Of a stretch of DNA of 32,572 nt, positions 1 to 32,572 are shown one piece after another. The position numbers and the translations under genes are program-made. Where the stretch lies: contig JAGAAT010000101.1 of NCBI GenBank assembly GCA_017615095.1, positions 1 to 32,572 of the forward strand, in the 5' to 3' direction. Under the pieces are notes generated by a model. That model did no database searches. It saw only the letters and a list, made by a program, of their open reading frames with translations, and was not told where the DNA came from. Numbering within the stretch: position 1 is the stretch's first letter; every line of letters starts with the position of its first letter. Source of the DNA: a bacterium (GTDB lineage: Bacteria > UBP6 > UBA1177).

Positions 1-264
1 AACAAAATCAGGGTCCTGGCGCTGAAAAAACGCAAAAAGCTCCTGATCGAGGTAAGCAACGACGGCCCGGAGATCCCGGAGGAGTTCAGATCTTCGATTT
101 TCGAGCCATTCTACACGACTAGAAAGAACGGAAACGGTCTCGGGCTTGCGGTTTGCGAAAAGGTCGTGAGACTTTCCGGCGGAACAATAACCCTGAAGGA
201 GAGCACTCAGAATATCACCAGATTTTTGATCTCCTTCCCGCTCGAGGCTGTCGTTTCCCGCTAG
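1..264 (+). CDS. Sensor histidine kinase, C-terminal HATPase_c fragment (5'-partial)
   Basis: Own translation of frame 1: ...IEVSNDGPEIPEEFRSSIFEPFYTTRKNGNGLGLAVCEKVV...TRFLISFP..* (G1, F and G2 boxes). TAG at 262-264. Absent from the ORF track. Confidence 0.9.
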   Translation, partial: NKIRVLALKKRKKLLIEVSNDGPEIPEEFRSSIFEPFYTTRKNGNGLGLAVCEKVVRLSGGTITLKESTQNITRFLISFPLEAVVSR

Positions 265-309
265 TAAAAAATTTTTTTCCCTAAAAATTGCGAAGCTTTA
301 ACTCAAAAT

Positions 310-337
310 TTGACATAACGACTTTGTAAACTACTAT
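310..337 (+). promoter_or_regulatory. Putative sigma70 promoter of the kinase gene (TTGACA-N16-TACTAT)
   Basis: Perfect -35 at 310-315 and -10 at 332-337, upstream of ATG 373. Confidence 0.6.
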
Positions 338-372
338 ATGCAGAAGGACTGTTGTTTTTTTTGCGGTGCGAT

Positions 373-2292
373 ATGGAAGGTAAGCAGCTTACGACAAAAT
401 TTCCCTCTCTCTTCGGCAAATATTACCTGCTGGAGCTGGTAAACCTCGGTGGTATGGCCGAGATCTTCAAGGCAAAGATGTTCGGTGTCGAGGGCTTCGA
501 AAAGATCGTCGCGATCAAACGGATCCTGCCCGAAGTCGCAGTTGACGAAGAGTTCATCAAAATGTTTATCGATGAGGCCAAGATCGCCGTACGTCTGCAG
601 CACCCGAACATCGTCCAGATCTATGAGCTCGGAAACATCGACGGCTCCTACTTTATCGCGATGGAACTTGTCAACGGCAAGGATCTGAAGGTCATCCGCC
701 AGCGCCTGAAGAGAGTCGAGCTCCTGATGCCGGTCGAGCAGAGCGCATACATCATCTCTCAGGTCTGCGACGGTCTCGATTACGCACACCGCAAGACTGA
801 CGAGCACATGAATTCGCTCAACATCGTCCACCGTGATGTTTCGCCTCAAAATATCATCGTCTCCTACGAGGGAAACGTTAAGCTCATCGACTTCGGTATC
901 GCGAAGGCGCAGAGCAAATCCACAAAAACCCAGGCCGGGATGGTCAAGGGGAAGTTCAGCTATATGTCTCCCGAACAGGTCAACGGCAAGGTCCTGGACA
1001 GACGCAGCGATATCTTCTCGCTCGGCGTAGTCTTTTTCGAAATGCTCACCGGGAAGCGCCTTTTCCTCGGCAAGAGCGATGTCGAGACGCTTGAAAAGGT
1101 CCGTGCGGCCGAAGTCGTTCCGCCGAGTATGTTCAACAGCAGCGTTCCGCCGGAGATCGACAGGATCGTCATGAAGGCTCTGGCCCGCGAGCGCGAGGAC
1201 CGCTACCAGTGGGCGAGCGAATTTTCCGATGACCTGAAGAAGTTCAGCTACTCTTCGGACAAGCGTTTCTCGCGTCAGGACATGATGAATTTCATGAGCG
1301 AGTTCTTTGCCGACGAGCTTGAGGAGGAGACCGCAAAGCTCGAAAGCTATAAAAAGATCCCGAAGCCGCCCGAGGTCAAGACTCCTGCACCGGAATCCGC
1401 TCCGGCAGAAAGCAACACCTCTTCGATTTACGTCAACCGCAAGGCCAGCGATGCAAAGAAGGTCATGGCTATCCTGATCTCCGCGCTGGTCCTGATCGCT
1501 ATAACGATCACCGCTCTCGTTCTCGTGAAAAACCAGAAGGACGACACGGCGGCTCTGATAATCAACAGCGAGCCGCAGAAGACCATCGTCGTTCTGGACA
1601 AGGGGACAATGTACCAGAAACGCTGCGAGACTCCGTGCGTCATGGAGGGGCTTCTTCCCGGACAGCGCGAAATCGAGTTCTCACGCGAAGGCTACATCCC
1701 GCTGCGCGAAACGGTCATTCTCGGCAAGGGCGACAGGCTCGAAAAGTTCGTCAAGCTCTACAAGGTCGGCGAGCAGAAGACGATGATCACCGTCAAGTCC
1801 GATCCTGATAACGCGGTGCTTTACGTCAACGATAAAAAGGCGGCGTCGAACACTCCGACGGTCGTCAGCGATATCCCGGTCGGGATGGATGTCGTGGTCA
1901 GAGTCGAAAAACACGGCTACTATCCTTACGAGGAGAACATCGGAAAGGTCCCTGCGAACAGCAACAAGGAGCTGGAGATCATTCTTAAACCGATGAAAAA
2001 CGCTCCGGCGCCCCGCGAAAAGGATGTCAGGAAGGGCTCTTCAAAGTCTTCTGCGCAGGATAAGGCGCCTGTCGATTCATCTGAAACCGCATATATCACG
2101 ATCCAGGCGAATCCTTGGGCAAATGTATATCTCGACGGCAAGCTCATCGGCTCGACACCGATTTCAAAGTTCGCTCTGCCGGCAGGTTCGCACAAGATCC
2201 AGTTCAAGAATCCGAAATCGAAAATAGATAAGACTTTCCCCGTCGAACTGAAACCCGGCGAACATCACCGGATGGTTCAGAATTTCTACTGA
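373..2292 (+). CDS. Membrane Hanks-type Ser/Thr protein kinase with extracytoplasmic PEGA domains
   Basis: GGMAEIF, VAIK, HRDVSPQN, DFG and YMSPEQ motifs; TM segment (VMAILISALVLIAITITALVLV); PEGA-like repeats (INSEP, VKSDP, NPWANVYLDG..TP). Start placed at ATG 373. Confidence 0.93.
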   Translation: MEGKQLTTKFPSLFGKYYLLELVNLGGMAEIFKAKMFGVEGFEKIVAIKRILPEVAVDEEFIKMFIDEAKIAVRLQHPNIVQIYELGNIDGSYFIAMELVNGKDLKVIRQRLKRVELLMPVEQSAYIISQVCDGLDYAHRKTDEHMNSLNIVHRDVSPQNIIVSYEGNVKLIDFGIAKAQSKSTKTQAGMVKGKFSYMSPEQVNGKVLDRRSDIFSLGVVFFEMLTGKRLFLGKSDVETLEKVRAAEVVPPSMFNSSVPPEIDRIVMKALAREREDRYQWASEFSDDLKKFSYSSDKRFSRQDMMNFMSEFFADELEEETAKLESYKKIPKPPEVKTPAPESAPAESNTSSIYVNRKASDAKKVMAILISALVLIAITITALVLVKNQKDDTAALIINSEPQKTIVVLDKGTMYQKRCETPCVMEGLLPGQREIEFSREGYIPLRETVILGKGDRLEKFVKLYKVGEQKTMITVKSDPDNAVLYVNDKKAASNTPTVVSDIPVGMDVVVRVEKHGYYPYEENIGKVPANSNKELEIILKPMKNAPAPREKDVRKGSSKSSAQDKAPVDSSETAYITIQANPWANVYLDGKLIGSTPISKFALPAGSHKIQFKNPKSKIDKTFPVELKPGEHHRMVQNFY

Positions 2293-2410
2293 TTTTAAGC
2301 TATTGCTTTTTCCCCGTTTGAAGTACAATTACCTGTAATTTTTTTTTAAGGCGCACTGCGTTTTGAAAAAATTGCGGTCACAATTACTGACTTTTCTGAT
2401 GGAGGTTCTC

Positions 2411-3781
2411 ATGAAAAGAAACATTTTTAAGCTGATGGCACTTGCATTTGTCTTTTTTCTGATGGTCAGCTGCGGCGGCTCTTCGAACGGCGACAATACG
2501 GACACAGGCGATTCCGGTGACACAACGGCTGATACGGGCGATACGACCGAGCCTGCGGATACCGGCGACACCGATGAGGGCAAGTGGGAAGCGAAGTACA
2601 AAAAGGCTGACGGACACGCTGATAAAGTTTCAAAGGATGTTGTCAAGGCGAACAACGATCTCGGAATGAAGCTCTTCAGCGCTCTTGCATCCGAAGAACC
2701 TGGCAAAAATATGATGATTTCACCGCTTTCGATCTCGATCGCTATGGCGATGGTCACAAACGGCGCATCCGGCGAAAACCTTGACGAAATGAAAAACGTC
2801 CTCGGCTTCGGCGATATGGATTTTTCCGAAATAAACGCTCAATTCGCCGATCTTGTCCAGAGTCTGGTCGAAGCTGACAAAGATCTGGTCCTTTCGATCG
2901 CGGATTCCGTATGGATGGATGACGAACTGGAACCGGATGTAAAGCAGGATTTCATTGATGTTCTCACGGAATTTTATGACGCGGCGTTTTTCACCGAAGA
3001 TTTCCAGGATGAGGCGACTGTCGGCAAGATAAATTCGTGGGTCTCCGAAAAAACTAACGGAAAAATCGAGAAAGTCATCGAAAAAATCGGTCCGCAGGCA
3101 GTCATGTATCTCATCAACGCGATCTATTTCAAGGCTGCGTGGACGACCTCTTTCGACAAAGAGAGCACTTATGAAGGCGCTTTCATCCTTTCCGACGGAA
3201 CGGAAGGCAAGGCAGACTACATGGCATTTGCTCCCGATCAGGAGGTCCCCGAGTTTAAAAATTATTCGACGGACTGGAGCGATGAAAACGGTTATTCAGT
3301 TGTCAGAATCCCCTACGGGCGTGATGTCTTTGCGTTTTACGGCATAGTTCCGAATCCTGGCAACAAAACAAATATAGACGAATTCATTAAGAAAATCGCT
3401 GAAAACGGTATTGATTCCTATTTTTCGCAGCTCGAAAAGGGCGGATTCCATGTCCAGCTCCCGAAGTTCAAGTTCGCTTACGACAAATCGCTTGTCGATG
3501 TCTTCAAGAGTTTGGGAATGGAAAAGGCTTTTGCTGAAGGAGGTCTTACGAATATCGCCGATGAACCGCACTCTCTGTTCATTTCAGATATTTTCCACAA
3601 GACATTTGTCGAAGTGAACGAAGAGGGTACCGAAGCGGCGGCGGTGACAGTTGTCGAAGTCGGTGAAAAAGCCGAGCCTTCAGGATTTTTTGCTAACCGT
3701 CCGTTCGTATTCGTGATCCGCGACGACAGAACGGGATCGGTCCTTTTCGTCGGAAAAGTAGAAAATCCGAAAGCTGAATAG
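2411..3781 (+). CDS. Serpin lipoprotein 1 (predicted P1-P1' Lys-Ala)
   Basis: SD GGAGG, lipobox MVSC, acidic DTGD tether, NMMISPLSI, NAIYFKAAW, LPKF, hinge EEGTEAAA, NRPFVFVI. Confidence 0.95.
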   Translation: MKRNIFKLMALAFVFFLMVSCGGSSNGDNTDTGDSGDTTADTGDTTEPADTGDTDEGKWEAKYKKADGHADKVSKDVVKANNDLGMKLFSALASEEPGKNMMISPLSISIAMAMVTNGASGENLDEMKNVLGFGDMDFSEINAQFADLVQSLVEADKDLVLSIADSVWMDDELEPDVKQDFIDVLTEFYDAAFFTEDFQDEATVGKINSWVSEKTNGKIEKVIEKIGPQAVMYLINAIYFKAAWTTSFDKESTYEGAFILSDGTEGKADYMAFAPDQEVPEFKNYSTDWSDENGYSVVRIPYGRDVFAFYGIVPNPGNKTNIDEFIKKIAENGIDSYFSQLEKGGFHVQLPKFKFAYDKSLVDVFKSLGMEKAFAEGGLTNIADEPHSLFISDIFHKTFVEVNEEGTEAAAVTVVEVGEKAEPSGFFANRPFVFVIRDDRTGSVLFVGKVENPKAE

Positions 3782-3813
3782 GTGCTTCTGCAAACCTTCT
3801 AACGGAGATCAAA

Positions 3814-5334
3814 ATGAAAAAATCTATGATCCTTTTCACGGTTTTTACACTCTTTTTCCTCGTTTCGTGCGGCGGCGGCAGTAATGAAAACGGCGGCGAT
3901 ACTGCACCGGACGGAGACACAACTGACACAGGCGATTCCGGTGACACAACGGCTGATACCGGCGATACTGCACCGGACGGCGATACCGGAGAGACGGAAA
4001 CGGATGCCGATGCAACTGACACCGGTGATATCGGACCGGATGCGGATGAGGGCGATACCGAAGATCCGGCGTTGATACAGGCTTATTCAGTCGCCGATGC
4101 ACACGCAGAGGCTGTTTCAGCCGAGATCGTCAAGGCAAATACGAGGCTAGGGCTCAACATTTTTGAAAAGCTCGCGGTAGGAAAACACGAAAACATTATG
4201 ATTTCACCTCTTTCGATTTCGATCGCTATGGTGATGGCGGCGAACGGCACCGAAAACGAGTCTCTCGCCGAGATGAAGGAGGTCCTCGGGTACGGTGAGA
4301 TGGAGCTTCCGGCGGTGAACGAACAGTTCAGGGAGCTTATCGCAAGCCTTGTTTCTGCCGATAAGGATCTCGTTCTTGAGATCGCAAACTCGATCTGGCT
4401 CGACGATGCTATTGCGGATGAAATCAAAGAGGAGTTCATCGCTGTTCTTGAAGATAGTTACGACGCTGAGCTTTTCGAGGCAGATTTCGGCGATGATGCT
4501 ACAGTTGAGCTCATCAACTCCTGGGTTGCGGAAAAGACGCACGGCAAGATCGACAAAATTATTGACGGGATCGGTCCGGAGAGTGTCATGCACCTTATCA
4601 ACGCGGTCTACTTCAAGGCTACGTGGAGTGTAGCGTTCGACAAGGATGCGACTTTTAACAGAGAGTTCATTCTATCAGACGGAACCAAAACGGATGCCGA
4701 TTATATGGGCTTTTTTTCTAACGAGAAAAACATGGGCATAACATACGGGAACTATGTAATTTCGGGTCAGAATGTCGCCAGTGTCAGGATCCCATACGGC
4801 AGAGACGCGTTTGCCTTTTATGCGTATGTAGCCAATCCAGATTATGGCACTCCTGAGGACGAAGTCATCGGCGTTGACGAGATCATCGGCAAAATTGTTG
4901 AAAAGGGGCTGGAATGGTATCTCTCCTTCGCAAAACACATAGATTACACTATTCGTCTTCCCAAGTTCAAATTCGAGTATAATAAGTCTCTTAAGAATGT
5001 TTTTGAATCTCTCGGGCTTGAGAAACTTTTCGGAAGCGGAGGCATGTCGGCAGCTGCTCCTTCACTTTATGTGTCGGGAATCACTCATAAAACCTATATC
5101 GACGTGAACGAAGAGGGCACCGAAGCTGCGGCTGTCACGGATATAGACGTCGGTGATACCGGAGACGAAGGTCCCAACAGGTTTCAGGGTTTCTACGGCA
5201 AAAGACCATTCTTCTTCTTTATCCGCGACGAGAGGAACGGCACGATCCTTTTCATGGGCAAGGTCGAAAGACCCGAATACGAAGAGTGGTTCCTGAATTT
5301 CCGGTTTCGATCCAAGGTCAGAAATTTCTATTGA
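3814..5334 (+). CDS. Serpin lipoprotein 2 (predicted P1-P1' Thr-Gly), with a C-terminal read-through extension
   Basis: Lipobox LVSC, long acidic tether, ISPLSI, NAVYFKATW, EEGTEAAA, RPFFFFI. Confidence 0.95.
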   Translation: MKKSMILFTVFTLFFLVSCGGGSNENGGDTAPDGDTTDTGDSGDTTADTGDTAPDGDTGETETDADATDTGDIGPDADEGDTEDPALIQAYSVADAHAEAVSAEIVKANTRLGLNIFEKLAVGKHENIMISPLSISIAMVMAANGTENESLAEMKEVLGYGEMELPAVNEQFRELIASLVSADKDLVLEIANSIWLDDAIADEIKEEFIAVLEDSYDAELFEADFGDDATVELINSWVAEKTHGKIDKIIDGIGPESVMHLINAVYFKATWSVAFDKDATFNREFILSDGTKTDADYMGFFSNEKNMGITYGNYVISGQNVASVRIPYGRDAFAFYAYVANPDYGTPEDEVIGVDEIIGKIVEKGLEWYLSFAKHIDYTIRLPKFKFEYNKSLKNVFESLGLEKLFGSGGMSAAAPSLYVSGITHKTYIDVNEEGTEAAAVTDIDVGDTGDEGPNRFQGFYGKRPFFFFIRDERNGTILFMGKVERPEYEEWFLNFRFRSKVRNFY

Positions 5335-5520
5335 TTTTTCCTTTACTATTTTTTTTTTTTTTCGTTAAAGTACGATCATTGCTGTTTTTTCCGGGCATAT
5401 CGTGTCCGAATAAATCAGCGGTTATTTACTGACTTTTCTGATGGAGGTTGTTATGAAAAGAGACATTTTTAAGCTTCTGGCTGCTGCACTTGTCCTCTTT
5501 CTGATGGCTGCCTGCGGAGG
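5316..5520 (+). repeat. Diverged direct repeat of 2274-2480 (kinase 3' tail, intergenic region and serpin-1 leader)
   Basis: ggttcagaatttctactgatttt (2274) vs ggtcagaaatttctattgatttt (5316); exact 24-mer ttactgacttttctgatggaggtt at 2384-2407 and 5426-5449; MKRNIFKL vs MKRDIFKL. Confidence 0.85.
5349..5362. repeat. T14 homopolymer upstream of serpin 3
   Basis: Counted directly; lies between TTTACT (5342-5347) and TACGAT (5371-5376). Confidence 0.9.
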
Positions 5521-6910
5521 CGGTGACAAAAATGACGAGGATGCCCAGCCGGACGGAGACACAACGGACAGCGGTACTGTCGAGCCGACCGACACGGGCG
5601 ATACTGCGCCTGACGGTGATACCGGCGATACCGATCCTGACGGTGACATCGGAGACACGGAGACGGACGATGATAACGGTGACACCGAAGATCCTGCGGT
5701 GATGCAGGCTTATTCTGTTGCCGATGCACACGCAGAGGCTGTTTCAGCCGAGATCGTTGAGGCTAACACGAGGCTCGGGCTCAACATTTTTGAAAAACTC
5801 GCGGTCGGGAAACACGAAAACATTATGATCTCTCCGCTTTCGATTTCGATCGCTATGGCGATGGCGGCGAACGGCACCGAAAACGAATCTCTTGCCGAGA
5901 TGAAGGAGGTGCTCGGCTACGGCGAGATGGATCTTCCGACGGTGAACGAGCAGTTCAGAGAGCTTATCGCGAGCCTTGTTTCTGCGGATAAGGATCTCGT
6001 TCTTGAGGTCGCAAACTCGATCTGGGTCGATGAGATATTTTCCGAGGAGATCAGGGATGAGTTCATCACTGTTCTTGAGGAGAGTTACGACGCAGAACTT
6101 TTCAAGGCTGATTTCGGCGATGACGAGACGGTAGAACTCATCAACTCCTGGGTTGCGGAAAAGACGCACGACAAGATCGACAAGATCATCGATTCTATCG
6201 GTCCGCAGACTGTTATGCACCTCATCAACGCGGTTTACTTCAAGGCTGCGTGGAGTATCGCTTTCGACAAGGAGGCGACCTTTACCGCTAAGTTCATTCT
6301 TGCGGACGGAACATTAACGGATGCCGAATACATGGGCTTCAAGGAGTACAGCAGCCTGAACGGAGTTAAGTACGGCGACTATGTCATCTCGGATCAGGAT
6401 GTCGCCGGTGTCAGGATCCCATACGGCAGAGACGCATTCGCCTTTTATGCTTATGTCGCAAATCCATCTTTTGAGGCAGCGATCGACGGAGTTCTGACGG
6501 TTGACGAGATCATCAGCAATTTCGTAAAAAAGGGGAACTTCACCGGCTATATGCCCTCTGCTGCGCCGAATTATTACAAGATCCATCTCCCCAAGTTCAA
6601 ATTTGAGTATAAAGAGTCTCTCGTGGAGATTTTTAAATCTCTCGGGGTCGAGAAACTCTTTGAAGACGGCGGAATGTCGGCTGCTCATTCGGCTCTATAT
6701 GTTTCTGGAATCACTCACAAAACCTATATCGACGTGAACGAAGAGGGAACAGAGGCGTCGGCTGTCACGGATATAGAAGCCGATGTCGGCGGTCCTGAGA
6801 ATTTCCCCGGCTTCTACGGCAGAAGACCATTCTTCTTCTTCATCCGCGACGAGAGGAACGGCACGATACTCTTCATGGGCAAGGTCGAAAAGCCCGAATA
6901 CGAGGAGTAA
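5453..6910 (+). CDS. Serpin lipoprotein 3 (predicted P1-P1' Gly-Gly)
   Basis: SD GGAGG, lipobox MAAC, acidic tether, hinge EEGTEASA; body closely similar to serpin 2. Confidence 0.95.
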   Translation: MKRDIFKLLAAALVLFLMAACGGGDKNDEDAQPDGDTTDSGTVEPTDTGDTAPDGDTGDTDPDGDIGDTETDDDNGDTEDPAVMQAYSVADAHAEAVSAEIVEANTRLGLNIFEKLAVGKHENIMISPLSISIAMAMAANGTENESLAEMKEVLGYGEMDLPTVNEQFRELIASLVSADKDLVLEVANSIWVDEIFSEEIRDEFITVLEESYDAELFKADFGDDETVELINSWVAEKTHDKIDKIIDSIGPQTVMHLINAVYFKAAWSIAFDKEATFTAKFILADGTLTDAEYMGFKEYSSLNGVKYGDYVISDQDVAGVRIPYGRDAFAFYAYVANPSFEAAIDGVLTVDEIISNFVKKGNFTGYMPSAAPNYYKIHLPKFKFEYKESLVEIFKSLGVEKLFEDGGMSAAHSALYVSGITHKTYIDVNEEGTEASAVTDIEADVGGPENFPGFYGRRPFFFFIRDERNGTILFMGKVEKPEYEE

Positions 6911-6922
6911 TTTCCCAAATCA

Positions 6923-9058
6923 TTAATTTTCAAGCTTCAAACCGATCCACGGGGTGATCCCCGGAGTCCCGTACTCGACCGAATAGGCGTAACTGTCGTT
7001 ATCCAGCATGTTGTCGATTTTTGCGAAGATCGTGACGAATTTGTGCACTTTCCAGGAGATCGCAAAGTTCAGCAGGACGAACTGGTCGACTTCGACGATG
7101 TACGGTGTTTTCGGATAGTTGTAGACCTCGTCGTTACGGACTCCGACATAGTCAAGACCAAGGAAAATATTTAATATTTTCTTGTAATTATAGTTTAGCT
7201 CCGCGCTGAATGTGTGCTTCGGACGGCGAAGCGGCGTGGTTTTGCTCTTGTACTTCCTGCCCTGATACTCCACGACTTTGTATTCGTTCAGCTTGAAGAT
7301 GAAGGTGTAGGCGGATTTGAAGCTCAGCCCCCAGAATGGTTTGGTCTGGAGCGAAAATTCGAGGCCGTGGTTTTCGATTCTGTAGTGATTTGAATACTTT
7401 CCGCTTTTGTCCAGGTCGATGTTGTTTATCTTGAGTTCATAAAAATAGCCGGCTTCAAGAAGGATTTTCCGCTTTACCAGATACTGCTGGATGACGCCGT
7501 CGAAGCCGTACGCGATCTCGTAAAGCAGCTCGTTGTAGAGGTCGGAATAGCGGCTGAAGCGCTGAAAAAGCGTCGGAGCTTTTGAGGCTCTCGCGAACCT
7601 TGCCTTGAACCCGAGTTCTATCGGCGTTTCATAGGCGATACCGGCCGAAAAGAGCGGTTCCGCCAGTTTTTTTGTCTTTGAAGGCAGCAGCTCGTCGGTG
7701 AGGCTGTCGAGGAGCGAGACCTGATAAAAGTTGGTCTGAAGCCTGAAACCGGCGTTTATCTCCAGTTTTTTCACTGGTTTGAAAATGTTCATCAGGTATA
7801 GCCCGAGTGCGAAGTCGGGGTTCGGCTTGAAGCTAAGGTCATACTTCCTGCCGCTTGAATAGTCTTCGTAATCGGCGATCCCGGCGGCAAGCTCGAACTT
7901 TATTCCCGCAAGGATCTCGTACCATTCGAGCGGCTTTAACGAGTTGTCCCAATCAAGGTTGAGAGTCAGCGCCTTGTAGAGGCTGTTCATGTCGCCGGTC
8001 ACCTTGCCCGCGTCTGCGGGATCGTCGTCGTAAAGCGCGTTGAGGTAGACCGACGCATTGAACTTGAGGTTCCAGAGCTTGTCGAAAAGGTCGGAATCTA
8101 TGCCGGTTTTGGCGGTAAGTGTCCTCGAACGCAGGATGCGGTTCGGGTCGTCGAGCCCGAGCCCGGGACCGTCGTCGATTTCGTATTTGCCGATGTCGGT
8201 GCGCAAAATCAGGTCCCACGTCGTCGCATCGCTGATGTCGACACCGCCCCGGAAGTAGATCTTTCCCTTGATCACGCCGTCGTTGTCGGGCGTTTTCGTG
8301 AAGAGGTTCTCCTTGACGCCGTGGTAGGAATCGGCTTCGGAAATGCCTTCGGTGTAGAAAAACGATCCTCCGCCGGAGTAGAAAAAACGCTCTTTCGAGC
8401 CGCGCACCGAGGCGTTGACGTTGAAGGTGTCCGGGACGAGCCGGTCGCTGCTCATGTCGAGAATGCCCGTCGAAATCGAGCTCACGAATTTAGGCTTTCC
8501 CGCCCCCTTTTTCGTGTGGATATCGATGACTCCGGCAATCGCGCCGCTACCGAAAAGAACGGGCTGAGGTCCCTTGAGAAGCTCTATCTTCGCAATGTCT
8601 TCTGGACTCTGGGCAAGATCCGCTGCGCCGTTCGGACTCACCGGGTTACGCATCGGAACACCGTCGACCAGCACGAGCACGTCCGCGCTCCGGAAGCCGC
8701 GCAGAAAGACATACTGCGACTGTCCGGTGTTGCCGCTGCCGTCGACGTAGACTCCCGCCATCTCCTTGATAGCGTCGCCCGTCGTGGTCGAAATTTTGTT
8801 TTCGATCTCGTTCGCGCTGATGGAAGCCTTTGCGGATGCGCCGTCCTGACTTTTGTTTTTTTTGCCGCGGACAGTGATCTCGTTTGCCGGATCTTTAGCC
8901 GGTTTCTTTTTTGTTTCAGCCTGCGTCTCAGTTTCGGTTTTCGGCTCTTCCTGCTGATTGGAAGTTGCCTCTTCCGAAACAGCCTGCTCTTCGGCGAACA
9001 TTGGGAAAAACAATAGTAAAATAAGATAGATGAGCGATTTTTTTAAGAGCCTCAGCAT
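6923..9058 (-). CDS. btuB: TonB-dependent outer-membrane receptor, probable cobalamin transporter (BtuB-like)
   Basis: Signal peptide, plug motifs (LRGFRSADVLVLVDGVP; IELLKGPQPVLFGSGAIAGVI), barrel C-terminus (IDNMLDNDSY...PG). ATG 9058 follows SD GAGGAGG. Cobalamin riboswitch upstream supports the substrate call. Confidence 0.8.
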   Translation of the reverse strand: MLRLLKKSLIYLILLLFFPMFAEEQAVSEEATSNQQEEPKTETETQAETKKKPAKDPANEITVRGKKNKSQDGASAKASISANEIENKISTTTGDAIKEMAGVYVDGSGNTGQSQYVFLRGFRSADVLVLVDGVPMRNPVSPNGAADLAQSPEDIAKIELLKGPQPVLFGSGAIAGVIDIHTKKGAGKPKFVSSISTGILDMSSDRLVPDTFNVNASVRGSKERFFYSGGGSFFYTEGISEADSYHGVKENLFTKTPDNDGVIKGKIYFRGGVDISDATTWDLILRTDIGKYEIDDGPGLGLDDPNRILRSRTLTAKTGIDSDLFDKLWNLKFNASVYLNALYDDDPADAGKVTGDMNSLYKALTLNLDWDNSLKPLEWYEILAGIKFELAAGIADYEDYSSGRKYDLSFKPNPDFALGLYLMNIFKPVKKLEINAGFRLQTNFYQVSLLDSLTDELLPSKTKKLAEPLFSAGIAYETPIELGFKARFARASKAPTLFQRFSRYSDLYNELLYEIAYGFDGVIQQYLVKRKILLEAGYFYELKINNIDLDKSGKYSNHYRIENHGLEFSLQTKPFWGLSFKSAYTFIFKLNEYKVVEYQGRKYKSKTTPLRRPKHTFSAELNYNYKKILNIFLGLDYVGVRNDEVYNYPKTPYIVEVDQFVLLNFAISWKVHKFVTIFAKIDNMLDNDSYAYSVEYGTPGITPWIGLKLEN

Positions 9059-9060
9059 TG

Positions 9061-9173
9061 GCAAATATCCCTCCTCGGGGCTGTTTGCTGCGTGCGATGT
9101 ATCCGGCTTGCGTACAGCTTTACGGTTGCGGGACAGCATCGGAATCCCACCGATTTCCATCGTCTTCACGCAA
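9061..9173 (-). ncRNA. Cobalamin riboswitch, short class II-type, with SD-containing hairpin
   Basis: Minus strand: TGCGTG..CGATGGAAATCGGTGGGATTCCGATGCTGTCCCGCAACCGTAA..AAGCCGGATACATCGCACGCA. Conserved core and B12 box; closing helices TGCGTG/CACGCA and CGATG/CATCG; downstream GCAAA..CCC-CGAGGA-GGG..TTTGC hairpin. Confidence 0.88.
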
Positions 9174-9179
9174 TGCCGC

Positions 9180-9207
9180 AAGTTAAGTTTTAGAACGGCA
9201 ATGTCAA
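9180..9207 (-). promoter_or_regulatory. Putative promoter of the riboswitch-btuB transcript (TTGACA-N16-TAACTT)
   Basis: Perfect -35; the implied start site falls just 5' of the riboswitch. Confidence 0.6.
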
Positions 9208-9289
9208 GCCCGCCCGCCGAAAAAGCAAAAAATATTTGTCAAAGCAGAGTTCAAAATTTAAGATTGGCGGATTTCTAGAGGGGTAGGAT

Positions 9290-10597
9290 TTGAAGGCTGA
9301 GTTATTCATAGGTCTCAGGTATCTTTGGAACACGAGACGGACGCGCTTTCTGAGCGTGATCACGCTGATTTCCGTCCTCGGGATAGCTATCGGTGTCGCG
9401 GCGATAATTTCTGTTCAGTCGATCATGGACGGGCTTCAGAACAAGATGAAGGCGGCGGTCCTCGGCGCGAAGACTCACATCAGGATCGAGCATGAGGCGG
9501 GTACAGTCTCTGACTATGAAAACGCGATCGCAAAAATATCAGACAACACGGAGTTTTACGGAGTCACGCCGATAATTTCACGCGATGTCATCGTCTCCTT
9601 CGGCAGCGAGCTGACCGGTGCGGTCGTCAACGGGATCGACATCGCAAGCGCCGGAAGCGCCCTGAAGCTCCCGGAACAGATCACGAAAGGGTCGCTGAAG
9701 TGCGTCGAAAATCCTGCGGATTGTCCTGAAATCGTTGAAAAACGGGAGGCGCTCGACAACTTTTTGAGAAAGCCCGGAGCGGGGGAGAAACGTTACGGCG
9801 ATATGCCTGGGATAGCGATCGGGAGCGAAATGGCGAAGTATTACGCCCTCGACATCGGCGATAAGATCAAAATAATCTCACCGACAGGCGGAAAGCTGAA
9901 CTCGCTCGGTCTGCCGACGCCGCTTGTGAAGACCTTCATCGTGTCGGCGGTCTTCTTCACCACCTATTACGAGTACGATTTCAGCTACGCATACATCACA
10001 CTTGACGCTGCGAAGGAGTTTTTCTCGACCGGAGGTGCGGTCGACCACATCGGGGTCAGGCTGAAGGACGTCTACGCGATCGAACCAGCTGAAAACTTTA
10101 TCAGATCGAAGCTCGGCGACGGCTTCAAAACCAAAAACTGGCGGGACATGAACAAGCCGCTTTTCTCTGCACTCGAGATGGAAAAGGTCCTCTGGTTCCT
10201 GATCCTCGGATTCATCGCACTCGTCGCCTCATTCAACGTCATCTCCGCACTCGTGATGCTCGTTATCGGCAAAAAGAGCGAGATCGCCGTCCTGCGGGCG
10301 ATGGGCTTCACCTCGCGCTCCGTTATGAAAATTTTTATGTTCGACGGACTGACGATCGGGATGATCGGAACGACTCTCGGCACGATCCTTGGAGTTGCCG
10401 CCTCCTGCCTGCTGAACGGTCTGCCGCTCGGAGACGCACAGGATGTTTACTACATCGAGACACTGCCGGTTGACCTCGCTCCGTCGACGCTCGTCATCGC
10501 GATCGCCGGATCACTTCTGCTTTCACTTGCCGCTACGATATATCCAGGTCTCCGCGCCGCCAATCTCAAACCTGTTGATGCACTGAGACACGAGTGA
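9290..10597 (+). CDS. lolE: Lipoprotein-releasing ABC transporter permease LolC/E family
   Basis: ELFIGLRYL...ISVLGIAIGVAAII, MacB-like periplasmic domain, WRDMNKPLFSALEMEK, EIAVLRAMG, YYIETLPV, PVDALRHE; TTG start. Confidence 0.88.
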   Translation: MKAELFIGLRYLWNTRRTRFLSVITLISVLGIAIGVAAIISVQSIMDGLQNKMKAAVLGAKTHIRIEHEAGTVSDYENAIAKISDNTEFYGVTPIISRDVIVSFGSELTGAVVNGIDIASAGSALKLPEQITKGSLKCVENPADCPEIVEKREALDNFLRKPGAGEKRYGDMPGIAIGSEMAKYYALDIGDKIKIISPTGGKLNSLGLPTPLVKTFIVSAVFFTTYYEYDFSYAYITLDAAKEFFSTGGAVDHIGVRLKDVYAIEPAENFIRSKLGDGFKTKNWRDMNKPLFSALEMEKVLWFLILGFIALVASFNVISALVMLVIGKKSEIAVLRAMGFTSRSVMKIFMFDGLTIGMIGTTLGTILGVAASCLLNGLPLGDAQDVYYIETLPVDLAPSTLVIAIAGSLLLSLAATIYPGLRAANLKPVDALRHE

Positions 10598-10664
10598 TTT
10601 TTTAATTTAAGCTTGACTGTCCGTGTTGGAGTAAACTTCAGTATCAGGACACAGCATTATCGTA

Positions 10665-10964
10665 ATGCCTTCGACGCAGAAGATTTTGGAAGAAATGGGG
10701 GAGCAGATAAAACTTGCCCGCCTCAGAAGAAAACTCAGCGCGGAACTTGTTGCGGAACGCGCCGGAGTGAGCCGTGTCACGCTTTGGAACATCGAAAAAG
10801 GCTCATCTTCAGTCGCAATGGGTGCATACGCTGCGGTTCTCCATGCAATCGGCGGAATGGACAGGGATCATCTTCTTGTTGCAAAAGATGACGAACTGGG
10901 ACGCAAACTTCAGGATCTAGGGCTTCTGCCTAAAAAGCGCGCCCCGAAAAGAGGAGACGACTAA
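10665..10964 (+). CDS. XRE-family HTH protein, HipB-like antitoxin
   Basis: GEQIKLARLRRKLSAELVAERAGVSRVTLWNIEKG; TAATG-coupled to a hipA-like gene. Confidence 0.88.
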   Translation: MPSTQKILEEMGEQIKLARLRRKLSAELVAERAGVSRVTLWNIEKGSSSVAMGAYAAVLHAIGGMDRDHLLVAKDDELGRKLQDLGLLPKKRAPKRGDD

Positions 10965-11673
10965 TGGCGCAGGAAGAAAAGAAAATTTATGTTTATGAAA
11001 ACTGGTCTTCCGAAATTCCACGGGAACTCGGTATTCTTTATGTCAACAATGTTCGCGTAACGGAGATCTTTTCGTTTGAATACAACGAAGAATATCTGAG
11101 AAATCCTACTTCATGCAGCATTGATCCTGAATTTCCAAACAGGGCAGCACATTTCTTGTCAAAAGATTCGATAGATCCGGCAGTCGCCGCATACATTTTT
11201 CTTCAGCGATGACGATGCTCGGAAAAGTTGACGGAGCTTCAGCAAAAGACGGCACGTCATATCTTGAAATAGCCGATTTTATTATAAAAAACGGTGCAGA
11301 TCCCAAAAACGACCTTGCTGAACTATGGAAAAGGATCGTTTTCAATATGACCGTTTCAAATACTGATGACCATCTTCGCAACCACGGTTTTCTTCTTTCT
11401 GCCAAAGGCTGGCGGCTTTCTCCCGCCTACGATATGAACCCGAATGCCATGGGTGACGGACTCGCATTGAATGTGAATGAAAACGATAATTCGATTGATA
11501 TCGATCTCGCGATTGATACCTGCCGGTTTTTTCATCTGGAAAAAGATGAAGCGGTACAAATTGCTGCTGACATGTCTCTTGCTGTCCGCAAAAATTGGGA
11601 GAAAACTGCCATGAAATACGGTGCAAGCCGTGCCATGATCGAACTTATGCGCCCTGCATTCGTCATGTCGTAA
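10964..11673 (+). pseudogene. hipA: HipA-family toxin kinase, internally deleted and frameshifted
   Basis: HipA N-terminal domain (FSFEYNEEYL..SIDPE) joins out of frame at about 11131 to SKQGSTFLVKRFDR..RIHFSSAMTMLG..NTDDHLRNHGF..LSPAYDMNP; no Gly-rich ATP loop region. Confidence 0.85.
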
Positions 11674-11931
11674 ACTTTATTTTTTAATATTCCTGTTCAT
11701 TTTGAAATTTTTATAAGCTTTGAGTATACAACAAACCAGCCATCCAATTTGTCTAAAAATTTTTTTGAAGATTTTATTGTATCCATGGATCTACCTCCGG
11801 CTGAACGAAACCTTTTTGTTGCCGTTTTTCATAGGGTCGTCTCCGATAGCAGTCAGTAAACGCCGGATTTTATTTGATTCTCGGAAATAGGCAAACAGAA
11901 AAAGCATTTACAGGCAATAGAAAAAAAGAAG

Positions 11932-12007
11932 TGGAGCTACCGAGGTGACTTGAACACCCGACCTGCTGATTACGAATCAGCTGCTCTACCGACTGAGCCA
12001 CGGTAGC
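11932..12007 (-). tRNA. tRNA-Thr(CGT)
   Basis: GCTACCGTGGCTCAGTCGGTAGAGCAGCTGATTCGTAATCAGCAGGTCGGGTGTTCAAGTCACCTCGGTAGCTCCA: 76 nt cloverleaf, anticodon loop TTCGTAA, encoded CCA. Confidence 0.97.
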
Positions 12008-12021
12008 ACCAACGGGCAGGT

Positions 12022-12049
12022 ATTGTAGTAAAAAGTTTTTTTATGTCAA
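12022..12049 (-). promoter_or_regulatory. tRNA promoter (TTGACA-N16-TACAAT)
   Basis: Near-consensus; the -35 overlaps the nadD stop codon. Confidence 0.7.
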
Positions 12050-12624
12050 GATTTCGTCGTGTCGTAGAGGCGATTTTTGCAGATAAATTCCGGGATCCCG
12101 GCCGGAAGCAGATGTTCAAATGGTTTTCCTTCGGCGATAAGGCTGCGGATCTCCGAGCTCGAGATGTCAGGCAGGACGATCGACTTGTGATCGGGGCTTT
12201 CGTTACGTTCTCTGCCTACGACGATTATATCTTGGCATATATTTGAAATCTCATCGAAATTTTTCCATTTGTCTCTGACGTTCCAGTTGTCTGAACCGAT
12301 GATGAGCGAAAAGGCTCTTTCCGGGAATTTTGCTGTCAGAAACTTTAAAAGATCGATTGTGTAGACGGTCTCAAGACCGGTTTCGCGCTCGAATCCGCAG
12401 ACTTTTACGCGCTCTTCACCCCACGGGCGTGCCATGATACGGCACATCTCGAGTCTCTTTTCAAAGTCCGACGGCTTGAAACCGAACGGGTGCGAAAAGC
12501 TAGGAACGATCCAGACCTCGTCCATCCCGAATTTGTTCAGCGCCAGAAATACCGTGAGCTGGTGTGCCAGGTGCGGCGGGTCGAATTTGCCGCCGAAAAT
12601 CGCTGTTTTTTTAGGACTGTCCAT
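12046..12624 (-). CDS. nadD: Nicotinate-nucleotide adenylyltransferase
   Basis: IFGGKFDPPHLAH, YTIDLL, IIGSD, ISSSEIR. Confidence 0.93.
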   Translation of the reverse strand: MDSPKKTAIFGGKFDPPHLAHQLTVFLALNKFGMDEVWIVPSFSHPFGFKPSDFEKRLEMCRIMARPWGEERVKVCGFERETGLETVYTIDLLKFLTAKFPERAFSLIIGSDNWNVRDKWKNFDEISNICQDIIVVGRERNESPDHKSIVLPDISSSEIRSLIAEGKPFEHLLPAGIPEFICKNRLYDTTKS

Positions 12625-13774
12625 TGTCAGATGCCGATTTAGCGAGGATTTGTTCAATATCTTTGAGGACCTTTTCCTCAAGTTTCTCCCTGTTCTTTTC
12701 GTAGAAGGTTTTGAGTGTCGTGTCGAGCGTCAGAGACTTCTTTCGCTTGAGGAAGAAGTCAAGTACCTTGATGAAAATGCACTTGGTTTCGATGATTTGG
12801 GGGTTGCTGCCCGGATTTTCTTCGGATAAAAGCGCAAAGATCCGTCCCGTCGCAAACTTTACCGGCATTCTGGCGAGGAAAAAGGCGTATGTGATCTTGC
12901 AGCGCTTTTCAAGTGCGTGAAAGTCGTAAAATTCGCTGGCAAGCGCCTTCGAGATGAAGTACTGGCTCTTTTTCGACGCAAACTCCTTGTCGGATATCTT
13001 CTTTTCCTTGATGCTTTTTTTCATCAGCTCTACCGCCTCGCACATCTCGCTGCGGTTCTGGGAGAGCATGTAGATGAAGAGTATGTCCGGCGACGGCGCA
13101 AACTTTTCCATTGCCTGGAGGATCTTTTTCGAGTGGTTTTTGTTGTTAGGCGGAAAGAGTATCAGAAGCGTCAGCTTTTTTATGTGCTCCTGAGATATTA
13201 CCGGAAGATTCGGTAATGAATTCAGATAGAAAGCCAGACACGCAAGGTCTGTGTGGTCGATGAAATCCTCGATGTTCCCTTCGGCGATCTTCACGAACTG
13301 GAGGTATATGTTTGTCGACAGCCTGAGCTTCAGCAGCCCGAACTGGTTGAAAATGTGGCTTATCAGCTCCATCTGCTTCGCGGTGTCTCCGTCCAGGATG
13401 TCGGAGAGGAGCTCTCCTATTTCACGGCTTTCGCACCAGGTCGAGTCGGTGAAGAGCTCGTTCACGTGGAGCCTTAAAAAGTTCCTTGCCGGCGGGAAAA
13501 AGAATCCGTAGGGAGCTGATGCAGCCTCGCCGTTTTTCAGAAAAAAATAGACGGAGGCGATATCCGCAAAGCGTTTCTGACGGATAAAAAGCCTCAGGGT
13601 GCTCTCGATGTAGATCGCCGCGTTGTCGTGTTTTTCCCGTTCGGATGCGATCTTTTCAAGGGCTTCAGTGAAGAAGCGGAGCTGCTTGTCGCGATAGGCG
13701 AGGTAGCTGTTTGTCACCGGACGGCGTGCCGCTGCTATAAAAGCCGATAACTCCTTGGGATCATTTCGGCTCAT
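12611..13774 (-). CDS. Hypothetical protein, probably all-alpha-helical (about 387 aa)
   Basis: Long ORF overlapping both dapF and nadD within the operon; no recognised motif. Confidence 0.8.
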   Translation of the reverse strand: MSRNDPKELSAFIAAARRPVTNSYLAYRDKQLRFFTEALEKIASEREKHDNAAIYIESTLRLFIRQKRFADIASVYFFLKNGEAASAPYGFFFPPARNFLRLHVNELFTDSTWCESREIGELLSDILDGDTAKQMELISHIFNQFGLLKLRLSTNIYLQFVKIAEGNIEDFIDHTDLACLAFYLNSLPNLPVISQEHIKKLTLLILFPPNNKNHSKKILQAMEKFAPSPDILFIYMLSQNRSEMCEAVELMKKSIKEKKISDKEFASKKSQYFISKALASEFYDFHALEKRCKITYAFFLARMPVKFATGRIFALLSEENPGSNPQIIETKCIFIKVLDFFLKRKKSLTLDTTLKTFYEKNREKLEEKVLKDIEQILAKSASDNGQS

Positions 13775-14564
13775 AGATCCCCTCAAAGCATTTTTCAGGT
13801 ATTCCGCCTATCAGGATCTCATCGTTTTCTGCGATCCTGTATTCGATTATCCCGCCCGGGAAGCGGAGCCGCCAGGTCTCGTTCCTGCGTGCAAAACCGT
13901 TTAAAAAAAGCGACCTCATTACTGCCGCGCCGCCTGTACCGCAGCCGAGTGTGAATCCGACTCCGCGTTCGCAGACGATTACATCGGCATTTCTTCCGGC
14001 AGGATCTATGTTCGAAACGATCTCTGCATTGGCTTCAAAGCCGAGCGGGTTGTCAAAACGCAGACGCGACGCCATCGCATGAGTGTCGATATCGTTGCTC
14101 CTGATGAAAACGACGACGTGAGGATTGCCCATTGAGATGCCGGTTATGGCGAGTTCTCTCTCTCGGATGACGATCTTCTGCGTTGCAAAGAGGACTCTCG
14201 ACCTTCCGAGCGACGCCTGGACGTAAAGCTGTCCGTCCCGTTTTTCGACATTGACGTCAAGCGTGCCGTTGCCGGTCTCGATCCGAAGCGGATCCAAGGT
14301 CAGACCCCGTTCTGCTGTGAGGTAGGCTGCAAAGCAGCGGAGCCCGTTTCCGCACATTTCAGCAGTGGTGCCGTCGCTGTTGATGATCACCATTTTCGCG
14401 TCGTTCTGCGGGTCGTCCGGTCTGTAGTTGACGAGGATACCGTCTGCGCCTATCCCGAAATGGCGGTCGCAGAGCTTTTTTGCATCGACTTTTTCAAAAT
14501 CTGCGGCTTCAAGAATGACGAAATCGTTGCCTGCCGCCTGATATTTTGAAAAGTGAAGCGCCAT
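13761..14564 (-). CDS. dapF: Diaminopimelate epimerase
   Basis: KYQAAGNDF, GIGADG, EMCGNGLRC, MGNPH, ERGVGFTLGCGTG. Confidence 0.95.
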   Translation of the reverse strand: MALHFSKYQAAGNDFVILEAADFEKVDAKKLCDRHFGIGADGILVNYRPDDPQNDAKMVIINSDGTTAEMCGNGLRCFAAYLTAERGLTLDPLRIETGNGTLDVNVEKRDGQLYVQASLGRSRVLFATQKIVIRERELAITGISMGNPHVVVFIRSNDIDTHAMASRLRFDNPLGFEANAEIVSNIDPAGRNADVIVCERGVGFTLGCGTGGAAVMRSLFLNGFARRNETWRLRFPGGIIEYRIAENDEILIGGIPEKCFEGIYEPK

Positions 14565-14565
14565 T

Positions 14566-15048
14566 TCAGTGCTTTTCCGCCTTGAAAACGATGAATTTGC
14601 TGCCGATATAGTTTGTTATCATTCCCGCCAGGATACCGAAGAGGTTGGCGATCGCCGGAAGCATCGTGCCGTTCGTGAAGATGTGCGGCAGGAGCCAGTA
14701 GACGATCTGTCTCGGAACGAGCGAAATGAGACTTATCACCAGAAATGTGAGGAACGATTTGAACGAAGCGCTTCTTCCGGCTGTCTTCGGGCGGAACGAC
14801 CAGTAGTGGTTGATAAGATAGTTCTGGATGACTGCCGCCGCATAGCCGAAAACCGGAAGGATAAAGAGCATGAACGAGCCCGGCTGCGCGTTCGTGACAT
14901 TCTTCATGATGATGAAGATGGTCTCGTCGGTAATGACTCCGAGCGAGCCGGTTACCGCGAAGCGGATGAACTCGAACGAGAGCAGAAGCGGGATCAGTTT
15001 TTTTATTTTGGCTCCTGTCGAAGCCTCTTTGGGGTCGAAATTGTCCAT
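14566..15048 (-). CDS. GtrA-family membrane protein
   Basis: FIRFAVTG, NYLINHYWSF, NYIGSKFIVF; SD GGAGG before ATG 15048. Confidence 0.88.
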   Translation of the reverse strand: MDNFDPKEASTGAKIKKLIPLLLSFEFIRFAVTGSLGVITDETIFIIMKNVTNAQPGSFMLFILPVFGYAAAVIQNYLINHYWSFRPKTAGRSASFKSFLTFLVISLISLVPRQIVYWLLPHIFTNGTMLPAIANLFGILAGMITNYIGSKFIVFKAEKH

Positions 15049-15821
15049 TATTTCCTCCTGAAAAGATATGCTGACCATTCATTTTTTACTGCTTTGTCGA
15101 TCAGCTCGAAATCGCCGAGTTCCATCCTGTCTGCGAAGTAGGGCATCTCCGTTGCCAGAACGCCGGAGAGTACGAGCCACTTTGCCGAGAGGCGCTTGAG
15201 ATCGTCCGAAAGGAAGTAGAGAACCGACGAGATGATGTTCGCTACGACGATATCGCGTTTCTGCGTCTGCTTGAAAATCGGCTCGACCGTGAGCTCGATT
15301 TTGTCCGAAACGCCGTTGAGTTCCAGGTTCTCCGCAGCGTTTTCGATCGCATCGGGATCGTTGTCGATAGCCGTGATCCTGAGCTTGGGCGCTATGCGCG
15401 TCGCAGCTATCGAGAGTATCCCCGAGCCTGTACCGACATCGAGCATAGTTGAAATCGAACTGTCGAGCTTCAGCGCCTTTTCGATGAAGTCGAGCGAAAG
15501 CTGCGTCGTCTCGTGGTGCCCTGTCCCGAAGCCGCGGGCGGGGTTGATTATCAGGTTGCCTTCATCCTTTTTCCACGGCGGAACGACGACAAGCGAACCG
15601 ATTTTTACCGGAACGAAGTATTCGCGCCACTTCTCCTCCCAGTCGCCGTCGGAGATGACCGAAACGTCAAAGTCCCTGAGTGCCTGAAGGACGTCGTCGC
15701 GCTTTTCAAAGTACAAAATCACAGCGTTCGGCTGTTCGTAGCTTCCGAGAAAACCGTCGATCGCATAGAATTTATCCATGCTGCAGTCCTTCGGAAGAGC
15801 GATCTGATACCACTGGTTCAT
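15048..15821 (-). CDS. prmA: Ribosomal protein L11 methyltransferase
   Basis: DWEEKW, VVPPW, INPARGFGTGHHETT, LDVGTGSGILS, VVANI. Confidence 0.95.
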   Translation of the reverse strand: MNQWYQIALPKDCSMDKFYAIDGFLGSYEQPNAVILYFEKRDDVLQALRDFDVSVISDGDWEEKWREYFVPVKIGSLVVVPPWKKDEGNLIINPARGFGTGHHETTQLSLDFIEKALKLDSSISTMLDVGTGSGILSIAATRIAPKLRITAIDNDPDAIENAAENLELNGVSDKIELTVEPIFKQTQKRDIVVANIISSVLYFLSDDLKRLSAKWLVLSGVLATEMPYFADRMELGDFELIDKAVKNEWSAYLFRRK

Positions 15822-15830
15822 GCTTCCCCG

Positions 15831-17528
15831 CTAGTTTTTGAGTGTCTTTGAGAAGGTGTCCTTCAGCGTTACGATGCGGTTGACGACGATCTTTTCTGGC
15901 GTCGTGTCGGGATCTATGCAGAAGTAGCCGACTCTCTCGAACTGGAACTGCTGACCGGGTTTAAGGCTCCTGATATTGGTTTCGGCATAGGCATCGACGA
16001 CTTTCAGCGAGTTTTTGTTCATGTTTTCGATGAAGTCGTGACCCTCCTCGACCTCGAACGGATCCTCCATCTCGAAGAGGTTTTCGTAGAGCCGCGCCTC
16101 GATTTTCAGGCAGTTGCGGGCATCGACCCAGTGGATCGTACCCTTAACCTTTCTGCCGTCGCTGGACCAGCCGCCGCGTGTCTCGGGATCGTAGGTGCAG
16201 TGCAGCTCTACGATGTTCCCTGCCGTATCCTTGATGACCTCGGTGCAGGTGATGTAGTAGGCAGCGCGGAGTCTGACCTCCTTGCCCGGAGCGAGTCTGT
16301 GGAACTTTGATGGCGGGTTCTCCATGAAGTCTTCGCGCTCGATGAAGAGCTCTTTCGAGAAGGAGACGAGCCTCTTCGGCGAGTTTTCGTCTTCGGGGTT
16401 GTTGACTGCCTCGAACTGTTCGGTCAGGTCATCAGGATAGTTTGTGATGACGACCTTTATCGGGTCCAGAACGCCCATGAAACGGTCTGCCTTTTTGTTG
16501 AGGTCTTCGCGGACGCAGTGCTCGAGAAGTGCGAGCTCGACCGTGCTGTTCCTCTTCGCGACACCGATCTTTTCTGCGAAATCACGGATGGATTCGGGGG
16601 TGTAGCCGCGCCTTCTGATGCCGGCGATCGTGGGCATTCTCGGATCGTCCCAGCCGGAAACGTATTTTTCTTCAACAAGCTTTTTGAGGAAGCGTTTGCT
16701 CATAACGGTGTTTGTGAGGTTGAGGCGGGCAAATTCGATCTGCTGCGGCTTCTTTTCGATGCCGATCGCCTCCAAAAACCATTCGTAAAGCGGTCTGTGT
16801 GCCTCGAATTCGAGCGTGCAGATGGAGTGGGTGATACCTTCTATCGCGTCGCTCTGACCGTGCGTGAAGTCGTAAGTCGGATAGATGCACCACTTGTTGC
16901 CGGTCCTGTGGTGATTGACCTTTCTGATGCGGTACATTACCGGGTCGCGCAGCAGGACATTGGGGTGCGCCATGTCGATTTTTGCGCGGAGCATGTATTC
17001 GCCCTCGTTGAACTCTCCGTTTTTCATCCTCTCGAAAAGCTCGAGGTTCTCTTCTACGGAGCGGTTCCTCCACGGACTCTCCTTGCCGGCTCCAGTCGCG
17101 GTACCGCGGTCCCGGCGCATCTCGTCGAGAGTCTGCTGGCAGACAAATGCCTTGCCATCTTTGATGAGCTTTACAGCCCATTCGTAGAGCTGATCGAAGT
17201 ATGACGACGCGTAGAGGACCTTGTCGGGCTTGAAGCCGAGCCATGCGATATCCTCCTGGATCGAATCGACATACTCGACATCCTCTTTTTCAGGGTTCGT
17301 GTCGTCGAAGCGCAGGTTGCACTTGCCGCCGTACTGCTTCGCGAGACCGAAATTGAGGCAGATCGACTTTGCGTGACCGATGTGCAGATAGCCGTTGGGC
17401 TCAGGCGGGAAGCGGGTCTGGATAGCCGTGTGCTTGCCGCTTTCAAGGTCTGCGTCGATGATTGCCTTTATGAAGTTTGAAGAACTCTTTTCGTCCGTCT
17501 CTGGGACCTTTTTAATCTCCTCAGCCAT
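15831..17528 (-). CDS. glnS: Glutamine--tRNA ligase
   Basis: [37 protein letters not shown]; start placed at MAEEIKK (17528). Confidence 0.97.
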
Positions 17529-17571
17529 TTTGTGCTCCGGTACAAAAATACTAATGTTACAAAAACCGAAA

Positions 17572-17599
17572 ATTATAATCAGGCGTGGAAAACGGTCAA
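17572..17599 (-). promoter_or_regulatory. glnS operon promoter (TTGACC-N16-TATAAT)
   Basis: Near-consensus elements in the divergent intergenic region. Confidence 0.7.
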
Positions 17600-17631
17600 A
17601 TTGTTTGTGCCGAAAGTTCGTGCCTCTCTGT

Positions 17632-17659
17632 TTGAAATCGGGGCTCCGTTTGGTAAAAT
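17632..17659 (+). promoter_or_regulatory. S41 peptidase promoter (TTGAAA-N16-TAAAAT, extended -10 TG)
   Basis: Near-consensus, about 25 nt before ATG 17685. Confidence 0.6.
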
Positions 17660-17684
17660 AGCGCGCTTTTTCAACGGAGGAGTT

Positions 17685-19043
17685 ATGAATTTGAGATCTT
17701 TTGCCGCGGTTTTCGCGTTTTTTACACTTTTTTTCCTCTCTGCCGGCTGTGAGAACATCGTCCACGAGGAGTGTTCTCAGGCGAACATCAACCGGCACGC
17801 ATACGCCTTCATGCAGGACTGGTATCTCTGGTATGACCACCTTCCTGATATCGATGTTTCGCAGTTCGCGTCGCTTTCCGAAATGATAACGGCTGTGAAG
17901 TATGTCGATAACGAAACTGTCATCGACCGGTTTTCGTACGCTCTGAAGAAGCAGGAGCATGACGATTACTACGCCGGAAAGCGTTACGGGATGGGGTTTT
18001 CGATGGTCCGTGACGAAAATTCCGATATCTACGTCTCCATCGTCTATCCTGAGGGTCCGGCTGGAAAGGCAGGTATGCGCCGCGGTCAGAAGATCCTGTC
18101 GCTGAACGGAGTCACTGTTCAGGAACTTGATGAAAACCAGGACTACAACCATCAGCACAAGGGAGAAGATGGTTTTGTCGAAAAGCCCGACTGGAACAAC
18201 ATATACGATGCCGAAAACAAGGGCGAAGAGGTCTTTTTCAAGGTTCTGGACAGCTCTGAGGGCGAAAAGGAATTTTCAGTTATTCTGGATGATTACACAA
18301 TGAATTCTGTCCTAGCCGTATCGGTTTTGGAGCATCATGGCGCGAAAGTCGGATACCTCCACTTCAAATCATTCATAAAGCTCTCTCCTGATGAGCTCGA
18401 TGCAGCATTCGCGCAGTTTAAGGAGGCGGGGATAGATGAACTCGTCGTCGATATGCGCTACAACGGCGGCGGTCTAGTCAGCGTTGCCGAGCACCTTATC
18501 GATCTTATCGGCGGTGCTACTGTGAACGACGAAAAGATAATAAAGATCCTCTACAACGACAAACATACGGATTCGAACTACTCCTACAAAGGCAAAAAAC
18601 TTCCTGGTTCGCTGGATAAAATCAACAAAATCGTCTTCATAACGACACGCGGCACGGCGAGTGCTTCGGAGATGGTCATCAACGCTCTGACACCCTATTT
18701 CGACGTTGCGCTGGTCGGCGAGATGACGTACGGAAAGCCTGTCGGGATGAACTCGATGTCCTTCTGCGACCAGACGATCGTCCCGATAACATTCAAGAGT
18801 GCGAATTCGCAGGATTACGGTGACTATTTCCTGGGAATGGAGGTCGACTGCGGCTCTGCCGACGATTACAGGCATGATTTCGGCGATCCGGAGGAGGCTT
18901 CAGTGCGCGAGGCGCTCTATCTCCTCGAAAACGGCAGATGCTCGGAAAACGCGGCTCTCAAATCAGCCGGCAGAGCGAAATATCTTGAAGATCGGATCCC
19001 TGTTGAGTTGAAAGGAACCGGAAAAATCGATTATACTTTTTAG
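17685..19043 (+). CDS. S41-family (C-terminal processing-like) PDZ peptidase, lipoprotein
   Basis: SD GGAGG, lipobox SAGC, WYLWY, PDZ ([11 protein letters not shown]), DMRYNGGG, catalytic TASASE and TYGKP. Confidence 0.92.
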
Positions 19044-19048
19044 TGGTT

Positions 19049-21844
19049 TCAGTTGCCTATCTTTGTCTGAAGGAACGTTACGGTTGAAAGATTGACGCGG
19101 TTGTAGACATCATCACCGCCGCCTACATCAGTTCCGTTGTAGCTTTTGAAATGTTCGAAGTAGGACATGTTCAGGTTGTCCTTTATCGTGAGCTTGTATG
19201 TTTTGCCCGCCTCGAGATCAATGCTGACGAATGAGGATTTGCCCCAGCGGTCCCAGTCGCCGGCGCCGAGGTGCGGCATGAAGATCATCCGGTTTTCAAC
19301 TATCTTCGTGCCGTTCTGATCCTCGACATCGATGAGCTTTGAGCAGCCCGTGATGCCGGTGTCGACAGGTCTTCCGCTGCCGTATTCGATCTCCAGAAGG
19401 TATGTGCCGCCTGAGGTCGGGGCGATGTTGCTGAGTGTCAGGGTCTCCGCCGGTCTGCCCCAGTCCGCAAAGTGCTGACGGTTGTGGTCGGAGGCGTTAG
19501 GAGCCTGGTCGAAATCTGTAGCTCCGAATGACAAAGCCGTGCGGCTGAAGCCCTCTCCCCAGTAGCAGATCGGGTCGGAGTGCTGAGCCTCAAGCCCGAA
19601 GGAGTTGACCGGAGCTACGCTGTAGCAGTGTGAAACCGTGGAATGATCGCTGGAATCCGGATCGGTCCACGGCGAGCCGGAAACGCCTGTCGCCGCCAGT
19701 CTGCCGTCACGGTAGATGTTGTATGTCATGTTTTGAGTGGTGCTCTGCGTGAAGCTGACCTTCAGCCTGCCTTCATCGAGGATCACGCCGTAGGGATCAA
19801 GCGGGATCTCGACAGGAAGCGGGGCATAGCAGGAATCCCCGATGTTGCAGTCGCGGAGGTCGATCGCGCCCGTTGATGCATCGTATTCAAGGTCGATTTC
19901 GACGGTGTTGGGCTCTTCGGTCAGGTCGCTTTCGGTAAATTCCTCAGTCCTGGCAACACCGTTGAGTTTGAGCGTACCAATTTGGTAGAAACCGTCTGCG
20001 CGCCCGTCGCGGACCGGCAGATTTATTGTGATTTTCAAAGTTTTGCCTCTGTATTCGAGGTCGGAGAGTTCGAGCTTTTCACTCTCCGCTAGAAAGCCGT
20101 TTCTGATCGAGACGGGGATCTTCGGCGAGAACCAGATGCCGTGAAGGCTCTGCTCTTTGCCGAAGAGCGAATCGAGAACGAGCGAAACGAAGCCGCCTAT
20201 GCTCCAGAGCTGACGGCGCGAGTTGACAACAGGACCGCTGAGTTCCGGGAACATCGTGTCGTGATAGTCCGCCGAAAGCGTCGTGAACTCGAGGTTTTCC
20301 ATGTTCGAGAGGTTGAGAGCCGCGCCGCGGACGAGGCTCATGAATGCGTTTTCGTAAAATTTGTCGTTGCCGGATTTCGCGGCCGATCTCAGGGCGTATG
20401 CGGTCACGAAAGGCCAGACCGCACGGTTGTGGTAGATGCGTGTCGCCGGCTCCTGCGGGAAGACGACTGACGGACCTGCTGCTGTGACAGGATAGCTTTT
20501 CGTGATTTCGAGAGCCTCGTTTTCGCTGACGATTCCGGTCAGGATGGCAAGCGATTCACCGAGCAGATCACGTTTTTCGACGGGTGAAGCGTCCAGGAAT
20601 GTTGTAGCGAACGACGAGAATTTCTTCGCTTCGGCGTTGTAGAATTTCGCCCTGATCCTGCTCCTCAGTTCACCTGCCCAGCCGCTGAATTTAGCTGCTT
20701 CGGAGTTTTTCCCGAGCTCAGTCGCAAGTTCAGCCGCGCTTTCTATCGCGATGAGGTGCGCCACGTTAGTCGAGAGTGATTTCGACATCCCGATGTGCCT
20801 GGTGTCGGCTGCCGTCCATGTCGGATAGGTCTGTTCGCGCCAGTCGAGGAACGATGTCTCGCCGGTGTAGATGCCGTCAGTCTGGTCAAAAATCATCGCA
20901 CGGTCGAACTCGACGGTGTTTTTTATCGCCTCGTAAGCCGTTGCCAGAAATTCGGTGTAATCGGAACCGCTCAGGTTTTTCAGGACCTCTTCGGCTCCGA
21001 TCGCCCAGATGACGCGGTCTGTGCTTATCGGCCACGAGCCGCCGCTTCCGGTATCCTGAACGATTTGCGGAGAGCCGCCTCCGACAGTTGCTTTTTTCGC
21101 CGAAATTTTGAAGTTCAGCGAGTTGCGGGAGCGCAGCGGATCGACCATTGCGAGACCGAGATCGACTGCGTATGCGGTGTCGCGAGTCCAGACGTAGTGC
21201 CAGTTTTCACCCGTCTCGAAGCAGTTGCAGTCAATCGGATTACCGTGGTTGAAAGATCCGTCGTTTATTGATGTCACGCTGTCCTGCTGAGCCTCCTCTA
21301 GTGCCATCGCGAAGAGGGCGTCGAGCATCGTAACGCCGCTGCGGAGCCTCATCCTGCCGGGCATTTCGGAGAATGTGCGGCTCTTCGATGCCGGTGTGTT
21401 GTCGCGAAGCTCGGCAGTCGTCGTGAGTGTGTAGGTCCTGAGTCCGCCGCCTGTCGCAGTGACGGTAGCCGTATCGTTGTTCCATACGATCGTTCCCGTT
21501 GACGGGTCCGACCCTGTGTCGCCGTCCGGTCCGGTGTTGCCGGTGTCTCCGTCGGGTTCGGTGTCACCCGTGTCGCCGTCAGGCTCGGAGTCACCTGAAT
21601 CGGAAGAGTCTCCGTCAGTTTCAGGTTCACCGCTGTCACCGTCCGGTTCCGTGTCGCCGTTGTCTGTCGGCTCGGAGTCACCTGAATCGGAAGAGTCCCC
21701 GTCGCCGAATGCCGTATCGGCGGAATCTTCATCGGTTACTGCGTCTTCGTCTGCGTGATCCGGCGGGGTATTGTTCGAACCGCCGCACGAAACAAGCGCG
21801 AATGCCGCTGCAAAAACAGCTAAAATCACAAACAGTTTTTTCAT
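19049..21844 (-). CDS. Lipoprotein glycoside hydrolase, (alpha/alpha)6 amylo-alpha-1,6-glucosidase-like, with FN3-like and CBM-like C-terminal modules
   Basis: Lipobox LVSC, acidic tether, WTRDTAY, GETSFLDWREQTYP, YHNRAVWPF, YNIYRDG..CYSVAPVN; exact family and substrate uncertain. Confidence 0.75.
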   Translation of the reverse strand: MKKLFVILAVFAAAFALVSCGGSNNTPPDHADEDAVTDEDSADTAFGDGDSSDSGDSEPTDNGDTEPDGDSGEPETDGDSSDSGDSEPDGDTGDTEPDGDTGNTGPDGDTGSDPSTGTIVWNNDTATVTATGGGLRTYTLTTTAELRDNTPASKSRTFSEMPGRMRLRSGVTMLDALFAMALEEAQQDSVTSINDGSFNHGNPIDCNCFETGENWHYVWTRDTAYAVDLGLAMVDPLRSRNSLNFKISAKKATVGGGSPQIVQDTGSGGSWPISTDRVIWAIGAEEVLKNLSGSDYTEFLATAYEAIKNTVEFDRAMIFDQTDGIYTGETSFLDWREQTYPTWTAADTRHIGMSKSLSTNVAHLIAIESAAELATELGKNSEAAKFSGWAGELRSRIRAKFYNAEAKKFSSFATTFLDASPVEKRDLLGESLAILTGIVSENEALEITKSYPVTAAGPSVVFPQEPATRIYHNRAVWPFVTAYALRSAAKSGNDKFYENAFMSLVRGAALNLSNMENLEFTTLSADYHDTMFPELSGPVVNSRRQLWSIGGFVSLVLDSLFGKEQSLHGIWFSPKIPVSIRNGFLAESEKLELSDLEYRGKTLKITINLPVRDGRADGFYQIGTLKLNGVARTEEFTESDLTEEPNTVEIDLEYDASTGAIDLRDCNIGDSCYAPLPVEIPLDPYGVILDEGRLKVSFTQSTTQNMTYNIYRDGRLAATGVSGSPWTDPDSSDHSTVSHCYSVAPVNSFGLEAQHSDPICYWGEGFSRTALSFGATDFDQAPNASDHNRQHFADWGRPAETLTLSNIAPTSGGTYLLEIEYGSGRPVDTGITGCSKLIDVEDQNGTKIVENRMIFMPHLGAGDWDRWGKSSFVSIDLEAGKTYKLTIKDNLNMSYFEHFKSYNGTDVGGGDDVYNRVNLSTVTFLQTKIGN
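21525..21715 (-). repeat. Coding low-complexity repeats (DGDSSDSGDSEP x2, GDTEPDGD)
   Basis: Exact 29-nt duplication at 21582-21610 and 21669-21697. Confidence 0.85.
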
Positions 21845-21930
21845 CTGTATCTCCATCAATCCTTTAAAAAAAACGATAAATTTTAGGGATTTATGATCGG
21901 ATGACAAGGATTTTCGGCAGGGTGTGGGGA

Positions 21931-23040
21931 CTAGTTGATCGTTGCCTGTCCCGGAGTGTTGGTTGCAGAGGTGATTATCGCCGGGGTCGTGTCCGCATAC
22001 CACCAGCTTACGCCGTTGTCGAGCGAGAATCTGAAGATGTAGATGAAGCTTCCGGCTGCGTTTGTCGGGAAGTCTGCCATATATTCATGGTTGTTGTCGC
22101 CTGAGTGACCGGAATTGAATACAGCATCTACTTTGTTCCAAGTTCCTGCAATGACAGGATATTCAGCACTGCCGGTCCCTTCTTTGTAAAGCAGCTGAGC
22201 CTTCCACTCAGCGTGTTGGGGAACTTCAGAACCCGTCTGTCCTTCAACGTAAATCTGCCCGTAGACCTTCTTGTCAGCAGCATCGCTCGTGATCGTCGAC
22301 GGCCACTGGATGCCTACCCAGCCGGCAACGCTTGCACCTGTGATTTCGGTGCAGCTCGTGTTGTTGTCGTAATAACCGCTTGTGCAGTTGCATTTCGCAG
22401 CGCCGGATTCGACTGTGCAGACTCCTCCGTTTCCGCATTCAACACCTTCGCATAGGTCGGGTTCAACACAGATGTTGTGGGAGCAGATCTCGCCGGGATT
22501 GCAGTCGCCGTTTGCCATGCAGCCGAGTGAGGGGATCTCACTGTCGCCGTCGGTTTCAGGTTCTGTCGTGTCGCTGTCGGTTGCCGGCTCTACTGTGTCA
22601 CCGTCAGTTCCGGGGAGTTCGGCATCGTCAGGCTCAGTTCCTTCGTTGTCACTGTCAGTTTCCGGTTCTCCGTCGTCGCCTGCGGTGTCGCCGTCGGTCT
22701 CGGGTTCTGTCGTGTCGCCGTCGGTTTCAGGTTCAGTCGTGTCACTGTCAGTCTCGGGTTCTGTTGTGTCGCTGTCGGTTTCAGGTTCGGTGGTGTCACC
22801 GTCGGTTTCAGGTTCTGTCGTGTCGCCGTCAGGCTCAGGTTCGCCGGTGTCGGTCGGTTCGGTGTCGCCGGTATCGGTCGGTTCGGTGCTGCCGGTATCG
22901 GTCGGCTCTGTAGTGTCTTCGTCGGAAACCGTAGTTCCGTCGGAATCATTCTGGTCCTCGTTTGACTTGCTCGATCCGCAGGCACTCAGAAAGATGATGG
23001 CGAGTGCGAGCATCGCAATCAAAAACAGATTTTTTTTCAT
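21931..23040 (-). CDS. Lipoprotein with long acidic repeat stalk, Cys-rich/EGF-like modules and a putative glucan-associated beta domain
   Basis: Lipobox LSAC; DTTEPETD repeats; CMANGDCNPGEICSHNIC; EGF pattern CEGVECGNGGVC..CNCTSGY..C. Confidence 0.85.
   Translation of the reverse strand: MKKNLFLIAMLALAIIFLSACGSSKSNEDQNDSDGTTVSDEDTTEPTDTGSTEPTDTGDTEPTDTGEPEPDGDTTEPETDGDTTEPETDSDTTEPETDSDTTEPETDGDTTEPETDGDTAGDDGEPETDSDNEGTEPDDAELPGTDGDTVEPATDSDTTEPETDGDSEIPSLGCMANGDCNPGEICSHNICVEPDLCEGVECGNGGVCTVESGAAKCNCTSGYYDNNTSCTEITGASVAGWVGIQWPSTITSDAADKKVYGQIYVEGQTGSEVPQHAEWKAQLLYKEGTGSAEYPVIAGTWNKVDAVFNSGHSGDNNHEYMADFPTNAAGSFIYIFRFSLDNGVSWWYADTTPAIITSATNTPGQATIN
22540..22915 (-). repeat. Coding tandem repeats: 27-nt (DTTEPETDG/S, about 5 tandem plus 2 separate) and 24-nt (TEPTDTGS/D x3)
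   Basis: Visible in both DNA and protein, with synonymous variation between units. Confidence 0.9.
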
Positions 23041-23126
23041 TCAAAGTTCTCCATTGAAAAAACAAATAATTTTGACTCTACCCCATGTTTATGATAATTG
23101 CAAGAGTTCTGATTTGCGGAGAAAGG

Positions 23127-24053
23127 ATGACGGAAATCGCTCTTATTTCAAGCCCGTATTCAAAGAAAAACAGGAAGAATCCTGCGGGTTTTGCCAGGCT
23201 GAAGGCTCTTGCGCCCGATCAGTCTCTGGTGCGTTCGCCGGAAACTTCCGAACAGATGGATGAGGCTATGGAGTATTTCAAGTCGCGCAATGTCGATGTT
23301 ATCGCCATCAACGGCGGAGACGGTACTGTCCATGTCGCGCTGACTTCGATGATCCGCGTTTACGGCTCGGATGTGCTTCCGAAGATCGCGCTCATCAAAG
23401 GCGGTACGATGAATCAGACTGCGACGAACCTCGGGATCAAGGGCGGGCCGGCGGAGATTTTCGGGCGGATAATCAAGGCTTCTACCGAAGAACGCGAGCT
23501 GAACTGCCGCAAGCTGATCCTGCTGAATGTTGACGGAAATTACGGTTTTCTGTTCGGCATGGGGGCTGTCTGTACCTTCATGGACTGGTATTTCGAGGGT
23601 ATGGGCGCTTCTCCTTTTTCTGCTGCCAAGGTACTGATAGCGCTGATGATTTCTACGCTTTTCAACGGCAGCATGGCACGCCGCTTCTTCCGCGGTGTCG
23701 AGCAGGAGATCCTGGCTGACGGCTTCTCTTTCGGAAAGATCGCCTACTGGATGACGCTGATTTCGACGATCCCGCAGATCGGGCTCGGCTTTGAGCTCAT
23801 GCACCGTGCGAGAGACAACCACGAGTCGGCGCACATGGTCGCATTCCACAGCAGAAAGGGGGTGCTTGTGCAGGTGATCCGCTCCTGGTTCGGACTTTCG
23901 CTTCCGCCGGATGTCGTGGATGACTCTACCGGCAAAGTATTTTTGATTAAAAGTGAAGAACCGTTTAAATATACACTGGACGGCGATATTTTTGCATCGA
24001 GCGGCCGTCTGCTTTTAAAAACTGGTCCTGTTGTTGAGATAGTCACGGAGTGA
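23127..24053 (+). CDS. Diacylglycerol/lipid kinase family protein
   Basis: SPYS, NGGDGT, KGGTMN, YTLDGD. Confidence 0.85.
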   Translation: MTEIALISSPYSKKNRKNPAGFARLKALAPDQSLVRSPETSEQMDEAMEYFKSRNVDVIAINGGDGTVHVALTSMIRVYGSDVLPKIALIKGGTMNQTATNLGIKGGPAEIFGRIIKASTEERELNCRKLILLNVDGNYGFLFGMGAVCTFMDWYFEGMGASPFSAAKVLIALMISTLFNGSMARRFFRGVEQEILADGFSFGKIAYWMTLISTIPQIGLGFELMHRARDNHESAHMVAFHSRKGVLVQVIRSWFGLSLPPDVVDDSTGKVFLIKSEEPFKYTLDGDIFASSGRLLLKTGPVVEIVTE

Positions 24054-24056
24054 AAC

Positions 24057-24824
24057 ATGAAATTTTTAAGTGCCGGTCTTACAAACCCTGGAATGAAACG
24101 TGAACTGAACGAGGATAACTTCCTGATTTTGAAGGATGAAGGCGTTTTTGTCGTTGCCGACGGAATGGGCGGTCACAACGCCGGAGAGGTCGCGTCGAAA
24201 ATCGCTGTAGATACGATCGCCGAGTTTTTCCACGCGGCGCGTGAGGACGAGGATGTCACCTGGCCCTACAAGCTCGATCCGACGCTTTCGTTCGATGCCA
24301 ACAAGCTGATGGTCTGCGTGAAATTCGCGAACCGCAGGATCTTCAAATGCTCGATCCTTACCCCGGAATACTCAGGAATGGGAACAACGATCGTTTCGAT
24401 ACTGGCGTTTGACGGTCAGGACGAGCTTTATGTCGCGCATGTCGGCGACAGCCGCTGTTACTGCCTTCACGACGGGCAGCTGAGTCAGGTGACCGAGGAC
24501 CACTCGCTTGTCAACGAGTACATCAAGGCGGGGCAGATCACTAAGGAGCAGGCGAAGACCTTCCCGAACAAGAACGTCATCATGCGTGCTCTCGGAATGA
24601 AGGACAATGTTCTTGTCGACATTCAGAAACGCCCTGCGTGTGCCGGAGATATCTACCTTCTCTGCTCGGACGGTCTTTCCGACATGGTGCCGGACAACGA
24701 CCTCGAAGCTCTGATGCGTCAGGATATCCCGCTTGACGAGATCTGTCAGCAGCTTATAGATTTAGCTAATTCAAACGGCGGCAAGGACAACATCACCGCT
24801 GTTTTGGTAAAGGTTACGGAATAA
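24057..24824 (+). CDS. PP2C-type Ser/Thr phosphatase (Stp1/IreP family)
   Basis: RELNED, VADGMGGH, MGTT, HVGDSRCY, LCSDGL, GGKDNIT. Confidence 0.95.
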   Translation: MKFLSAGLTNPGMKRELNEDNFLILKDEGVFVVADGMGGHNAGEVASKIAVDTIAEFFHAAREDEDVTWPYKLDPTLSFDANKLMVCVKFANRRIFKCSILTPEYSGMGTTIVSILAFDGQDELYVAHVGDSRCYCLHDGQLSQVTEDHSLVNEYIKAGQITKEQAKTFPNKNVIMRALGMKDNVLVDIQKRPACAGDIYLLCSDGLSDMVPDNDLEALMRQDIPLDEICQQLIDLANSNGGKDNITAVLVKVTE

Positions 24825-24835
24825 TAGGAGGAAAA

Positions 24836-25564
24836 ATGAAAAAGTTATTGATTACATTGGCGGTTCTTGCGTTTTCTTGCTTTATGATGGCGTGCGGCGG
24901 TTCTGATGGAAACAAGGATAAAGAGCCGCAGAACGATGAAAACAGCGATGTATCCGGCGATGCCGACGCGGCTGATGAGAGTGACGAAGAGCCTGCTTCC
25001 GACGAGGATGTTACAGCAGAACTCAAATATCCCGAGGTCGGTCCGAGCTGCAACAAAAACGGCACTATTGCCCACAACGTGATAATGTACGACGAGCTCG
25101 ACAACGAGCGTCAGCTTGCCGAGTGGTACAAGGAGAACAACCCGAAGAGCAAGCTCATCTGGCTCATCTTCTCGGCTTACGACTGCCCGCCGTGCAGGAT
25201 CATGAAGGAGGATCTGCTCGAAATCAACAAAAAGGAGTATCAGGATGCCGGATTCAGCGTGATCCTGGTTATGAACGGTCTTCTCGACGGTCCGGAGCCT
25301 GAGAAGGAGCCGGCAAAGATAGCAAACCTGAAGGAGATGTACACCGACGAGTATCCTGAGACCGGTCAGTTCGCGCTTTACAGCTATCTTAGAGAGCAGA
25401 AAGTTTTCAAAAAATACTGGTCGTCCATGATGGGAGTCTCCTACCCGACAAGTGCCTTTATCGACGCTTCGACGATGGAGATCCTCGACTACATGGAGGG
25501 TTGGGGCGAAGATCTTCAGGATCAGACCGAAAAGATGATCCAGATGCTCCTTGAAGAGCTGTAA
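24836..25564 (+). CDS. Thioredoxin-fold lipoprotein (CPPC)
   Basis: Lipobox MMAC, acidic tether, FSAYDCPPC, cis-Pro-like YPTSAFID. Confidence 0.8.
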   Translation: MKKLLITLAVLAFSCFMMACGGSDGNKDKEPQNDENSDVSGDADAADESDEEPASDEDVTAELKYPEVGPSCNKNGTIAHNVIMYDELDNERQLAEWYKENNPKSKLIWLIFSAYDCPPCRIMKEDLLEINKKEYQDAGFSVILVMNGLLDGPEPEKEPAKIANLKEMYTDEYPETGQFALYSYLREQKVFKKYWSSMMGVSYPTSAFIDASTMEILDYMEGWGEDLQDQTEKMIQMLLEEL

Positions 25565-25566
25565 TT

Positions 25567-26100
25567 ATGAAAAGGCTTGTAATTATAGGGCTTTTTATCC
25601 TTGCTCTGATCTCGTGCGGAACGGCTGAAAAGGCAGGGAACGATGCGGCTCAGACATCTGACGGCGGCAGTACCGGCGGATTCAAGCTCGATCTGGAGCG
25701 CGTTGACGGCGGAAATTTCAGCTTTGAAGAGATCCGAGGGAAGAAGCACCTCGTCATAGCCTTCTGGGCTACCTGGTGCGACCCCTGCAAGGCTGAGCTC
25801 AAGGCGCTTGCCCAGATCTATCCGGAATTTTCCGACAAGGTCGAGTTCATCGGCGTTTCGACCGACACGGAAGACCTTATCGACAAGGTCAACGAGTTTG
25901 CGGTTTCGGCTGCGCTTCCGTTCCCTGTCCTGATCGATCCGGCCGGGAATGTAGTTTCGTCGCTGATCCCAGGCAGCGACTCTGTCCCGTATATGATCGT
26001 CGTCAGTAAGGACGGCGAAATCGTCTCAAAACACAGCGGCTATACCCCCGGTGACGAAAACCGTCTGGGTGAGGAGCTGAAAAAGCTCATCGAAAAATAA
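25567..26100 (+). CDS. TlpA/ResA-family thiol-disulfide reductase lipoprotein
   Basis: Lipobox LISC, FWATWCDPCKAEL, FPVLID, VPY. Confidence 0.9.
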   Translation: MKRLVIIGLFILALISCGTAEKAGNDAAQTSDGGSTGGFKLDLERVDGGNFSFEEIRGKKHLVIAFWATWCDPCKAELKALAQIYPEFSDKVEFIGVSTDTEDLIDKVNEFAVSAALPFPVLIDPAGNVVSSLIPGSDSVPYMIVVSKDGEIVSKHSGYTPGDENRLGEELKKLIEK

Positions 26101-26200
26101 AAGTTTCTAAAAAAACATTACCCTATTTATTTGCAAAGGTACTGAATTTTTATATAAGCCGGATTGTAGAGTTTTCTTAACTTAGTATATGAGGTAGACA

Positions 26201-27310
26201 ATGCAAAAAACACCGTTGTTTGAAAAACATGTGGCTATGGGTGCCACAATGGCTGAATTCGGTGGCTGGGACATGCCGCTTTGGTACAAAACCGGTCAGA
26301 CTGCCGAGCACAAGGCGACCCGCGAAAACTGCGGGCTCTTCGATATCTGCCACATGGGCGAATATATCGTAACCGGCAAGGATTCCTATGCTTTCTGGCA
26401 GAAGATCCTGACTAACGACGTAACGAAGATCGTTGACGGTCAGGCTCAGTACAACTTTATGCTCAACGAAAAGGGCTGCGTCATCGATGACTGCATCGTC
26501 TATCGCTTCAACGAAGAGAAGTGGATGCTTGTTGTCAATGCCGGCACGCAGGAGAGCGATTTCGAGTGGCTCTGCAAAAACAAGCTGCCCGACATGGAGC
26601 TCAAAAACATCAGCGCGACGACCGGAAAGCTCGACCTTCAGGGTCCGAAGGCGCCGAAGCTCGTTGCCGAGCTGGCTGGCAGAGAGGCGATCGAGGATCT
26701 CAAATTCTTCCGTTTTGCCGAGAACGTAAATATCTGCGGGATCAACGTCCTGCTGAGCCGTACTGGTTACACCGGCGAGATCGGATTCGAGATCTACTGC
26801 GACATCAACGACGTCGTAAAACTTTGGGATCTCCTTCTCGAGAAGGGGCAGAACTACGGGATCATGGCTGCCGGTCTCGGTGCTAGAGACACGCTCAGAC
26901 TTGAGGCAGGACTTCCGCTTTCGGGTCACGAGGTTCGTCCTGATGTAGTCGCAACGGGAACTCCGTGGGAATTTGCGATCTCTCACGAGCACGATTTCAT
27001 CGGCAAGGAGGCTCTCGAGGCACAGAAGGGGACTGTTTTTGCCTATGCGGTCACCATTGAAGGCAGAAGAAAACCCGGTGCACACTCGAAGGTCATGCTG
27101 AACGGCAGAGAGATCGGCGTCCTCACGAGCGAGATCATGGCGGTCAGCCTCGGAATGATCCCGGCAGGATTCATCCGCACCGACACAGAACTTGCACTGG
27201 ACAGCGAGATCGAGCTTGTAAACGAGAAAGGGAAGAGCTTCAAGGCATTCGTCAAGGAGACTCCGCTCGTTAAGGGAACCTCGAGAAAGAAAATGGCATC
27301 AATGCTTTAA
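26201..27310 (+). CDS. gcvT: Glycine cleavage system aminomethyltransferase T
   Basis: KTPL, FGGWDMP, FDICHMG, SRTGYTGE, GLGARDTLRLEAG. Confidence 0.96.
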   Translation: MQKTPLFEKHVAMGATMAEFGGWDMPLWYKTGQTAEHKATRENCGLFDICHMGEYIVTGKDSYAFWQKILTNDVTKIVDGQAQYNFMLNEKGCVIDDCIVYRFNEEKWMLVVNAGTQESDFEWLCKNKLPDMELKNISATTGKLDLQGPKAPKLVAELAGREAIEDLKFFRFAENVNICGINVLLSRTGYTGEIGFEIYCDINDVVKLWDLLLEKGQNYGIMAAGLGARDTLRLEAGLPLSGHEVRPDVVATGTPWEFAISHEHDFIGKEALEAQKGTVFAYAVTIEGRRKPGAHSKVMLNGREIGVLTSEIMAVSLGMIPAGFIRTDTELALDSEIELVNEKGKSFKAFVKETPLVKGTSRKKMASML

Positions 27311-27349
27311 CTGTTTGATATTTAACAACTTTTTTAAAGGAGTAACATC

Positions 27350-27754
27350 ATGTCGAACTACAGTGTACCTTCAAATCTCAGATTCTCCGAAACTCATGAA
27401 TGGGTCGAGGATCTTGGCAACAACAAATACCGCATCGGTATCTCCGACTTCGCGGCACAGCATGTCGGCGACATCACCTACGTCGAGCTTCCCGAGATCA
27501 ATGAGGATGTAGACAACGAATCAGTCGTCTGCAACATCGAGACCGTAAAGAGCTCCGAGGACATCAACAACCAGATCTCCGGAACAGTTGTTTCGATCAA
27601 CGAAATGCTTTCGGAAAATCCGGAAATCGTAGGCGCAGACTGCTACGGCGACGGCTGGCTTTATGAGGTCCAGTCTGATTCCGACGAGGATTTCAAAGCG
27701 CTTATGTCGGCTGACGAATACGATAAATTCCTCGACGAGCAGGACGACGAATAG
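27350..27754 (+). CDS. gcvH: Glycine cleavage system H protein
   Basis: THEWV, IGISDFA, lipoyl-Lys IETVKS, YGDGWL. Confidence 0.95.
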   Translation: MSNYSVPSNLRFSETHEWVEDLGNNKYRIGISDFAAQHVGDITYVELPEINEDVDNESVVCNIETVKSSEDINNQISGTVVSINEMLSENPEIVGADCYGDGWLYEVQSDSDEDFKALMSADEYDKFLDEQDDE

Positions 27755-27823
27755 TCCGTTCCAGGCACTTTTTGATCGCGGAACGCAAGTTCCATTCCAG
27801 AATTTAAACGTTAGGGGTAAAAT

Positions 27824-29182
27824 ATGAGATATCTTCCTATTACCGATTCAGAACGCAAGGAGATGCTCGAAAAGATCGGCGTCAAGTCCGTCGAGGATCT
27901 CTTTTCGCCGCTTCCGAAGAGCGTTCTGCTTAAAAAGGAGCTGAATATTCCCTCCTCGATGAGCGAGCCTGAGCTTGAAAAGATGATGGACGAGCTCGGC
28001 AGGGAGAACCGCGGAGCCAACATGCTTTCATTCCTGGGCGGCGGCTGCTACAGGCACTTCTGCCCGGCGCTGGTAGACCAGATGATCTCCAGAAGCGAGT
28101 TCTACACCTCCTACACGCCCTATCAGCCGGAGGTCAGCCAGGGAACTTTGCAGGCGATTTTCGAGTTCCAGACGATGATCGCGAACCTCTTCCAGATGGA
28201 TGTCGCGAACGCTTCGATGTACGACGGCGCGACAGCAGCTGCTGAGGCTGTCCTGATGGCGCACAAGATCCAGACGAAGCGCCACAAAGTGCTCATCGCA
28301 TCGACGATCAACCCGCAGTACCTTGAAACGGTCAGGACATACACGAGCTTTGTCGTTGACAGGATCGAACTGCTTGAGATGGATCCGGCAACCGGATGCG
28401 TTGCAGAGTCCGAGCTTGCAAAGATCGACAGCGATACGATCTGCGTGCTCTTCCAGTATCCGAACTACTTCGGAATGATCGAAAATCTCAAGAAAATTTC
28501 TGCACTTACGCATGAAGCTGGTGCGCTTTTGATCCCGGTAGTGACCGAGGCTACGGCTCTCGGCGTTATCGCGACTCCGGGCAGCATCGATGCCGATATC
28601 GCAGTCGGTGACGGTCAGGCACTCGGGATCCCGATGAACTTCGGCGGTCCTGGCGTAGGACTTTTCACCTGCAAAGAGAAGCATGTCCGCAAAATGCCTG
28701 GCAGACTTATCGGCGAAACCGTAGACAGGAACGGAAACAGATGCTTCGTCCTGACACTTTCGGCGAGAGAGCAGCACATCAAACGTGAAAAGGCGACCTC
28801 GAACATCTGCTCGAACCAGGGGCTGATGGCTACGGCAGCTTCGATCTACCTTGCCACGATGGGCAAGCAGGGTCTTCGCGATGTCGCGCTGATGAACCTC
28901 AAACGCGCAGACTACCTCAAGAAGAGGATCGCATCTGAAACAGCGTGCAAAATCGCCTTCAACGGCTGCAACTACAACGAATTCACGATCCTTGCGCCTA
29001 TGGATGCCTGCGAACTTCTCAAGGCTCTCGGCGAGAAGGGGATCCTGGGCGGGATCGCAGCTAAGAAGTACTTCCCGGAGCTTGACAACGCTGTCATCGT
29101 AAACACGACGGAAGTTCACACTTACGAGGAGCTTGACAGATTTGTTGACGCGCTCAAGGAGATCGCAGGAGGTGCAAAATGA
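27824..29182 (+). CDS. gcvPA: Glycine dehydrogenase subunit 1
   Basis: EFYTSYTPYQPEVSQG, NASMYDGA, REQHIKREKATSNIC. Confidence 0.96.
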   Translation: MRYLPITDSERKEMLEKIGVKSVEDLFSPLPKSVLLKKELNIPSSMSEPELEKMMDELGRENRGANMLSFLGGGCYRHFCPALVDQMISRSEFYTSYTPYQPEVSQGTLQAIFEFQTMIANLFQMDVANASMYDGATAAAEAVLMAHKIQTKRHKVLIASTINPQYLETVRTYTSFVVDRIELLEMDPATGCVAESELAKIDSDTICVLFQYPNYFGMIENLKKISALTHEAGALLIPVVTEATALGVIATPGSIDADIAVGDGQALGIPMNFGGPGVGLFTCKEKHVRKMPGRLIGETVDRNGNRCFVLTLSAREQHIKREKATSNICSNQGLMATAASIYLATMGKQGLRDVALMNLKRADYLKKRIASETACKIAFNGCNYNEFTILAPMDACELLKALGEKGILGGIAAKKYFPELDNAVIVNTTEVHTYEELDRFVDALKEIAGGAK

Positions 29183-30645
29183 GTTATCCGGGAATGAGAG
29201 ACCTCAAGCTTCGTGAGGCACTTATCTTTGAAAGAAGCCGTGAAGGCAGACGCGGTTATTCGCTTCCCGCAGAAGACCTGACCGGCGCTGAATCGATCCT
29301 TCCGGCTGAGCTCCGCCGCGACGGGCTCGATCTGCCTGAGGTCAGCGAAGTCGATGTCGTAAGGCACTACACCAGGCTTTCGACCTACAACTTCAGCCTT
29401 GATCTCGGCTTCTATCCGCTCGGCAGCTGCACGATGAAGTACAATCCGAAGGTCAACGAAAAGCTTGTCCGCAACCCGCAGTTTACGGAGCTTCACCCCG
29501 AAACTCCGGCTCGGTTCGCACAGGGTACGCTCAAGATCATGTACGAAATGCAGCGTATGCTTGCAGAGATCGGCGGTTTCGCAGCCTGCACGCTGAACCC
29601 GTCGGCAGGTGCGCACGGCGAGTACACCGGTATCGGCATAATCCGCAGTTATTTTGCTAAAAAGGGTGATACAAAACGCAAAAAAATAATCATCCCCGAC
29701 AGTGCTCACGGCACCAACCCGGCAAGCTGTGCACTCAACGGTTTCGAGGTCGTTGTCCTTGAGAGCGACGAGCACGGCAAGGTCGATCTTGCAACGCTTA
29801 AATCGCTTCTTACCGACGAGGTCGCAGGCATCATGCTGACCAACCCGAACACTCTCGGAGTCTTCGAGAGCGACATCCTCGAGATCACGAAGATGGTTCA
29901 CGAGGCGGGCGGTCTTGTTTACGGCGACGGCGCCAACATGAACGCGCTTCTCGGTGTTGCAAGACCCGGCGATATGGGCATCGACGTCCTGCACTACAAC
30001 CTGCACAAAACCTTCTCGACGCCTCACGGCGGCGGCGGTCCAGGAGCAGGTCCGGTCGGGGTCTGCGAAAAGCTGGTCGAGTTCCTTCCGAACCCGTTCG
30101 TTGTCTGCGAAAACGGCGTCTACAGCTTCAGGAACTCCGACAGTGCGATGGGCAGAGTCCGCTCCTTCTACGGCAACATGGGTGTAACGCTCAAGGCGTT
30201 CATCTACATCCTTGAATACGGTCGCGAGCACCTCGGCGAGACGGCTAAAAACGCTGTTCTCAACGCGAACTACATCAAGGCTTGTCTGAAGAGTTACTAT
30301 CATTTGAAGTACAAATCAGACACGCTTCACGAGGTCGTTTTCGACGATTCCGAAATGCCGAACCACGTTACGACGATGGATATCGCGAAGGCTTTGATCG
30401 ACCGCGGCTATCATCCGCCTACAGTCTACTTCCCGCTTATAGTCCACGGCGCGCTCATGATCGAGCCGACCGAGAGCGAGAGCAAGGAGACGCTTGACGA
30501 GTTCATCGAGGCTATGATCGACATCGCCGAGAAGGCAAAGAGCGATCCGGAGAACATCCTGAACGCTCCTCTCAGCACGGCAGTCAGCCGTCCGGACGAG
30601 ACTCTGGCGGCAAGAAAACCCGTTCTGAAGTGGGTTAAAAACTGA
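29179..30645 (+). CDS. gcvPB: Glycine dehydrogenase subunit 2
   Basis: YPLGSCTMKYNP, SAHGTNPAS, PLP-Lys NLHKTFSTPHGGGGPG; ATGA overlap with gcvPA. Confidence 0.96.
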   Translation: MSYPGMRDLKLREALIFERSREGRRGYSLPAEDLTGAESILPAELRRDGLDLPEVSEVDVVRHYTRLSTYNFSLDLGFYPLGSCTMKYNPKVNEKLVRNPQFTELHPETPARFAQGTLKIMYEMQRMLAEIGGFAACTLNPSAGAHGEYTGIGIIRSYFAKKGDTKRKKIIIPDSAHGTNPASCALNGFEVVVLESDEHGKVDLATLKSLLTDEVAGIMLTNPNTLGVFESDILEITKMVHEAGGLVYGDGANMNALLGVARPGDMGIDVLHYNLHKTFSTPHGGGGPGAGPVGVCEKLVEFLPNPFVVCENGVYSFRNSDSAMGRVRSFYGNMGVTLKAFIYILEYGREHLGETAKNAVLNANYIKACLKSYYHLKYKSDTLHEVVFDDSEMPNHVTTMDIAKALIDRGYHPPTVYFPLIVHGALMIEPTESESKETLDEFIEAMIDIAEKAKSDPENILNAPLSTAVSRPDETLAARKPVLKWVKN

Positions 30646-30652
30646 TTTTTTC

Positions 30653-30680
30653 GGGGCGGGTCACTCCGCCCCCTTTTTTT
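30653..30680 (+). terminator. Intrinsic terminator after gcvPB
   Basis: GGGGCGG-gtcact-CCGCCCC stem followed by a T run. Confidence 0.85.
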
Positions 30681-30691
30681 ACCGGAGGATT

Positions 30692-31618
30692 ATGAAAACA
30701 GTTTTCATGGGCAGTCCGGAAATTTCGGTTCCCTTTCTCGATTTTTGTCTTAAAAAAAGTGATGAAGTCATCGTTTTCAGCCAGAAGGACAAGATCCGCG
30801 GCAGAGGCAGGAATTTAGAGCCGACGCCGGTGAAAAAGAGGGCGTTGGAGCTTGGTCTTCCGGTTTACACATGTTCGGCTAAATCCGAGAAAGCTTTCGA
30901 AATTATTAACGATTTTAAGCCTGATCTCCTTTTTGTGGTAGCCTACGGACAGATCCTTCCGAAGAGGCTTCTGGATGCACCGGGGCTCTACCCTGTCAAC
31001 GTACACTTTTCGCTCCTGCCGAAGTACCGGGGCGCGACACCGGTCAATACTGCGCTTCTGAACGGCGACAGGGTGAGCGGCACGACGATCATGGTGATGG
31101 GTGAGGAGCTTGACAGCGGTGATCTCCTGCTCTCCAGCGAGTGTGAAGTTTTGCCTGAAGACAACGCGACGACCCTCTTTGAAAAGCTGACTGCTCTTTC
31201 GCTCAGGACGCTTGACGAAAACTGGGAAGATCTTGCTTCCGGTTCTCTAAAGGCAACTCCGCAGACCGGCGAACCAACTTTCACGAAAATGATCGGAAAG
31301 GAGGACATGTGGGTCGATTTTAACGACGACGCTGAAAAAATATTCAATAAAATAAGGGCATTGACTCTAGAACCCGGGATCCGTGCGGTATTCCGTGAAA
31401 ACATCGTCTCGATAGAAAAGGTCGAGCTTGTTCCAGATTGTTCCGGCAGACCCGGAGAGGTCACCGAGGTCTCTAAAAACGGCATCAAGGTAGCCTGCGG
31501 AGCCGGCGGTATTTTGATAAAAAGGTTGAAACCGGCCGGCAAAAAGGGGATGAGCGCAGCCGAATTTTTGAACGGAAACAGAGTCCAGACAGGGGAATTC
31601 TTCTCGGGAAGGTCATGA
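30692..31618 (+). CDS. fmt: Methionyl-tRNA formyltransferase
   Basis: VFMGSP, VVAYGQIL, NVHFSLLPKYRGATP, LDSGD, KPAGKKGM. Confidence 0.95.
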   Translation: MKTVFMGSPEISVPFLDFCLKKSDEVIVFSQKDKIRGRGRNLEPTPVKKRALELGLPVYTCSAKSEKAFEIINDFKPDLLFVVAYGQILPKRLLDAPGLYPVNVHFSLLPKYRGATPVNTALLNGDRVSGTTIMVMGEELDSGDLLLSSECEVLPEDNATTLFEKLTALSLRTLDENWEDLASGSLKATPQTGEPTFTKMIGKEDMWVDFNDDAEKIFNKIRALTLEPGIRAVFRENIVSIEKVELVPDCSGRPGEVTEVSKNGIKVACGAGGILIKRLKPAGKKGMSAAEFLNGNRVQTGEFFSGRS

Positions 31619-32508
31619 TCAGCAATATTGTGAAAAAAATCAATACGATTCCGCAGGTTTACGCTTTTCTGTTCTTTGAGTTTATGATAGGTGTGCGGGT
31701 CTATGCCGAGTTCGGTAAAGAGAATCCGCTGACGATTGCTGTTTTTCAGCTTTTCTGGTTTACATCGGTCCTGATCTATTTTTTTGCGCTCTTCAAATGG
31801 ATGCTGAAGCTGAAGGACGAGGATCTGACATTTTTTTCACTTGGCGGATTCCTGCCGATGATCCCTGTTGTTTATGCTCTTCTTGCCGGGCGTGAACTGA
31901 CTCTCAACTTTGTTGAACCGACATCTTTTCCTGCGGTTTTGAAGAATATCTTTACCCTCGAGGCGGCACATTCCTACAACTGGGCGCTCTTCCCGGAGCT
32001 TCTGGCTCTGCTTCTGCTCTCTTTTGCTGCCGGCTGGCTGATCTCCGGCAAAGCCCTGAAATCTGCTTTTACGGCTCTTTCGGCTACTGCGAGCTCTTTT
32101 TTGATGCTCGGTTTCTCCTGGATTTCTGTTGATCCGAAGCATCCGGCTCTTTTTGTTCTTCGTTCGGGTCTGAAAAACCATCAGAATTACGCGCTTTACT
32201 ACATATCGTTTTTCATAATTTTCTCATGTGTCGCTTTTAAAGAACAGCTCTCGGATTTTATTAAGGGATTTAAGCGTAAATGGCTTTTTGCGGTTCTGCT
32301 TTTGCTCGGAGTTCTGACCGATTTCGCAGCCTTTTGGTGTTTCGGGATCGATTTTACAGCCTTCGATCTGGTTGTGAACTTCCTTCCTGCTCTTGCACTG
32401 GTGTTGATGCCTTCTTTAATAAAGTCAAAGAGTTATAAGCTTTCTTTTCTTTTCGGCTGGAGCGTTCTGGGAGCCCTGACTATTCTCTTTTTTCCTCCAC
32501 GGTTTTAA
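31615..32508 (+). CDS. Hypothetical polytopic membrane protein
   Basis: Roughly 9-10 hydrophobic segments; ATGA-coupled to fmt. Confidence 0.8.
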   Translation: MISNIVKKINTIPQVYAFLFFEFMIGVRVYAEFGKENPLTIAVFQLFWFTSVLIYFFALFKWMLKLKDEDLTFFSLGGFLPMIPVVYALLAGRELTLNFVEPTSFPAVLKNIFTLEAAHSYNWALFPELLALLLLSFAAGWLISGKALKSAFTALSATASSFLMLGFSWISVDPKHPALFVLRSGLKNHQNYALYYISFFIIFSCVAFKEQLSDFIKGFKRKWLFAVLLLLGVLTDFAAFWCFGIDFTAFDLVVNFLPALALVLMPSLIKSKSYKLSFLFGWSVLGALTILFFPPRF

Positions 32509-32572
32509 AGCCTCCGGCAATTGCCTTGTAGAGGGCTATCCTGTTCAGAAGAAGCGAGCATCTTGCCGAAAG
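32480..32572 (-). CDS. Outer-membrane efflux protein (TolC/NodT family), C-terminal fragment
   Basis: Own translation LSARCSLLLNRIALYKAIAGGFKTVEEKRE*, resembling the LYKALGGG signature; 5'-partial. Confidence 0.7.
   Translation of the reverse strand, partial: LSARCSLLLNRIALYKAIAGGFKTVEEKRE

Follow-up and report, generated by a model that had tools for sequence, protein, structure and literature searches.

Analysis of a 32,572-nt window, positions 1-32,572 of contig JAGAAT010000101.1, supported serpin 3 (S3) as a genuine mosaic, in which a kinase-proximal upstream region and leader stand on a tether and body of the serpin 2 (S2) type. Taken as a whole, the best explanation is that S3 is an old mosaic, formed by duplication of a kinase tail together with recombination at the lipobox, and is one case of a recurrent process; we give this reading a probability of about 0.5.

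The genes and segments involved are listed in Table 1. Full-length matches to the serpin profile PF00079 were obtained for S1, S2 and S3, that of S1 covering profile positions 2-370 of 370. All three carry a hinge-like motif, EEGTEA[AS]AVT, with differing reactive-centre loops, and pattern matching identified candidate lipoboxes (LMVSC, FLVSC and LMAAC, each followed by G); the sequence TGCGG is common to the three genes. An orthologue of the kinase is present in 42 of the 61 genomes searched. The convergent TonB-dependent receptor gene bounds the array on the right in every full haplotype, and is collinear in G005, a genome of the same genus, and in L061, an independent metagenome contig. The last 15 residues of S2 (5287-5334) are a read-through, since TGG replaces the TAG stop codon of three related haplotypes.

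Table 1 Features of the kinase-serpin array in the window.
Feature	Position	Strand	Evidence or remark
PEGA Ser/Thr kinase (K)	352-2292	+	Pfam Pkinase E 2.5e-41, PEGA E 2.8e-22
K C-terminal codons (..VQNFY*)			source of copied tail
K-S1 intergenic region (IG1)	2293-2410	+	24-mer with ribosome-binding GGAGG at 2384-2407
Serpin 1 (S1)	2411-3781	+	Serpin E 3.5e-100; leader L1 MKRNIFKLMALAFVFFLMVSC, acidic tether, clade T1 body
Short S1-S2 spacer	3782-3813	+	alignment: homologous to internal junctions of serpin tandem arrays of other species of the genus
Serpin 2 (S2)	3814-5334	+	Serpin E 7.2e-85; array-type leader L2, tether T2, clade S23 body
29 nt separating S2 end (EYEE) from kinase-tail copy	5287-5315	+	
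Kinase-tail copy (last codons and stop), duplication junction	5316-5337	+	shuffle test; also in G005, L061, L062
Degraded K-S1 intergenic copy (IG')	5338-5425	+	51-60% to IG1
24-mer and ribosome-binding site, then S1-type signal peptide of S3	5426-5512	+	83% to 2384-2479
Serpin 3 (S3)	5453-6910	+	Serpin E 5.1e-85; start codon at 5453
Switch zone: lipobox Cys-Gly-Gly and first tether codons	5513-5548	+	S1-type informative sites give way to S2-type ones
S2-type tether and serpin body of S3	5549-6910	+	79.4% nt to 3907-5155
TonB-dependent receptor, convergent	6923-9181	-	Plug E 6.7e-23

Sequence comparison confirmed the originally predicted repeat ahead of S3. The segment 5316-5521 holds copies of the final kinase codons, of the intergenic region in degraded form and of the S1 signal peptide, together with an exact 24-mer. 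The kinase end TCAG-AATTTCTACTGATTTT aligns with TCAGAAATTTCTATTGATTTT at 5317-5337, with a score reached by 1 of 2000 dinucleotide shuffles, and the intergenic segments 2293-2383 and 5335-5425 align weakly and with gaps (51-60% identity; 76 of 2000 shuffles reached the score). The exact 24-mer TTACTGACTTTTCTGATGGAGGTT begins at 2384 and again at 5426, and these are its only two matches in the 1.69-Mb genome when up to 5 mismatches are allowed. The longer block 2384-2479 is 83% identical to 5426-5521 over 96 nt (E 4.6e-23), the sole match in the genome (next best E 0.006). A copied promoter had also been proposed; a sigma-70 scan found no promoter in either intergenic region (6 sites in 2200-7000 versus 4.5 expected), so this element can only be presumed. 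The downstream flank of S3 showed no significant similarity to the 29 nt at 5287-5315 (1155 of 2000 shuffles), and a remnant of the receptor 3' end at 5287-5316, which would have marked the right edge of the duplicated unit, was rejected on this result.

The position of the switch within S3 was then defined from informative sites. The S3 leader is 83-86% identical to that of S1 versus 46-56% to that of S2, while the body is 79% identical at the nucleotide level to S2 versus about 60% to S1; the complete S3 protein is 74% identical to S2 and 52% identical to S1. A blastn alignment of 5549-6785 with 3907-5155 gave 79.4% over 1265 nt. Sites are S1-type up to 5512, including 27 of 33 at 5426-5512, and S2-type from 5533 or 5549. 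Because the informative sites flip there, the switch is placed at the lipobox Cys codon (5513) or at most about 12 codons after it. The S2-like body had thus been predicted correctly, but its start had been placed only after the tether, at DTEDPA, whereas the whole acidic tether of S3 is S2-type. A joint inside the DTGD tether repeats was accordingly not borne out, and it lies instead at the lipobox and tether start (5513-5548). Sequence has passed between the tethers of S1 and S2 (61 nt at 90%); nevertheless, tethers are not a privileged joint, as had been suggested, because other recombinants at the locus cross in the serpin body or at the ribosome-binding region.

The window is part of a 72.6%-complete, 202-contig metagenome-assembled genome, and an assembler might have joined repeats chimerically. 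We consider such an artefact highly improbable: the copies are 79-83% identical, too diverged to collapse, and the kinase-tail junction is found in four of four haplotypes, including G005, L061 and L062. L061, a 46-kb contig, has an identical layout (89.8% over 10.6 kb). The junction is also bridged by contigs from sequencing runs of three studies (X2/X3, 5229-5749; X7, 5260-5632; X1, 5293-5749). Examination of contigs for within-sample deletion variants gave only one weak joint (3162 to 3392, side 23, in one run), which was disregarded.

The junction is old. The divergence between IG1 and IG' matches the synonymous-site identity of the S2 and S3 bodies (pS 0.41-0.44, dS 0.60-0.66), and the leader has a pS of 0.21-0.30, a value drawn from only 13-14 synonymous sites. 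The two halves of S3 are equal in age, and that age corresponds roughly to the synonymous divergence between the bodies of S2 and S3. IG' is 94-98% identical among the four haplotypes, and the event predates their split (kinase dS 0.27-0.54).

We propose a non-homologous tandem duplication that would have fused the 3' flanking sequence of an S2-type serpin gene with the terminal codons of the kinase gene. Because of this junction, a second copy of the kinase tail, intergenic region, 24-mer with ribosome-binding site and S1-type leader came to lie ahead of an S2-type tether and body, whose expression it would drive. The leader-cargo joint would have arisen in the lipobox (TGCGGnGGC), or in the 12 or so codons that follow, by recombination between the leader ends of neighbouring S1- and S2-type copies, either through the deletion originally predicted or through an equivalent unequal exchange between haplotypes. 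As judged from its serpin and lipobox features, S3 would be exported, lipidated at the Cys and tethered like its neighbours, with its own reactive-centre loop. Across the lineage, short conserved blocks (ribosome-binding site and leader start, lipobox and tether start, and blocks in the body) may serve as crossover points for upstream region, leader, tether and cargo.

Of the predicted sequence of duplication and then deletion, the duplication junction with its kinase tail is real, but the deletion belongs to only one of two about equally economical histories: duplication may have been followed by deletion, or a simple duplication may have occurred, copy 1 of which later gained the S1 body and S2 leader by insertion. 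In the second case, an S3-type gene originally lay beside the kinase, the segment from kinase tail to this gene was duplicated, and an array piece (S1 tether and body, spacer and S2 leader) recombined into copy 1 between lipobox and tether, making S1 and S2 chimeric and S3 collinear. Copy 1 without 2480-3885 is indeed a unit collinear with 5316-6910, and two events are needed instead of three. The S1-S2 spacer and S2 leader match internal array junctions of other species (leader 82-88% nt). The S1 body nests in clade T1, other members of which carry MEIKMKKFMILF-type leaders; S1 is itself a mosaic, since its leader differs from those of its body clade (11 relatives), which fits this history equally well. 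In L062, a full kinase is immediately followed by an S2/S3-type gene with no interruption. However, L062 is not a preserved pre-insertion state, because its intergenic region is no closer to IG1 (57-58%) than IG' is and its gene C is a recent hybrid. The insertion would also require that the cell held another S2-type gene, in an array, as donor. In addition, deeper relatives in the S2/S3 clade (P0011, P0012, P0014-P0022) carry array-type leaders like that of S2, so that these look ancestral and an L1-type leader on such a body derived; the distribution of leaders suggests that it is the S3 leader that was replaced. We regard an insertion into copy 1 as possible but somewhat unlikely.

Trees of the serpin bodies bear on a further explanation, in which S2 and S3 diverged long ago as paralogues, or a locus like that of genomes G008 and G011 was the source of S3, and later patchy gene conversion produced the likeness to S2 and the S1-like leader. 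In the C-half tree, S3 falls beside the single-copy serpins of G008 and G011, apart from S2 (support 94/98). A topology constrained to unite S2 and S3, as under recent duplication, is 18 lnL worse and is not rejected by the AU test (p 0.14); in the N half it is weakly preferred. The C-half grouping leans against a recent copying of S2 into S3, but dS points the opposite way, with C-half values of 0.73-0.81 for S2-S3 versus 1.3-1.4 for S3 and G008/G011, which differ in GC3; overall, S3 stands at a dS of 1.25-1.5 from G008/G011, roughly twice its distance from S2. A whole-body tree, built to date the S2/S3 split, did not resolve it (support 40/20). Conversion could account for the patchiness of S2-S3 identity (88-93% in columns 300-600 versus 46-75% in columns 1080-1350) and for a dS of 0.44-0.48 in the N half versus 0.73-0.81 in the C half, but the low-identity patches are also the most variable against S1. 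Tether tracts common to S1 and S2, the match of the S2 tether start in L061 to that of S1, and the leader replacement demonstrated in gene B of G005 show processes of the kind invoked. The kinase-tail copy and the collinear intergenic remnant, however, demand a duplication junction and not conversion alone, and we judge this explanation improbable.

Comparison of haplotypes revealed that the array locus recombines still. Among 14 other genomes of the genus, the array is present in one (G005), in three the kinase is followed by one serpin only, from a different clade, and in ten by no serpin. The four haplotypes examined included no four-gene intermediate and no undivided K-S1-S2 arrangement, and in the contig stretches examined from five other genomes the S1-type array is not syntenic with the receptor or the kinase. 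In G005 gene A, one switch from S1 to S2 accounts for 514 of the 527 informative sites; the crossover falls in the body, inside a shared 13-mer. G005 gene B keeps IG' but has a different leader from the ribosome-binding site onward, consistent with leader replacement. Up to alignment column ~840, gene C of L062 matches G005 gene B at 93-100%, and beyond that point it matches S2 of L061 at ~100%. A third leader-plus-tether module occupies slot 1 in one haplotype and slot 3 in another. The hybrid genes of G005 and L062 could in principle be assembly chimeras, because both are metagenome assemblies.

The original prediction that leaders move between cargoes in this lineage was supported by two further cases. 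In G011, the leader on an S2/S3-type serpin belongs to a different serpin clade (85% nt), and the switch falls 9-11 codons after the Cys. Elsewhere in the genome to which the window belongs (G000), the leader of the C2 serpin is 89-92% identical at the nucleotide level to the leaders of two other lipoproteins, whose bodies have no homology to the serpin and no Pfam family; with one of these the C2 serpin also shares about 55 nt upstream, and the similarity ends at the lipobox. Tentatively, the acidic-tether lipoproteins might form a modular system, in which the ribosome-binding/leader-start and lipobox/tether-start blocks are standing joints through which cargoes as unrelated as serpins, Lcl_C-domain proteins and proteins without a family repeatedly acquire a new upstream region, anchor and tether, giving fast diversification of surface inhibitors between strains.

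Like the serpin array, the Erp/Elp lipoproteins of Borrelia burgdorferi form gene families with a common leader peptide and differing mature proteins. The region upstream is reportedly also common to Erp/Elp genes, with recombination proposed as the cause (Akins et al. 1999). The family name ('OspE/F-like leader peptide') and subfamily split are given in a section of one paper (PMC12242104). Erp/Elp genes lie on spirochaete prophage plasmids and have non-serpin cargo, whereas the genes described here are chromosomal and belong to an uncultured gut-associated lineage; unlike Erp/Elp, the serpin array also holds a kinase-tail relic at the duplication junction that dates one event. For the relapsing-fever vmp genes, part of another paper describes a 61-62 bp block (transcription start and first 26 bp of the lipoprotein coding region) as the proposed upstream crossover point for cargo replacement (PMC6011951). 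This block can be likened to the conserved 24-mer and leader start, where the leader replacement of G005 gene B begins. The vmp system is one of programmed high-frequency antigenic variation with silent cassettes, in contrast to the rare events of the serpin array, where all copies look complete with their own upstream regions and no shared downstream element was found at the locus.

Hybrid genes at conserved blocks and copy-number differences are typical of tandem gene arrays. G005 gene A, crossed over in its shared 13-mer, and the copy-number differences between haplotypes resemble such unequal crossing-over or gene conversion; the S3 joint differs in lying at the boundary between leader and mature protein and in being paired with a non-homologous junction in an unrelated kinase gene. 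Compared with other bacterial serpins (PF00079), those described here are lipobox-anchored, with long acidic tethers and variable arrays. Surface-attached bacterial serpins, such as miropin of Tannerella, are known. Literature searches returned no paper on lipoprotein serpin arrays or on the serpins of this lineage.

S3 thus illustrates, in a dated case read from sequence, how a new putative protease inhibitor of the cell surface is made with a neighbour's upstream region and export-and-anchor leader, in an array whose structure differs between closely related strains. If reassortment of leader and cargo is general in the lineage, lipoprotein gene trees would be unreadable from whole-gene alignments, and strain differences in surface serpins would arise by recombination and not by point mutation. 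Plausible targets of the surface serpins are proteases of the host or of competitors in the animal gut.

S3, the last of three serpin genes downstream of the kinase gene K, carries an S1-type leader on an S2-type body. The window, contig C27, comes from the metagenome-assembled genome G000 (72.6%-complete), and the N-terminus of each serpin comprises a signal peptide with a terminal lipobox Cys and then an acidic D/T/G-rich tether. The S2 stop codon is TGG in G000 versus TAG in the other three haplotypes (genome G005 and metagenome contigs L061 and L062), and read-through of the ancestral stop (5287-5334) adds 15 residues, terminating at the stop of a repeated kinase tail. Strong sequence and length differences among the reactive-centre-loop regions of S1, S2 and S3 (3596-3700, 5086-5200 and 6716-6820) suggest different protease targets. 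We infer that these serpins are separately transcribed, lipidated and act as inhibitors.

Genes of the kinase-serpin locus in the window
Feature	Position	Arrangement	Basis
K, PEGA-domain Ser/Thr kinase	352-2292	ahead of the serpins	Pfam
S1 serpin	2411-3781	same strand as S2, S3	full-length Pfam Serpin match
S2 serpin	3814-5334	same strand as S1, S3	full-length Pfam Serpin match
S3 serpin	5453-6910	same strand as S1, S2	full-length Pfam Serpin match
TonB-dependent receptor	6923-9181	next after S3, convergent to serpins	

As originally predicted, the stretch ahead of S3 copies that ahead of S1. The last codons and stop of K are repeated at 5317-5337, with a score reached by 1 of 2000 shuffles. 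The K-S1 intergenic region and its degraded counterpart are collinear at just 51-60% identity, a similarity that is weak when taken singly (score reached by 76 of 2000 shuffles). The 24-mer TTACTGACTTTTCTGATGGAGGTT, including the ribosome-binding GGAGG, occurs as exact copies at 2384 and 5426, and no further copy was found in the G000 genome with 5 mismatches allowed. The block 2384-2479 is 83% identical to 5426-5521, its sole match genome-wide; the repeat therefore does not precede many unrelated genes.

Misassembly of the junction is contradicted by several assemblies. L061, a 46-kb contig, is collinear with 4-10598 at 89.8% and carries the same three serpins, and the kinase-tail/intergenic junction is also present in L062 and in G005, the closest genome (kinase 97% aa). 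In runs from three studies, contigs cross the junction (5229-5749, 5260-5632 and 5293-5749), reaching from the S2 end through the kinase-tail copy, spacer and S3 leader into the tether. The S3 junction is real and not an assembly artefact. The S2 and S3 bodies differ with pS of 0.41-0.44 and dS of 0.60-0.66; since the identity of the two intergenic regions equals this synonymous-site identity, the upstream and body copies are of about equal age. Kinase dS among the four haplotypes is 0.27-0.54, and both copies predate their split.

Informative sites were analyzed using the G000 and L061 copies of S1 and S2 as parents. Up to 5512, 27 of the 33 sites in S3 are of S1 type; from 5533/5549 on, S3 is S2-type, and from 5549 onward it matches S2 at 79.4% over 1265 nt. 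The lipobox TGCGGnGGC is present in all three genes, and the block ..PDGDTTD.. directly 3' of it is common to S2 and S3 and absent from S1. The change at these sites, together with this block, places the leader/cargo switch at the lipobox or at most about 12 codons 3' of it. The predicted chimera is thus upheld, with its joint relocated to the lipobox, outside the DTGD repeats; S2 likeness does not begin only after the tether, at DTEDPA, as had been proposed.

In body trees, S1 falls within clade T1, in which the remaining members have MEIKMKKFMILF-type leaders, and S2 and S3 belong to a different clade that also holds single-copy genes from two other genomes, G008 and G011. Five leader types occur in the latter clade. 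The S2 leader and S1-S2 spacer have counterparts (82-88% nt) at internal junctions of the serpin arrays of other species, and the S3 leader matches that of S1. The G011 leader resembles that of a further serpin clade at 85% nt, with the sequence switching back 9-11 codons after the Cys. Because deeper relatives have array-type leaders, the S2 leader is probably native and the S3 leader a replacement.

Two histories each account for the sequence. K-S1-S2 may have been duplicated, followed by deletion between the second copies, as first proposed; an ancestral S2/S3-clade leader of array type fits this order. In the reverse order, a kinase-adjacent S3-type gene may have undergone plain duplication, after which part of an array was inserted into copy 1; the non-native leader of S1 fits this one. 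A C-terminal-half tree groups S3 with G008/G011 (support 94/98); an AU test does not reject the alternative (p 0.14), and dS favours the opposite of this grouping.

In other species of the genus (G004:C22, G007:C5 and G008:C35), the serpin tandem array shares a contig with the kinase at a distance of about 20 kb, not adjacent to it, and the order of array members also varies between genomes. The block TTTTGAGTCAGAAAAAT..AACTAAATA precedes serpins of different clades, in L095 (G011:C56) and at the T1 serpin of L100 (G007:C5), and may be a regulatory site common to the two species.

Comparison of haplotypes suggests that the S1-S2-S3 locus is still recombining. The G005 array contains two serpins, A and B, versus three in G000. 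Gene A starts as L061 S1 and continues as L061 S2, at 97-100% identity; of 527 informative sites, 514 agree with one switch, which falls inside a 13-mer common to S1 and S2 (corresponding to 2815-2829 and 4299-4313 in the window). Gene B is orthologous to S3 and preceded by the same spacer, but its leader and tether differ from the ribosome-binding site on, forming a third module, L3-T*. In L062, a full kinase and a spacer of a third type are immediately followed by the first serpin, which begins with the same module and from alignment column ~850 becomes ~100% identical to L061 S2; the G005 and L062 hybrids both come from metagenome assemblies. Among database proteins, P0004 and P0008 combine the L3 leader with an S2-type body, P0003 joins the S3 leader to a different S3-type C half, and P0005 and P0006 are full-length L3-T* genes. 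The S1 and S2 tethers have a 61-nt tract in common at 90%. The S3 leader and tether start (compared over 5453-5700) are 100% identical in G000, L061 and L062, but S3 body dS between G000 and L061 is 0.42, higher than for S1 (0.24) or S2 (0.18), which points to mosaic exchange between strains.

Recombination was reportedly proposed for the Borrelia Erp/Elp lipoproteins by Akins et al. in 1999. The serpin locus is alike in kind to these proteins, whose name derives from their common leader peptide (PMC12242104), and to the relapsing-fever vmp expression site, where an upstream homology sequence extends across the beginning of the coding sequence (PMC6011951). Unlike either, it shows sporadic, chromosomal events, complete genes and a dated duplication scar. 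A literature search found no published work on serpin arrays of the UBP6/UBA1177 lineage.

Leader sharing was also observed elsewhere in G000, among 62 candidate acidic-tether lipoproteins with a median leader identity of 0.62 (nt; 99th percentile 0.75) and top pairs at 0.82-0.93. One leader (MTKKLFLTLV..) occurs at 89-92% nt identity on a serpin (C2:2689-4074), C110:52-1047 and C118:1075-1935, the last two showing no body homology to the C2 serpin and no Pfam family. With C110 the serpin also has about 55 nt upstream in common, and similarity stops at the lipobox; with C118 it shares the leader and tether start, and not the upstream region. A second leader-sharing group comprises genes on C11 and C114 (Lcl_C domain) and C200 (weak VWA match).

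Follow-up and report, generated by a model that had tools for sequence, protein, structure and literature searches.

Three consecutive serpin genes, here called S1, S2 and S3, lie on the forward strand of the window (the whole 32,572-nucleotide stretch of DNA that was analysed), and our reading, to which we give a probability of about 0.7, is that they are paralogues from a family of Sec/SPII lipoprotein serpins spread across the lineage, that they act as tethered protease traps with distinct targets and that they were born by duplication and module exchange. A first-pass annotation had proposed three genuine serpins in a row at these positions, and a Pfam search bore this out: S1 (2411-3781, class A, 456 aa), S2 (3814-5334, class C, 506 aa) and S3 (5453-6910, class D, 485 aa) each matched PF00079 over profile positions 1/2-370 of 370, i.e., at full length, with E-values of 3.5e-100, 7.2e-85 and 5.1e-85 and bit scores of 336.3, 285.8 and 286.4 (cut-off 27). 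An NCBIfam scan of the three proteins returned no family, and a search of PDB sequences matched 201 distinct chains, headed by conserpin, miropin and tengpin (for S1, E 8.4e-58 to conserpin, 7.2e-56 to miropin 5ncs and 1.5e-52 to tengpin 2vh4). S1 has a ribosome-binding sequence, GGAGG, at 2401-2405. Other starts are available, in that a longer TTG-start ORF for S1 begins at 2363 and an alternative ATG for S3 at 5441 overlaps its ribosome-binding site. S1 shares 54% identity with S2 and 52% with S3, and the identity between S2 and S3 runs from ~96% down to ~41% according to segment, with a near-identical stretch (90-96% at the protein level) in alignment columns 90-180 and two segments outside the loop in which the copies fall to 41-55%.

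The fold of S2 was modelled with AlphaFold2 from an alignment of 82 diverse sequences, and its core (residues 88-491) reached a pLDDT of 89.5 and a pTM of 0.90. This core model replaced a full-length one for which only 67 closely related sequences had been aligned and whose pLDDT of 48.8 made it unusable. The top Foldseek matches to the core were all serpins (E 1e-35 to 1e-30, query-normalised TM 0.71-0.81), the best of them latent or cleaved forms, and in the model P15-P6 form a strand beside s5A. The model is thus compatible with loop insertion by the S2 sequence and silent on a metastable native state, and a loop-inserted form may itself arise from a bias of AlphaFold2 modelling.

The hinges are of the inhibitory type, as the first-pass annotation had claimed, and read EEGTEAAA in S1 and S2 (EEGTEAAAV with the next residue) and EEGTEASA in S3 (EEGTEASAV), the inhibitory consensus being given as ExGTEAAAA (PMC8233489). 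All three serpins have Glu at P17, Gly at P15, Thr at P14 and small residues at P12-P9, and an alignment of 67 sequences shows no variation at the hinge positions N, E, G, E, A and A. With the hinge Glu taken as P17, the count gave exactly the P1 residues that had been proposed: Lys420 in S1 (VVEVGEK↓A; hinge to P1 at 3620-3670), Thr449 in S2 (DIDVGDT↓G; P1 at 5158-5160, with G-D-T-G as P3-P1', in a loop that spans 5110-5205, P17 through the Arg that precedes PFF) and Gly446 in S3 (DIEADVG↓G; P1 at 6788-6790 in a loop at 6740-6826). For S1 the count is backed by an ungapped HMMER alignment in which the Lys sits on the P1 Met of a conserpin with the antitrypsin loop (6ee5), and the Thr of S2 and Gly of S3 are counts only. 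The distance between P1 and the RPF proline is 11 residues in S1, 16 in S2 and 13 in S3, and since the prime sides of S2 and S3 are therefore 5 and 2 residues longer than that of S1, their scissile bond is a convention and not a finding. Miropin, the closest studied relative, is described as using several bonds of its loop (10.1101/2025.09.05.674453). Among class A orthologues, Asn stands at P1 in 10 of 12. Thr, Gly and Asn at a counted P1 are atypical for targets of the trypsin, chymotrypsin or elastase type, which suggests either that the register is off or that the targets are unusual.

That the bait loops differ from copy to copy was confirmed, and each loop class is kept across species. 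The segment DIDVGDTGD is identical in seven of eight class C sequences, S2 among them (P0005 differs), and these seven are 78-97% identical overall; one, P0001, matches S2 at 97% identity over 97% of the query and occurs on four other contigs. In two other classes, D-T-G falls at the counted P3-P1 (ADTG↓DTGGDE in class E, on contig C2, and SGDTG↓GDY in class F). The reactive centres of several classes, including that of S2, carry G-D-T-G, the very motif that fills the organism's lipoprotein tethers.

At their N-termini, all three proteins have a positively charged n-region, a hydrophobic h-region and a lipobox Cys, the features of a Sec/SPII signal, as called with a regular expression of our own whose loose form follows the lipoprotein rule of PROSITE. 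The signal peptide of S1 (2411-2473) is 21 aa ending MVSC, with three Lys/Arg among its first eight residues; that of S2 (3814-3870) is 19 aa ending LVSC, with two; and that of S3 (5453-5515) is 21 aa ending MAAC, with three. The lipobox that had been claimed for each serpin stands as a predicted signal, but the strict classical form is found only in S2, S1 and S3 matching the loose pattern only because of a Met at -3. Behind the Cys are tethers of 39 aa in S1 (2474-2590), 69 aa in S2 (3871-4077) and 63 aa in S3 (5516-5704), or 35, 64 and 58 aa with alternative boundaries, each of them 67% Asp, Thr and Gly, with acidic residues at 31-38% and basic ones numbering 0-1; the acidic residues immediately behind the Cys may be akin to the surface-export signals of Bacteroidota lipoproteins. 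The serpins had been called stalk-displayed, and while the Asp/Thr/Gly tether is there, it is not a serpin-specific device: it is a genome-wide trait of the organism's predicted lipoproteins, including many unrelated to serpins. Asp, Thr and Gly make up at least 60% of the 40 residues after the Cys in 21 of 218 lipobox candidates in the genome, and many more have an acidic stretch there. Within 150 aa after the lipobox Cys, DTGD has a frequency of 4.5 per 1000 aa versus 0.19 elsewhere (23-fold), and GDTG one of 2.0 per 1000 aa in the tether zone versus 0.12. The genome also encodes the enzymes of lipoprotein maturation, LspA (PF01252; E 1.9e-20, 74.4 bits) and two matches to Lgt (PF01790; E 1.0e-61, 207.7 bits and E 1.6e-53, 180.9 bits), and one of the Lgt copies adjoins LspA on contig C124.

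The array is preceded by a Ser/Thr protein kinase with PEGA domains (352..2292, forward strand; Pkinase E 2.5e-41, PEGA E 2.8e-22). Downstream, a convergent gene for a TonB-dependent receptor (6923..9181, reverse strand; Plug E 6.7e-23, TonB_dep_Rec_b-barrel E 3.7e-19) indicates an outer membrane, and an FtsX/MacB-type permease (9290..10597, forward strand; FtsX E 1.3e-18, MacB_PCD E 1.6e-14), for which Pfam gives the two domains only, is presumably a LolC/E-like component of lipoprotein release. By tblastn, a kinase lies directly 5' of a serpin at eight loci of relatives, some of which are one genome fetched twice, with 96% identity in UBA1209 and 59-70% in the others; UBA1209 also has the same TonB-dependent receptor as a neighbour (88% identity). 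A promoter and terminator scan of 2200-7100 found 6 promoter-like and 7 terminator-like sequences versus 4.4 and 6.2 expected from shuffles, i.e., no signal; it gave nothing useful for the regions between genes and no terminator-like hairpin in the S2-S3 spacer. Contigs from RNA libraries match S2 at 4999-5174 (0 differences) and the start of S3 at 5398-5669 (1 difference), a weak hint that these are transcribed, as RNA libraries can contain DNA. The two RNA runs (X17 and X18) were covered in small shares and as contigs only, and the parts of the array they leave uncovered carry no meaning. A 1135-base contig of X17 lying on S1 has 91 differences and was set aside as belonging to a relative.

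It had been supposed that bacterial serpins are sporadic and usually single-copy, and this did not survive comparison with other genomes. This MAG (73% complete, 1.69 Mb) has six serpin matches, and at least one was found in all 14 genomes of the genus, all 22 of the family and 37 of the 41 related genomes overall. Within the genus, a ruminant-gut "UBP6" lineage, there are 1-6 matches per genome, tandem pairs are frequent, and at least eight reactive-centre loop (RCL) classes recur among species. Tandem serpin arrays are not rare in bacteria at large, as among the loci scanned in other phyla (L042-L090) ten have two or more serpins, including a Mariniphaga MAG with three lipobox-bearing serpins (L048) and a Gemmatimonadota MAG with four serpins (L052). 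A tree of 46 serpin cores recovered clades B, C/D (stem 0.66), E/F/G and H with SH-aLRT supports of 100, 100, 99 and 100, and a class D clade with 100, while class A splits into supported subgroups, that of S1 at 98. S1 would be the core class A copy of the lineage with a P1 Lys of its own, and S2 and S3 belong to a fast-evolved clade with acidic loops (C/D). Literature searches on UBP6 and serpin matched only the unrelated eukaryotic Ubp6, and these serpins were not found in print in the library searched. UBP6 itself is named only in passing in rumen MAG catalogues.

Alignment of the array with itself and with its relatives shows a mosaic formed by duplication and recombination. A module comprising the 5' leader, ribosome-binding site and signal peptide of S1 (2384..2479) recurs before S3 at 5426-5521 with 83% identity, and a repeat search found the leader to be common to S1 and S3 and the tether DNA to S1 and S2. 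The S2-S3 spacer (5335..5452), which has a T-run, is homologous to the spacer between the kinase and S1, and an alignment of 2225-2530 with 5262-5575 revealed a fossil of the kinase tail after S2. S2 has a 15-codon C-terminal extension (5287..5334), with TGG at the point where orthologues end in PEYEE, as four of them do (P0001-P0003 and P0007), and its frame enters the fossil of the kinase 3' end (RNFY and a stop, compared with QNFY and a stop). At the UBA1209 locus, the gene order is the same with only two serpins, the first being a clean chimera in which residues 1 to ~135 correspond to S1 and the remainder to S2. The array would have originated when a unit that included the tail of the kinase gene was duplicated, after which signal, tether and body modules would have been exchanged between the copies.

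In the mechanism that we favour, each serpin would be exported, Lgt and LspA would then lipidate it at the lipobox Cys, and the long, acidic and probably disordered tether, common on this organism's lipoproteins, would hold it at the envelope. There it would act as a suicide-substrate trap: a protease, either a subtilase that the organism itself makes or a foreign enzyme of the rumen, would cleave the exposed loop, and the hinge (Gly at P15, Thr at P14 and Ala/Ser/Val at P12-P9) would enter sheet A with the enzyme still covalently bound. Most likely S1, S2 and S3 trap different enzymes, since not only the loop but also two further surface segments set them apart. Of the first-pass proposal of a membrane-tethered shield aimed at several protease classes, the serpins themselves, their predicted lipoprotein signals, inhibitory-type hinges and differing loops are supported, and surface exposure, the shield role and the several target classes are conjecture.

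Paralogues that share near-identical stretches, as S2 and S3 do, in a fragmented MAG of 202 contigs whose close relative UBA1209 has two genes here, one of them chimeric, might raise the suspicion that the triple array was misassembled from the paralogues of mixed strains. The triple array is not an assembly artefact, because Logan contigs from run X2, which belongs to a different study from X1, bridge both junctions, S1 to S2 at 2983-3954 and S2 to S3 at 5229-5749. Contigs of run X1, the best holder, cover 5293-5749 with 0 differences, and the four other contigs that carry P0001 encode S2-type proteins at full length, the signal peptide of S2 itself included, so that we regard a misassembly as very improbable indeed. 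It is also unlikely that S1 is the sole working inhibitor and that S2 and S3 are non-inhibitory surface proteins with binding or structural roles. Such a loss would suit their counted P1 residues (Thr and Gly), their strongly acidic loops with prime sides of 16 and 13 residues versus 11, the long stem of the C/D clade (0.66) and the lost stop codon of S2, but the hinge from P17 to P8 is intact (identical in S1 and S2, with one Ala-to-Ser change in S3) and the six hinge positions named above are invariant across the 67 aligned sequences. Non-inhibitory serpins usually have bulky or charged hinge residues, and the conservation of the reactive-centre segment within class C is unlike a released constraint.

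A tentative but real possibility concerns the direction in which the traps are aimed, namely that, turned towards the periplasm or the surface of their own cell, the serpins neutralise subtilisin-like proteases that the cell itself secretes, either on their way out or as they diffuse back, and are no shield against foreign enzymes. Lipoproteins of diderms face the periplasm by default, the MAG has eight S8 (PF00082) matches in open frames of 476-862 aa beside one trypsin-fold match (PF00089/PF13365), each of 41 genomes (40 relatives and this one) has 2-14 S8 matches, and in one relative (G010) a class A serpin (C72:494-1615) is directly beside an S8 gene (C72:2026-2907). Miropin, moreover, is reported to inhibit subtilisin (10.1101/2025.09.05.674453). 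That adjacency is confined to one genome, however, the counterpart S8 gene being 17-23 kb from the serpin in G004 and G007; numbers of S8 genes and serpins have no visible relation across 15 genus genomes, themselves linked by kinship; and the array in the window has no protease gene alongside, the nearest peptidase being an S41 some 11 kb off. Unlikely, in our judgement, is the idea that class C, E and F loops are copies of the organism's own G-D-T-G tether repeat and trap proteases that cut the stalks, either foreign ones or enzymes with which the cell itself sheds its surface lipoproteins. It would account for G-D-T-G at the counted P3-P1' in S2 (VGDT↓GD), D-T-G at P3-P1 in classes E and F, and TGDT↓GN in the same register in a serpin of another genus and clade (L016), and would fit the 23-fold enrichment of DTGD in the tether zone, the hexamer DTGDTG in both the loop and the tether of one class E protein, the codons GATACCGGAGA common to the S2 loop and S2 tether, and a class C loop that looks like the sister class D loop with D-T-G-D-E inserted. 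Co-variation of loop and tether in other genera was mixed: the serpin tethers of the L016 genome are rich in Lys, Asp and Glu and not in DTG, so there is no co-variation there, and genus g6 has pure (GDT)n tethers yet canonical loops in both serpins examined. The motif is, furthermore, absent from S1, S3 and classes A, B and D, low-complexity DNA could enter a tolerant loop without any function, and we know of no protease with G-D-T-G specificity.

Among studied serpins, the tethered traps that we envisage are most like miropin, a lipoprotein serpin of Tannerella forsythia (PDB 5ncs, 5nct, 5ncu and 5ncw), which is in the same broad sequence neighbourhood and shares the inhibitory hinge and a protease-rich, host-associated habitat. 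In the accessible accounts, miropin is one multispecific inhibitor with several bonds used per loop, whereas here there are at least six paralogues per genome and at least eight loop classes per genus, and, unlike miropin, these serpins, known from sequence alone, have Asp/Thr/Gly-rich tethers of 39-69 aa and several acidic reactive centres rich in Gly and Thr. The likeness to miropin-like surface serpins, whose broad spectrum takes in cysteine proteases, is one of sequence. In the clusters of clade A and B serpins of animals, loops diverged amid duplication and gene conversion. The arrays at loci of other phyla likewise keep scaffold and hinge and vary the loop; in contrast to such clusters, the divergence here goes beyond the loop to the two segments at 41-55% identity, and signal and tether modules have been swapped. 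The siropins of Eubacterium siraeum, the Bifidobacterium longum serpin and tengpin (Group T, Spence et al. 2021) are gut or anaerobe serpins that also have the canonical hinge and for which host or environmental proteases have been suggested as targets (PMC8233489, PMC5127057), but the accessible text of these sources mentions for them neither lipidation with a long acidic tether nor a family of eight classes.

Bacterial serpins are still called rare and enigmatic in the accessible parts of recent accounts (PMC8233489; 10.64898/2026.10.08.756777), and here is an uncultured ruminant-gut lineage in which they are near-universal, in up to six copies, with at least eight conserved loop classes and predicted lipid anchors. 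Such a family provides a natural panel for asking how loop sequence determines the specificity of bacterial serpins, and it could help find the proteases that are important at the cell surface in the rumen, which is rich in proteases and matters to agriculture. From the acidic Gly/Thr/Asp reactive centres one would predict targets other than the usual ones of the trypsin, chymotrypsin and elastase type. Were the loops to mimic the stalks, they would represent a new logic of bait design, through which the tethered surface proteome would be protected or its programmed shedding controlled. Even if none of the functional readings is true, the locus is still a clean case of the birth of paralogues through duplication and module exchange.

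The three consecutive serpins that had been read in the window were borne out by profile searches: S1 (2411–3781, + strand; E = 3.5e-100), S2 (3814–5334, +; E = 7.2e-85) and S3 (5453–6910, +; E = 5.1e-85) each match the entire 370-position Pfam Serpin profile, and a scan of the three against NCBIfam returned no matching model. Upstream of the array is a Ser/Thr kinase with PEGA domains (352–2292), and its downstream neighbor is a convergent TonB-dependent receptor gene (6923–9181). The S1 start at 2411, as originally annotated, is favored by a GGAGG at 2401–2405, five bases ahead of the ATG; the S3 start is most likely 5453, behind an S1-type leader, an ATG at 5441 overlapping the ribosome-binding site. 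The S1–S2 gap is 32 bases and the S2–S3 gap 118 bases, the latter containing a T-run in which, as in the rest of that spacer, a scan for terminator-like hairpins called none. S1 has sequence matches to 201 distinct PDB chains, with conserpin (E = 8.4e-58), miropin (5ncs, 7.2e-56) and tengpin (2vh4, 1.5e-52) ranking highest. Farther along, the region 10665–11673 appears to hold a HipA-type toxin kinase that has been split or truncated: a HipB-like HTH gene is followed by short ORFs at 10964–11212 and 11209–11673, only the second of which matches HipA_C (profile positions 86–213 of 213).

Contig evidence confirms the array. Logan contigs from sequencing run X2, from a study other than that of the best holder of the stretch (run X1), cover 2983–3954 and 5229–5749 and thereby bridge both gene junctions, while X1 contigs cover 5293–5749 with 0 differences, and a protein 97% identical to S2 and bearing S2's own signal peptide (P0001) is recorded on four other contigs. 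Two contigs from RNA libraries match S2 (4999–5174, 0 differences) and the start of S3 (5398–5669, 1 difference), a weak hint of transcription, since such libraries can contain DNA.

The lipoboxes and the Asp/Thr/Gly tethers of the first-pass annotation were also found. The predicted signal peptides, of 21, 19 and 21 residues with two to three Lys/Arg near the start, end in MVSC (S1), LVSC (S2) and MAAC (S3); the lipobox test was our own pattern modeled on the PROSITE rule, and both S1 and S3 have Met at −3 and satisfy only its loose version. The tethers extend 39 (S1), 69 (S2) and 63 (S3) residues beyond the Cys and are 67% Asp, Thr and Gly, 31–38% acidic and nearly devoid of basic residues. 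The tether is, however, no evidence for a stalk specially displaying serpins: the same linker occurs on many unrelated predicted lipoproteins of the genome, and so it reflects the general lipoprotein build of this bacterium. A scan of open frames of 100 aa or longer yielded 218 with a lipobox-like start, 21 of which have at least 60% Asp/Thr/Gly within 40 residues after the Cys, and many further candidates are rich in Asp/Glu/Pro/Ser/Thr there. When genes were picked greedily without overlap (1407 frames, of which 211 have a lipobox), 138 copies of DTGD fell in the 150-residue stretch behind the Cys and 98 everywhere else, or 4.5 versus 0.19 per 1000 aa. Examples unrelated to serpins are C9:3152 (+), C11:8061 (−) and C65:6159 (+) in G000, the genome that holds the window, and L006:366–1121 (−) among the fetched loci. 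Such a proteome-wide habit raises questions of glycosylation or of the spanning of a surface layer. The genome also encodes LspA and Lgt; taken with the window's TonB-dependent receptor and FtsX/MacB-type permease genes, they point to a diderm that matures lipoproteins.

The small-residue hinges stand as read (EEGTEAAA in S1 and S2, EEGTEASA in S3), and repeating the count from the hinge Glu as P17 again gave Lys, Thr and Gly at P1. For S1 the assignment is backed by alignment, its loop aligning gap-free (HMMER) to the antitrypsin loop grafted in conserpin 6ee5, with the Lys on the P1 Met; for S2 and S3, whose prime sides are 5 and 2 residues longer than that of S1, nothing fixes the bond. A model of the S2 core (residues 88–491), produced from an alignment of 82 diverse sequences (pLDDT 89.5, pTM 0.90), confirms the predicted serpin fold; its best structural matches were latent antithrombin chains, latent tengpin 2pef, latent conserpin 5cdz and cleaved vaspin (E 1e-35 to 1e-34, TM 0.75–0.81 normalized to the query). 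Modeling the whole of S2 on a shallow alignment gave a pLDDT of 48.8, and that model was discarded. In the core model, P15–P6 form a strand beside s5A and confidence is low from P6 to P7′, showing that the hinge can be accommodated in sheet A, with the model silent on any metastable native state.

That the bait loops of S1, S2 and S3 differ was upheld when they were placed among relatives, where they fall into loop classes A, C and D, respectively. The fetched loci gave 80 serpin ORF hits, 57 of them unique, and a quick IQ-TREE phylogeny (SH-aLRT only) was built from 46 complete serpin cores after removal of fragments, of rows containing masked X and of one row whose hinge could not be recognized; its groups are well supported. 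Class A ([VS]VEVG[ED][NSK]AMPSGF) forms supported subgroups (SH-aLRT 98 for that of S1) and no single resolved clade, and is frequently adjoined in relatives by class B (VEY[SG][DE].A[MI]). Class C (DIDVGDTGDEGPNRFQGFYGK) and class D (DI[EGA][AV]DVGGP[EA]NFPGFYGR) share a long stem (length 0.66, SH-aLRT 100). Class E (EVA[AV]DTGDTGGDEYIISAR) includes the copy on contig C2, and class F reads A[ED]S[GA]DTG[GE]DYTPP. Class G (EEGAESGAYAY...) has an odd hinge and class H (DEKGVEASAVT...) is very divergent, with a stem of 2.13. Loops are conserved within classes: DIDVGDTGD is unchanged in seven of eight class C sequences at overall identities of 78–97%. The counted P1 of class A is Asn in 10 of 12 unique sequences, Ser in one and Lys in one, the last being S1, in which Glu also replaces Met at P2′. 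Two old loop types, VEVGETSMP and VEIVDESMP, were seen in further genera of the family and the order, and there too the tethers are acidic. The hinges of class H (L091, L092, L093, L097) are non-standard (DEKGVEASAVT), as are those of class G (L100, L035; EEGAESGAYAY / EKGTESAGYTY), and some class H loops contain Cys (VECLGE); an inhibitory status of both classes is doubtful.

The DNA of the array retains traces of its origin. The leader and signal of S1 (2384–2479) are repeated before S3 (5426–5521, 83% identical), the tether DNA of S1 (2484–2544) is repeated in S2 (3908–3968, 90% identical), and the last ~20 bases of the kinase gene with its spacer are repeated after S2 (within 5262–5452), where a TGG in place of the orthologues' stop takes S2 through 15 extra codons (5287–5334) into this kinase-tail fossil. 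The fossil marks the border of an ancient duplication unit, and these repeats and the read-through together indicate that one unit spanned the kinase tail through a serpin, with modules exchanged since. S2 and S3 are 90–96% identical in their first third, 74% in the loop window and 41–55% in two other segments. The locus in MAG UBA1209 has the gene order of the window, kinase (96%), serpin, serpin, TonB-dependent receptor (88%) and permease (89%), with two serpins versus three, and its first serpin (L025:5980–7392; also L095) is a clean chimera, S1-like for ~135 residues and then S2-like, with the switch in a conserved EMK-VLG stretch. Unequal crossing-over in a three-gene ancestor is the simplest reading, with an assembly collapse in that MAG as a possible alternative. 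In at least four other species the kinase (59–70% identical) is followed by a class F serpin and class A lies elsewhere, beside class B, so the trio of A, C and D is specific to this sub-lineage. A PEGA-domain Ser/Thr kinase followed by a serpin is seen in several species of the genus (L014, L029, L031, L032, L099 and L105).

The best-supported reading is that S1–S3 would act as envelope-anchored suicide inhibitors with different specificities, and we put the probability that they are both anchored and inhibitory at about 0.7. The closest studied case is miropin, described as a surface-exposed outer-membrane lipoprotein serpin that uses several loop bonds and blocks subtilisin, papain, trypsin, elastase and a gingipain; due to that use of several bonds, Thr in S2 and Gly in S3 are not taken as established P1 residues. 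Candidate targets are the organism's own subtilases or foreign rumen proteases, and the neighborhood genes decide for neither. G000 has eight S8 matches (on C3, C158, C79, C19, C58, C139, C141 and C124) versus a single trypsin-fold gene, and 2–14 S8 matches were found per genome searched; so many in a 1.69 Mb partial genome amount to a protease-rich lifestyle for a small genome. In one genome of the genus (G010, C72:494–2907) a class A serpin is immediately followed by a ~490-aa S8 protease gene, the single such adjacency seen, and it is not conserved in two other genomes, where the counterparts are 17–23 kb apart.

The acidic loops pose a puzzle of their own. G-D-T-G, the commonest tether word, stands at the counted P3–P1′ of S2 and, in the same register, in the L016 serpin of another genus and clade, and D-T-G stands at counted P3–P1 in classes E and F. 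With a background of 0.12 GDTG per 1000 aa outside tethers, the presence of the motif at reactive centres by chance is unlikely. The loops could conceivably be decoy bait imitating the stalks, an idea we consider improbable; the pairing of loop and tether expected from it is absent in the L016 genome and in genus g6. Alternatively, low-complexity sequence may have found its way into a loop that tolerates it.

G000 (1.69 Mb, 202 contigs, 72.6% complete, the window being C27) has its closest loci, among named records, in ruminant-gut MAGs labeled "bacterium UBP6" (UBA1209, UBA1196, UBA1177), "uncultured Spirochaetales" (RUG) or just "bacterium" (yak, goat, buffalo, deer), and all but one of the runs holding the stretch are recorded as gut, bovine-gut or sheep-gut metagenomes. 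It has six serpin matches: S1–S3, single copies on C2 and C5, and a partial one where contig C13 ends. Every complete copy carries both a lipobox and an acidic tether. The first-pass annotation had regarded bacterial serpins as sporadic and usually single-copy, which fails here: a match was found in 37 of 41 genomes (G000 and 40 relatives), including 14/14 of the genus and 22/22 of the family, with 1–6 per genome and numerous tandem pairs within the genus, making serpins a core, multi-copy family of the lineage.

Lipid anchoring of bacterial serpins has precedents in miropin and in a "membrane anchored" class noted in PMC8233489. Nor are tandem arrays with different loops rare. Loci from other phyla (L042–L090) contained 57 serpin ORFs, 27 with a lipobox-like start, and at least two serpins at 10 loci, including three tandem lipobox-bearing serpins in a Mariniphaga MAG (L048:3249–7137) and four, one with a lipobox, in a Gemmatimonadota MAG (L052:5547–11250), both with canonical hinges and loops that all differ. 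A limited literature search found nothing in print on UBP6 serpins. What is new here is the occurrence of serpins in the UBP6 lineage, with the size and conservation of the family, and also their acidic Gly/Thr/Asp reactive centres and the well-resolved mosaic history of the array.
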